Positions 1-48,997 of a DNA stretch of 48,997 nt are shown here, piece by piece. The DNA comes from Thermoplasmatota archaeon. GTDB taxonomy: Archaea > Thermoplasmatota > E2 > DHVEG-1. How positions within the stretch are numbered: position 1 is the first letter of the stretch; the number at the start of each line of letters is the position of its first letter. The notes under the pieces were generated by a model, which had not been told where the DNA came from, ran no database searches, and saw only the letters and a list, made by a program, of their open reading frames with translations. A program made the position numbers and the translations under genes. Where the stretch lies: NCBI GenBank assembly GCA_041550515.1, contig JBFEOQ010000001.1:1-48997 (forward strand), in the 5' to 3' direction.

Positions 1-2
1 AT

Positions 3-707
3 AATATAGAAGAATGCTATACATATCAATGGAATTCAAATCCGTTTAAGAAAGATATCTTTTTAGAGTTAGATTGGATCGATTCACAAGATACTAATGA
101 GTCAAACAAACCTTCCGTTGAATCTTTAGAAAAATTAGTTTCTATTTTTGATGAAAAAAATATCACTTTTCATTATGACATCGGAAATCTTGGAGGAGGA
201 GAAATGATTCATATATCAGATCATACTTTCTCTTTTGCTAAAATGTCAGATATGTATTGGGATTTTTTTCTTCATAATGATTTAAATAATCCACGAAAAG
301 GTATATTTCATTATGGAATTATTTGTGATTATTGCCCTGATTTAAATTATCCATTTTTCGGCTGGGATCAATTTGATTCATTTGCTGTTTCAATAAAATG
401 GTTGAAAGAAAATGAGCGGTTAATTCCTAAAGATCAAATTTTAGCTGGAGCGGTTGTTCATCATTTAGGTCACTCTTTTGGATTAGTTGCTGATTTATAT
501 GGTGGAATTGATAACCTTGAAACCACATCTATTTTAAGTGTTCAATGGTGGAAATATCATAATTATAAAAGTTGTATGAATTATTATTATAAATATAAAA
601 TTTTAACATATTCAGATGGCGCAAATGGTTATGGTGATTTTGATGATTGGTCAAATTTAAATTTTTCTTATTTTAAAGACACAGTTATAGAATGGCCTAA
701 TAATTAA
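3..707 (+). CDS. 5'-truncated zinc-metallopeptidase-like protein (HExxH-type region reads HHLGH)
   Basis: The frame of ORF 204..707 is open to the window edge (NIEECYTYQWNSNPFKKDIFLELDW...). It contains AVVHHLGHSFGL and a KSCMNY Met-turn-like motif. Confidence 0.6.
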   Translation, partial: NIEECYTYQWNSNPFKKDIFLELDWIDSQDTNESNKPSVESLEKLVSIFDEKNITFHYDIGNLGGGEMIHISDHTFSFAKMSDMYWDFFLHNDLNNPRKGIFHYGIICDYCPDLNYPFFGWDQFDSFAVSIKWLKENERLIPKDQILAGAVVHHLGHSFGLVADLYGGIDNLETTSILSVQWWKYHNYKSCMNYYYKYKILTYSDGANGYGDFDDWSNLNFSYFKDTVIEWPNN

Positions 708-1801
708 TCTTCTTTCCATTTTGTTAAAACCAAACCAGAGATAAAGAAAAATGCTGCAAATATAAGAACAATTATTGTATAAAAAATTGCATCATCTGTT
801 TTTAAATAAATCATAGATGCTCTAAGACCTTCATTAACATAAAATAAAGGCAAAAATCTTGCAATTAATTGTAAAAAAATAGGCATTTGATCAAGTGCAA
901 AAAAAGTTCCTGCTAGAAACATCATTGGAAAGGTTACTGCACCTCCAGCCATGCCTGCAGATTCTTCATCTTTTACAAAACGACTAATGAGCATTCCCAT
1001 TCCTGTAAAAAGGAAGCTAGTACCTATAAGTATCAAAATCATCCAGATATTGACATTAATATTCATTCCATATACTATTATTCCTAAAACAATAATTAAT
1101 GCAGCAGATATAAATGATAAAAATAGTTGGAAAAACATCTTTGAAAAAATCCATTCAGATCGAGTAATAGGTGTTGTTAATAGTTTTCTTAAAATTCCAT
1201 CTTTTTTAAATTTTGTATTTCGCTCAAGGCTACCATATATACAAGTTTGCATTATTGTAAAGCCGATCATACCTGGTAAAAAGAAATCAATAAAACCAAA
1301 CTCACCAGTAATTGTTTCAATATCATTTATTCTAATTATATCTTTTCCGCCAGATTGATTCATATTAAGATTTGTAACTACACCTGAAACAACACTTCTA
1401 ACAATTGAATTAGATTGTTGCTCACTTTGATCAAAATAAAAAGATATATTTGTTATAGCTTTATCATTTATAGCTTGTTGAAAACCTTCAGGTATTACAA
1501 CTAAACGTTTAATGTTTTCATCCTTAATAAATTGTAAAATATTATCCTTAGAAACATCTCTTAAATCTGTTTTAATAACTGGAGTGTTATTTAAAATATT
1601 TACAAAAGTTTTTGATGTTGTAGAATTATCAAAATCAATGATTGCCAGATCATACTCTGCATCACCAACACCTGAAAAAATTGCACCAAACATAAGGATT
1701 AGCATAACCGGAAATAAAAGAGTCCAAAAAAGCGTTGCTTTACTTCTTATAAAGGATTTTAAATCAGTAAAAAAACTTGCCCAAATTACTTCTAATCTCA
1801 T
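704..1801 (-). CDS. ABC-2 type transporter permease
   Basis: N-terminal TM helix, extracellular loop, then DFFLPGMIG, LTTPITRSE and five C-terminal TM helices. Overlaps the ATPase gene by 4 nt. Confidence 0.9.
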   Translation of the reverse strand: MRLEVIWASFFTDLKSFIRSKATLFWTLLFPVMLILMFGAIFSGVGDAEYDLAIIDFDNSTTSKTFVNILNNTPVIKTDLRDVSKDNILQFIKDENIKRLVVIPEGFQQAINDKAITNISFYFDQSEQQSNSIVRSVVSGVVTNLNMNQSGGKDIIRINDIETITGEFGFIDFFLPGMIGFTIMQTCIYGSLERNTKFKKDGILRKLLTTPITRSEWIFSKMFFQLFLSFISAALIIVLGIIVYGMNINVNIWMILILIGTSFLFTGMGMLISRFVKDEESAGMAGGAVTFPMMFLAGTFFALDQMPIFLQLIARFLPLFYVNEGLRASMIYLKTDDAIFYTIIVLIFAAFFFISGLVLTKWKED

Positions 1802-2880
1802 TGATTTTCTTCCTCCGAGTCAGAGAGACGAGCTCCTGTTAGATGTAAAAATACTTCCTCAAGATTTGAACGGCGAATATCAATGCTTTCATAGTCAATT
1901 GCTTCATGGCGTAATATAGATAAAACCTCTAAAACTCGTTCTTTGTAATCAATTTTTATTGCTATATCACCATTATTTTCTTTATTTGCATTAAAACCAT
2001 TTTTACTTAGAATATCAATTGCTTCTTTAGTTTTACAGTTTTTAATATGAAGAATATGACCTTTACCATATTTATTGATAAGTCTCTCTAGAGAACCATT
2101 AGCTATAATATTTCCTTTGTGAATAATTGTTATTGTATCTGCTAGATACTCTGCTTCTTCCATATAATGAGTGGTTAGAAAAATTGTCTTACCTCTATTT
2201 CTTAAATCAGCAATTACCTCCCATACTTCACGACGAGCTTTAGGATCAAGACCTGTTGTAGGCTCATCAAGAAAAACAATTTCAGGATCGTTTACAAGTG
2301 ATATAGCAACACCTACACGTTGCTTCAGGCCACCAGAAAGATTCATATAAAGTGTGTTTTCTTTATCCTTTAAATCCATAGCAGCAATTATTTCCTCGAT
2401 ATTTGCACGCTTTTTAAAAAGCTTTGAAAAAAATTCTAAGGTTTCTTTAACGGAAAGTCTTTCAAAAGAATGAAATTCCTGCGGCAATATTCCAATATGT
2501 TCTTTAATATCAGAAAAAGATGTGTTAATATCTTTACCAAGTATTTTTATTATTCCATTTGTTGGTTGCCTAATTGATTCGATCATTTCAACAGTTGTTG
2601 TTTTTCCAGCACCATTTGGCCCAAGAAATGCAAATACTTCTCCTTTTTTAACTGAGAAAGAAATATTGTTCACTGCTACTAGATTACCGTACTCTTTTCT
2701 AAGGCTACTAACTTCTATTGCTATTGTTTCACTTGTTTTATCGTTAGATAAAGTCTTTTGAAATATTACTTTTCCAGTGAGATTACAAGAAGGACATTTC
2801 GTTATAATGGTATCACCAGGTTTACCAGATGAGGTAAAAATTTGTTCGCATTTTGGACATTGAATTGTTTTTGTTATCAT
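1798..2880 (-). CDS. ABC transporter ATP-binding protein with N-terminal zinc ribbon
   Basis: Walker A GPNGAGKT, signature LSGG, Walker B VFLDEPT, H-loop TTHY. N-terminal CPKC...CPSC. Confidence 0.93.
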   Translation of the reverse strand: MITKTIQCPKCEQIFTSSGKPGDTIITKCPSCNLTGKVIFQKTLSNDKTSETIAIEVSSLRKEYGNLVAVNNISFSVKKGEVFAFLGPNGAGKTTTVEMIESIRQPTNGIIKILGKDINTSFSDIKEHIGILPQEFHSFERLSVKETLEFFSKLFKKRANIEEIIAAMDLKDKENTLYMNLSGGLKQRVGVAISLVNDPEIVFLDEPTTGLDPKARREVWEVIADLRNRGKTIFLTTHYMEEAEYLADTITIIHKGNIIANGSLERLINKYGKGHILHIKNCKTKEAIDILSKNGFNANKENNGDIAIKIDYKERVLEVLSILRHEAIDYESIDIRRSNLEEVFLHLTGARLSDSEEENQ

Positions 2881-3056
2881 ATAGAATCCTGCTTTGGTAT
2901 TAACTCGGATAGGTAATCAGTATTTAGTTTTTATCTATACTATGTAATATAAGTAAGATAAAAAAAGAAAATCATTATACGTTTCTTATCATAATATTTA
3001 TTAACAAAATTAAATTATAAGTTTTAAAAAATTTAAGGAGAGAAGAGGAAATAATC

Positions 3057-4262
3057 ATGGATTTAGACTTTCTTAATAAACTTGTTAAAAATGCTGATAC
3101 CAAAATTGTAATGATTATAATAGATGGAATTGGAGGTTTACCTAGAGAAAAGGACAATAAAACTGAGCTTGAATTAGCATATAAACCTAATCTTGATAAA
3201 TTAGCATATAATGGCATTTGTGGTCTTCATATACCAGTCGGACCAGGTATAACCCCAGGTAGTGGTCCAGGTCATCTTGGTATTTTTGGTTTTAATCCAA
3301 AAAAGTATCAAATTGGTAGAGGAGTTCTTGAAGCCTTAGGTATTGATTTCATTTTAGAACCAGGTGATGTTGCAGCTCGAGGGAATTTTTGTACTATTGA
3401 TGAAAAAGGATATATAAGTGATAGAAGAGCAGGGAGAATATCGACAGAAAAAAATCAGCAGCTTTGCAAGATTTTATCTGAACGTATTAATATCCCAATG
3501 GTCAAAGTTTTTATTAAAACTGTAAAAGAACATAGGCTCTTAATTGTTTTAAGAGGAGAAGGTTTAAAAGGAAATCTTATTGATACTGATCCTCAGAAGA
3601 TAGGTATAAAACCTTTAGAGCCAAAAGGGGGAATTGGCTCGGATAAGACAGTTGGAATCGTTGAAAAATTTTTAAACCAAACCAAAGATATTCTATCAGA
3701 TCATCATCCAGCAAACATGGTTTTACTTCGTGGTTTTTCAGAAAAACCTTCTTGGCCAAATTTTCCAAAAGTGTTTGGTTTACATAGTGCTGCAATAGCA
3801 TGTTATCCAATGTATCGTGGTCTAGCAAGTTTAATCGGAATGGATTTACTTAAAACAGGGCAATCTATTGAAGATGAATTTGAAACACTTGAAGAAAACT
3901 GGGATAAATATGATTTTTTCTTTTTACATGTTAAAAAAACTGATAGTTATGGTGAGGATGGAGACTTTGATTCAAAAGTGAATGTGATTGAAAAAGTAGA
4001 TGAGCTTATTCCAAAGCTGATGAATTTGAATCCTGATGTAGTAATTGTCACAGGGGATCATTCTACCCCTTCTGTTTTAAAATCTCATAGTTGGCATCCA
4101 GTTCCATTACTTATTTGGTCAAAGTATTGTCGACCAGATAGTGTAAAAGAATTTGGTGAAAGAGCGTGTATCTCAGGTGGTCTTGGACCTATGCTTTCTG
4201 CAGTTGATATAATGCCGATTGCTTTAGCTAATGCTCTAAGATTTGAAAAGTTTGGAGCATAA
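3057..4262 (+). CDS. apgM: 2,3-bisphosphoglycerate-independent phosphoglycerate mutase (archaeal type)
   Basis: IIDGIGG, TPGSGPGHL, GRGVLEALG, HVKKTDSYGEDGD, TGDHSTP, HSWHPVP motifs; GAGG SD upstream. Confidence 0.92.
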   Translation: MDLDFLNKLVKNADTKIVMIIIDGIGGLPREKDNKTELELAYKPNLDKLAYNGICGLHIPVGPGITPGSGPGHLGIFGFNPKKYQIGRGVLEALGIDFILEPGDVAARGNFCTIDEKGYISDRRAGRISTEKNQQLCKILSERINIPMVKVFIKTVKEHRLLIVLRGEGLKGNLIDTDPQKIGIKPLEPKGGIGSDKTVGIVEKFLNQTKDILSDHHPANMVLLRGFSEKPSWPNFPKVFGLHSAAIACYPMYRGLASLIGMDLLKTGQSIEDEFETLEENWDKYDFFFLHVKKTDSYGEDGDFDSKVNVIEKVDELIPKLMNLNPDVVIVTGDHSTPSVLKSHSWHPVPLLIWSKYCRPDSVKEFGERACISGGLGPMLSAVDIMPIALANALRFEKFGA

Positions 4263-4356
4263 AACAATTGCAGAGGATTTATTACAATATTTAATGATGT
4301 GTTTAAATTCATAAAATATATAATTAAAATGAATCATTTCAATGCTTGGCGATATT

Positions 4357-4488
4357 ATGGAAAAATCATATATTTGTTGTATTTGTGAATCTGAATGTGA
4401 AAGGGAGCAATTAAAACAATTTAAAAGAAAAGGAAAAATAAAAAAAATATGTGACGAATGTGTTACAGCGATAAAAGGGATGATTTAA
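4357..4488 (+). CDS. 43-aa putative zinc-finger microprotein
   Basis: Own translation: MEKSYICCICESECEREQLKQFKRKGKIKKICDECVTAIKGMI*, with two CxxC pairs. An alternative in-frame ATG lies at 4342. Not in the ORF track. Confidence 0.6.
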   Translation: MEKSYICCICESECEREQLKQFKRKGKIKKICDECVTAIKGMI

Positions 4489-4537
4489 TAATTAATATAA
4501 CTATATTTGAATTATCATATTAAAAGAGGTTGATGTT

Positions 4538-4807
4538 GTGTCTAAAAAAGTTATTAAAAAAGATGGTAGAGTTCAACCGTTTATAAAAGAAAAAATTGTT
4601 GTTAGTGCAGTTAAAACTGGTGCTCCTGTTGAAGTAGCACGAAAAATAGCTGATAATATAGAAAAACATACTAATGAAGATATCAAAACGGATTGGATTC
4701 GTAAAAAAGTACTAGATGAGTTACATATTCAAAATCCTGATTGGCCAAAACGATGGTATAGCTATGATAAAAATATTAAAAGATTACATAAATATGGTTT
4801 AAAATAA
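4538..4807 (+). CDS. Stand-alone ATP-cone domain protein
   Basis: VIKKDGRVQPFIKEKIVVSAVKTG matches the ATP-cone N-terminus (VxKRDG..e.F...KI). GTG start with GAGG SD. Confidence 0.8.
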   Translation: MSKKVIKKDGRVQPFIKEKIVVSAVKTGAPVEVARKIADNIEKHTNEDIKTDWIRKKVLDELHIQNPDWPKRWYSYDKNIKRLHKYGLK

Positions 4808-4866
4808 ATTTTAAGTAAAATATGATAACTTACAATAAAGTCTGATATTATTTTTCTCATTTAGAT

Positions 4867-4891
4867 GCGGATATGATCTAGTGGTTATGAT
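4867..4891 (+). repeat. Exact direct-repeat copy of tRNA-Gly positions 1-25 (att-like site or tRNA 5' fragment)
   Basis: gcggatatgatctagtggttatgat is identical to 11956..11980 (26 bp including the preceding T). No tRNA 3' half follows. Confidence 0.9.
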
Positions 4892-5037
4892 GGATGCATT
4901 TATTCGCCGATTCTCGTCACTTTTCTCGTCGAGAATCTCCGCGTTATTTTCCACGGACTCTTTAAAAATCCTCTATTTCATTTTTTCTTAAATAGTATTT
5001 AATGCAGTTTTTTCTCATATTAAATTACATTATAATT

Positions 5038-6042
5038 TTATGGAATTTTCTCTATTACATTTTTTAATATATAAACAGATTTTGCATAATCATCTAAATT
5101 AATATGTTCAATTGGCGTGTGATCTAAAGTTGAATCTCCAGGACCATATGTTACAATTGGAACCATATATTTGTGTAATATATTCATGTCTGATGTGCCC
5201 ATTTTAACTTTGAACTTTGGTTCTCCACCTAATTCTCGTATCGCTCCGATGAAATTAGTGACTAAAATATTGTTCTTATTAACTTTAACCGCTTCCTCAT
5301 AACCTGAATAATTTATTATTGCATCATTTGTATTTTCTTTAATGAATTTCTTAATATTTTGTATTTTAAATCCTACTGGTATCCTCATATTAATTTGTAA
5401 ATTAACAATATCTGTAAAATCATCATTAATGGAGTCAATTGATATTATTTTTATTCCTAATTGATCAAATAATTTTTTTCCAATATTATATTTATCACAA
5501 TAATTTTTTAACTTATTATAAAATTCTATTGTTTCCTCGTAACAGTTTGAATTTGGAGATGATGTATGTTCCTTACTTTTTTTATTTTTATAATATATAT
5601 TTAATCTGCCTTTATAACCAATGTTAATATTACTCCATCCACTTGGTTCACCAATAATAATATATTCAGGATTATACATATTTAAAATATATTTTGCTCC
5701 CTTTGAATCCCTTTCCTCATCTACAGCACCTACAATTATAATTTTTCTTTTAGTAACTTCTAATGAGGCTTCTAAAAAACATGATAAGGGTCCTTTTGCG
5801 TCTACTGCACCTCTACCAAATAACTTATTATCTTTAATTTTTACAGGAATTTTGCCTGGTACTGTATCAACATGACCAACTAAAAGGATTTCTTTTCCTT
5901 TACCTTTTTTTGCGATGAAATTCCCAACTTTATCTTTATGAGCTTTGAAGCCATTTTCATTAGCCCATTTAACTAAAAAATCAACCAAATTACACTCATA
6001 ACCTGTTGGACTATAACATTCTAGCATATTTTTTAATAGCAT
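5038..6042 (-). CDS. lysK: [LysW]-lysine/ornithine hydrolase (M20 family)
   Basis: LVGHVDTVPG, GRGAVDAKG, VDEE, GEPS, GTSDMN, YGPGDSTLDHTP; lies in the lys cluster. Confidence 0.9.
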   Translation of the reverse strand: MLLKNMLECYSPTGYECNLVDFLVKWANENGFKAHKDKVGNFIAKKGKGKEILLVGHVDTVPGKIPVKIKDNKLFGRGAVDAKGPLSCFLEASLEVTKRKIIIVGAVDEERDSKGAKYILNMYNPEYIIIGEPSGWSNINIGYKGRLNIYYKNKKSKEHTSSPNSNCYEETIEFYNKLKNYCDKYNIGKKLFDQLGIKIISIDSINDDFTDIVNLQINMRIPVGFKIQNIKKFIKENTNDAIINYSGYEEAVKVNKNNILVTNFIGAIRELGGEPKFKVKMGTSDMNILHKYMVPIVTYGPGDSTLDHTPIEHINLDDYAKSVYILKNVIEKIP

Positions 6043-7214
6043 AAGACATCATTTATTGCTTTAATTACAATATCAATTTCATCCTTTGATATAACAAGAG
6101 GGGGCAGTAATCTAATCACTCTAGGTCCAGCCAGAAGTGCAATTACACCTTTTTTCATTAAAGATATTATATATGGACCTGCAATTTCATTTAGTTCTAT
6201 ACCAATCATTAAACCGACACCACGGATTTCCTTTATTTTTGAGCAGTTACTCTGAATTTGTTTCAAACCATCCAAAAAATATTCTCCTAATATAGCTGCT
6301 TTTTGAGGAAGATTTTCTTTTTCTATAAATTCAAGTGATGAAAGTGCTGCAGCACAAGCTAGAGGATTTCCTCCAAAAGTTGAGGTGTGGCTTTTTTTAG
6401 GAATTTTTACGTTATCATTACAAATCACTGCACCCATTGGTATTCCACCAGCAATGGATTTTGCTAAACATAAGATATCAGGTGTTATATCATAATGTTC
6501 ACATGCAAACATTTTTCCTGTTCGGCCAAAACCTGTCTGAACTTCATCAATTATAAGAATTATATTTCTTTCATTGCATAATTTCCGAACTTTTTTAAAA
6601 TATGTTTTATCTCCAATCCTTATTCCCCCTTCTCCCTGTATTAGCTCAAGTAAAATTGCAGATGTATTATTATCAACTAATGCTTCTAATTTTACAAAAT
6701 TATTAAAAGGGGCATGAACAAAACCTTCTAACATTGGCATGAAGGGAATTTGATACTCTTTATCCCATGTTGCAGCTAACGCTCCCATTGTTTTACCATG
6801 AAATCCACGTATTGCACAGATTAATTTGCTTTTGTTAGTAGATGCTCGGGCAAATTTAATCGCTGCTTCGATTGCTTCTGTGCCAGAATTACAGAAAAAT
6901 ACTTTGTTAAGATTTCCTGGTGCTAATTCAATTAGTTTTTTTGCAATTTTAGCTCTCACATCGTTATAAAACATACAATAACAATTTGCAATTTTCATAT
7001 ATTGATCATACAATGCTTTTGCTATCTTTTCATTAGAATAACCAATATTTGAAACACCAATATTTGAAGCGCAATCAATATATTCTTTACCGTTTTCATC
7101 ATAAAGTTTACTTTTTTTTCCTTGAATAAGAACTATATCTCTTCGAGGATAAACATCAATTTCATAAGTATCTTCTAAAATCTTTGTACTGCTCAATGGA
7201 TTACTGTCCCCCAT
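6033..7214 (-). CDS. lysJ: [LysW]-aminoadipate semialdehyde transaminase (class III PLP)
   Basis: NSGTEA, FHGKT, DEVQTGFGRTG, AKSIAGG, TFGGNPLA. True start may be TTG at 7196. Confidence 0.9.
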   Translation of the reverse strand: MGDSNPLSSTKILEDTYEIDVYPRRDIVLIQGKKSKLYDENGKEYIDCASNIGVSNIGYSNEKIAKALYDQYMKIANCYCMFYNDVRAKIAKKLIELAPGNLNKVFFCNSGTEAIEAAIKFARASTNKSKLICAIRGFHGKTMGALAATWDKEYQIPFMPMLEGFVHAPFNNFVKLEALVDNNTSAILLELIQGEGGIRIGDKTYFKKVRKLCNERNIILIIDEVQTGFGRTGKMFACEHYDITPDILCLAKSIAGGIPMGAVICNDNVKIPKKSHTSTFGGNPLACAAALSSLEFIEKENLPQKAAILGEYFLDGLKQIQSNCSKIKEIRGVGLMIGIELNEIAGPYIISLMKKGVIALLAGPRVIRLLPPLVISKDEIDIVIKAINDVLCY

Positions 7215-7981
7215 CCTTGTAAAGCTTTTGTAATAGGCTCTTCTATTCTAGCATCGCTAAAAATTACTTTGTCTACTCCATTTTCTAAAGCCTCAAAAGC
7301 ACCCAATACTTTTTTCTTCATTCTACCTTGAGCAAACAACATTGCTTTTTCAGAATCTTCTTTTGTTATTTCTTTAATTAAACTGCTCTCATCATTGACA
7401 TTCATTAATAATCCTGGGATATTAGATAAAATAATTAATACATCTGCATTTAATGAACTAGCAATAACAGCTGATGCTCTATCACCATCAACATTGATTG
7501 CTTCTTGTTCATAGCTTAAAGCTGGAGGAGTTAAAACAGGCAAATAACCATTACTTATAAGTAGTTTTAATAAATCAACATTTACATATTCTACTTTTCC
7601 TGTATAATCATCTCTCAATATCTTTTTTTTACCATTTTCAACAATAGTAATATTTTTACGTTTACCAATCATTAATTTACCATCTATTCCACTGAGACCA
7701 ATTGCATTAATTCCTAATTTCTGGAGTTTTTCAACAATCATCTTGTTCATTTTACCACAATAAACCATGTTGAAAATTTCTAATGTCTCCTTATCAGTTC
7801 TTCTTGATACATGACCTGATTCTGAAGTAATAATTAGAGGTGGTTTTCCAAGTTTCAAAGAGATATTATTTAACTCATCAGATCCACCATGGATTAAAAC
7901 TACATCTTTATAATTCACTATATCCTGAAGAACATGATCATAATTTATTCCTGATGCTCCTCCTACCTTTACGACAATCAT
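7193..7981 (-). CDS. lysZ: [LysW]-aminoadipate kinase
   Basis: VVKVGGA, HGGS, SRRTD, NVDGDRA, GRMKKKV. Confidence 0.92.
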   Translation of the reverse strand: MIVVKVGGASGINYDHVLQDIVNYKDVVLIHGGSDELNNISLKLGKPPLIITSESGHVSRRTDKETLEIFNMVYCGKMNKMIVEKLQKLGINAIGLSGIDGKLMIGKRKNITIVENGKKKILRDDYTGKVEYVNVDLLKLLISNGYLPVLTPPALSYEQEAINVDGDRASAVIASSLNADVLIILSNIPGLLMNVNDESSLIKEITKEDSEKAMLFAQGRMKKKVLGAFEALENGVDKVIFSDARIEEPITKALQGWGTVIH

Positions 7982-9000
7982 ATTGGATGCAACCCCGTAA
8001 ATTCAAGACCAGTTTTTTCATCAAAATCATACATAACATTCATGGCTTGTAATGCTTGCCCAGCAGCCCCTTTCATAAGATTATCAATAGCACCAATAAC
8101 AACAACCCGATTTTTATCTAACTCAAAACCTATATCACAATAATTTGAACCACTTAGAATTTTAGGTTCAGGATATCGATAAATTCCATTTTTCTCCTTA
8201 ACAATTCGAATAAATGGCTCCCTTCCATATTCGCTACGATATGCTTTCCAAATATCCATTTCCGAAAAGCCATTCTTCAAAAAAACATGAGCTGTCATAA
8301 GTATTCCTCTTACCATGTCAATTGATGTTGCTGAAAAATTGACAAACACTCCTAACTCCTGTTTCATTTCAGCTGTATGTCTATGTCCAGTTGGTTTATA
8401 TGAACGAACACACCCGCTTCTCTCTGGGTGATGAGAACCTTCAGAAACCTTATTACCACCCTCTGAAGAACCACATTTTGTCTCAGCTGTTATTGGACAA
8501 TTTAAATCAACCATTGAATTCTTTAAAAGAGGATGAAGAGGTAGAATTACAGATGTTGCGTTGCAACCAGCACTACTAATAAAATTTGACTTTTTCATCT
8601 CATGTCTATGTAATTCAACTATACCATAAACAAATTTATCCAATAACTCCGGTTTAGGATGTTCAACACCATACCATTTTGGGTAATCCTCTGGATTTTT
8701 TAATCTGAAGTCTGATGATAGATCAATGAGTTTATCAGTCAAACAAGCATAATTATCAAATTCTTTCATAAGTTGGGAATGAGGTAAAGCTGAAAACAAT
8801 AAATCAGCATCTTTAAGATCATTTTTACTACAAAATCTTATATCTGTCTTTTTTCTCAAGTTTGGATGAGCAAATGATACAGGTTTTCCTGATAGTCTCT
8901 CAGAGCTTAATTGGAAAACTTCCACCTCAGGATGCTGCAATAATAATCTTAACAGCTCACCACCTGCATATCCACTAGCACCAAGTATGCTTACCTTCAT
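7978..9000 (-). CDS. lysY: [LysW]-aminoadipyl-phosphate reductase (ArgC family)
   Basis: [15 protein letters not shown] catalytic Cys, [17 protein letters not shown]. Confidence 0.92.
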
Positions 9001-9839
9001 TTCTTGGCCTCCTCCAAAACATAATCAACAATTATTTTTGGAATGTTTACTCCAGTTGTATCAATACTATTTTTAAATTCCATTGTATAATTTACTTCAT
9101 TAACACTCATACCTTTTTCTGTTTCAAATAAATCAATTGCAACAACTCCACCACCAACAGCTTCTGCAGCTTTTAATGATATATCGCTTAATTCTTGTGT
9201 TACTTCACAATTAGATGCTATTCCTCCTCTTGCTGTATTTGTAATCCAATGATCAGACGTGCGGTAAATTGCAGCAATGCATTCATCTCCAACAACAAAA
9301 CTTCTTATATCTCTACCTTTTTTCTCTATATATTTCTGTATATAATAAATAGAGTGGTGATAGCTTCCAAGTATTTTTTTATGTTCAAGAATAGCTTCTG
9401 CTGCATCCCTATCATTAATTTTAGAAATCAATCTGCCCCATGAGCCTATAGCTGGTTTTAAAACAACAGGATAACCCATATCCTCAATTGCTAGTAAAGC
9501 TGAATTCTCTGTAAATGCTACTCTAACTTCTGGTTGAAATATTTTATTTTCTGCTAATGCAATTGATGTAAGTAATTTATCACCACATATATTTCCAACT
9601 TTGTATGTGTTTACACAGGTTATACCCACACTTTCAAAAAGTCTAAGTGAATGAAGTGCTCTTGAATGATTAATGCATCTTTCAAGTACAACATCAAATG
9701 GGAAATTATTGCGTCCTAACGTAAATTCAAGGTTTCTATCATCTATCATTAAAACCTCTAGATTATTACGTTTTTTTAACTCATTTAACAAAAGCTTCTC
9801 ATCCATTCTAATTATTGAATGTAAAAAACCAATTTTCAT
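8997..9839 (-). CDS. lysX: Alpha-aminoadipate--LysW ligase (ATP-grasp)
   Basis: [33 protein letters not shown]. Confidence 0.93.
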
Positions 9840-9845
9840 AATTTT

Positions 9846-11003
9846 TTATACCTCTAAAACTATTCGTTGTTCACATAGTTTAACAATATATTTTAACTCA
9901 TCTTGATCTACTATTCTTCCCTTACGTCCCACTAATTTTACCTCATCTAAAACCCTTTTTATAAGATCTTTATCAGCATTTATACCAAGTTGTTTTATAG
10001 CATATTTAACTGAAGAAAAACCAGACATATGATCAAGACATACTTCGGTTTTACGATCTATAATATCTGGATTTAAACTTTGATAATGTAATGGATTAAT
10101 CATAGCTGCGTGTGTATGTATACCTGCACAATGTGTAAAAGCATTTTTTCCAATAATTGGAAAATTTACTGGTACTGAAACATTTGCAAATCTACTGACA
10201 AGTGAATATAGATCAGGTAGTACTTTTAAATTCCAATTGTTTTTTACATTGAAATCCGCTTTCATTGTTACAAGTAGTTGGGCAAGATCTACAATTCCCG
10301 CTCTTTCTCCTAACCCCAAAACAGAGACATCAATTATATTTGCACCTGCTCTATATCCATCAATTGCATTAGCTAATGCAAATCCCCTATCATTATGACA
10401 GTGTACAGCTATTTTTGGTTTTAATCCGATTTTTTCTAGTTTTGTTTTAAATTTTGATACGTAATCATACATGTTTTGTTTTGTTCCAGGTATCATATAT
10501 CCTGTTGTGTCTGCTATACTTATTATATCTGCTCCTGCATTTATTGCTGCTGCTGAGACTTTTAATACATTTTTAAAATCAGATCTTACTGAGTCTTCTG
10601 GTGTATATCTAATAATCAAATTTGGATTTTGTTCTTTTGCATATTCTATAATATTTGTAATATTCTCAATTGCATTATCTATAGAAGTATTGAATACATC
10701 GTTTAGTCTATTGTTTGAAACACAGTAAAAAACACCTAAAAAACCTACATTACAATCCAATGCTTGATCTATATCTTTTTTTAATGATCTTGAATGTGCT
10801 CCTATTGTTGCATTAATATTCATTTGAGATAATTGTTTCACACTATGTTCTATCTCTTCATTTACTGCTGGATGGCCTGCTTCAATAAAATCAACTCCAA
10901 TTTTATCTAGCAAATTTGCAATAGCCATTTTTATATGGCTATCAAAATAAACACCAGGAGTTTGTTCGCCTTCTCTAAGTGTAGTATCTAGTATTTGGAT
11001 CAC
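9846..11003 (-). CDS. Homocitrate synthase / LeuA-family protein
   Basis: DTTLREGEQTPG, HCHNDRG, GLGERAG. No LeuA C-terminal regulatory domain. Start placed at the GTG overlapping the lysW stop (TAGTG); the track starts at 11015. Confidence 0.85.
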   Translation of the reverse strand: MIQILDTTLREGEQTPGVYFDSHIKMAIANLLDKIGVDFIEAGHPAVNEEIEHSVKQLSQMNINATIGAHSRSLKKDIDQALDCNVGFLGVFYCVSNNRLNDVFNTSIDNAIENITNIIEYAKEQNPNLIIRYTPEDSVRSDFKNVLKVSAAAINAGADIISIADTTGYMIPGTKQNMYDYVSKFKTKLEKIGLKPKIAVHCHNDRGFALANAIDGYRAGANIIDVSVLGLGERAGIVDLAQLLVTMKADFNVKNNWNLKVLPDLYSLVSRFANVSVPVNFPIIGKNAFTHCAGIHTHAAMINPLHYQSLNPDIIDRKTEVCLDHMSGFSSVKYAIKQLGINADKDLIKRVLDEVKLVGRKGRIVDQDELKYIVKLCEQRIVLEV

Positions 11004-11167
11004 TATTCGCCCCAATCTTCCTCTTCTTTAGGTGCAGCTGCAATTTTTACTGGATTTAGATTAACAATTTCCAATTCAGCTCCACAGTCGTTACATATTA
11101 TTATTTCATTCAATTCTGTGCCTTTTTTAATATTCAACTCTGCTCCGCATGTTATACATTCTATCAT
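11003..11167 (-). CDS. lysW: Amino-group carrier protein LysW (54 aa)
   Basis: Own translation: MIECITCGAELNIKKGTELNEIIICNDCGAELEIVNLNPVKIAAAPKEEEDWGE*, with two CxxC and the C-terminal EDWGE. Not in the ORF track. Confidence 0.96.
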   Translation of the reverse strand: MIECITCGAELNIKKGTELNEIIICNDCGAELEIVNLNPVKIAAAPKEEEDWGE

Positions 11168-11224
11168 TTTTCATTACCTATTTATTTTTGTGAACCGTAA
11201 AAAATAAATATTATATAAACATAA

Positions 11225-11240
11225 TGTTAATATATTAACA
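11225..11240. promoter_or_regulatory. Perfect 16-bp palindrome between divergent lysW and ACT-domain genes, candidate operator
   Basis: TGTTAATATATTAACA. The region is AT-rich, so chance is not excluded. Confidence 0.45.
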
Positions 11241-11259
11241 AAAAAATGAGGAATATGTT

Positions 11260-11934
11260 ATTTTAACTGTTAGCCATTTAGTTAAAAAAATAGTAAATTC
11301 AAGACCTTCACTTCAAGAAGCTTTAATCGAAGGAATAGTAAACTATGTAAATTTAGCTAGTAAACTCCAACCAGAAATACAAGCAGAATTAGGTGAAACA
11401 ATTCAAAAATCAGCTATTATGATGGCATTGAGACGTTATGGTGAACAAATACAAAAGAAAACCATAGTAAAATATCAATTCAAAATGAGTCATGAAATTA
11501 TTATGAAAACAAATCTATGTGATATATGTATTGTTAAAACACCATCAGCCCTAGACAAAATCAAGCAAATACATCAGATAGTCGATTATGAAAAAGGTGA
11601 AACCCTAAATGTAATACAAGGTAACTATGAAATAACTATTGTAATTTCTCAAAAATATTTAGATAGTTTAAAAGAAATCCTAATAAGCGAAAAAATACTA
11701 AATATACAAAAAAATCTAGTTTCTCTAACAATAGGTTTAAGCAAAGAATTTCTATCTACACCAGGGATCCTAGCTTTAGCAACAAGAAAACTTTCATGGA
11801 ACAACATCAACATATTTGAAAGCATATCTACGATGACCGAATTAATATTTATAGTAGCTGAAAAAGATGCGGTAAAAGCATACAATACATTCCAGGAAAT
11901 GATTCAGAACCATATAGAATATTATCAACATTAA
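11260..11934 (+). CDS. ACT-domain amino-acid-binding protein, putative regulator
   Basis: C-terminal ACT-like TPGILA...NINIFESISTMTELIF. The frame extends upstream of ATG 11419 (ILTVSHLVKKIVNSRPSLQEALIEGIVNY...MMALRRY) to an ATT at 11260 preceded by GAGG. Confidence 0.75.
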   Translation: MLTVSHLVKKIVNSRPSLQEALIEGIVNYVNLASKLQPEIQAELGETIQKSAIMMALRRYGEQIQKKTIVKYQFKMSHEIIMKTNLCDICIVKTPSALDKIKQIHQIVDYEKGETLNVIQGNYEITIVISQKYLDSLKEILISEKILNIQKNLVSLTIGLSKEFLSTPGILALATRKLSWNNINIFESISTMTELIFIVAEKDAVKAYNTFQEMIQNHIEYYQH

Positions 11935-11955
11935 TTCGGCTATTTAATTTAAATT

Positions 11956-12027
11956 GCGGATATGATCTAGTGGTTATGATATTGGCTTCCCAAGCCAATA
12001 ACCCGGGTTCAAATCCCGGTATCCGCA
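11956..12027 (+). tRNA. tRNA-Gly(CCC)
   Basis: Acceptor stem GCGGATA/TATCCGC, anticodon arm TTGGC-TTCCCAA-GCCAA, T arm CCGGG-TTCAAAT-CCCGG, discriminator A. No intron and no encoded CCA. Confidence 0.97.
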
Positions 12028-12074
12028 CCTAACTGTTTTGGCTTACTTACCATTTCAATGAATGTAAAATGATA

Positions 12075-13427
12075 TCACATATTTTTAATCCAAACTCCGA
12101 TATCTAAAATAACTTCCTCAGCCACATGACCTTCAATTAGATACTCAGAGTTATTAGGAACACCAGTTCCCGAGATAAAGAAATGATTTAAAAATTGATA
12201 AGTGAAAAGCGTAACAGATGATCTTTTACTAAATGTATTATTCCATCGAGCAAAATCCATCATAGTGACTTGATAATCCCGTTTACCTTGAAGTATTAAC
12301 ATAGGAATACGTGATGATTGTGCAGCCACTACAGGATCATATGTTGAAAGATAAACCCAATATGATTTAGGTGCACCAAGAACTAATTCGCTTTTATTGA
12401 TATCAAGATTTTTTATTTTTTCAACCGAATCCTTAATTGACGCGATCTGATTAGATTGATTAATGCCACTTAAGTTCGCAAGATACTGTGTCTGCTCCAA
12501 TATAAGATCTTCAAGAGAACGAGTCGGTCCAGCCAATATAATCAAACCAGCAATACGATTATCTTGGAGTGCTATCTGTGGAGCTAACATCCCCCCTAAA
12601 CTATGACCAAGTACAAAAATCTCTGAATTATTCACAACCAAAGAATTATTCAATAAATCCACTCCAGCTAACGCATCATCAATGGTTTCATCCTCCACAG
12701 TGAAATTTTCAATAGCTGCCGATTCATTAGGATATTGCTTAGTACGTTTTTCATAACGCAATACAACTATACCTTGTGATGCTAGACCCCATGCAATATC
12801 TTTAAAAGGTTTATTTGGACCATAGGTTTCATCACGATCATTCGGTCCAGAACCATGTACAAGTATAACCGCAGGAAAAGGTCCATTACCATTTGGAATA
12901 GTTAAAGTACCAGGAAACATCCATTTTCCTGAACCTATGACTACTTCTTCCTCATTAAATAAACTAAGATTTACATAGGAGGGGGGAGTATATTGAAACT
13001 CTTCTTGTATAGGAACAACCAGTAAGCTAACAACTTTCCTTTCAGAATTAAATAATATTTTCACATCAAGGGTATCAACCTCTGAAAAATTACATGTTAC
13101 ATAAACGACGGAATAACCAGATTCATTTGACATTCGTGTTTGTACAATTCCTATAATAGTACCATGAGAAGGAATAACTTGTTCTTCCCATATGCTAGCA
13201 AATTCTTCAGCAGTAATTTGTGATGAAATTGAAGAATCAAAAAAGCTATAAACACCAGAAAAATTATTTTTCATTAATAAGGTAATAATATCAATAGCTA
13301 ACTCCTCAATTGTTTTAACTGGTTGCTGCTGTTGCGGTTGTTCTTCTAAGCATCCAGATAATATAATCCCTAGTACAATTATTATAGCTATAAAGCACTT
13401 TATTTGTCTCATAATTCTCATCTTCAA
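12075..13427 (-). CDS. Lipoprotein alpha/beta hydrolase (esterase/peptidase) with N-terminal DUF3887-like domain
   Basis: Signal peptide with ILSGC lipobox, VHGSGPNDRD, GHSLGG nucleophile, GKRDYQV, LNH. Confidence 0.85.
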   Translation of the reverse strand: MKMRIMRQIKCFIAIIIVLGIILSGCLEEQPQQQQPVKTIEELAIDIITLLMKNNFSGVYSFFDSSISSQITAEEFASIWEEQVIPSHGTIIGIVQTRMSNESGYSVVYVTCNFSEVDTLDVKILFNSERKVVSLLVVPIQEEFQYTPPSYVNLSLFNEEEVVIGSGKWMFPGTLTIPNGNGPFPAVILVHGSGPNDRDETYGPNKPFKDIAWGLASQGIVVLRYEKRTKQYPNESAAIENFTVEDETIDDALAGVDLLNNSLVVNNSEIFVLGHSLGGMLAPQIALQDNRIAGLIILAGPTRSLEDLILEQTQYLANLSGINQSNQIASIKDSVEKIKNLDINKSELVLGAPKSYWVYLSTYDPVVAAQSSRIPMLILQGKRDYQVTMMDFARWNNTFSKRSSVTLFTYQFLNHFFISGTGVPNNSEYLIEGHVAEEVILDIGVWIKNM

Positions 13428-13563
13428 TATTATATTATCAATATAAAGTAGAATAATCTATTATTCAATAAATTTTCTTTATATTATAATGATATTTTTT
13501 ACGTGTCAAATTTAAATCATAGGTAGATAATTTATAGTAATGCTTGTAATATCATATTGAAAA

Positions 13564-14730
13564 ATGAAGCTAAAACAACAACCTAGTGATTTTTTTGTCG
13601 AAGAGATTACAAATATTTTAGTTACAAAATTTAAAAAAGCATATTCAATATTTATAATGGAAAAAACAGAGTTAGATACGTTTGACGCAGTATATAAAAT
13701 TTCAAAAAAAATAAAAGTACCTCTTTTTGAGATTGGATATGCAGGTTTAAAAGACAAGCATGCAATAACTAAACAATATATTTCAATTCCAACAAAATAT
13801 AATGTTGAAAAAATTATTTTAAATAAATTAAGTTTAAAATTTGTAGGTTATAGTAATAAAAAAATTAAAATCGGTGATCTAAAAGGAAACAAATTTAGTA
13901 TAACTATTAGAGATATTAGACATAATAAAATCGATAAAATCAATGATAAAATAAAAAGCATCAATTCATGCGGTTTACCAAATTATTTTGATTCACAACG
14001 TTTCGGTAGCGTCTTTAAAAATGAGTTTATCGGAAAAAATTTAATAAAAAAAAAATATGAAAAAGCAGTAAAAATTTTTTTAACTAAATATCTTAAAACA
14101 GAAAATAAAAATATAAAAAATGAAAAAAGAAATATACAAATAAATTGGTCTAAACTAGAAAATATAACTGTGAATAATAAAATCTTTGCTAATGTAATAA
14201 AAGAATATCTTAAAACAAAAAATTGGATTAGTGCTTATAAAAAGATACCGAAAAATCTTAGAGAAATGCATGTAAATGCATATCTGAGCTATCTTTGGAA
14301 TGAATGTATAAAAGAAATTTTAAGAACTTGTGTAAATGGAAAAAAAATCTATTCAGTTAAATATGCTGTTGGATTATTGTATTTTTATAAAAACTTAAGT
14401 AAAGAGGAACTAGATAAGATTCCATTCGAATTTCCTACACTAAATGAAAAAGTGAATCTTTCTAAATTTGAAAATAAAATTGTTACAAAAGTCCTATATA
14501 AAGAAAATATTACTATCCAAGATTTAGATATCAAGACAACGACAGGAATTTATTTAAAAACACGTAAACGTCAAGTTATAATAAAACCTGAAAAATTTAC
14601 CACATATTCTATAACAGATGACAAACTAAATACGTTTAATGGAAAACCTCAACGAAAAATTACATTATCGTTTTCTTTACCAAAAGGTAGCTATGCAACA
14701 ATAATAACAAAAAAAATATTTAATAAATAA
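13564..14730 (+). CDS. truD: tRNA pseudouridine(13) synthase
   Basis: SDFFVEEI, GYAGLKDKHAITKQ, GNKFSITIR, PNYFDSQRFG, LPKGSYAT. Confidence 0.93.
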   Translation: MKLKQQPSDFFVEEITNILVTKFKKAYSIFIMEKTELDTFDAVYKISKKIKVPLFEIGYAGLKDKHAITKQYISIPTKYNVEKIILNKLSLKFVGYSNKKIKIGDLKGNKFSITIRDIRHNKIDKINDKIKSINSCGLPNYFDSQRFGSVFKNEFIGKNLIKKKYEKAVKIFLTKYLKTENKNIKNEKRNIQINWSKLENITVNNKIFANVIKEYLKTKNWISAYKKIPKNLREMHVNAYLSYLWNECIKEILRTCVNGKKIYSVKYAVGLLYFYKNLSKEELDKIPFEFPTLNEKVNLSKFENKIVTKVLYKENITIQDLDIKTTTGIYLKTRKRQVIIKPEKFTTYSITDDKLNTFNGKPQRKITLSFSLPKGSYATIITKKIFNK

Positions 14731-14762
14731 TGACAATCAAGAAATTATTTAAAAAAATAAAA

Positions 14763-15317
14763 TTATAAAGGTGTCTCTCTTAAATCAAGAATATAATTAA
14801 TATTTGCAATACAAGCTGCTGATAAATAAGCTTTTTTTCCAAGGGAAACTTTTTTTGCATATCTTAAAACAAATTTTTCTTCTTTTTTAGGAAGTCCTAC
14901 ATGATCACCTAAAACAAAAATAGGATTTAAACCTAAATCAATAGTTTTAATATCTTCACCAGATTCCTCAAGGACAAACACATTTCTTTTATCTTTAATC
15001 AATCTCTGTAAACTATTTTTCTTAATACAAATACCAGGATGGCTATCTCCAGATAAAACCTTACGAATAATACCTTCCCATGTATCTTCATCTGTTCTTA
15101 CATTTCTTAGAGTTGCCCCATCAACTACAAGCTCTAAAGGGGGTTTTGGAGCGCCATTAAGAATACCATGAAATACAACATCTTTTCTAATGCCATGTGA
15201 ACGAAAAAGTGCCATTAGAATACATTGATAAATTAAATCTAACCTACCTCCATCCCGAAGATTCTTAAACTTTGATGAAGTCTTTCCAGTTCTTGAATAG
15301 ACAACAAATTCACGCAT
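14763..15317 (-). CDS. trmY: tRNA (pseudouridine54-N1)-methyltransferase (SPOUT)
   Basis: MREFVV, GGRLDL, SHGIRKDV, FVLGDHVG, SLG. Confidence 0.85.
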   Translation of the reverse strand: MREFVVYSRTGKTSSKFKNLRDGGRLDLIYQCILMALFRSHGIRKDVVFHGILNGAPKPPLELVVDGATLRNVRTDEDTWEGIIRKVLSGDSHPGICIKKNSLQRLIKDKRNVFVLEESGEDIKTIDLGLNPIFVLGDHVGLPKKEEKFVLRYAKKVSLGKKAYLSAACIANINYILDLRETPL

Positions 15318-15451
15318 AAAAAAAAAGAATAATAAAACTATATATTGAATTTAGGGTTATATAATTTAAAAAAAAAATTAAAATATAAAAAATTGTGTAA
15401 TAATAAATTTAGCTAAATTTTTAATAATGAAACAAGATTATCTTTGGAAAT

Positions 15452-15670
15452 TTGGGGATAAAAAATTTGAAACAAAAAACAACTATAAAGATTGGAGATA
15501 GAATAGAACTCCTAGAAATTACTGATACTATGACAAAATTACAGAAAGGATCAAAAGGAACAGTAACTAAAATTGAAGAAGATCAAGACTTAATATGGGT
15601 AAACTGGGATAACGGGGAAAAACTTGCACTTCTTACAGATGTTGATAAATTTAAATTAATAAAAAAATAA
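15452..15670 (+). CDS. Small SH3-like DUF4314-type protein
   Basis: GDRIEL...GSKGTV...IWVNWDNG..LAL..D.F pattern. Confidence 0.65.
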   Translation: MGIKNLKQKTTIKIGDRIELLEITDTMTKLQKGSKGTVTKIEEDQDLIWVNWDNGEKLALLTDVDKFKLIKK

Positions 15671-15687
15671 AAAATAATTCTAGTAAT

Positions 15688-16401
15688 ATGAAAAGAAATT
15701 TATTATTAATTAGTAACTCGACACTTCATGGAAGTGGATACCTTGACCACTGTGAAAGTGAAATACTAAAATTTCTAAAAAAAAACAGCGAGATTTTATT
15801 TATACCGTATGCACGACCCAGTGGTATCTCACATTCAGCATATACAAAAATAGCATACAAACGATATAAAAAAATGGGTTTTGAATTAACAGGTATACAT
15901 ACATATAAAAACCATAAAAAAGCTATTAAAAACGCAGAGGTAATTTTTATTGGTGGCGGTAATACTTTTGTTTTGTTAAATGATTTGTATAAAAACGATA
16001 TTTTAAATATTATCCGTAAAAAAGTTAGTAAAGGTATGAAATATATTGGAACAAGTGCTGGTTCAAATGTTGCTTGTAAGAGCATCAAAACTACCAATGA
16101 TATGCCTATTATCCATCCACCATCATTCAAAGCACTAAACCTCGTGCCATTTAATATAAATCCTCATTACATTGAACCACCTCCTGATAGTAAACATATG
16201 GGTGAAACTAGGGAAACAAGAATCAAGGAATTTCATTTTTATAACAAAGATTATGTTATAGGTTTACGTGAAGGTGCAATGCTTCATGTTAATGATAATA
16301 AAATTATTTTGAAAGGAACTACTAGTGCAAAAGTATTTAAAAAAGGAGTTGAAGCAAAAGAATATAAACCTGGTGATTCATTGAGTTTTTTATTAAAATG
16401 A
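15688..16401 (+). CDS. pepE: Dipeptidase E (peptidase S51)
   Basis: LLLISNST, IGGGNTF, GTSAG, TTNDMPI, INPHY, GETRETRI. Confidence 0.93.
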   Translation: MKRNLLLISNSTLHGSGYLDHCESEILKFLKKNSEILFIPYARPSGISHSAYTKIAYKRYKKMGFELTGIHTYKNHKKAIKNAEVIFIGGGNTFVLLNDLYKNDILNIIRKKVSKGMKYIGTSAGSNVACKSIKTTNDMPIIHPPSFKALNLVPFNINPHYIEPPPDSKHMGETRETRIKEFHFYNKDYVIGLREGAMLHVNDNKIILKGTTSAKVFKKGVEAKEYKPGDSLSFLLK

Positions 16402-16561
16402 TAGCCTCATTTTTATAACTTATAAGGATGTAAAGTTTTTTTAAAAAATTTAATTTATTAATTATTAAAATATATCATTTATTAAATTACAAATATTATA
16501 AAATTTGTTTAAAACGATTATTTTATATAATTATAATTTAATATTAAATTTGAGTAACATA

Positions 16562-18541
16562 ATGTCAGATAGAGAAAACTTTAAATCATTTATACCCTCG
16601 GAATCTAGTCTCCCTGAACTAACACTAAAAGCAATATTAGTAGGGGCATTACTTGCAATAATCTTAGGATCGGCAAACGCTTATTTTGGGCTTTATGCAG
16701 GGATGACTGTATCTGCTGCCATACCCGGGGCAGTAATGGCATTTGCACTACTTAAACCATTAAAAGGAACAATACTAGAGGTAAACATAGGAATGATGGG
16801 TGCTGCTGCAGGAACAGCATTAGCTGCAGGAGTTATTTTTACAATACCAGCTATGTTATTTCTAGGAACATGGGCAGAAATTCACTATATTGAAACAACA
16901 ATTATCGCAGCATTAGGGGGAATTTTAGGTGTGCTCTGGATGGTATCATTAAGAAGAGCGCTTATAATTAAAACAGATTTACCATTCCCCGAAGGTGTTG
17001 CTGTTGCAGCAGTACTAACAACAACAGTAGGAGATGAAAAAAAGAAAAAAGATTCTCATGGAGTTACAGGAATATGGCTGTTAATGGGTGCAGTAATTGG
17101 TGCTATCTTAAAATTTGGACAGGTAGGATTAAAAGCAATAGAAGGAAAAATAGAAATATTAACAAGTATCGGAAAATACAACATTGGTGGAGGAGAAAAT
17201 AATGCATACCTTTATGGTGGACTTGCAACATCCCCCGCACTACTTGGTGTAGGATGGATAATAGGACCTAGAATAGCATCATTTGTCTTTATAGGAGGAT
17301 TACTAGGTTGGGTAATAATAACACCACTAATGTTACTTGCAATTGGAATGCCAGTAGAAGTAAATAATCCTCTTGACGGATTTTTCTACATATGGAGCCA
17401 TTATGTTAAATATATCGGTGTAGGTGCAATGCTTGTTGGAGGTTTATACACAATATTCAAACTAAGAAATAACCTTGCTGATGGAATTAAAGAAGCAATT
17501 ACAGGAATAAAAAGTGGACATACAGCTACAAAAATACGAACTGATAAAGATTTAAATCCAAAATTTGTTTTCATTATGATTGGCTTACTAACAATTCCAG
17601 TCTTCCTTGTATATTTATGGATCTCACAAAACCTCCTTGTATCAGGAATAATGGCTGTTTTTGCAATACTTTTTGCATTCATAGCATCAGCAATCGCAGG
17701 ATATATGGCTGGGTTAGTGGGCTCATCAAATAATCCAACATCTGGAGTGACCGTATCAATACTACTAATAACATCATTGATATTACTTGGACTAGGTTTC
17801 TCAGGGACCTCATCATTTGGAGTTGCATTATTAATCGCGGCAGTAATAGCATGTTGCGCAGCAATATCAGGTGATGTATTACAATCTATGACTGCAGGAC
17901 AGATGATTGGAGCAACTCCTTGGAAACAACAACTAGCAGAACTAATTGGAATATGTGCAGCAGCACCAATTCTTGCATTTGTAGTTCAAGCGCTTCATAA
18001 AGCATATGTTATTGGAAGTCCTAATCTTCCAGCACCTCAAGCAGGACTCATGGCAGGAGTAGTACAAGGAATATTAGGTGGAGAGATGGTATGGCCTTTT
18101 GTAATAGCTGGTATGATACTTGCATTTGTATTAATACTAATAGATATACCAGTATTACCTGTAGCAATAGGGGTATATTTACCTTTTACACTTGCAACAC
18201 CGATATTTTGTGGAGGATTAATAAGACATATTACAAACAAAAAAATCACAAAACGATATGGAACAGAAGAGGAAGAAATAAGCGAATGGGAATTGGCAAT
18301 AAAGCAAACAGAGGTGAAACCTAAAGAAAACATAATTAGAACAGGTTTACTTTTTACAGCAGGTCTTATAGCAGGCGAAGCACTTACTGGAGTTATTGTT
18401 GCATTTATAATAATAAGTGGACTTAATATCGTATTATATGAAATTCCACCAGTCTGGCCTGGGTTTTTACTATGGTTATTTATTGCATTACTTGTATTTT
18501 ATATACCATTAAGACGTATATTTAACGAAGAAAAAACATAG
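16562..18541 (+). CDS. OPT-family oligopeptide transporter
   Basis: PELTLKA, LPFPEG, GSSNNP, GATPWKQ, LPAPQA and many TM helices. ATG 16562 preferred over the track's TTG 16505. Confidence 0.92.
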   Translation: MSDRENFKSFIPSESSLPELTLKAILVGALLAIILGSANAYFGLYAGMTVSAAIPGAVMAFALLKPLKGTILEVNIGMMGAAAGTALAAGVIFTIPAMLFLGTWAEIHYIETTIIAALGGILGVLWMVSLRRALIIKTDLPFPEGVAVAAVLTTTVGDEKKKKDSHGVTGIWLLMGAVIGAILKFGQVGLKAIEGKIEILTSIGKYNIGGGENNAYLYGGLATSPALLGVGWIIGPRIASFVFIGGLLGWVIITPLMLLAIGMPVEVNNPLDGFFYIWSHYVKYIGVGAMLVGGLYTIFKLRNNLADGIKEAITGIKSGHTATKIRTDKDLNPKFVFIMIGLLTIPVFLVYLWISQNLLVSGIMAVFAILFAFIASAIAGYMAGLVGSSNNPTSGVTVSILLITSLILLGLGFSGTSSFGVALLIAAVIACCAAISGDVLQSMTAGQMIGATPWKQQLAELIGICAAAPILAFVVQALHKAYVIGSPNLPAPQAGLMAGVVQGILGGEMVWPFVIAGMILAFVLILIDIPVLPVAIGVYLPFTLATPIFCGGLIRHITNKKITKRYGTEEEEISEWELAIKQTEVKPKENIIRTGLLFTAGLIAGEALTGVIVAFIIISGLNIVLYEIPPVWPGFLLWLFIALLVFYIPLRRIFNEEKT

Positions 18542-18609
18542 AAAATAAAAATTAAGATAATATCATAGTTTTTGAAATTTTAAAAAATTTATAATTTATT
18601 TATATAAAG

Positions 18610-19632
18610 TCAAAAAAGAGTTTTTTGTTTCATCATATTCTTGAGATTTACAAATTTTATAAGTGTTTGTTCAACTCTCTCCCTTTTAAAATGATGTTCA
18701 TCGCAAAGAATCTTTATGACTTTTTCATTATTAATTCCAGACCATTGTAACTTATATTTATCTGTTATTTTTGGTTTTAAAAATATTTTTCTTATTTCAT
18801 CTATTTCATTAAGATTAGGTAGATTTTTTGAGTCTATTACAGAAAGAGCTTTTTCTATTCTACTATTTTTTTTAATAAGTTGAAGACTTTTTTTAGGACC
18901 TATTCCATGAACACCATCATTAAAATCAGTACCAATTAGTATTGCCATATCTACAAGTTGTTCATGATTAATACCCAAGTTTTTTAGATTTGATTTCAGA
19001 TTAATTTGTTTTGGATAAATGGTCAAATAGGCTTTTTTACCAGGAAGTTTCCTTCTATCACTAGAAGTAAGGTTTTTAACAAGTATAGGAGCACCTACCA
19101 AAAGACAATCATAATCCTGAGAACCAACAGCATATGCATCTCCTTTTTTTACCATATAGCTAGCTTGAGCTTCTCCCTCCATCGGAGCTTGAATCCAAGG
19201 AATACCTAAAGCATTAAGTAAATCTTTACTCTGTTGTACCATTTTATCTGTTAGTCTTGAAGTTTGTTGAGCTTTTAATCTCGCAGTTTTAAAATCTCCT
19301 TCTTTTATTGCTTCAAGGTATTCTTTTTCTGCTAATTCTTTTCTTTTTTGTCTTTCTTCTAGTGTTTTCGCTTTTAAGGGATGTGGTTTTCCATCAAAAG
19401 AATATACAGGGCGGACATGTGCTTCAACGAGGTTTGCGGTTCTTTGAAATAATCCGGATAGATGTGATGTAATTTCTCCCTTACTATTTTTAAGTGGTGT
19501 TCCATCCCGCTGTCGTATACTTGCAAGAAATTGATGAAGTACATTATATGCATCTATTACCACAATTCTATCATGAAGATCTTCAAAACTAATTTTTTCT
19601 TCTGTGAAAAGTTCACCTATTTTAACTCCCAT
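18610..19632 (-). CDS. fen: Flap endonuclease 1
   Basis: MGVKI, QFLASIRQRDGTPL, EGEAQA, SQDYD, GTDFN, C-terminal PIP box QKTLF. Confidence 0.96.
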   Translation of the reverse strand: MGVKIGELFTEEKISFEDLHDRIVVIDAYNVLHQFLASIRQRDGTPLKNSKGEITSHLSGLFQRTANLVEAHVRPVYSFDGKPHPLKAKTLEERQKRKELAEKEYLEAIKEGDFKTARLKAQQTSRLTDKMVQQSKDLLNALGIPWIQAPMEGEAQASYMVKKGDAYAVGSQDYDCLLVGAPILVKNLTSSDRRKLPGKKAYLTIYPKQINLKSNLKNLGINHEQLVDMAILIGTDFNDGVHGIGPKKSLQLIKKNSRIEKALSVIDSKNLPNLNEIDEIRKIFLKPKITDKYKLQWSGINNEKVIKILCDEHHFKRERVEQTLIKFVNLKNMMKQKTLF

Positions 19633-19738
19633 TTTTTCAACATTTATATAAAAAATTTGTTTATAAAATATTGGACAAACACTTTTTTATAGAAAATTAA
19701 TATAAAATAATTATATATTCAAGACTTAGAAATACCAA

Positions 19739-20926
19739 ATGAACGACAAAAACAGTATACTTACCACTGTAAGTATTTATCATGCACTTAACGATGGTGC
19801 TATATCAGTAGTACCTTTACTTTTCCCAATTTTTAAAGATATTTATAATTTAAATTACACTCAAATAGGTTTGATAACAAGTTTAAGTCTTTTTATTCAT
19901 TTAATTGCGCAATTATATATTGGACAAATTTCGGATGGTAAAAACTTTAGAACATTACTATCATTTGGAATTCTTTTAGTTAGTATATCTCTTTTAGTCT
20001 TAATAGAAACAAAGGACTTTTTAACACTTCTATTATTTTTAATCTTTTTAAGAATTACAGTTAGTTTTTTTCATCCAATTGGAGTTGGGTGGGTTTCAAG
20101 AATTTTTAAAAACGAAAGGTTAGATTGGGCTATGGGTATTCAAAGTGGTTCTGCTGACCTTGGGGCTTTTGTCGCTTTATTAACAACTTTATATTTAACA
20201 GAAATAAAAGGTTGGCATTTTCCCTTATATATCTGGTCTTTTTTTGCAGCTCTTGTTGTAATTATTGGAATATTTATCACAAGAAATGTTGATAAAAACC
20301 TTTTAACTGTTAAGAAAATATATAAAAAACAAGGATTCTCAGAAAAAATTCAAGATAGTATTTTACTTTTAAAAAAGATTAAATTGTTAATTCCTGCTTT
20401 TGCATTAAGTGGTTCTGCCTGGGGAATAATTGTTACTTATCTACCTTTATTTTTAGATGAAAAAACAACCCTATCTTTGCAGTATATAGGTTTTATCGCT
20501 GCAGTATGGATAGGTATTGGTTGCATTACTTCATTTATATATCATAGGATTAAATCGTTTATCGGAAGAAAAAATGTAATAATTATGTCTTACATAATAA
20601 TTGGAGTTACTTGTCTAATTTTATCTATCACCATAAATGTTTTCATAATTTTATTGATAATGGTATTACTTGGATTTTCAGTATTTTTAACCTATCCTGC
20701 TTTATCATCATTTGTATCTGAAGTAACTGATGAATCATCTGAAGGCAATACTTTTGGTATAGTTTTTACACTACAGCTTGGAGGCGGTACAATACTTTTA
20801 TTCCTAGGGGGTTTTTTATCTGATATTTATGGTATCTGGATGCCTTTTGTTATTCTTGGTGTTCCCTCATTGTTATTTTCAATCATACTTATGATTTATC
20901 ATAAAAACCAGTTTGCAATACGATAG
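19739..20926 (+). CDS. MFS transporter
   Basis: About 12 hydrophobic helices; HALND, GQISDG, FFHP, GGFLSDIYG. Confidence 0.88.
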   Translation: MNDKNSILTTVSIYHALNDGAISVVPLLFPIFKDIYNLNYTQIGLITSLSLFIHLIAQLYIGQISDGKNFRTLLSFGILLVSISLLVLIETKDFLTLLLFLIFLRITVSFFHPIGVGWVSRIFKNERLDWAMGIQSGSADLGAFVALLTTLYLTEIKGWHFPLYIWSFFAALVVIIGIFITRNVDKNLLTVKKIYKKQGFSEKIQDSILLLKKIKLLIPAFALSGSAWGIIVTYLPLFLDEKTTLSLQYIGFIAAVWIGIGCITSFIYHRIKSFIGRKNVIIMSYIIIGVTCLILSITINVFIILLIMVLLGFSVFLTYPALSSFVSEVTDESSEGNTFGIVFTLQLGGGTILLFLGGFLSDIYGIWMPFVILGVPSLLFSIILMIYHKNQFAIR

Positions 20927-20958
20927 ATTTAAAGAAGAAAAATCTATTTCAATATCCC

Positions 20959-21867
20959 ATGAAACGTAATCTAATCTCAATGCTTGATGTAAAAGATAAT
21001 CTTGAAAATATTATTGATCTGGGAATTAAACTAAAAAAGAAATCAAAAAACGGTGAAAATATTGAGCTTCTAAAAGGAAAAACTCTTGGTATGATTTTTG
21101 AAAAAAGTAGTACTAGAACTCGAGTTTCTTTTGAAACAGGTATGATGAAACTTGGCGGTCATGCAATATTTCTCGGAAAATCTGATATTCAGCTTGGTCG
21201 AGGTGAGACAATAGAGGATACTGCTCTTGTATTATCGCGTTACGTAGATATTATTATGTTTCGTGCAATGAAAAACGATGATATAAAAGAACTTGCAAAA
21301 CATTCAACTGTTCCTGTTATTTCAGGTTTGGATGATAAAGAACATCCTTGTCAAGTTATCGCTGATCTTATGACGATTAAGGAATATAAGAAAAAACTAA
21401 GGGATCTGAAACTTGTTTATCTCGGCGATGGTGCAAATAATATGTCGCATTCATATCTTTTAGGTTGTGGTATTGCAGGTATAAATATTAAAATCGTTAC
21501 TCCTAAGAAATATTGGCCAGAAAAAAAATATATTGATGAAGCAAAAAAATTTGGCGTTAGAGTTGAAATAACTGATATAATAGAAAATGCAACAAAAGAT
21601 GCAGATGTTATTTCTACTGATACTTGGGTTTCTATGGGTGATGAATCTCAAAAAGAAATAAGAATTAAAGATTTTAAAGGTTATACTGTTGATAAAAAAC
21701 TTATGAGTGTTGCAAAATCTAATGCGATATTTTTACATTGCTTACCTGCATATTATGGTTATGAGGTTACAAAAGAAGTTGCTCATGGACCCCAAAGTGT
21801 TATTTTTGATGAAGCAGAGAACCGAATGTGGGCACAAATAGCAATAATGGTAACACTATGTAAATAA
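20959..21867 (+). CDS. argF: Ornithine carbamoyltransferase
   Basis: SSTRT, HPCQ, SMG, HCLP, DEAENR. Confidence 0.94.
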   Translation: MKRNLISMLDVKDNLENIIDLGIKLKKKSKNGENIELLKGKTLGMIFEKSSTRTRVSFETGMMKLGGHAIFLGKSDIQLGRGETIEDTALVLSRYVDIIMFRAMKNDDIKELAKHSTVPVISGLDDKEHPCQVIADLMTIKEYKKKLRDLKLVYLGDGANNMSHSYLLGCGIAGINIKIVTPKKYWPEKKYIDEAKKFGVRVEITDIIENATKDADVISTDTWVSMGDESQKEIRIKDFKGYTVDKKLMSVAKSNAIFLHCLPAYYGYEVTKEVAHGPQSVIFDEAENRMWAQIAIMVTLCK

Positions 21868-21883
21868 AATCTTTTAATATATT

Positions 21884-22951
21884 TTAGGTTAAAACTTCAT
21901 GTAATAAATTTTTCTTAACAGCATATTTAATTTCTTGGGCAATCCTCCTTCCAGTTGATAAATCAGGTTGAATCATTTCAGAATAAGGGGAACCTGCAAC
22001 ATAAGGATTGGTACCTGCTACAATCCGAGCTGATATTTCAAAAACTTTGAATTCTAAATCTTCAGTAATAACTGTTTCAAGACAAAATGAACCAATTATT
22101 CCTCCAAATAGATTTAAAGATTTTTCAACAACTGATTCACCCATTTTAAAAACTTTTGGAAGCAAAGATTCTCTCATAACTATCGGAATATTACCAGTTA
22201 CAACAAAAGTTGGATGAATACCTAGTTCCTCAAGCTCAGCAATACTGCCCAACCTTTGAACTTCATCAATAGTAGTTTCATCACGACGATCCATAGAAAG
22301 CAACTGTAAACTACCTATACTCAATTTATATGCATTATTTTGTATAGGTGAATAAAAATAATGAAGATAATATCTAGTACCCATTACAAACTCTTGGATA
22401 ATAAACGATTTATTTTTCTGAATTCGTTTCTGAAACTCATCAAAAGTTTTTGCAATAAAAAAACCTTTACCTCCCTTTGCACCATGATATTTAACAATAA
22501 CAGGTTTATTAATATCTTTGGGATTTTTTATCTCCTGTGGCATAGTTAAACCTGCACCCTCTAGCCATTTACGTTCCATTTTTCTATCTGATTCCCACAT
22601 CAAAACATTACGATTCCCAAATGTTGGAAGATTTAATTTATTAAACTTATCAGCACCTAAATATTCAACAAAGGAACCATGTGGTATAACTATGACATTT
22701 TTTTCACATAATTCATCTGTTAATTTTAAGATATCTTTATAATTATCAACAATCAAAAACTCATCAGGTTTACCCAAAGGAAATGCATCATAATATTTTC
22801 TTTTCTCACCTACAGAAATTCCAAGAGTTTTAAAACCTTCTTTTCTTGCTCCATTAAAAATCTGAAGGGAAGAATGACTACAAACAGTACATATCGTAAG
22901 ATTTTTTTTATCATAAGATGTAAGTATGTCGTTTATATTTTTTTGAATCAT
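21884..22951 (-). CDS. purP: FAICAR synthetase (formate-dependent, ATP-grasp)
   Basis: SHSSLQI, PHGSFVEY, GAKGGKG, RESLL, FEISARIVAGTN. Confidence 0.93.
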   Translation of the reverse strand: MIQKNINDILTSYDKKNLTICTVCSHSSLQIFNGARKEGFKTLGISVGEKRKYYDAFPLGKPDEFLIVDNYKDILKLTDELCEKNVIVIPHGSFVEYLGADKFNKLNLPTFGNRNVLMWESDRKMERKWLEGAGLTMPQEIKNPKDINKPVIVKYHGAKGGKGFFIAKTFDEFQKRIQKNKSFIIQEFVMGTRYYLHYFYSPIQNNAYKLSIGSLQLLSMDRRDETTIDEVQRLGSIAELEELGIHPTFVVTGNIPIVMRESLLPKVFKMGESVVEKSLNLFGGIIGSFCLETVITEDLEFKVFEISARIVAGTNPYVAGSPYSEMIQPDLSTGRRIAQEIKYAVKKNLLHEVLT

Positions 22952-23119
22952 GAAGTCGACACCCTTACAGTCAGCTAATAGAATGTTTATTTTTAATGAT
23001 TTCTATCATTAATGATATTCAAAGAATAATTTATAATAACATAAATTTTTAAATAGTATACAGGATTACCATCAAATAAACTAATATTCAATTCTTAGAT
23101 CAAAGGAGGTATTAATTTT

Positions 23120-23554
23120 ATGGCAAAAGGACTTCCAAAATCATTTAAAAAGTCACTCTGGGTTTATCATTGTAACAGTGGAAGCTGTAATGGTTGCGAT
23201 ATAGAAATAATAGCGGCTTTATGTCCTAGATATGATGTCGAACGTTTTGGAATAAAACTTGTAGGTACTCCTCGTCATGCAGACGTATTATTAATTACAG
23301 GACCAGTAACTCGAAACCAGGTAGAAAGAGTAAAACGAGTTTATAAACAAATGCCTGATCCAAAAGCTGTGCTAGCAATTGGTAACTGTGGAAATACTGG
23401 AGATGTATTCTATGAATCATATAACTTAGTTGGACCAATACAAGATGTTCTCCCTGTTGATATCCATGTTATTGGTTGTCCACCAAGACCTGAAAACATA
23501 ATTCATGCTGTAGCAAAAGCTTGGACTAAACTTGAAACATTGGAGGGTAAATAA
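23120..23554 (+). CDS. Group 4 [NiFe]-hydrogenase small subunit (MbhJ/EchC/NuoB-like)
   Basis: SCNGCDIE, PRHADVL, GNC, GCPPRP; GGAGG SD. Confidence 0.9.
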   Translation: MAKGLPKSFKKSLWVYHCNSGSCNGCDIEIIAALCPRYDVERFGIKLVGTPRHADVLLITGPVTRNQVERVKRVYKQMPDPKAVLAIGNCGNTGDVFYESYNLVGPIQDVLPVDIHVIGCPPRPENIIHAVAKAWTKLETLEGK

Positions 23555-23556
23555 AA

Positions 23557-24153
23557 ATGACTGATAATAAAACCAAGAAAAAACCAGTAAAAAAAACTGA
23601 AGAAAAACCAAATGATCAACTAAGTCCAGAAGAAGTTGTAAATTATTTTAAAGATAAGTTTAATACGAAGATAAAATCTGCTGAAATTAAAAAACGTGCG
23701 ACTGGTTCAAAAAAGAAAGAATTCGTAAACATATGGATTAAAATTGATAGAAGTATTTTTAAAAATTTCGTTGAACATCTATGTAATCTTACTTATCCTC
23801 ATTTGGCTGTTTGCTCTGGAAATGATCTTGGTAATCAAATTGAGCTTGTATACAGTTTTTCAATATACTACGGTAGATATCTACAAGAAATATCTTTAAA
23901 TCTCTGTGTTGAAGTTCCAAAGAGTAAACCAGAAATTGAAACTATTTGTGATTGGATTCCTGGTGCACTTATAACAGAACGTGAAAAACAAGAAATGTTA
24001 GGTGTTAAAATAATTGGTATTCCTGATAACCGTCGACTTTTCTTACCAGATGACATTCCAGAAAATGTTTATCCGTGGCGTAAAGATGAGCAAACAAAAA
24101 AAGAAATTGAAAAACTTTATAAAAATCTTCATGAGGGGGAAAAGAAAAAATGA
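23557..24153 (+). CDS. Hydrogenase NuoC-like subunit (MbhK/EchD-like)
   Basis: SGNDLG, ELVYSF, EREKQEMLG, YPWRKD. Confidence 0.88.
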   Translation: MTDNKTKKKPVKKTEEKPNDQLSPEEVVNYFKDKFNTKIKSAEIKKRATGSKKKEFVNIWIKIDRSIFKNFVEHLCNLTYPHLAVCSGNDLGNQIELVYSFSIYYGRYLQEISLNLCVEVPKSKPEIETICDWIPGALITEREKQEMLGVKIIGIPDNRRLFLPDDIPENVYPWRKDEQTKKEIEKLYKNLHEGEKKK

Positions 24154-25379
24154 GTCCAATTACAAAAACAACATATCAATTACCAATAGGTCCAATTCAT
24201 CCAGCTTTAAAAGAACCTGTGATGTTTAAATTTGATATAGATGGTGAAAAAATTGTTGATGTAGATGTAGAACTAGGACATGTCCATAGAGCTATTGAAT
24301 GGACAGGCATGCGCCGAAACCCGATTCAAATTATTTATCTTGCAGAGCGTATATGCGGAATTTGTTCATTTGTACATCCAATGGCATATTGCCGTGCAGT
24401 TGAAAATGCTTGTGATATTCAGGTACCTGAACGAGCTGATTATCTTCGTGTTGTTCATGGTGAAATAGAACGTATAGCATCTCACCTTCTCTGGGCTGGA
24501 GTTGCTGCACATGAAATAGGTTTTGATACTGTACTTTTTTTAACATGGGAGATGCGTGAGAAAGTACTTGATTTAATTGAATATTTAACTGGTAATCGTG
24601 TCACAAAAGCTATTCTAACAATAGGTGGTGTACGACGTGATATTAAACCTGAACATATTCCTAAAATAAATGAAGCCTTAAAATATTTCAAAGAAAATTA
24701 TAATAAACTCAGTCGTATTTTTTTAGATGACAAAACATTTAAAATGAGAAGTCAAGGATGTGGAATTTTAACTTATGAAGATGCTTTAAGACTTTGTGCT
24801 GTTGGACCAACTACTCGTGCTAGTGGAGTTAAAAAAGATGTAAGAATCGATCAACCTTACGCTGCATATAGCGATTTAGATATAGATTATATGACCCCCG
24901 ATAAGCTAACTGGAGAAGTAAACGGTGATGTATATGATAGAATTATCGTACGTTTACTCGAAGTAAAACAATCAATAGAAATTCTAGAAAAAGCAATTGA
25001 CCAGATGCCTACAGGTGATATTGTATCTGAACCAAAAATCCCAAAACTTCTAAATTATATTAAAAAAACAGCTGGCGAAGGAATTGGCCGGGATGAAGCT
25101 CCTCGTGGAGAAGTAATACATTATATTAAATTTGATGGTCAAAATGAAGAACCTTATACTTGGAAGGTCCGTGCTTCCACTTATAATAATATTTTACCAT
25201 GGATTCCTATGCTAATAGGTCAACAAATAGCAGATATACCAATTGTTGCAGCAAGTACTGATCCATGTATGAGCTGTACAAATAGAGTTACTATAATTAA
25301 TAAAAATAAAAAATATATTCTTGACAAAGAACAACTGCATAAACTAAGTATTGAAAAAACTAGGAGGTTGAGCATTTAA
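24150..25379 (+). CDS. Group 4 [NiFe]-hydrogenase large subunit (MbhL/EchE-like)
   Basis: GPIHPAL, L1 ERICGICS, EAPRGE, L2 DPCMSCTNR followed by a C-terminal extension of about 30 aa. Confidence 0.92.
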   Translation: MSPITKTTYQLPIGPIHPALKEPVMFKFDIDGEKIVDVDVELGHVHRAIEWTGMRRNPIQIIYLAERICGICSFVHPMAYCRAVENACDIQVPERADYLRVVHGEIERIASHLLWAGVAAHEIGFDTVLFLTWEMREKVLDLIEYLTGNRVTKAILTIGGVRRDIKPEHIPKINEALKYFKENYNKLSRIFLDDKTFKMRSQGCGILTYEDALRLCAVGPTTRASGVKKDVRIDQPYAAYSDLDIDYMTPDKLTGEVNGDVYDRIIVRLLEVKQSIEILEKAIDQMPTGDIVSEPKIPKLLNYIKKTAGEGIGRDEAPRGEVIHYIKFDGQNEEPYTWKVRASTYNNILPWIPMLIGQQIADIPIVAASTDPCMSCTNRVTIINKNKKYILDKEQLHKLSIEKTRRLSI

Positions 25380-25780
25380 TGCGATTTAGCATGTTAGGTC
25401 CTGTTTTCAAACAAATGTTTAAAAAACCTTGGACAAACAAATTTCCAGCAAAGTATCAACCTGATAATGCAACAAAGTATTTAGCAGAGGTTGCTGCTGG
25501 AAATATAAAAATTAATCCACCTATTCCAACCCCCGATGGTTTTCGCGGAAAAATACAATATGATAAGGAAAAATGTATAGGTTGTAAACTATGCATCAAA
25601 GTATGTCCATGTAACGCGATAGAATATAAAGAAGATGATAAAAAAATTAAAATCTATCTTGGACGTTGTTGTTTTTGCAGCCAGTGCAATGACATCTGCC
25701 CTGTAAAATGCTTAGGTATGAGCGATGATTTTTTACTATCAGATTCAAATCCATATTCAAATGACTTAATTGTTGAATAA
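25379..25780 (+). CDS. 2x[4Fe-4S] NuoI-like subunit (MbhN/EchF-like)
   Basis: GFRGK, CIGCKLCIKVCP, CCFCSQCNDICP. Confidence 0.9.
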   Translation: MRFSMLGPVFKQMFKKPWTNKFPAKYQPDNATKYLAEVAAGNIKINPPIPTPDGFRGKIQYDKEKCIGCKLCIKVCPCNAIEYKEDDKKIKIYLGRCCFCSQCNDICPVKCLGMSDDFLLSDSNPYSNDLIVE

Positions 25781-25782
25781 AA

Positions 25783-27972
25783 ATGAAGCTTATATTCAAA
25801 GGAATAGTTCAAGGAGTAGGTTTTAGACCAACAATTTTTCGTATAGCTCAAACAATGGATTTAAAAGGCTATGTATTAAACAAAGGTTCTGAAGTAGAAG
25901 TAGTAATAGATAGAAAAGAAGAAGAATTTATCAAAGAAGTATATAAACAATTACCAACCATTGCCAAAATTTCAGAAATTAAAAAAATAGTTTATAAACG
26001 AAATTTTAAAGATTTTAAAATTTTACATAGTAAAAAAGGTTCTCGTCATTCACAGATTCCTGCAGATGTTGGAACTTGTGAAAGCTGTCTTAGGGAGCTT
26101 TTTGATAAAAAAAACAAAAGATATAACTTCCCTTTTACAAATTGTACAATCTGCGGTGCACGTTACAGTTTAATTATAGATATTCCTTATGATAGAGAAC
26201 GCACCTCAATGAATGAATTTAAATTATGTAAAAGCTGTTTAGAAGAATACAGAGATCCATTAGACAAAAGATATCATGCACAAACTATTTCTTGCCCGCA
26301 ATGTGGACCAATTTATCATTTATATGATAAAAAAAAGAAAGACCTTGGTGTTAATAATGCAATTAAACGTTTTTCAGAAAAACTTGATCAAGGAAAAATT
26401 GGGGTTATAAAATCATGGGGTGGTATGCACCTATGTTGCAATTTAAATGAAATTCCTCGTTTTCGAAATTGGTATAATCGTCCTCAGAAAGCATTTGCAT
26501 TGATGGTAAAAAATCTTAAAATTGCAGGGAAATATGCAGAAATTACAAAAGATGAAAAAAATCTTTTAATATCTAATGCTCGCCCTATTGTTCTTGTAAA
26601 AAAGAAAAAACAGGAAAATGTATCCCCTGGTCTTGATACTATTGGTTTATTTTTACCTTATACTGGTCTCCATCATCTACTTTTTAGTTTTTTAAAATCA
26701 GATGCATTAGTTATGACTTCTGCAAATATACCCGGAGAAGCTATGATTACAAGTGACAAAGAAGCTTTTTCAATTAATGCTGATTGTTATCTACTTCACA
26801 ATCGTGTTATACCTAATCGTATTGATGATTCAGTAATACGTATTTGGAATAATAAACGTTTTTTCCTACGTAAATCACGAGGTTTTGTTCCCGATCCAAT
26901 ACCAGTTAATTATGATTCACATATTTTAAGTGTCGGAGCGGGTGAAAACATTTGTGGTGCTTTTTCTTCTGATAAAAATATTTTTTCTACACAATATATA
27001 GGTAATTCTAAGTATTATTCAACAATTGTTTTTCTTCAAGAAGCTTTAAATCATCTTATGAATATTACAATGAAAAAACCTGGTATCGATGCTGTCGTTA
27101 TGGATTTACATCCAAAATATGAAACAAGATATATTGCTAAAAAATATGCAGATTATTATAATGTTCCTTTGTTTGAAGTGCAACATCACTGGGCTCATGC
27201 TGCAAGTCTATTAATTGATAATAATTTAGATGAAGCTGTTGTTTTAACTCTAGATGGTCTTGGATATGGTACAGATGGTGATTTCTGGGGTGGAGAAGTA
27301 CTATATTCTAATTTTGAAAGATTTAAACGAATTGGGCATCTTCAAAAAATTCCTTTACTTGGTGGTGATGCAGCAACCCTTGATCCACGTAGACTTGTTT
27401 ATTCAGTTTTTAAAAATTTTGGTAAAGAAATTTTTTTCAAAGATAAAGAAGCCGCAATCCTTTCTAAACTTATGGATAACTCCCCGTTTTCTACTAGTAT
27501 GGGACGTATACTTGATGCTTTGTCATCTTATTTAGGAATTTGCTATGATAGAAGTTATGATGGTGAGCCTGCGATGAAATTAGAAAAATATTTAGCATCA
27601 GGTAAACTCAGGTATTCTTTTGATGTTGATGTTAAAGATAATATTATTGGAACTATTGATGTTTTTCGTCAACTTGATGAAAAAATAAAAAAACCTTTAT
27701 CCAACAGAGAAAAAGCGGATTATGCTTATTCTTTTGTTAAAAATATTACAGATGAATTAACAAATCTTGCAATTTATTATGCTAATGACAAAGGTGTTAA
27801 AAATATTGGTATTTCTGGAGGGGTTTCTTATAATATTCCAATTACAGAGATAATTTCAGAAAAAGTTAAAAAAACAGGTCTTAAGCTTGTTGTCCATAAT
27901 AATATTCCAAATGGTGATGGTGGTATTGCAATTGGTCAAAATACTATTATTGGAAATAAATTAATAAAATAG
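25783..27972 (+). CDS. hypF: Carbamoyltransferase HypF
   Basis: GIVQGVGFRP, zinc-finger Cys pairs, QHHWAH, DGLGYG, NGDGGIAIGQ. Confidence 0.95.
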   Translation: MKLIFKGIVQGVGFRPTIFRIAQTMDLKGYVLNKGSEVEVVIDRKEEEFIKEVYKQLPTIAKISEIKKIVYKRNFKDFKILHSKKGSRHSQIPADVGTCESCLRELFDKKNKRYNFPFTNCTICGARYSLIIDIPYDRERTSMNEFKLCKSCLEEYRDPLDKRYHAQTISCPQCGPIYHLYDKKKKDLGVNNAIKRFSEKLDQGKIGVIKSWGGMHLCCNLNEIPRFRNWYNRPQKAFALMVKNLKIAGKYAEITKDEKNLLISNARPIVLVKKKKQENVSPGLDTIGLFLPYTGLHHLLFSFLKSDALVMTSANIPGEAMITSDKEAFSINADCYLLHNRVIPNRIDDSVIRIWNNKRFFLRKSRGFVPDPIPVNYDSHILSVGAGENICGAFSSDKNIFSTQYIGNSKYYSTIVFLQEALNHLMNITMKKPGIDAVVMDLHPKYETRYIAKKYADYYNVPLFEVQHHWAHAASLLIDNNLDEAVVLTLDGLGYGTDGDFWGGEVLYSNFERFKRIGHLQKIPLLGGDAATLDPRRLVYSVFKNFGKEIFFKDKEAAILSKLMDNSPFSTSMGRILDALSSYLGICYDRSYDGEPAMKLEKYLASGKLRYSFDVDVKDNIIGTIDVFRQLDEKIKKPLSNREKADYAYSFVKNITDELTNLAIYYANDKGVKNIGISGGVSYNIPITEIISEKVKKTGLKLVVHNNIPNGDGGIAIGQNTIIGNKLIK

Positions 27973-28006
27973 TTATTATTTACTACGTTCTTATCTGTTG
28001 ATAGTT

Positions 28007-28252
28007 ATGGGAAAATACAAGGATATAGCTGTAATATTATTCATTGTAATAATTGGTATTTTTATACCTTTTATAGGTTCAATAATAATATCATTTGGTA
28101 TTGATTTTACAGAATTAAATAATTGTTTGAAAATTGGTGTAGCATTTGGATATTTTTTACTTATATTTGCAGTGGAGTTACTTGCTGTTTACATTTATTT
28201 TATATTAACAAATAAACTTGCTGAAAAAAAAATGGGTAAATATAAACCATAA
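28007..28252 (+). CDS. Small two-TM hypothetical membrane protein
   Basis: Two hydrophobic stretches. ATG 28007 preferred over TTG 27998. Confidence 0.6.
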   Translation: MGKYKDIAVILFIVIIGIFIPFIGSIIISFGIDFTELNNCLKIGVAFGYFLLIFAVELLAVYIYFILTNKLAEKKMGKYKP

Positions 28253-28283
28253 TAAAATATTTCTAAATGGTGATGAGGATTTT

Positions 28284-29114
28284 TTATTTATTATTTTTAT
28301 AGAGTTTTGTAGCTTTATCTGCAGATGTTGTTATCCCTTTTATCATAGCTGAGCTAAAACCTTTATGTTCCATTTCATTAAGACCTGCAATGGTACATCC
28401 CTCGGGTGTTGTAACCTTATCAATTTCCATCTCTGGATGATTATCTATATTTAGAATTAATGAAGCTGCTCCTTTAGCTGTTTGTGCAGCCATTGGTATA
28501 GCCTCATATGAGTGAAAGCCTATTTCTATTCCTCCTTGTGACGCGGATCTTATAGCCCTTAAAAAAAATGCTATTCCACATGCACCTAGTGCTGTTGCTG
28601 GTATCATCTGTTCTTCTGATATAATAAAGGTTTTACCTATGTGATTAAAGATTTTTTTTACATATTCAATTGTTTCTCTTGATGCTGTATCTGATGCTAT
28701 GCATGTCATTGATTCTCTGATTGCAGATGCAATATTTGGCATTACACGTACTACTTGTATTTGTTTTTTTATAAGTCTTAATATTTCGTTTGTAGTTACA
28801 CCTGATATAATAGATATTATTATATGCTTTTTTGGGTTTAATTTAGAGTTTATTTCTTGAAGTAGTTCTTTGGCTTGTTGAGGAGGTACTGCAATTATTA
28901 TAATTTTTGATTTTTTTACTGCTTCACAATTATTTTTTAGGACTACACACCCTTTTTTTTCAAAGCTTATTAAAAGTTTTGTTTTTCTTCTGGTTAGTGT
29001 TATTTGTTCTGGTTTTATCATAGAGGAAAGTATAAATCCTTTTGCAATTGCACTTCCAATGTTTCCACTACCAATTATTGCAATGTTTTCATTTATTATC
29101 TCCAAATAATCCAC
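28284..29114 (-). CDS. proC: Pyrroline-5-carboxylate reductase
   Basis: IIGSGNIG, RVMPN, VTTPEGCTIAGL. Confidence 0.93.
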   Translation of the reverse strand: MDYLEIINENIAIIGSGNIGSAIAKGFILSSMIKPEQITLTRRKTKLLISFEKKGCVVLKNNCEAVKKSKIIIIAVPPQQAKELLQEINSKLNPKKHIIISIISGVTTNEILRLIKKQIQVVRVMPNIASAIRESMTCIASDTASRETIEYVKKIFNHIGKTFIISEEQMIPATALGACGIAFFLRAIRSASQGGIEIGFHSYEAIPMAAQTAKGAASLILNIDNHPEMEIDKVTTPEGCTIAGLNEMEHKGFSSAMIKGITTSADKATKLYKNNK

Positions 29115-29187
29115 CTTTGATTAGTAAATATTAAAATCTTATAACATATGGTTAGTATATAAAAAATGTTATTTCTTTGTAAAATTT

Positions 29188-29862
29188 TTATGTTAATCTA
29201 TTTTTTACTTTTTCACTTTTTAATTCTTTTAATGCATTTTTCGCAATCCATATTGCAGTTTTATTTTTGGCTTTTATAAGCTCTTCTGCTGTTTTAATCG
29301 CTTTTTTATTTAGACTTATATTTCTTTTTCCAATATTTCGTAGTGCCCAATTTACAGCTTTTTTAACATAATTTCTTTCATCATTTGCATGCTTTGTAAT
29401 TACTAACATAAACTTTTCAAATTTTTCATCACAAGTTTTTTTATCATGTACTGAAAGCCCGGCAACCAAGGAAAAAGCAGCTCTTTTTACAAACTCTTCT
29501 TCTCTTTCGCTCCATTCATATGCTTTTTCCCATGCATGAGAAGTTTTATCAAAAAGACTTGTACAAACTTGATCACAAACATCCCATGAATCAAAATCCT
29601 TAGCCCAAGAATTCATTTGTTTTTTTGTAACTTTTTTAGGGTCATCAATAAAGCAGGCTAAAAGTCTCGCGTCATGAATACCAGAATTCCAAAGTTTTAG
29701 AGCAAGATCATGATTTAAACCAATTTTTTTTGCAATAGGTCTTAAAATATATATAGAAACGCCAAGGTTATTATTTGGATTAATACCATAACGTGCCATC
29801 CCCTCAACATTTTTAGGATTTTCAAGTGATTTTAATTTTTTAATTATTTCTTCAAACTCCAT
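29188..29862 (-). CDS. DNA alkylation repair protein (AlkD-like HEAT repeat)
   Basis: GMARYGI, DSWDVCD, EEFVKRA, DERNYVKKAVNWALR. Confidence 0.88.
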   Translation of the reverse strand: MEFEEIIKKLKSLENPKNVEGMARYGINPNNNLGVSIYILRPIAKKIGLNHDLALKLWNSGIHDARLLACFIDDPKKVTKKQMNSWAKDFDSWDVCDQVCTSLFDKTSHAWEKAYEWSEREEEFVKRAAFSLVAGLSVHDKKTCDEKFEKFMLVITKHANDERNYVKKAVNWALRNIGKRNISLNKKAIKTAEELIKAKNKTAIWIAKNALKELKSEKVKNRLT

Positions 29863-29931
29863 AATAAAACTAAATATAAAATTTTTATAAAAAACTAAAG
29901 GTTTTAAAGAAAAGATTTATCCTTATCTAAA

Positions 29932-30717
29932 ATGATAGATTTAGTTTATCAGATAATTCTTCCTTTTGTTTTATCAGCATTAATTGTTATCTTGATAACA
30001 ATTGTTGCAGAAAAATATGGTACAAAAATCGGGGGAATAATCGGTACTCTTCCAACAACAATAATCATTGCATATATTTTTATTGCATTGAATAAAGGTA
30101 TAATATTCGCTTCCAACTCAGTTGCTGTAGTTCCCGCTGAGATGGGTGTTAATATTGTGTTTGTTTGTCTATTTGCAGTCCTTTCATATAGATCAACTAT
30201 AAATGCATTTTTTAGTTCATTTTTTGTTTGGTTAATTCTTTCAACTATTCTTTACCTAGTAAATTTACAGAATATCTATCTTTCTATAATTGTATTTACA
30301 ACTTCTATGATTTCTATGTTTATTATACTCGAAAAAAAATTTAAGATAAAATCTCAGGGTAAAAGAACTATACATTATTCACCTCAAAAAATTTTATTAC
30401 GTGGAATTTTAACAGGAATAATTATTGCAATATCTGTTTTATTATCTAATATCAACGAAGTTCTAAGCGGAATTTTCACAGTTTTTCCAGCTATTTTTTC
30501 TTCTACTATGCTAATCACATTAAAAGAACATGGTCCTAATTTCTCAGCAGGTATAGCAAAATCAATGATTTTTGGTAGTCCTAGTGTTATGAGCTATGCC
30601 GTAAGTATTCATTTCCTATATCCTACTTATGGTATTTCTTTTGGTAGTATCTTTTCATTTATAATTTCTGTAGTTATAACCTTAATAATTTTTAAATTAA
30701 GGAAAAAAATTAGTTAA
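29932..30717 (+). CDS. Multi-pass membrane protein (DUF3147-like)
   Basis: AEKYGTKIGGIIGTLPTT with an internal echo SGIFTVFP; many TM helices. Confidence 0.7.
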   Translation: MIDLVYQIILPFVLSALIVILITIVAEKYGTKIGGIIGTLPTTIIIAYIFIALNKGIIFASNSVAVVPAEMGVNIVFVCLFAVLSYRSTINAFFSSFFVWLILSTILYLVNLQNIYLSIIVFTTSMISMFIILEKKFKIKSQGKRTIHYSPQKILLRGILTGIIIAISVLLSNINEVLSGIFTVFPAIFSSTMLITLKEHGPNFSAGIAKSMIFGSPSVMSYAVSIHFLYPTYGISFGSIFSFIISVVITLIIFKLRKKIS

Positions 30718-31063
30718 TAAAAACTTAAAATCAAATATTTTAAAAAATGGATTTAATAAAATATATTATATTTATATTTATCATATTAAAAATAATATAA
30801 ATTATTATAATTAGAGGGAGTTAACTACTTTACCCATAAATAAAACTGTAACTGTTTCTTTTTGTTGTAGTATATTCCTAAAAAAATTGCAACTATAAGG
30901 ATTGATATGATTCCAATAGAGTAAAATTTTTTCATATTTATACTTTCACTTATCTTATTATATTATTTGTAAGTATTTAAAAACCTTTTTTTGTTCGGAA
31001 AAAAACAAAAGAAATATTAAATAAAAAATAATAAATTAAAAAGAGATAGTTTACTTCATTATA

Positions 31064-31642
31064 TTATATGTTGGCGAATGTTTTATTCTCCTTTAAATAA
31101 TTCCAATTTTTATAATTAGAGTATCTGGTTTTTTCAATATTATTAATACCATTTTCACCATTGCTGAATCTATCAATTAATATTCCTTCAATATCTCTAA
31201 CAATTATTTCTGTTTCATCTTCTGAAAAATCAGCTGTAAAAATTTTACCATTCGTATAGATAATACCTTGTTCTGAATTATAAATTGGTTTTTTTTCAAA
31301 GAGTATTTCTGTATCAAAATCCATGATGTCCTCTAAGGTTTTAAGCTGATATGCATCTTCTGCCATTCCAATCATTGTTCTAAATACACGAATTTTCTTT
31401 GGATCGGATTCATTATTTATCTGATTTTTAATATTTGAGATAATTGCAGGTATATCTTGTTGATTTAGATTTAGCAGAATATTTTTCCAAAACCAATTAT
31501 ATACTTTACTTGCACGAGCGTTAATATGTTCTGGAAGTTTGTCAGGCCATATAATAATTCTACCATTTATTATACGATGTTTTTTACGCCATTCATTTCT
31601 TTGTCGATCTAGTTCTTTTTTTCTATCATTGGTTTGGGTAAT
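31064..31642 (-). CDS. Hypothetical protein of about 192 aa, probable ATT start
   Basis: The frame of track ORF 31064..31375 stays open for 89 more codons (ITQTNDRKKELDRQRNEWRKKHRIINGRIIIWPDKLPEH...) to an ATT preceded by GAAGGTGA. Confidence 0.6.
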   Translation of the reverse strand: MTQTNDRKKELDRQRNEWRKKHRIINGRIIIWPDKLPEHINARASKVYNWFWKNILLNLNQQDIPAIISNIKNQINNESDPKKIRVFRTMIGMAEDAYQLKTLEDIMDFDTEILFEKKPIYNSEQGIIYTNGKIFTADFSEDETEIIVRDIEGILIDRFSNGENGINNIEKTRYSNYKNWNYLKENKTFANI

Positions 31643-31751
31643 TATTTCACCTTCTAATCAATATCTGATATTTATTCAACTAATATATAAAAATATTGCT
31701 AATTATGTTTCGACTATTACCGTAATATTCATAATATTTTAAAAAATTAAT

Positions 31752-32831
31752 TCATTTATTCGAATAACGATATTCAATATTACAGCTACCTTCCGTACTT
31801 ACCATACAAGGACCAACAGGTGTTTCAGGTGTGCATGCCTGACCAAACAAAGGACAATCGAAAGGAGTGACTAAACCTCTTAAAAGTTCACCACAGAGAC
31901 AACCCTCTGGTTCATGTAACTCTTTGTTTTCTAAATCCTTCAAAATATCCTTATATTTAACTGTTGCATCAAAAGATTCATATTTTTTCTTAATTTTAAG
32001 ACCAGATTTAGGAATTACTGGAAAACCCCGCCATTTAATATCACAAGGTTCAAAAACTTCATTTAAAACTTTCTGAGCTTTAATATTTCCCTCAGGATGA
32101 ACAACCCTATTATATTCATTTTCGACATATGTTTTACCTTGTTTAATTTGTTTAACTAGCATCCAACAGCTCATGAGAACATCAATTGGTTCAAAGCCAG
32201 CAATAACTTGTGGAATACAATAATCTTTAGATATAAATTCATAAGGTTTAGTTCCTGTAATTGTTGAAACATGACCAGGTTCAATAATTCCATCAAGATT
32301 AAGTTCACCCATATCAAGAATAGTCTTAAGTGCATAAGGCATAGTACGATGACAACAAAATATACTAAAATTTTTTGGAGGATTACTAATGATCGTTGCA
32401 GCTGTGGTAGGAGCTGTAGTTTCAAATCCAACACCCATAAAAACAACATCTTTAGATGGATTCTCATATGCAATTTTTACAGCATCTTCTATACCATAAA
32501 TAGTACGAATATCATAACCTTCTGCTTTCATATCTCCAAGGGATTTATTCTCCCCGGGAACATTAATCATATCTCCAAAACTTGTAACAATTTCCCCATT
32601 TTCAGCAATTAGAAGCATTTTTTCTATTTCCAAAGTTGTTGTAACGCAAACTGGACAACCAGGTCCTTGACTAACAGTTACACCACTTTTTTTTAAAAGA
32701 CTGTTAAGTCCATGTTTTACAAGAGTATCCTGATGTGTTCCACATACATGCATAAATTTTGCTTTAATTTTCTCGTTTTTAATCTTTGATATAATATCTT
32801 TTCCAAGATTTTTATCACTAAGAGAAAACAA
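31752..32831 (-). CDS. hypD: Hydrogenase maturation protein HypD
   Basis: HVCGTH, GPGCPVC, GFETTAP, PGHVS, GPCMVSTEGSC. Confidence 0.96.
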   Translation of the reverse strand: MFSLSDKNLGKDIISKIKNEKIKAKFMHVCGTHQDTLVKHGLNSLLKKSGVTVSQGPGCPVCVTTTLEIEKMLLIAENGEIVTSFGDMINVPGENKSLGDMKAEGYDIRTIYGIEDAVKIAYENPSKDVVFMGVGFETTAPTTAATIISNPPKNFSIFCCHRTMPYALKTILDMGELNLDGIIEPGHVSTITGTKPYEFISKDYCIPQVIAGFEPIDVLMSCWMLVKQIKQGKTYVENEYNRVVHPEGNIKAQKVLNEVFEPCDIKWRGFPVIPKSGLKIKKKYESFDATVKYKDILKDLENKELHEPEGCLCGELLRGLVTPFDCPLFGQACTPETPVGPCMVSTEGSCNIEYRYSNK

Positions 32832-32833
32832 TT

Positions 32834-33067
32834 TTATTTTTCCTCCTCATAAGATAATATTTCCCTAAAAAGATCAATAGTTTCTTTTACATCTTTTTTA
32901 TTTAAAACCTCGATAGCAAAACCTGCATGAACTAATATATAATCTCCAATTTTAACATCAACTAAAGAAATATTTGCCTTACGTTTTGTACCTTCCCCAT
33001 AATCAATAAACGCATGCTCTTTGTTGTTATCAATTTCAACAACTTTTCCAGGTATTGCTAAACACAC
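32834..33067 (-). CDS. hypC: Hydrogenase chaperone HypC
   Basis: GTG start gives MCLAIPG; GDYILVHAGFAI. Confidence 0.94.
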   Translation of the reverse strand: MCLAIPGKVVEIDNNKEHAFIDYGEGTKRKANISLVDVKIGDYILVHAGFAIEVLNKKDVKETIDLFREILSYEEEK

Positions 33068-33105
33068 AAGCACCGGGTATGATAATACATATTATAAAAC
33101 TATGG

Positions 33106-33594
33106 TTAATAATTTATAGATTCAGATTTTATTAATAATCTATAAATCCTCCCCAAATATGAGGGGGCAGGAGCAAATATACTCATAATTCTTCTCATAA
33201 AATAGTTATCTTCATTAGTTAAGAAGAAAACTACAATTGGAGCTCGATTTCCTTCTATATTAGAAATTCTTCTAATTAAAAAGGATTTTACTGAAATAAT
33301 TGTAATATTACCGATTTGTTCTTGCTCAAGATTATGCATAATACATTACAATATTAAGTATTTATTATTATTTTTGAATATTCTACCTAAATAACCTTGG
33401 TAATCAAACTGCCATTCATCATTTTCTTTATAAATTTGACCAAATCCTCCACCAAATTTACCATCTTCAAAAAACGTTAATTTTAAAATAATTTCTTTCT
33501 CAGAATAATCAAGTGTTTTAATCGACTAAGTACTATATACAGAAGTTGAAAGAATAACTAAACATACAAAAATAAAAATTATTGGATTTTTCAT
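33106..33594 (-). pseudogene. Decayed gene for a secreted hypothetical protein
   Basis: ATG 33594 with GGAG SD and a signal-peptide-like MKNPIIFIFVCLVILSTSVYST. In-frame stops TAG (33526-28) and TAA (33346-48), then the same frame continues into track ORF 33106..33339. Confidence 0.65.
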
Positions 33595-33785
33595 GTCTTT
33601 TCTCCAATATTTTGCTTTAAATTATTATATTAATAAACTTTTACCCATAACTTTGATAAACTAGGATTATAACAATGAAAAAGTTATAAAAATTGTATTT
33701 TAAATTAGACAGTTAAAGCTAAATAGATCAATATATTTTAGACCCCTCAATTAATTAAAATTGGATTTATAGGTAGTTTGATCTT

Positions 33786-35312
33786 ATGAAAGAATTAGAA
33801 AAAATCTCATCGGTATGTCCAGCATGTTACCAAGAAGGATTAATTAAGAAAATAGATGCAAAAATTGTTGAAGAAAATGGTAAAGTCTACATTCTTAAGA
33901 ACTGTGATAAACATGGAAACTTTAAGGATATATATTTTTCAGATGTAAATTTGTATAATAAGTGGTTTAAATATTTAGTAACAGGTAGTTATGCACCAGA
34001 CGTAAAAACTCATGTTTTTGATGAACCAGCTCTATATGATAAGCATATGTCTCAGAGTGTTTTAACAAATCTATTAATAACAAATCGTTGTGATCTAAGA
34101 TGCGGATATTGCTTTATGAATGCTGGTGCCTCAGGTCGTGTTTATGAACCTTCTATAGAAAAAATCCGTGAAATGATGATAATGGCTCGAAATGAGAGAC
34201 CGACAGGATCAAAAGCTATACAGATAACTGGTGGTGAACCCACAATAAGAGAAGACATACTAGAAATAGTAAAAATGGCAAAAGAAGTAGGATATTCGCA
34301 TGTTCAAGTAAATACTAATGGTATGAAACTTGCGGAAAGTGTTGAATTTTGTCAAGCTTTAAAAGATGCAAAAGTTAATACAATCTACATGAGTTTTGAC
34401 GGTGTAACAAAAGAAACTAATCCATGGATTGAAAAAAACATAAAAGCAATTGAAAATTTACGAAAAGTTAATCTTAAATGTGTATTAGTCCCTGTGTTAA
34501 TAGGAGGCAAAAACCTTCATCAAACAGGAAAAATCATAAAATTTGCACTAGACAATATGGATATTATACGTGGTGTAAACTTCCAACCAATCAGTTTTTG
34601 CGGTCGTATAACAAAAATAAAAGATGATAAAAGAGAAAAACAGCGTGTTGACTATGTTATGATGATGGAGGCAATTGAAAAAGAATTTAAAGGTAAAATT
34701 TCTCGTGATGATTTTTATCCCGTCCCATTTGTTTTTCCTGTTTCAAAATTAATAGAGATACTAAAAGGAAAATCACAGGTTGAATTTACCGCTCATCCAG
34801 GATGTGGAGGTGCAACATATATTTTTATCGATGATAATGGCGATCCTTTACCAGTTACTCGCTTCATCGATGTAAAATCACTATTAGATTTTATTAACAA
34901 GCAAAGTGAAATAAAAGGTCCTCTAAAAAAGATAAGAATAGCAGGAACTTTCTTAAGAAATATTGACGGTTTTGTAGATTATAGTAAAGCACCACATGGT
35001 TTTAATCTTAAAAAATTGCTAAAGGATGCTGCTATCGGTGGAAGCTATGATTCTCTCCGTGGTTTTCATTATAAATCTTTGTTTGTAGGAAGTATGTGGT
35101 TTCAGGATGCATTTAATCTTAATATCGATCGTTTACAGCGATGTGTTATCCATTATGCAACTGAAGAAGGAATCGTACCATTTTGTACATATAATGGTAT
35201 AGGTATCGGTGATAAGATACGTGAGAAACACTCATTTACAATAAAAGAATGGGAAGAACAAACTGGTCGAAAAATTAAAGATGATCTTAGAAAAGATGTG
35301 CCATTAGCCTAA
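33786..35312 (+). CDS. tes: Radical SAM protein, tetraether lipid synthase (Tes/GDGT-MAS) homologue
   Basis: CPAC...CDKHG rubredoxin-like site, TNRCDLRCGYCF, QITGGEPT, NFQPISFCGR, HPGCG, MWFQD, RCVIHY, PFCTYN. Confidence 0.78.
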   Translation: MKELEKISSVCPACYQEGLIKKIDAKIVEENGKVYILKNCDKHGNFKDIYFSDVNLYNKWFKYLVTGSYAPDVKTHVFDEPALYDKHMSQSVLTNLLITNRCDLRCGYCFMNAGASGRVYEPSIEKIREMMIMARNERPTGSKAIQITGGEPTIREDILEIVKMAKEVGYSHVQVNTNGMKLAESVEFCQALKDAKVNTIYMSFDGVTKETNPWIEKNIKAIENLRKVNLKCVLVPVLIGGKNLHQTGKIIKFALDNMDIIRGVNFQPISFCGRITKIKDDKREKQRVDYVMMMEAIEKEFKGKISRDDFYPVPFVFPVSKLIEILKGKSQVEFTAHPGCGGATYIFIDDNGDPLPVTRFIDVKSLLDFINKQSEIKGPLKKIRIAGTFLRNIDGFVDYSKAPHGFNLKKLLKDAAIGGSYDSLRGFHYKSLFVGSMWFQDAFNLNIDRLQRCVIHYATEEGIVPFCTYNGIGIGDKIREKHSFTIKEWEEQTGRKIKDDLRKDVPLA

Positions 35313-35496
35313 ATTTTTAAATATTATTTTCAAATTATTTTTAGGATTGTCTGATTAATTAGAAATATTAATTTTTCTAATTAAGATGGATTACATAAAA
35401 ATTCATATCAAGGATAATAACTAATAAAAAAAAAATTAATATAATATCGATTGTTTTTATAGTTGCTATATTTTCAATAAATCAAATTTATTATTC

Positions 35497-36267
35497 TTAA
35501 TGTCCAAAATAAATTTTAATAAACCACATTAAGAGAATTCCAAAGATAAATATTATTAATGTTATTAGGTATTTTTTATAATCTAACTCTTTTTTAATCT
35601 CAGGGATTAAATCTGTTGCAGCGATATAAATAAATCCTCCAGCTGCAAATGGAAGTAAAAATATAGTTGCATCATCTATTGCTCTTGATATAATAAATCC
35701 GATTATTCCGCCAATTATCGCAGTTGCTGCGATAATGAAATTTAATATAATTGCTTTTTTCTTTTTAAACCCACCATAAATAAGCACACCAAAGTCGCCA
35801 ATTTCTTGAGGGATTTCATGTGCCACTATCGCAAAGGTGGTTGTAATACCTAGTTCAATTGAAGTTACAAAACTTGCTGCAAGTATCAGACCATCTATAA
35901 AATTATGTACACTGTCACCAATTAAATTCATGTAATGGAATGTATGGATATCACAACTTTCCTTATGACAATGTCTCCAATGAAGAACTTTCTCAATTAT
36001 AAAAAATAAAATAAACCCAACAATAACAAAAATAAAAATTTCTAAAGGTATTTCCATATGACCTTCGTGTTCATAAATAGATTTTTCAATAGCCTCAGGT
36101 ATAAGATGTAAAAAAGCACCAGCCATAAGAGCACCGGCAGATAAACTTACTAAAAATAAAAGTATTTTATTTAGTACTTTTTCTTTTAAAGCAAGTGTAA
36201 ATATTCCTATAAATGAAACTAACGATATTAGAATAGTTGTAATAATTATATACGCAAGTGTTATCAT
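35497..36267 (-). CDS. ZIP-family metal transporter
   Basis: HLIPEA, His-rich loop HWRHCH, HNFIDG, HEIPQEIGDF. Confidence 0.92.
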   Translation of the reverse strand: MITLAYIIITTILISLVSFIGIFTLALKEKVLNKILLFLVSLSAGALMAGAFLHLIPEAIEKSIYEHEGHMEIPLEIFIFVIVGFILFFIIEKVLHWRHCHKESCDIHTFHYMNLIGDSVHNFIDGLILAASFVTSIELGITTTFAIVAHEIPQEIGDFGVLIYGGFKKKKAIILNFIIAATAIIGGIIGFIISRAIDDATIFLLPFAAGGFIYIAATDLIPEIKKELDYKKYLITLIIFIFGILLMWFIKIYFGH

Positions 36268-36279
36268 TTTATAAATCCT

Positions 36280-36972
36280 CTATTTTTCAATTGAATATTC
36301 AACTGCTTTTTTAGCATGAATAATTGTTGTATTAAAAACAGGTATATCAATATCACTACTTTTTAATAAAAGTGGAATTTCTGTACAACCCAAAATTATT
36401 CCTCTTGCACCCTTTGAAATTAGCTTATTAATGATTTTCAGTAGCTTTTGTTTTGAAGATTTTTCAATAATATTAAAAGTTAATTCCTCTGAGATTATAT
36501 TATTTATTATATCTTGATCTTTAATATCAGGGATTATTGTTTCAATCTCATATTTATCTTTTAAACGTTTTTTATAAAAATCTTCACTCATAGTAATTTT
36601 AGTACCTATCAAACCAACTTTTTTTATGTTTTTTTCAAAGATTTTTTTCCCAGTTTCATCAATAATATTAATTAAAGGAATTTTAATGTTATTTTCAACT
36701 TCATCTGCTATTTTATGAATTGTATTAGCACAAATGATAATAAGTTGTGCACCTGCTTTTTCTAAAGTTTTTGCTGCATAAATAATTGACTTAGTAATTT
36801 CATTCCAATTGTCATGGTTTTTAATTATAGTTTCTTCAAAATCAATTGAAAATAAAATACAAATAGCAGAATGTTTTCCACCTAGTTTTTCATTAATTTC
36901 TTCATTAATAATTCTATAGTATTCTAGGGTTGAGATCCAAGTTGTTCCGCCTATTAGACCGATTATTTTCAT
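36280..36972 (-). CDS. Aspartate/glutamate racemase family protein
   Basis: IGLIGG, CANT, LGCTEIP two-Cys active site. Confidence 0.9.
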   Translation of the reverse strand: MKIIGLIGGTTWISTLEYYRIINEEINEKLGGKHSAICILFSIDFEETIIKNHDNWNEITKSIIYAAKTLEKAGAQLIIICANTIHKIADEVENNIKIPLINIIDETGKKIFEKNIKKVGLIGTKITMSEDFYKKRLKDKYEIETIIPDIKDQDIINNIISEELTFNIIEKSSKQKLLKIINKLISKGARGIILGCTEIPLLLKSSDIDIPVFNTTIIHAKKAVEYSIEK

Positions 36973-36983
36973 ATCAAAATCCT

Positions 36984-37892
36984 TTAACTAAATAAATCGG
37001 TTGTAAGATATCTATCTCCACGATCTGGGAAAATAACAACAATTACACCACTATTTGCATTTTTTGCAGTTTCTACTGCTGCAAGCATTGCTGCGCCACT
37101 ACTCATACCAGCAAAAATTCCTTCTTTTCTAGCAAGTTCTCTTGTCATCTCAAATGCATCCTCTGATTCAATCATAACCTCTATATCAATCATAGAGGGA
37201 TCATAAATAGAAGGTATAATTGCTTCTTCCATATTCTTTAGACCTTGTATATAATGTCCTTTAACAGGATGAGCACAAACAATTTTTACTTTAGGATTAT
37301 ATTCCTTCAAATATTTTCCTACACCCATAATTGTTCCAGATGTCCCGATCGCACTGACAAAATAATCAACTTTACTACTGGTTTGATTAAGAATTTCACA
37401 CGCTGTAGTTTCATAGTGAGCCATTTTATTATAATGATTTGTAAATTGATCTGTACAAAAATATTTATCTGGATATTTTTCTCTAAGTTCTCTGACTTTC
37501 ATAATAGCACCATCAGTACCTTTATCTGCAGGAGTTAAAATCACATTTCCACCAAAAGCTGTTATCATTTTTCTACGTTCGATAGAAACTGCTTCACTCA
37601 TTACAATTTCAACTTTGTAACCTTTTACCACACCAATCATCGCAAGAGAAATACCTGTATTACCAGATGTCGCCTCAATTATCGTTTTACCTTTGACTAG
37701 TGCGCATTCTGATTCAGCTTGTTTAATCATTTTTAATGCAATTCTATCTTTTATGCTTCCTCCAGGATTATTACCCTCAAGTTTTGCATAAATAATCGTA
37801 TTAATATTAGGGTTAAGCTTATTTATTCTAACCATTGGAGTATTTCCGATTAAGTCAATAATAGTTCTTCCAATATTCTTATTTGAAATCAT
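36984..37892 (-). CDS. Cysteine synthase family protein (CysK/CysM)
   Basis: IGNTP, NPGGSIKDR PLP lysine, TSGNTG, GTSGT, PDRGDRY. Confidence 0.92.
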   Translation of the reverse strand: MISNKNIGRTIIDLIGNTPMVRINKLNPNINTIIYAKLEGNNPGGSIKDRIALKMIKQAESECALVKGKTIIEATSGNTGISLAMIGVVKGYKVEIVMSEAVSIERRKMITAFGGNVILTPADKGTDGAIMKVRELREKYPDKYFCTDQFTNHYNKMAHYETTACEILNQTSSKVDYFVSAIGTSGTIMGVGKYLKEYNPKVKIVCAHPVKGHYIQGLKNMEEAIIPSIYDPSMIDIEVMIESEDAFEMTRELARKEGIFAGMSSGAAMLAAVETAKNANSGVIVVIFPDRGDRYLTTDLFS

Positions 37893-37906
37893 ATTTTACA
37901 CCAAAT

Positions 37907-38245
37907 TTACTTAAAAGGAATAAGGCAAGTAAACTTCAATATTTTTTTCCCTGTATTTTTAAACTGATGCCATTCCATGTGTTTGACAAAAAAAACATCG
38001 CCTTCTTTAAAATTTTTTTCATTCTTTTTATTATGAGCAACACTTTCACCCTGGAAAATAAAAACTTCATGTTCCCAATTATGTTGATGTAAAGGACAAT
38101 AACCAACTGGTTTAATTTCAAATAAACTCATAGCAAAATTTTTTGCATCATCTTTTTTTGAAATAAGTCCACGAACCTTTAAATCTTTAATTACTTCTTC
38201 ATTAGTTAATTCTAAATCGACATCAGAATAATTTACATGTTTCAT
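37907..38245 (-). CDS. Cupin domain protein
   Basis: HQHNWEHE and downstream H metal-binding motif. Confidence 0.85.
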   Translation of the reverse strand: MKHVNYSDVDLELTNEEVIKDLKVRGLISKKDDAKNFAMSLFEIKPVGYCPLHQHNWEHEVFIFQGESVAHNKKNEKNFKEGDVFFVKHMEWHQFKNTGKKILKFTCLIPFK

Positions 38246-38362
38246 TAAAAATCAAATTCCTATTCTTTTAACTTATTTAAAATATATCAAAATAATTAAC
38301 AAATTTTACAATAAAAAAAACAACCAAACTAATCTTAATATACTACAAACCAATAGTCTAAT

Positions 38363-39127
38363 ATGAAATTAATATCTTGGAATGTAAATGGAATACGGGC
38401 AGCAGATAAAAAAGGTCTTTTTACTTTTATTCAAAAGTTAAAACCAGATATTATTTGTTTACAAGAAATCAAAGCAAAATCAGAGCAATTACCACCACAT
38501 CTTAAAAATACTCCAGGATACAGTGTATTTATTAATCCTGCAGAACGAAAAGGCTATAGTGGAGTTGCAACTTACACAAAATACAAACCCAATAATATAA
38601 AGAATGGTTTTGGAATAAAAAAATTTGACAGTGAAGGAAGGATCCTAATTACCGAGTATCAAGACTTTACTCTTTTTAATATATACTTTCCAAATGGCAA
38701 AAAAAATCAGGAGAGGCTAGACTATAAACTTGATTTTTACAATACTTTTTTAGGCTATGCAGATAACTTAAAAGCAGAAGGAAAAAATATCATAGTATGT
38801 GGAGATTTTAATACGGCTCACAAAGAAATAGATTTAGCTAGGCCAAAAGAAAACCAAAAAATATCAGGTTTTTTACCGATAGAACGCGCTTGGATAGATA
38901 CCTTCATCGAGCATGGTTACATAGATACATTTAGATATTTTAATAAAAAATCTGAACAATATAGCTGGTGGGATATGAAGACAAAAGCAAGGGAAAGAAA
39001 CGTTGGTTGGAGGATTGATTATTTTTTTGTTAATCAAGAATTTATAAGTCACATTAAAAAAGCTTTCATCATGAAAGATATACTTGGTTCAGATCACTGT
39101 CCTGTAGGAATAGAAATTGAGGTATGA
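38363..39127 (+). CDS. xth: Exodeoxyribonuclease III / AP endonuclease
   Basis: SWNVNG, LQEIK, YFPNG, GDFN, GWRIDY, GSDHCP. Confidence 0.95.
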
Positions 39128-40634
39128 CGAAATGAAAGAATCACTGGATTTTATTTATAAACAACAAAAAGAACTTTCAATTATAAATGGAATTGGTGCA
39201 CTTTTAGGCTGGGATCAAATGACATATATGCCTCTTAAGGGTGCAGACGATCGCTCAAACCAAACTGCATTTATATCAAAAATGTCACATGAAAAAATAA
39301 TATCAGATGAATTTTGGAAACATATTCAAAATTTATCAAGAAACACAGAGAATTTATTAGACAAAGATAAAAATGTTGTAAAACGTTTAAAAAAAGATAT
39401 TGAAAAACAAAGAAAAGTTCCTTCTGAATTTGTTGAACGTTCTGCTAAAACTAAAACACTTGCATATCAGTCATGGGAAAAAGCTAGAATAAAAAATAAT
39501 TTTAAGATTTTTGAAACAGATCTAAAAAAAATCATAGATCTTGAAAAGGAATACTGCGGATATATTAATTTTCCAGGTCCAAGATATGATTGTCTTTTAG
39601 ATGATTATGAAGAAGGTATGAAAGTTGAAAGATTAGAAAAAGAATTTACATATCTAAAAAAAGGGATAGTCAAAATTCTTAATACAATTAAAGATAGTAA
39701 AATCTTTAAAAAACAACAAGAAATAAAATTTAGATTAAATGAGGAAAATCAAAGATTTCTATGTAATTTAGTTATAGAAAAAATGAAACTTCCTAAAGAT
39801 AGATCAAGGCTTGATGTATCAACGCATCCATTTATGACAAGTATCGGATATGATGATGTAAGAATTACAACTAATTACAAAAGATTAAAACCATTATTTT
39901 CTTTTTTTTCAACAATTCATGAAGCAGGGCATGCTTTATATGAAATGGGGATGCCTAAGGATAAATATAAATATACAGTTATTTCAAATTCACCTTCTCT
40001 TGGTTTACATGAATCCCAATCACGGTTCTGGGAAAACATGATTGGGAGAAACAAAGAATTTTGGAAATTTTTTTATCCAGTTTTTAAAAAAACCAATATA
40101 GAAAATTTTAAAAAAATTGATTTTGATAATTGGTATCATATTATAAATCAGGTTCGTCCTTCTCTTATACGTGTGGAAGCAGACGAGTTAACTTATTGTT
40201 TACATGTGATTCTTCGCTTTGAAATAGAGACAAATTTAATTGAAGAAAAAATTAGTATTAATGAGCTAAGGGAAATATGGAATGAAAAGATGGATGAAAT
40301 GCTAGGTGTCGTGCCTAATAATGATGTGGAGGGTTTATTACAAGATATGCATTGGAGTATAGGTAGTATAGGTTATTTTCCAACTTATGCTATTGGATCT
40401 ATATATTCCTCGCAAATTTTTAAAAAAATGTCGCTGGATAACGAAAATATATTTTCTGAAATTAGAAATGTAGATTTTAATAACATAATAGATTGGTTAA
40501 GAAAAAATATACATAAATATGGTTGTTTAATGGATGCAGATGATATAATTAAAAAAGCATGTGGGCAGGGACTTAATTCAAAAATTTTTGTGGATTATTT
40601 AAAAGATAAATATTATAATATTTATCAGATATAA
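39117..40634 (+). CDS. Carboxypeptidase, M32 family
   Basis: HPF, DVRITT, HEAGH, HESQSR, IRVEADE, QDMHW, GYFPTY. Confidence 0.94.
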
Positions 40635-40747
40635 TTGTTGAATTTAAAAATAAAATCTTTAATTCAAGATTTATTAGTAATGATCAATAATCATTAAATT
40701 AGAAATATTTATTAAACCTATGAATTTACGGGTTTCGGTTAACTAAA

Positions 40748-41095
40748 ATGAACGATGAATCAATTTTTATTAAAAGTGGAGATCAAAAAAAGGAAATTAC
40801 TAGACTTGGTAGAATTTATAGACTCAAAATTAAATCAGAAAAAATTGAGACTATTGTCGCAGAGCTTGAACCAAAAATAGAATCAAGATGGTATCAGCAT
40901 ACAGGAGAAGAAATTCATCTTGTTCTTGAAGGAAAAATGGAATATACTGTTGGTGAAAAAACATTCAAATTAAAAAAAGGAGATATTCTATGGCACAAAT
41001 CAAACTTAAAACATCGTGCAAGAAACATAGGGAATAACAAAGTAAAATATATCACTATCGGTACACCACCCACTATGACAACAAGCGATCTATAA
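40748..41095 (+). CDS. Cupin domain protein
   Basis: HTGEE, GDIL, HRARN pattern. Confidence 0.82.
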   Translation: MNDESIFIKSGDQKKEITRLGRIYRLKIKSEKIETIVAELEPKIESRWYQHTGEEIHLVLEGKMEYTVGEKTFKLKKGDILWHKSNLKHRARNIGNNKVKYITIGTPPTMTTSDL

Positions 41096-41126
41096 AAACA
41101 TTAAACTAAGTAATTTAAAAAAAAGG

Positions 41127-42047
41127 TTAATAAGGATATTTTTTACCTATACTCTCAGTAGAAGTTACTGCTGCTGTCGCTCCTTCAGCACAAGCAGTAA
41201 TAACCTGACGAATACCACCAGTAATATCACCAGCTGCATAAACTGCTTTAATATTTGTTCGACCTTCTTTATCAGTTAGAATAAATCCTTTATCATCAAG
41301 TTTAACACCTAGTTTTTTAGCTAGAATATTCTTTGGTTCTTCGCCAATACTAACAAAAACACCATCTATTTGAAGTTCAGAAAGATCATTTGATTTAGTA
41401 TCTTTTAAAGTTAGAGTTTCGACTTTATCTTTTCCATTTATTTTCTCAACTACTTTGTTTAAATGAAAAATAATACCCTTATTTTGTGCTTCATTTTCAT
41501 AGGCTTTCTCTGCACGAAGTTCATTACGACGATGAATAAGATGAACTTGATTACATCCTATCTGTTTCAGATAAATTGCTTCAATAAGAGCAGAGTTCCC
41601 ACCACCTACAACTGCAACATTTTTGTCTTTAAAAAAGAAACCATCACATGTAGCACAATAAGAAACTCCTTTACCAATAAATTTTCTTTCACCAGTAACT
41701 TCTAACTTTTTATAAAAAGTTCCAGTGCAAAGTAAAATCGCAGTAACGTTATATTTATTTTTAATTGTTTTAATCGTAAAAGTATTTTCTTTTTTTATAA
41801 CATCTACTACTTCTTCACCAAATTTAATTTCTGTATATTTACTTGCTTGAGCTTTCATTTTCTCAACGAGATCTAAACCAGAAATAGAATCAAAACCAGG
41901 ATAGTTTTCTATATTTGGAGAAACCGATGCAAGACCCCCACCGAATCCCATATCAAAAACAATTGTTTTAACACCCGCACGCTCTGCATAAATAGCAGCT
42001 GCATAACCTGCCGGACCAGCACCTATTATCCCAAGCTCATATTTCAT
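41127..42047 (-). CDS. trxB: Thioredoxin-disulfide reductase
   Basis: GAGPAG, ENYPG, CATCDG, GGGNSA, HRR, AAGD. ATG 42047 preferred over the track's 42059. Confidence 0.92.
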   Translation of the reverse strand: MKYELGIIGAGPAGYAAAIYAERAGVKTIVFDMGFGGGLASVSPNIENYPGFDSISGLDLVEKMKAQASKYTEIKFGEEVVDVIKKENTFTIKTIKNKYNVTAILLCTGTFYKKLEVTGERKFIGKGVSYCATCDGFFFKDKNVAVVGGGNSALIEAIYLKQIGCNQVHLIHRRNELRAEKAYENEAQNKGIIFHLNKVVEKINGKDKVETLTLKDTKSNDLSELQIDGVFVSIGEEPKNILAKKLGVKLDDKGFILTDKEGRTNIKAVYAAGDITGGIRQVITACAEGATAAVTSTESIGKKYPY

Positions 42048-42161
42048 AACAAATACCAAAAATACCTAATCTATATTTATTTTTTATTTTTCATACCAAA
42101 TACATAAAACTTATTAGTATCTTTATAAAATTTAAATATTCTACAGGTTCTATTAAAATAA

Positions 42162-42854
42162 TTATACACCTCTAGCATTACAATATTCAAATAGCGGTTT
42201 GATTTCTTCAATTATTTCAAAGATATATTTTTTATCATAAGGTTTAACATAGTTTAACTCTTCTGATAAAACGGGCATTTCGTTTTTAAACTGTTGTAGA
42301 TAATATTTTTTTGAACCTTTTAACCATTTTCCAATTTCTAAAATATCTTTTTTTGTTAAAAATTTTGGAACAATAGTTGTTTTAAACTCATAATCAATCT
42401 GAGATTTTTGTAAAATATCGATTGTTTTTTGAATATCTTTAATGTCTATTTTTCCACCTGTTAATTTTGCATATTTATTCTTTGGTGCTTTTATATCAAC
42501 TGCGATATAATCTACCAATTTATTTTCAATTAGTTCATTTAATTTATCTGGAAAAGTTCCATTAGTATCAACCTTTATTAGAATATTAATTTTTTTTATT
42601 TTTTTACAGAATAGATCTAAATCTTTTTGTAAAAAAGGTTCCCCTCCAGATATTACTAATGCTTCAATTATTCCCTTTCTCTTTTTAAGATGAGTAATTA
42701 TCTGCTTTACATCAATACTTTGAGCAGTTTCATGTACTAGTTCTGTATTATAACAGAAGGGACAATTTAAATTACATCCTATTGTCCAAACAATTGAACT
42801 AATCTTATCTGGATAATCAAGTAGTGAAGTTTTTTGAAAACCACCAATTTTCAT
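42162..42854 (-). CDS. nrdG: Anaerobic ribonucleotide reductase activating enzyme (radical SAM)
   Basis: SLLDYP, GCNLNCPFCYN, SGGEP, DTNG; lies in the nrd operon. Confidence 0.92.
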   Translation of the reverse strand: MKIGGFQKTSLLDYPDKISSIVWTIGCNLNCPFCYNTELVHETAQSIDVKQIITHLKKRKGIIEALVISGGEPFLQKDLDLFCKKIKKINILIKVDTNGTFPDKLNELIENKLVDYIAVDIKAPKNKYAKLTGGKIDIKDIQKTIDILQKSQIDYEFKTTIVPKFLTKKDILEIGKWLKGSKKYYLQQFKNEMPVLSEELNYVKPYDKKYIFEIIEEIKPLFEYCNARGV

Positions 42855-42864
42855 ATTTTAGCCA

Positions 42865-43011
42865 TCATTCGGTTTTTTTAACGCTAAATACTTTACGATC
42901 ACTAAATTCTTGTCGTTTTCCTTGATTCCATTGACTAACAGGGCGAAGATAACCAACAACACGTGAATAAACTTCACATTTAGTCCGTTTATTTTCAATT
43001 TCTTTATCCAT
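42865..43011 (-). CDS. Stand-alone glycyl-radical peptide of class III RNR (48 aa)
   Basis: Own translation: MDKEIENKRTKCEVYSRVVGYLRPVSQWNQGKRQEFSDRKVFSVKKTE*, containing the NrdD C-terminal RVxGY...WNxGKxxEFxDR. AGGAGGT SD 8 nt upstream. Not in the ORF track. Confidence 0.9.
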   Translation of the reverse strand: MDKEIENKRTKCEVYSRVVGYLRPVSQWNQGKRQEFSDRKVFSVKKTE

Positions 43012-43017
43012 TTTTAT

Positions 43018-45054
43018 TTACCTCCTAGCAATTATTTTTTTTTTATAACCTATTTCTTCATCACATTTTGGACAATACTCATGTTCCCCAGCAATATATC
43101 CATGTTTAGGACAAATACTAAAAGTAGGTGTAATAGTATAGTAAGGTAAATGATAATTCTCAGCGACTTTTCGAACTAATTTTTTAACAGATTCTGGAGA
43201 TGGTTCTTCTCCGAGGAACAAATGTAGTACTGTACCTCCTGTATATTTCGATTGCAAAGAATCTTGTAAATCAAGTGCTTCAAAAACATCATCTGTAAAA
43301 CCAACAGGCAATTGTGTTGAGTTTGTATAATATGGTTCTACTTTTCGATTTAATCCACCATTGTATTTATCTTGATTATAAACTCTAATATCAGGATATT
43401 GAGCTTTATCAATTTTTGGTAAACGGTAACTTGTTCCTTCACCAGGTGTTGCTTCGAGGTTAAAAATATTACCTGTTTCCTGCTGATAATCAGCCATTTT
43501 ATCACGCATGTGATTTAAAACTTTCTCTGCAAATGCTTTACCTTCTTGGTCACCGATGCTTTTATTCATAAAATTAAGTAAAGCATCATTCATACCGATT
43601 AAACCAATTGTTGAAAAATGATTTTTCCAATATTCTCCTAAGGTTTTTTTAAGATCAGAGAGATAGAAGCGTGTATATGGATGCAATCCACTAAATGTTA
43701 AATTTTCAATTAGCTCTCTTTTAATCTCAAGACTTTCTTTTGCTAAATCCATCATAGTGTCAAGCTTTTCAAAAAAGTCATTATCATCTTTTGAAAGATA
43801 ACTAATCTGTGGCATGTTGATTGTTACAACACCAATGCTACCAGTTTTTGGGTTTGCACCAAATAAACCCCCGCCTCGTTTTTTTAGTTCTCTATTATCC
43901 AATCTTAATCTACAACACATGCTTCTAGCATCATCCGGTTTCATATCACTATTAATAAAATTTGAAAAATAAGGAACTCCATATTTAGCAGTCATTTCCC
44001 ATATTGGATCCAGCCCTTCATTCCCCCAGTCAAAATCCTTTGTAATGTTATATGTTGGAATTGGAAATGTAAAAGGTCTGCCCTTTGCATCTCCTTCGTT
44101 CATAATTTCTGCAAAGGCATGATTCATCATATTCATTTCATCTGTAAAGTCACTATAATTATCATTTTTTAAATCACCACCAATAATGACTGGTTCATCT
44201 AACATATAACTTGGGATTGAAAGATCCAATGTTATATTAGAAAATGGTGATTGAAAACCTACACGAGTAGGAACGTTCATGTTAAATAGGAATTTCTGCA
44301 TTTCTTGTTTTACGTCTTTGTAGTTTAATCCATCATTTCTTATAAAAGGTGCTAGAAGGCTGTCAAAGTTTGATAGCGCTTGTGCACCAGCTGCTTCACC
44401 TTGCAAAGTATATAAATAGTTAACAATTTGCATAAGTGCTGTACTAAAATGTTTCGCAGGTTTGCTTTCGATTTTTCCTGATACTCCTCTAAATCCTAAA
44501 AGTAGGATATCTTTAAGATCCCATCCTACGCAATAAGCTCCTAGTGTACCAAGATCGTGAAGATGGTATGCTCCTTTTGTGTGAGCTTCCCCAATTTCTG
44601 GAGGATAAATCTTGTTTAGCCAATAATGACTTATGATATTTTCTGTAGCATAAACATTAAGTCCTTGTAAAGAATAAGCCATATTACTGTTTTCTTGAAC
44701 TTTCCAATCCATCATGCTTAAGTAATCATCAACGACATCTATGTCTTTAAGTAAACCTCCAATTTCTCTCATATCTTGATGCTGTTTTCTATATAAGATG
44801 TAAGCTTTTCCTGTTCTTGCATGCCCTTCTTCAATTAGTGTTTTTTCGACAATGTCTTGAACTAGTTCAACTGTTGGTATTTCACCTTTTTTAAGTTCAT
44901 TTTCAATTCTTTTCATTACATTGTCAGTTAGTTCTATTGATTTTTTGTAATCTTTACCGCCAACTGCTTGTGCTGCTTTCCAGATTGCGTTTGTAATTTT
45001 TAAAGGATTAAAATCTACTATTTTTCCGTCTCTTTTCCTTATTTTTCTTATCAT
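43018..45054 (-). CDS. nrdD: Class III ribonucleoside-triphosphate reductase catalytic subunit lacking the glycyl-radical tail
   Basis: N-terminal ATP cone, HLHDL, AYC, FTFPIPTY, RSMCCRL, LEATPGE, YTGGT, CPKH...CPKC, then ends at IIARR* with no RVxGY. Confidence 0.95.
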   Translation of the reverse strand: MIRKIRKRDGKIVDFNPLKITNAIWKAAQAVGGKDYKKSIELTDNVMKRIENELKKGEIPTVELVQDIVEKTLIEEGHARTGKAYILYRKQHQDMREIGGLLKDIDVVDDYLSMMDWKVQENSNMAYSLQGLNVYATENIISHYWLNKIYPPEIGEAHTKGAYHLHDLGTLGAYCVGWDLKDILLLGFRGVSGKIESKPAKHFSTALMQIVNYLYTLQGEAAGAQALSNFDSLLAPFIRNDGLNYKDVKQEMQKFLFNMNVPTRVGFQSPFSNITLDLSIPSYMLDEPVIIGGDLKNDNYSDFTDEMNMMNHAFAEIMNEGDAKGRPFTFPIPTYNITKDFDWGNEGLDPIWEMTAKYGVPYFSNFINSDMKPDDARSMCCRLRLDNRELKKRGGGLFGANPKTGSIGVVTINMPQISYLSKDDNDFFEKLDTMMDLAKESLEIKRELIENLTFSGLHPYTRFYLSDLKKTLGEYWKNHFSTIGLIGMNDALLNFMNKSIGDQEGKAFAEKVLNHMRDKMADYQQETGNIFNLEATPGEGTSYRLPKIDKAQYPDIRVYNQDKYNGGLNRKVEPYYTNSTQLPVGFTDDVFEALDLQDSLQSKYTGGTVLHLFLGEEPSPESVKKLVRKVAENYHLPYYTITPTFSICPKHGYIAGEHEYCPKCDEEIGYKKKIIARR

Positions 45055-45072
45055 ATTTTTCTCTCCTCAATT

Positions 45073-45519
45073 TTATTTTGTTAAATTTTTAATCTCTTTT
45101 TCAAAGGAGGAAACATCAGTAAATCTTCGGTAGACTGATGCAAATCTTATATATGCAACATGGTCAAGTTTTTTTAGATTATCCATTACATACTCTCCTA
45201 TATCTTTACTACTAATTTCTTCTGATGCATTTCTCCTGATTTTTTCTTCTATTTTATCAACTATCTCTTCTACTTTTTCGTAATTAACTGGTCTTTTTTC
45301 AATGGCTTTTTGTATACCATTTTTAATTTTATTTTTATCAAATTTTTCTCTACGTCCATCTTTTTTAATAACATATAAAGGATGCATTTCAATATACTCG
45401 TAGGTTGTGAATCTTTTACCACAATCTAGACATTCACGACGACGTCTGATTGTAAATACTCCTGTATCTCGAGAATCAGTAACTTTAGTCTCAATATGGC
45501 TACAATAGGGACACTTCAT
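45073..45519 (-). CDS. nrdR: Transcriptional repressor NrdR
   Basis: [30 protein letters not shown] cone, [11 protein letters not shown]; GGAG SD. Confidence 0.96.
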
Positions 45520-45544
45520 TTTATACTCTCCCAACAATAATCAT

Positions 45545-45591
45545 ATACAATATATTGTAGTTTTTCAATCCCAACCTACACTATATAGTAT
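45545..45591. promoter_or_regulatory. Tandem NrdR boxes
   Basis: atacaatatattgtag (45545-60) and ctacactatatagtat (45576-91), 31 bp apart, matching acaCwAtATaTwGtgt. Confidence 0.85.
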
Positions 45592-45601
45592 GATTTAAAG
45601 G

Positions 45602-45609
45602 TATTTAAA
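45602..45609 (-). promoter_or_regulatory. Putative TATA box of the nrd operon
   Basis: Minus strand TTTAAATA preceded by CAAACT, just upstream of the NrdR boxes. Confidence 0.5.
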
Positions 45610-45640
45610 AGTTTGCATTTTACAAAAAATACAAATAAAA

Positions 45641-46270
45641 TTATAATGAAACAACTTTTAAATTTTTAACTGAAATAGAGACTAATTTTTTAATATTTAT
45701 CTTAGTTTCTTCCTTCAATATTTTATCAATTTTAGCCATAGTGGAAGGTTTATTTGGAACAGCATTACATCCACTAGATGGTTTAATAGAAAGTTCATAA
45801 GTCCCAATTTCTTTAGCAATTTTTATAATCTCTTCCTTATCAAAACCAATCAAGGGGCGAAAAATAGGCATATTTACTGCATTTTCAATTGTTCTAATAT
45901 TCTTAAGAGTTTGTGATGCAACCTGACCCAGATTGTCTCCAGTTACTATTGCATTTGCATTATATTTTTCTGCTATTTTTTCTGCATACCTTAAAAGCAT
46001 ACGTTTACAAAAAATGCAAGTAAATTTATCATTACAGTTTTTTTTGTATTCGAAAAGATTGTTTCCATGATCCAAAATAAGTAATCTTACAGAGCAACTT
46101 ATTTTTTTAGATAGATATTTTGCCAAATCTAAAAAATTACTTCTTTCGTTGGAGCCAGAAAAAGGCATTATATCTCCATGAACAAATATTAATTCATCTA
46201 CCTTTTTTGAAATTAAAAAAGTAGCAACTGGTGAATCGATACCGCTTGACAAAAGACTAACCATTTTCAT
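45641..46270 (-). CDS. ThiI-like tRNA sulfurtransferase, catalytic domain only
   Basis: PP-loop LLSSGIDSPVA, CIFCKR, GDNLGQVASQT, RPLIGFDKEEI. No THUMP domain. Confidence 0.8.
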   Translation of the reverse strand: MKMVSLLSSGIDSPVATFLISKKVDELIFVHGDIMPFSGSNERSNFLDLAKYLSKKISCSVRLLILDHGNNLFEYKKNCNDKFTCIFCKRMLLRYAEKIAEKYNANAIVTGDNLGQVASQTLKNIRTIENAVNMPIFRPLIGFDKEEIIKIAKEIGTYELSIKPSSGCNAVPNKPSTMAKIDKILKEETKINIKKLVSISVKNLKVVSL

Positions 46271-46578
46271 GATGTTTCCATACTAATAAAATCTAAATAG
46301 TCTTTAAGTCCACCAATTATTGGTAAAACAATGATATCTGGTATTTCATAATTATGAAGTTGTTTAATACGTTGTATTGTTTTTTTAACATTTTGATCAA
46401 CTGTTTTTGCAATTATGATTACTTCATTTGAATTTTCGATTTTACCTTTCCAACGATAAAAAGATTCAATATTTGGTATAATATTCACACATGCTACTAG
46501 TTGTTCTTGAGTAAGAGTTTGCGCTATTCTTCTTGCAGCTTTTAAGTCAGCAATTGTTGAATATATTACAGCTACCAT
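46267..46578 (-). CDS. cutA: Divalent-cation tolerance protein CutA
   Basis: LVACVNI, SFYRWKG, HNYEIP. Confidence 0.92.
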   Translation of the reverse strand: MVAVIYSTIADLKAARRIAQTLTQEQLVACVNIIPNIESFYRWKGKIENSNEVIIIAKTVDQNVKKTIQRIKQLHNYEIPDIIVLPIIGGLKDYLDFISMETS

Positions 46579-46672
46579 ACCTCTAACCTTTTTATTTTAA
46601 GGATAACATAAAATGTTTTTATTCATCTTATACTTGCCCTAATTTAAAAATTTTTAAATTAAAAAATAATTT

Positions 46673-47071
46673 CTACTTTTTATATTTTATCATATCATTT
46701 TTTGAAATTAAATTTAAAATATCCTGTTTTTTACCATAGAATAAATGACTCTTACATTTGCAATCACTACATCCGAAACCAGAAATTTTTTTTAGTTCTT
46801 GGTTAAACATATTTGCTAATATACATTCTTCTTTAAGAGTATTTTCTTTAAAATAAGCTTCTAAAAACTCAGCTTTATCTAAAAAATAATCAATATGCCA
46901 ATGAAATTTTTTATCTTTGCATAGATGACGATTAATACGTTTTTCTAAATTATTGAACGCACTACCGATATAAATATAAAAGCCTTTTTTAAATAATAAA
47001 TTCCCAATTTTCCCAATCTGTATTTTTTGATTGTTTTTAGTATTTATTAGTAAAATATAAGCTCCTTTCAT
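46673..47071 (-). CDS. GIY-YIG nuclease family protein (DUF123)
   Basis: KGAYIL, YIYIGSA, WHIDY, GFGCSDCKCKSHL. Confidence 0.88.
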   Translation of the reverse strand: MKGAYILLINTKNNQKIQIGKIGNLLFKKGFYIYIGSAFNNLEKRINRHLCKDKKFHWHIDYFLDKAEFLEAYFKENTLKEECILANMFNQELKKISGFGCSDCKCKSHLFYGKKQDILNLISKNDMIKYKK

Positions 47072-47811
47072 ATTATTTTTTCAACAATTTTTTCTAAATC
47101 TTTCATAAAAGAAGTATTCATAAGTTTACCCGGAGAACCAACTGCATCTTCAAGATCCCAATCATAAGATATATTTCCCAAATACTTGAAATCATTTTCT
47201 TTTGCATAATCTTTAATTAATTTCAAATCTTTTAATTTCATATTCTCAATAATCCCTAAAATAGGTAGTTTTAGTTCTTTTAAAATATTTAAAAGCTTAT
47301 CAACTGCACCAAGAGCAACCTTTGAAGGAGTGCTCACAACAACAAACTCAGATTTACTAATAAGATGAATTACATCCAGTGTTTCATCACCAATACCTGG
47401 CGGCATATCAATTATAAGATAATCTAATTCTCCCCAGATAGTAATAGCCAGAAGCTCTATTATTACATTTGTTATATCTATGCCTCGAAGAGGTGCAGGT
47501 TTATCCTGGGAAAAATAAACAATACTCATAAATTTAATGTCAGAAAATTTATGTGGGATAATTCCTTTTTTTTCATTAGGAAAACTAAAATTATCTATCC
47601 CAAGTATTATATGAGATGAAGGACCATATATATCTAAATCAAGAAGACCTACTTTATAACCTTTTTTTGAAAGATTTAAAGCAAAACTTGTTGAAACAAA
47701 ACTCTTACCAACACCACCTTTACCACTTGCAACTGAAATAATATGTTTTATATTTTTTATTCTTTTATTGATTACACTAGTTCTAACTTCCATCTTAGTC
47801 GCTTTCTCCAC
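47068..47811 (-). CDS. Mrp/MinD-family ATPase, probable ATPase-type HypB
   Basis: SGKGGVGKS, DLDIYG, WGELDYLIIDMPPG, ENM. No CxxC of the ApbC/Nbp35 type. Adjacent to hypA. Confidence 0.85.
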   Translation of the reverse strand: MEKATKMEVRTSVINKRIKNIKHIISVASGKGGVGKSFVSTSFALNLSKKGYKVGLLDLDIYGPSSHIILGIDNFSFPNEKKGIIPHKFSDIKFMSIVYFSQDKPAPLRGIDITNVIIELLAITIWGELDYLIIDMPPGIGDETLDVIHLISKSEFVVVSTPSKVALGAVDKLLNILKELKLPILGIIENMKLKDLKLIKDYAKENDFKYLGNISYDWDLEDAVGSPGKLMNTSFMKDLEKIVEKII

Positions 47812-47919
47812 ATTTAAGTAAAAACTTTTTTACAATTTTTCTTGTTTTTAACCTTCCACCATCATATTGATTATTAATAAATTTAATAATAGATTTTTTA
47901 TTTTCAAAACCAGATAACA

Positions 47920-48333
47920 TTATGCTTCTCCTTTAATTCTTGTAATTGATACACCTCGACCTTTAGTTATTTCAAAATCAGGACTACCACATTTGGGGCA
48001 ACGGGTATGAACAAAAGCAGTTTCAGGTATAAAATGTATTGATTCTCCTTCATCTTCACTTAGTATTTTCTTAATATCTGAGAAATTCCAAGTGTTTTTA
48101 CATTTTTTACATTTAAGAGAACTTTTACCTTTTTTGATTATGATTTTTACGTTTTTAAGAATTCCACCTTGATCTTTAATTATTTCATATAATGCAAAAT
48201 TAAAAATATCTTTTTCAATCTGTTGAAGTTCACCAAGTTCTATTTTAATCTCATTAATTTTTTTCATTTTTTGTTTTTTAGATTCTTCAACAGCAGTAGT
48301 TAAAATCGATTCAGCTAGTGCCCACTCATGCAT
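47920..48333 (-). CDS. hypA: Hydrogenase nickel chaperone HypA
   Basis: MHEWALA, GELQQI, CKKC...HFIPE...CPKCGS, GRGV. Confidence 0.94.
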   Translation of the reverse strand: MHEWALAESILTTAVEESKKQKMKKINEIKIELGELQQIEKDIFNFALYEIIKDQGGILKNVKIIIKKGKSSLKCKKCKNTWNFSDIKKILSEDEGESIHFIPETAFVHTRCPKCGSPDFEITKGRGVSITRIKGEA

Positions 48334-48412
48334 AATAAAAATGGTAAAAAGTTGGCCTTGTTTAAAACTTACTGTAGTAAAGCTAAAAAACTTTTATTAA
48401 TTACCACATTTT

Positions 48413-48997
48413 ATGGAATATAAAAAGAAAGAGTTACTTAAGGAAAAAATTGAACATATTGATATTAAACAATTCAATGCAGTACCTTTAGTTCAAAGTT
48501 TTGATAAAATGTCTTTTCAATCACGCAATCTTGCAAGAGCTTGTAAAATTTATAACAGTATGATTAAAGATAAAGATTGCACTATTTTTCTTTGTCTTGC
48601 TGGCTCACTTGTTTCTGCTGGATTAAAAAAGGTTATTGTTGATCTTATAAAGAACAACATGGTGGATTCAATAATATCAACTGGGGCAATTGTGGTTGAT
48701 CAAGATTTCTTTGAAGGTCTTGGATTCTATCATTATAGAGGTTTTATTAATGCTGATGATAACAAACTTAGAGAACTTATGATTGACAGGATATATGATA
48801 CATTCATCGATGAAGAAGATCTCCGTGTTTGTGATATGACAATAAAAAAAATTGCTGATTCTATAAAACCGGGGGCTTATAGTTCTCGTGAATTTATTTA
48901 TTATATGGGGAAATTTTTGGATAAAAAAGGTAAACAAGAATCATTTGTACATGAAGCTTATAAAAAACAAGTACCAATATTTTGCCCAGCATTTACA
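48413..48997 (+). CDS. Deoxyhypusine synthase-family protein, 3'-truncated
   Basis: Own translation: MEYKKKELLKEKIEHIDIK...SFQSRNLARA...LAGSLVSAGL...STGAIVVDQDFFEGLG...IDRIYDTF...PIFCPAFT, open to the window end. Confidence 0.88.
   Translation, partial: MEYKKKELLKEKIEHIDIKQFNAVPLVQSFDKMSFQSRNLARACKIYNSMIKDKDCTIFLCLAGSLVSAGLKKVIVDLIKNNMVDSIISTGAIVVDQDFFEGLGFYHYRGFINADDNKLRELMIDRIYDTFIDEEDLRVCDMTIKKIADSIKPGAYSSREFIYYMGKFLDKKGKQESFVHEAYKKQVPIFCPAFT

What the first reader, a model, noticed from the sequence alone, without database searches (positions are those of the whole stretch)
42865..45054. Split class III RNR: the glycyl radical is carried on a separate 48-aa peptide
Seen: NrdD stops just after its C-terminal Zn site (CPKH...CPKC...IIARR*) without the RVxGY motif. 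The next ORF on the same strand, which is below the ORF-track cut-off, encodes that motif (CEVYSRVVGYLRPVSQWNQGKRQEFSDRK) and is followed by nrdG. The last nrdD codons plus the stop form a perfect AGGAGGT SD 8 nt before its ATG. Established: the Gly of RVxGY is the radical site installed by NrdG and is normally in cis; GrcA/YfiD is an autonomous glycyl-radical spare part for pyruvate formate-lyase. Inference: this is a two-chain RNR with an obligate, exchangeable radical peptide, which could make O2 cleavage cheap to repair. I recall similar short NrdD-like ORFs in other genomes but know of no characterisation. Caveat: the small ORF is in frame with nrdD (TAA ATA AAA ATG), so a nonsense mutation or sequencing error must be excluded.
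Basis: partly seen in the sequence, partly recalled or inferred. Interest (0 to 1): 0.85.

Follow-up and report, generated by a model that had tools for sequence, protein, structure and literature searches.

The report
Two-gene anaerobic RNR with detached radical peptide
This archaeon makes its anaerobic ribonucleotide reductase from two genes, with the radical-carrying glycine on a separate 48-residue peptide, an arrangement that recurs in many microbes and phages but seems not to have been described.

Summary
nrdD (45054..43018, minus strand, 678 aa) stops after its zinc ribbon. A 48-aa ORF (43011..42865) carries the RVVGY glycyl-radical loop, and nrdG follows.

It is not an error or a pseudogene:
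- 17 related archaeal genomes in 13 genera have the same split; 10 of 17 are out of frame with nrdD, and all three stop codons occur.
- GGAGG lies before the peptide start in 14 of 17.
- The peptide is under strong purifying selection (median dN/dS 0.08).
- Independent assemblies keep the TAA.
- No other ribonucleotide reductase (RNR) was found in the genome (88.6% complete).
- A co-fold places the peptide against the zinc ribbon. This pass is expected for the halves of a split gene.

The split also occurs in other phyla: Micrarchaeota, Woesearchaeota, candidate phyla radiation (CPR) bacteria and Bipolaricaulota. Full-length NrdD with an extra stand-alone radical domain also exists. 67 of the 80 best viral contigs encode only the peptide.

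"Two-chain enzyme" is well supported. "Exchangeable spare part" remains an inference, though the extra copies fit it. Reviews from 2021 and 2026 state that spare-part proteins are known only for pyruvate formate-lyase (PFL). I rate it a new variant of a known kind, of high interest.

The parts
45073..45537 (-). nrdR (154 aa), transcriptional regulator with a zinc ribbon and an ATP-cone, immediately upstream of nrdD
   Evidence: TIGR00244 at E 1e-56, 191.1 bits against a cut-off of 124.65; Pfam Zn_ribbon_NrdR and ATP-cone
43018..45054 (-). nrdD large chain (678 aa plus TAA): ATP-cone, catalytic barrel and zinc ribbon, with no glycyl-radical loop
   Evidence: NF006126 positions 2-654 of 684, 1018.6 bits (cut-off 548); PF13597 positions 1-532 of 562; PF03477 at aa 4-93
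44776..45045 (-). ATP-cone (aa 4-93 of NrdD)
   Evidence: PF03477 at E 1.4e-21
43063..43113 (-). zinc-ribbon ligand codons C648, H651, C661 and C664 (CPKH...CPKC), all in the large chain
   Evidence: All four are invariant in alignment A1. The same motif in a fused relative (L003) aligns to the C..H...CxxC of T. maritima NrdD (4coi) and the CxxC...CxxC of 8p23
43020..43026 (-). Shine-Dalgarno sequence AGGAGGT, formed by the last two Arg codons of nrdD plus the T of its stop, 8 nt before the peptide ATG
   Evidence: Sequence. GGAGG lies 6-13 nt before the peptide start in 14 of 17 split relatives. A strict SD-like motif precedes 7 of 39 long ORFs in the window, against a 1.8% background
43018..43020 (-). 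nrdD stop codon TAA
   Evidence: No difference is listed at these bases in contigs of runs X8, X13 and X16
42865..43011 (-). 48-aa glycyl-radical peptide ORF (plus TGA), equivalent to the C-terminal glycyl loop and helix of fused NrdD
   Evidence: PF13597 positions 531-562 at E 2e-11; NF006126 positions 649-683. 20 invariant positions in 35 sequences. Median dN/dS 0.076
42952..42954 (-). codon of Gly20, the predicted radical site in RVVGY
   Evidence: Invariant G20 in alignment A2. The glycine of the same RVVGY motif in a fused relative (L003) aligns to the glycine of the RI(V/T)GY motif in the solved NrdDs 4coi and 8p23
42162..42854 (-). nrdG activase (230 aa, radical SAM), starting 10 nt after the peptide ORF
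   Evidence: TIGR02495 NrdG2 at 216.9 bits (cut-off 131.15); PF04055
41127..42059 (-). thioredoxin-reductase-like flavoprotein (310 aa) downstream on the same strand; a possible reductant system, membership of the operon not shown
   Evidence: PF07992 Pyr_redox_2 at E 4.7e-55

Best explanation
The window encodes a functional two-chain class III (anaerobic) ribonucleotide reductase.

The 678-aa NrdD chain supplies the ATP-cone, the catalytic barrel with its finger-loop cysteines, and the complete zinc ribbon. The 48-aa peptide is translated separately, from its own ATG. A strong SD embedded in the last nrdD codons precedes it, so translation is probably coupled.

The peptide supplies the glycyl-radical loop (RVVGY, Gly20) and the C-terminal helix. 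It docks by adding a strand (C12-Y15) onto the zinc-ribbon sheet (residues 645-648) and inserts the Gly loop into the barrel. NrdG, encoded next, abstracts the Gly20 hydrogen.

Shown here: the gene structure, its conservation, purifying selection, the absence of any other RNR found, and a modelled interface.

Inferred: separate translation, activation by NrdG, and catalysis. Also inferred, less firmly (about 0.45): because O2 cleaves the backbone at the radical glycine, only the small peptide is lost and can be replaced. This would work like GrcA/YfiD for pyruvate formate-lyase.
For: 1. Clean division of the NrdD profiles between the two ORFs.

2. 17 genomes of the same family, in 13 genera, have the same junction.
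   - The peptide frame relative to nrdD is 0 in 7, +1 in 6 and +2 in 4.
   - The stop is TAA in 14, TGA in 2 and TAG in 1.
   - The spacing is -14 to +8 nt.

3. GGAGG lies 6-13 nt before the start in 14 of 17.

4. For the peptide core, median dN/dS is 0.076 over the 48 of 91 pairs with unsaturated dS. 20 of 48 positions are invariant in 35 sequences.

5. Contigs of runs from three studies (X8, X13, X16) list no difference at the TAA. X13 may be the source of this DNA. The X16 contig has a 1-nt deletion in the A-run at 43035. That would end nrdD five codons earlier and put the peptide out of frame, while an SD-like GGGAGG is kept.

6. In G000 (88.6% complete) there is only one NrdD locus, and no class I or II catalytic domain (PF02867) was found.

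7. Co-fold: ipSAE 0.86, best of 3 controls 0.00. The mark was reached by 58 of 80 solved complexes and 2 of 110 mismatched pairs. The runs agree in at least 85% of contacts and the partner's pLDDT is at least 77.

8. The same split is found next to nrdD in 16 of the 80 best genome-collection loci from other lineages.

9. For the exchange idea:
   - A full-length nrdD is followed by a 92-94 aa zinc-ribbon plus glycyl-loop ORF in 3 CPR genomes.
   - Unlinked 72-73 aa copies occur in two Thermoplasmatales genomes that also have fused nrdD.
   - 67 of the 80 best viral loci have the peptide with no NrdD body in about 4 kb of flank.
   - In 5 of 5 whole viral records searched, the peptide is the only NRDD match.
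Against: - There is no protein or RNA evidence for the peptide.
- The co-fold pass is expected for the halves of a split gene whose fused relatives are solved (4coi, 8p23, 1h78). It may come from the model's memory. The job also used my own alignments and carried a zinc ion, unlike the calibration.
- In the window itself the two ORFs are in frame, so read-through cannot be excluded for this one genome from sequence alone.
- Split and fused forms are interleaved on the NrdD tree. Spacing is 0-8 nt in most and overlapping in one, which suggests 1:1 co-translation. Both fit a neutral fission with a constitutively bound peptide better than a turnover system.
- Contigs show presence, not the absence of minor variants.
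- The genome is incomplete, so another RNR could be missed.
Confidence: 0.8

Rival explanations
1. Near-neutral gene fission. The two chains assemble once, stay together and behave exactly like fused NrdD. The split was fixed without any repair or exchange benefit.
For: - Split and fused forms are interleaved on the NrdD body tree: 8 changes among 32 rows, and monophyly of the split rows is rejected (AU p 0.0009).
- On the wider tree there are 14 changes, at least 5 of them forced by starred branches.
- One genus (g36) holds both states.
- Spacing is -14 to +8 nt, with the SD inside nrdD, which implies coupled expression near 1:1.
- G000 has a single peptide copy.
Against: - The peptide also occurs as an extra copy beside full-length nrdD, unlinked in genomes with fused nrdD, and alone on phage contigs. 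That is hard to explain unless it can act in trans on a resident enzyme.
- The split recurs in several phyla.
Confidence: 0.35
2. A sequencing or assembly error, or a recent nonsense mutation. The real gene would be a fused nrdD, or a pseudogene.
For: In this window the small ORF is in frame with nrdD and separated from it only by TAA ATA AAA.
Against: - 17 genomes share the split, 10 of them out of frame, with three different stop codons.
- Split forms share a tail and a leader of about 25 extra residues that fused relatives lack.
- The peptide is under purifying selection.
- Contigs of other runs keep the TAA.
- This is the sole RNR found.
Confidence: 0.02
3. Programmed stop-codon read-through or recoding yields a single fused polypeptide; the small ORF is not translated on its own.
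For: The in-frame arrangement in G000, G001 and five other genomes.
Against: - 10 of 17 relatives are in frame +1 or +2 with varied spacing, so no single recoding mechanism fits.
- An ATG preceded by GGAGG is conserved in 14 of 17.
- A near-identical strain contig (X16) has a 1-nt deletion that breaks the frame relation but keeps the SD.
- The stop codons differ among relatives, so this is not a reassigned codon.
Confidence: 0.03
4. A remnant of a mobile insertion (intron, intein, split intein or homing endonuclease), with the halves rejoined at the RNA or protein level.
For: - nrdD of relatives is rich in inteins (open frames up to 2639 aa; Intein_splicing and LAGLIDADG domains in L040).
- Phage nrdD genes fragmented by introns and endonucleases are in print (PMC12880540, passages).
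Against: - The spacer is 6 nt here and -14 to +8 nt in the 17 relatives: there is no room for an intron.
- The extra residues (10-16 in the tail, about 11 in the leader) are far too few for a split intein, and I saw no intein end motifs (motifs recalled, not from a call).
- None of the profile breaks attributable to inteins lies near position 650.
Confidence: 0.01

Closest known systems
Canonical single-chain class III RNR NrdD with activase NrdG (phage T4 1h78 and related entries, T. maritima 4coi/4u3e, Prevotella copri 8p23)
   Same: Same family and domain order: ATP-cone, barrel, zinc ribbon, glycyl loop RVxGY, with an adjacent radical-SAM activase.
   Different: The chain is cut between the last zinc ligand and the glycyl loop, so the radical glycine sits on a separate 48-aa polypeptide. 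Split forms carry about 25 extra residues (a tail and a leader) at the cut.
GrcA/YfiD of E. coli and Y06I of phage T4, autonomous glycyl-radical 'spare parts' for pyruvate formate-lyase
   Same: A small free-standing protein that carries the glycyl-radical loop of a large glycyl radical enzyme. As with Y06I, phage-encoded versions exist.
   Different: It is not homologous to the PFL-type Gly_radical domain: Pfam gives only NRDD. Here the large chain has no glycyl loop of its own, so the peptide is obligate rather than a back-up. No rescue has been demonstrated. Reviews state that spare parts are known or validated only for PFL (PMC8683613 passages; PMC13450708 passages).
Split class II RNR NrdJa/NrdJb of Pseudomonas aeruginosa
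   Same: An RNR catalytic chain encoded as two adjacent genes that assemble. I know it only as cited in passages of PMC9669993.
   Different: A different RNR class and a different cut site. [quoted passage not shown]
Fragmented nrdD of gut 'Jug' jumbo phages
   Same: nrdD occurs in pieces. The paper reports a C-terminal 91-aa fragment for which no splicing evidence was seen (PMC12880540, passages only).
   Different: There the fragmentation is by group I introns, inteins and endonuclease genes. Here the spacer is 6 nt with an SD and an ATG. In the passages I read, that paper does not treat the last fragment as an autonomous radical subunit.

Membership tests
Class III RNR catalytic subunit NrdD (NCBIfam NF006126 / Pfam PF13597) | Whole-protein profile match above the curated cut-off | tested here: met
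   Large chain: NF006126 at 1018.6 bits (cut-off 548); PF13597 at 592.9 bits
Class III RNR catalytic subunit NrdD (NCBIfam NF006126 / Pfam PF13597) | C-terminal zinc ribbon (Cys/His x4) | tested here: met
   C648, H651, C661 and C664 are invariant in A1. In the fused relative L003 the same motif aligns to the C..H..CxxC of 4coi and the CxxC..CxxC of 8p23. Metal binding itself was not tested.
Class III RNR catalytic subunit NrdD (NCBIfam NF006126 / Pfam PF13597) | Conserved finger-loop cysteine(s) in the barrel | tested here: met
   M379-C380-C381-R382-L383-R384 are invariant in A1. In the fused relative L003 the same motif aligns to the cysteine-bearing stretch of 8p23 and 4coi. The catalytic role is recalled, not tested.
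Class III RNR catalytic subunit NrdD (NCBIfam NF006126 / Pfam PF13597) | Glycyl-radical motif RVxGY at the C-terminus of the same polypeptide | tested here: not met
   The large chain ends at profile position 654 of 684 with no such motif. The motif lies in the next ORF, at profile positions 649-683.
Class III RNR catalytic subunit NrdD (NCBIfam NF006126 / Pfam PF13597) | Adjacent cognate activase NrdG | tested here: met
   TIGR02495 NrdG2 at 216.9 bits (cut-off 131.15), starting 10 nt downstream of the peptide ORF
GrcA/YfiD autonomous glycyl-radical cofactors (PFL-type Gly_radical domain) | Sequence membership in the PFL-type glycyl-radical domain family | tested here: not met
   A Pfam scan of the peptide at E <= 0.01 returns only PF13597 NRDD. 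NCBIfam returns only NrdD models.
GrcA/YfiD autonomous glycyl-radical cofactors (PFL-type Gly_radical domain) | A small free-standing protein that carries the radical glycine | tested here: met
   A 48-aa ORF with its own SD and ATG, conserved as a separate ORF in 17 related genomes
GrcA/YfiD autonomous glycyl-radical cofactors (PFL-type Gly_radical domain) | Restores activity to the O2-cleaved large enzyme after activation by the activase | not testable with these tools
   This needs anaerobic biochemistry.
Split class II RNR (NrdJa/NrdJb) | Class I/II catalytic barrel (PF02867) divided between two genes | tested here: not met
   No PF02867 match in G000 (88.6% complete)

The most novel reading that the evidence does not exclude
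NrdD-type glycyl-radical peptides would be a large, unrecognised family of autonomous radical cofactors for ribonucleotide reduction. They would act in three ways:
- as an obligate small subunit in split enzymes, as in this window;
- as a spare part encoded beside or apart from full-length NrdD;
- as a minimal phage auxiliary gene of 40-130 aa that re-arms host NrdD after oxygen cleavage, or supplements it, using the host's NrdG to keep dNTP synthesis running during infection.

Exchange of a cheap peptide, rather than resynthesis of an 80-kDa enzyme, would be the selective advantage.
Probability: 0.45. Interest if true: 0.9.

Novelty: new variant of a known kind. Interest (0 to 1): 0.8.

Why it matters
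Glycyl radical enzymes are destroyed by oxygen through backbone cleavage at the radical glycine. The only known remedy is the GrcA/YfiD spare part of pyruvate formate-lyase. Reviews from 2021 and 2026 say that no other class of glycyl radical enzyme has one, while speculating that such proteins might exist.

A class III RNR whose radical site is always supplied in trans would be a natural system for several open questions:
- how the glycyl domain leaves the barrel to meet its activase;
- whether a radical-bearing peptide can be exchanged;
- how strict anaerobes with a single RNR survive oxygen pulses.

Peptide-only copies are widespread on phage contigs. This points to a very small auxiliary gene that could control the host's dNTP supply. 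Such genes are invisible to surveys that discard short sequences: the eLife 2022 RNR survey removed everything under 400 residues.

It also matters for annotation. These peptides carry no name, or the name of the full enzyme, and the truncated NrdD can be mistaken for a pseudogene.

Tried and rejected
Split intein or trans-splicing: rejected. The extra residues at the cut (10-16 plus about 11) are too few, and I saw no intein end motifs (motifs recalled).

Intron: rejected. The spacer is 6 nt.

Altered genetic code: rejected. TAA, TGA and TAG all occur as the nrdD stop among split relatives.

The 'EEIGY' in the nrdD tail as a decayed glycyl loop: rejected.
- Fused relatives have a homologous 'KIGN' linker at the same place.
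- Tails in other phyla lack the motif.
- The apparently invariant G669 in A1 is an alignment artefact of mixing split and fused rows.

Cys12 of the peptide as a zinc ligand: left open.
- It is invariant in A2, and the model puts it next to C648, C661 and C664.
- T. maritima and P. copri NrdD have no cysteine there.
- No coordinates were available to measure distances.

Single origin of the split: not supported on the NrdD body tree. I cannot tell repeated fission and fusion from recombination of the 3' end.

My automatic 'split-adjacent' class held 5 doubtful rows: L063, L072, L134, L135 and L207. On inspection these are longer C-terminal fragments or lack a long ORF ending nearby. I left them out of the count of 16.

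L097, L099 and L122 (frames of 140-206 aa with no NrdD nearby) were not examined.

RNA run X19 gave one 263-nt contig over 43025-43287 only. It does not cover the peptide ORF, so it says nothing about its expression.

Runs X19-X24 hold small or no shares of the sequence. They are not evidence for anything here.

PHROGs has no family for the peptide. The only hits are to the C-terminus of phrog_487 (NrdD) and a weak one to phrog_4132, of unknown function.

The neighbours of the unlinked 45-aa copy in L033 gave no informative PHROG hit apart from a methyltransferase, so whether that region is viral is unknown.

A tblastn of the peptide against 50,697 deposited phage records found only 3 records. 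With a 48-aa query this is a weak search.

Supplementary files of papers were not opened. The supplements of PMC12880540 (tables of nrdD fragments) might bear on how its 91-aa fragment compares.
Full report
OBSERVATION. The minus strand of the window carries four consecutive genes.
- nrdR: 45537..45073.
- nrdD: 45054..43018, 678 aa.
- A 48-aa ORF: 43011..42865.
- nrdG: 42854..42162.

The nrdD product ends ...CPKHGYIAGEHEYCPKCDEEIGYKKKIIARR, followed by TAA. Its last codons and the stop spell AGGAGGT, 8 nt before the small ORF's ATG. The junction TAA ATA AAA ATG is in frame. The small ORF reads MDKEIENKRTKCEVYSRVVGYLRPVSQWNQGKRQEFSDRKVFSVKKTE.

Profiles divide cleanly between the two ORFs.
- NF006126 (684 positions): 2-654 in the large chain (1018.6 bits, cut-off 548) and 649-683 in the small ORF.
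- Pfam NRDD: 1-532 of 562 in the large chain and 531-562 in the small ORF (E 2e-11).
- NrdG matches TIGR02495 (216.9 bits, cut-off 131.15).
- NrdR matches TIGR00244.

IS IT AN ERROR? No.

A read-through family search of 41 genomes (G000 and 40 relatives) found NrdD in 34 of them. There were three kinds of result: uninterrupted frames, frames with one internal stop, and separate matches to positions 648-683 in another frame.

A peptide search of 401 genomes of the phylum gave 70 with a match. 47 of these are in the window's own family, counting G000. Of those 47:
- 13 have the match in a frame of 48-102 aa next to nrdD;
- 32 have it in frames of 715 aa or more;
- 2 lie at contig ends.

With four more genomes, I inspected 17 split junctions, in 13 genera.
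- Frame of the peptide ORF relative to nrdD: 0 in 7, +1 in 6, +2 in 4.
- Stop codon of nrdD: TAA in 14, TGA in 2, TAG in 1.
- Spacing: -14 to +8 nt.

All split forms share extra sequence that the fused relatives lack. The tail after CPxC is either ...EEIGY(N)KK..(A)RR or ...EIGYKGGN. The leader is M-x-K-x-(I/L)-E-x-KRT-x before CEVYSRVVGY. Fused relatives read CPxC-K..NKTTE-CEVYSRVVGY.

GGAGG lies 6-13 nt before the peptide start in 14 of 17. The other three have purine-rich variants. Both kinds of tail (...ARR stop and ...KGGN stop) encode this motif. In the window, a strict SD-like motif precedes 7 of 39 long ORFs, against 1.8% of random 17-mers.

The peptide core has a median dN/dS of 0.076 in the 48 of 91 pairs whose dS is not saturated. 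20 of 48 positions are invariant across 35 sequences.

READS. 18 run rows hold at least half of the sampled words of 42500-43600. I laid contigs of X8, X13 and X16 (three studies) and of one RNA run.
- None of the three DNA runs lists a difference at 43018-43020.
- X13 is flagged as a possible source of this DNA, so independent support comes from X8 and X16.
- The X16 contig (depth 6.5) differs at 43026 and 43029 and lacks one base of the A-run at 43035.

Read by hand, the X16 deletion would end nrdD at ...GYKKK and shift the peptide ORF out of frame. GGGAGG would remain before the ATG. This is a single contig in a homopolymer, so I treat it as a hint. Contigs show presence, not the absence of minor variants.

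WHAT THE PIECES ARE. I compared a fused relative (L003, 714 aa) with solved structures. The best matches are the NrdDs 8p23 (P. copri), 4coi/4u3e (T. maritima), 9d3x and phage T4 1h78.

In those alignments the CP.H ... CP.C of this clade lines up with the C..H ... CxxC of T. maritima and the CxxC ... CxxC of P. copri. The RVVGY lines up with their RI(V/T)GY.

All four presumed zinc ligands (C648, H651, C661, C664; invariant in A1) are therefore in the large chain. The cut falls between the zinc ribbon and the glycyl loop. That the glycine of this motif is the radical site, and that O2 cleaves the chain there, is established knowledge of the family. I recall it, and passages of PMC8683613 and PMC13450708 are consistent with it.

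CO-FOLD. Large chain (alignment A1), peptide (A2) and a zinc ion: ipSAE 0.86, best of 3 controls 0.00.
- The mark was reached by 58 of 80 solved complexes and 2 of 110 mismatched pairs.
- The runs agree in at least 85% of contacts, and the partner's pLDDT is at least 77.
- The best-defined contacts pair peptide residues 12-15 (CEVY) with large-chain residues 645-648.
- They also put Cys12 beside C648, C661 and C664.

These are the halves of a split gene with solved fused relatives, so the pass may come from memory. It shows likeness, not binding. The job also used my own alignments and carried a riding zinc ion, unlike the calibration.

CONTEXT. G000 is archaeal: its 16S fragment fits the archaeal SSU model best. 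Relatives of its family carry NCBI titles such as 'Thermoplasmatales archaeon'. The window has 29.4% G+C.

G000 (88.6% complete) has one NrdD locus and no match to the class I/II catalytic domain PF02867. As far as the assembly shows, this split enzyme is the only RNR. A thioredoxin-reductase-like gene lies downstream on the same strand.

HOW WIDE IS IT? Several searches agree that the form is common.
- 842 clusters (at 90% identity) of proteins of 26-84 aa match the peptide. Some carry automatic names of the full enzyme, or 'hypothetical protein'.
- A profile search of 1.84 billion cluster representatives gave 4,919 hits at E <= 1e-3 and 2,266 at E <= 1e-10.
- The best 150 of these are all 42-192 aa long. 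149 of the 150 lack an NrdD-type CxxH...CxxC before the loop, so they are not C-terminal fragments of fused genes. 142 of the 150 start with M.
- This ranking favours sequences like the query's leader, so it does not give the share of split forms.

The 80 best loci from 185,579 species genomes were classified and inspected.
- 52 are fused.
- 16 are truly split with an adjacent nrdD. The lineages are Micrarchaeota, Woesearchaeota/Nanobdellota, Saccharibacteria and other Patescibacteria, Falkowbacteria, Bipolaricaulota/Acetothermia, one Gammaproteobacteria-labelled genome assembled from a metagenome, and G335 again.
- 4 are doubtful.
- 4 have no NrdD in the flank.
- 1 has nrdD elsewhere in the locus.
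- 3 are undetermined.

Three of the 'fused' loci (L075, L077, L090; Minisyncoccales/Paceibacterota) have a full-length nrdD with its own loop. It is followed 1-17 nt later by a 92-94 aa ORF made of a zinc ribbon plus a second glycyl loop.

In the window's own family, G153 and G217 have fused nrdD plus an unlinked 72-73 aa protein made of a zinc ribbon and a glycyl loop. G011 and G335 have further unlinked copies of 42-104 aa.

VIRUSES. The 80 best IMG/VR loci divide as follows.
- 67 carry the loop in a frame of 39-264 aa with no NrdD body in about 4 kb of flank (tblastn E <= 1e-3).
- 8 are fused.
- 1 is doubtful.
- 4 are undetermined.

Further points on the viral loci:
- An NrdG-like gene is present in 3 of the 80 viral loci, against 74 of the 80 genome loci.
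- Neighbouring genes in four of these loci include terminase, portal, head and tail-spike proteins.
- In 5 of 5 whole viral records searched (CheckV completeness 58-100%), the only NRDD match is the peptide itself, at model positions 530/531-562 in frames of 46-77 aa.
- The deposited archaeal virus ANMV-1 has a 144-aa CDS of the zinc-ribbon plus loop kind, annotated as the full enzyme.

EVOLUTION. On a tree of the NrdD body, with the tail columns removed, split rows do not form one clade. Among 32 rows there are 8 changes (6-9 across bootstrap trees), and the AU test rejects monophyly (p 0.0009). On 84 rows from several phyla there are 14 changes, at least 5 of them forced by starred branches. 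One genus (g36) contains both states.

The split forms within the family share a homologous tail and leader. Recombination of the 3' module, or repeated loss of the small insert, is therefore as likely as repeated fission. I could not tell these apart.

MECHANISM.
- Shown: two ORFs, conserved as two, selected as protein, with a ribosome-binding site; the sole RNR found; and a modelled interface at the zinc ribbon.
- Inferred from family knowledge: the peptide docks and places Gly20 in the barrel, NrdG makes the radical, and the thiyl radical on the finger loop starts catalysis.
- Inferred more weakly (about 0.45): the detached peptide is replaceable after O2 cleavage. The extra and phage-borne copies suggest that it can work in trans on a resident NrdD.
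- Against the last point: coupled translation, a single copy in G000, and frequent split/fused switching all fit a near-neutral fission.

LITERATURE. None of the nine full-text searches listed a paper on a two-chain class III RNR or on a spare part for NrdD. I read passages of seven of the listed papers.
- PMC8683613 (2021, passages): only YfiD and Y06I are validated, and spare parts for other glycyl radical enzymes are possible.
- PMC9669993 (passages): describes the split class II NrdJa/NrdJb, but no split class III enzyme.
- PMC9531940 (passages): removed sequences under 400 residues, which would hide these peptides.
- PMC12880540 (passages): reports phage nrdD fragmented by introns and endonucleases, including a 91-aa fragment without splicing evidence. 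This is the closest item in print.

Subscription journals and supplementary files were not searchable.

VERDICT. The two-chain reading is well supported. The exchangeable-cofactor reading is plausible but unproven. This is a new variant of a known kind (class III RNR, with GrcA as the functional analogue). It is widespread, and it can be tested directly.

Noticed in passing
L137-L216 (IMG/VR loci), e.g. L141 4001-4108, L152, L160, L165: 67 of the 80 best viral loci encode the NrdD-type glycyl loop as a small stand-alone ORF, with no NrdD body in the flanks and almost never an nrdG. In 5 of 5 whole records the peptide is the only NRDD match. Phage hallmark genes lie nearby.
   Followed up: partly
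L075, L077, L090 (match at 3001-3108 of each): CPR bacteria (Minisyncoccales/Paceibacterota) have a full-length nrdD followed 1-17 nt later by a 92-94 aa ORF made of a zinc ribbon plus a second glycyl loop. This looks like an adjacent spare radical domain.
   Followed up: partly
L050 971-1192 (-), L051 2852-3070 (-): Two genomes of the window's family with fused nrdD also carry an unlinked 72-73 aa protein (CxxC...CxxC ribbon plus CEVYSRVVGY loop), among ordinary cellular genes.
   Followed up: partly
L033 3005-3142 (-); L048; L049: Further unlinked copies of 45, 42 and 104 aa occur in G011 and G335. The L033 copy sits among small unannotated ORFs. PHROGs gave only a methyltransferase hit, so whether the region is viral is unknown.
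   Followed up: partly
L040 44-4333; also rows for G007, G011-G013, G015-G017, G021, G038: nrdD of relatives is heavily invaded by inteins, with open frames of 1045-2639 aa. L040's 1429-aa product has Intein_splicing and LAGLIDADG domains. None of the insertion sites lies at the split point.
   Followed up: partly
window 43026, 43029, 43035: A near-identical strain contig (run X16) has two substitutions and a 1-nt deletion in the A10 run. These would shorten the nrdD tail by five codons and change the frame relation to the peptide, while keeping a GGGAGG before the ATG.
   Followed up: partly
window 45073-45537 (-): A bacterial-type NrdR repressor lies directly upstream of nrdD in an archaeal genome. 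Relatives have it too (ATP-cone matches upstream of nrdD). NrdR boxes were not looked for.
   Followed up: no
window 41127-42059 (-) and NrdD C380-C381: A thioredoxin-reductase-like flavoprotein lies downstream of nrdG, and NrdD has an invariant Cys-Cys in the finger-loop region. This suggests a thiol-dependent rather than a formate-dependent NrdD subtype. The subtype scheme is recalled, not tested.
   Followed up: no
P0121, P0165, P0177, P0182: Among the small representatives, one 66-aa protein has the glycyl loop duplicated in tandem. A few have the GY changed (VVEY, VVGF), so they are possible non-radical variants or errors.
   Followed up: no
L097, L099, L122: Genomes labelled Desulfobacterales/Thermodesulfobacteriota have the loop in frames of 140-206 aa with no NrdD similarity in 3 kb of flank. 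The architecture was not examined.
   Followed up: no
L217 3710-4144 (+): The deposited archaeal virus ANMV-1 (KP703175) encodes a 144-aa protein made of a zinc ribbon and a glycyl loop. It is annotated 'anaerobic ribonucleoside triphosphate reductase'.
   Followed up: partly
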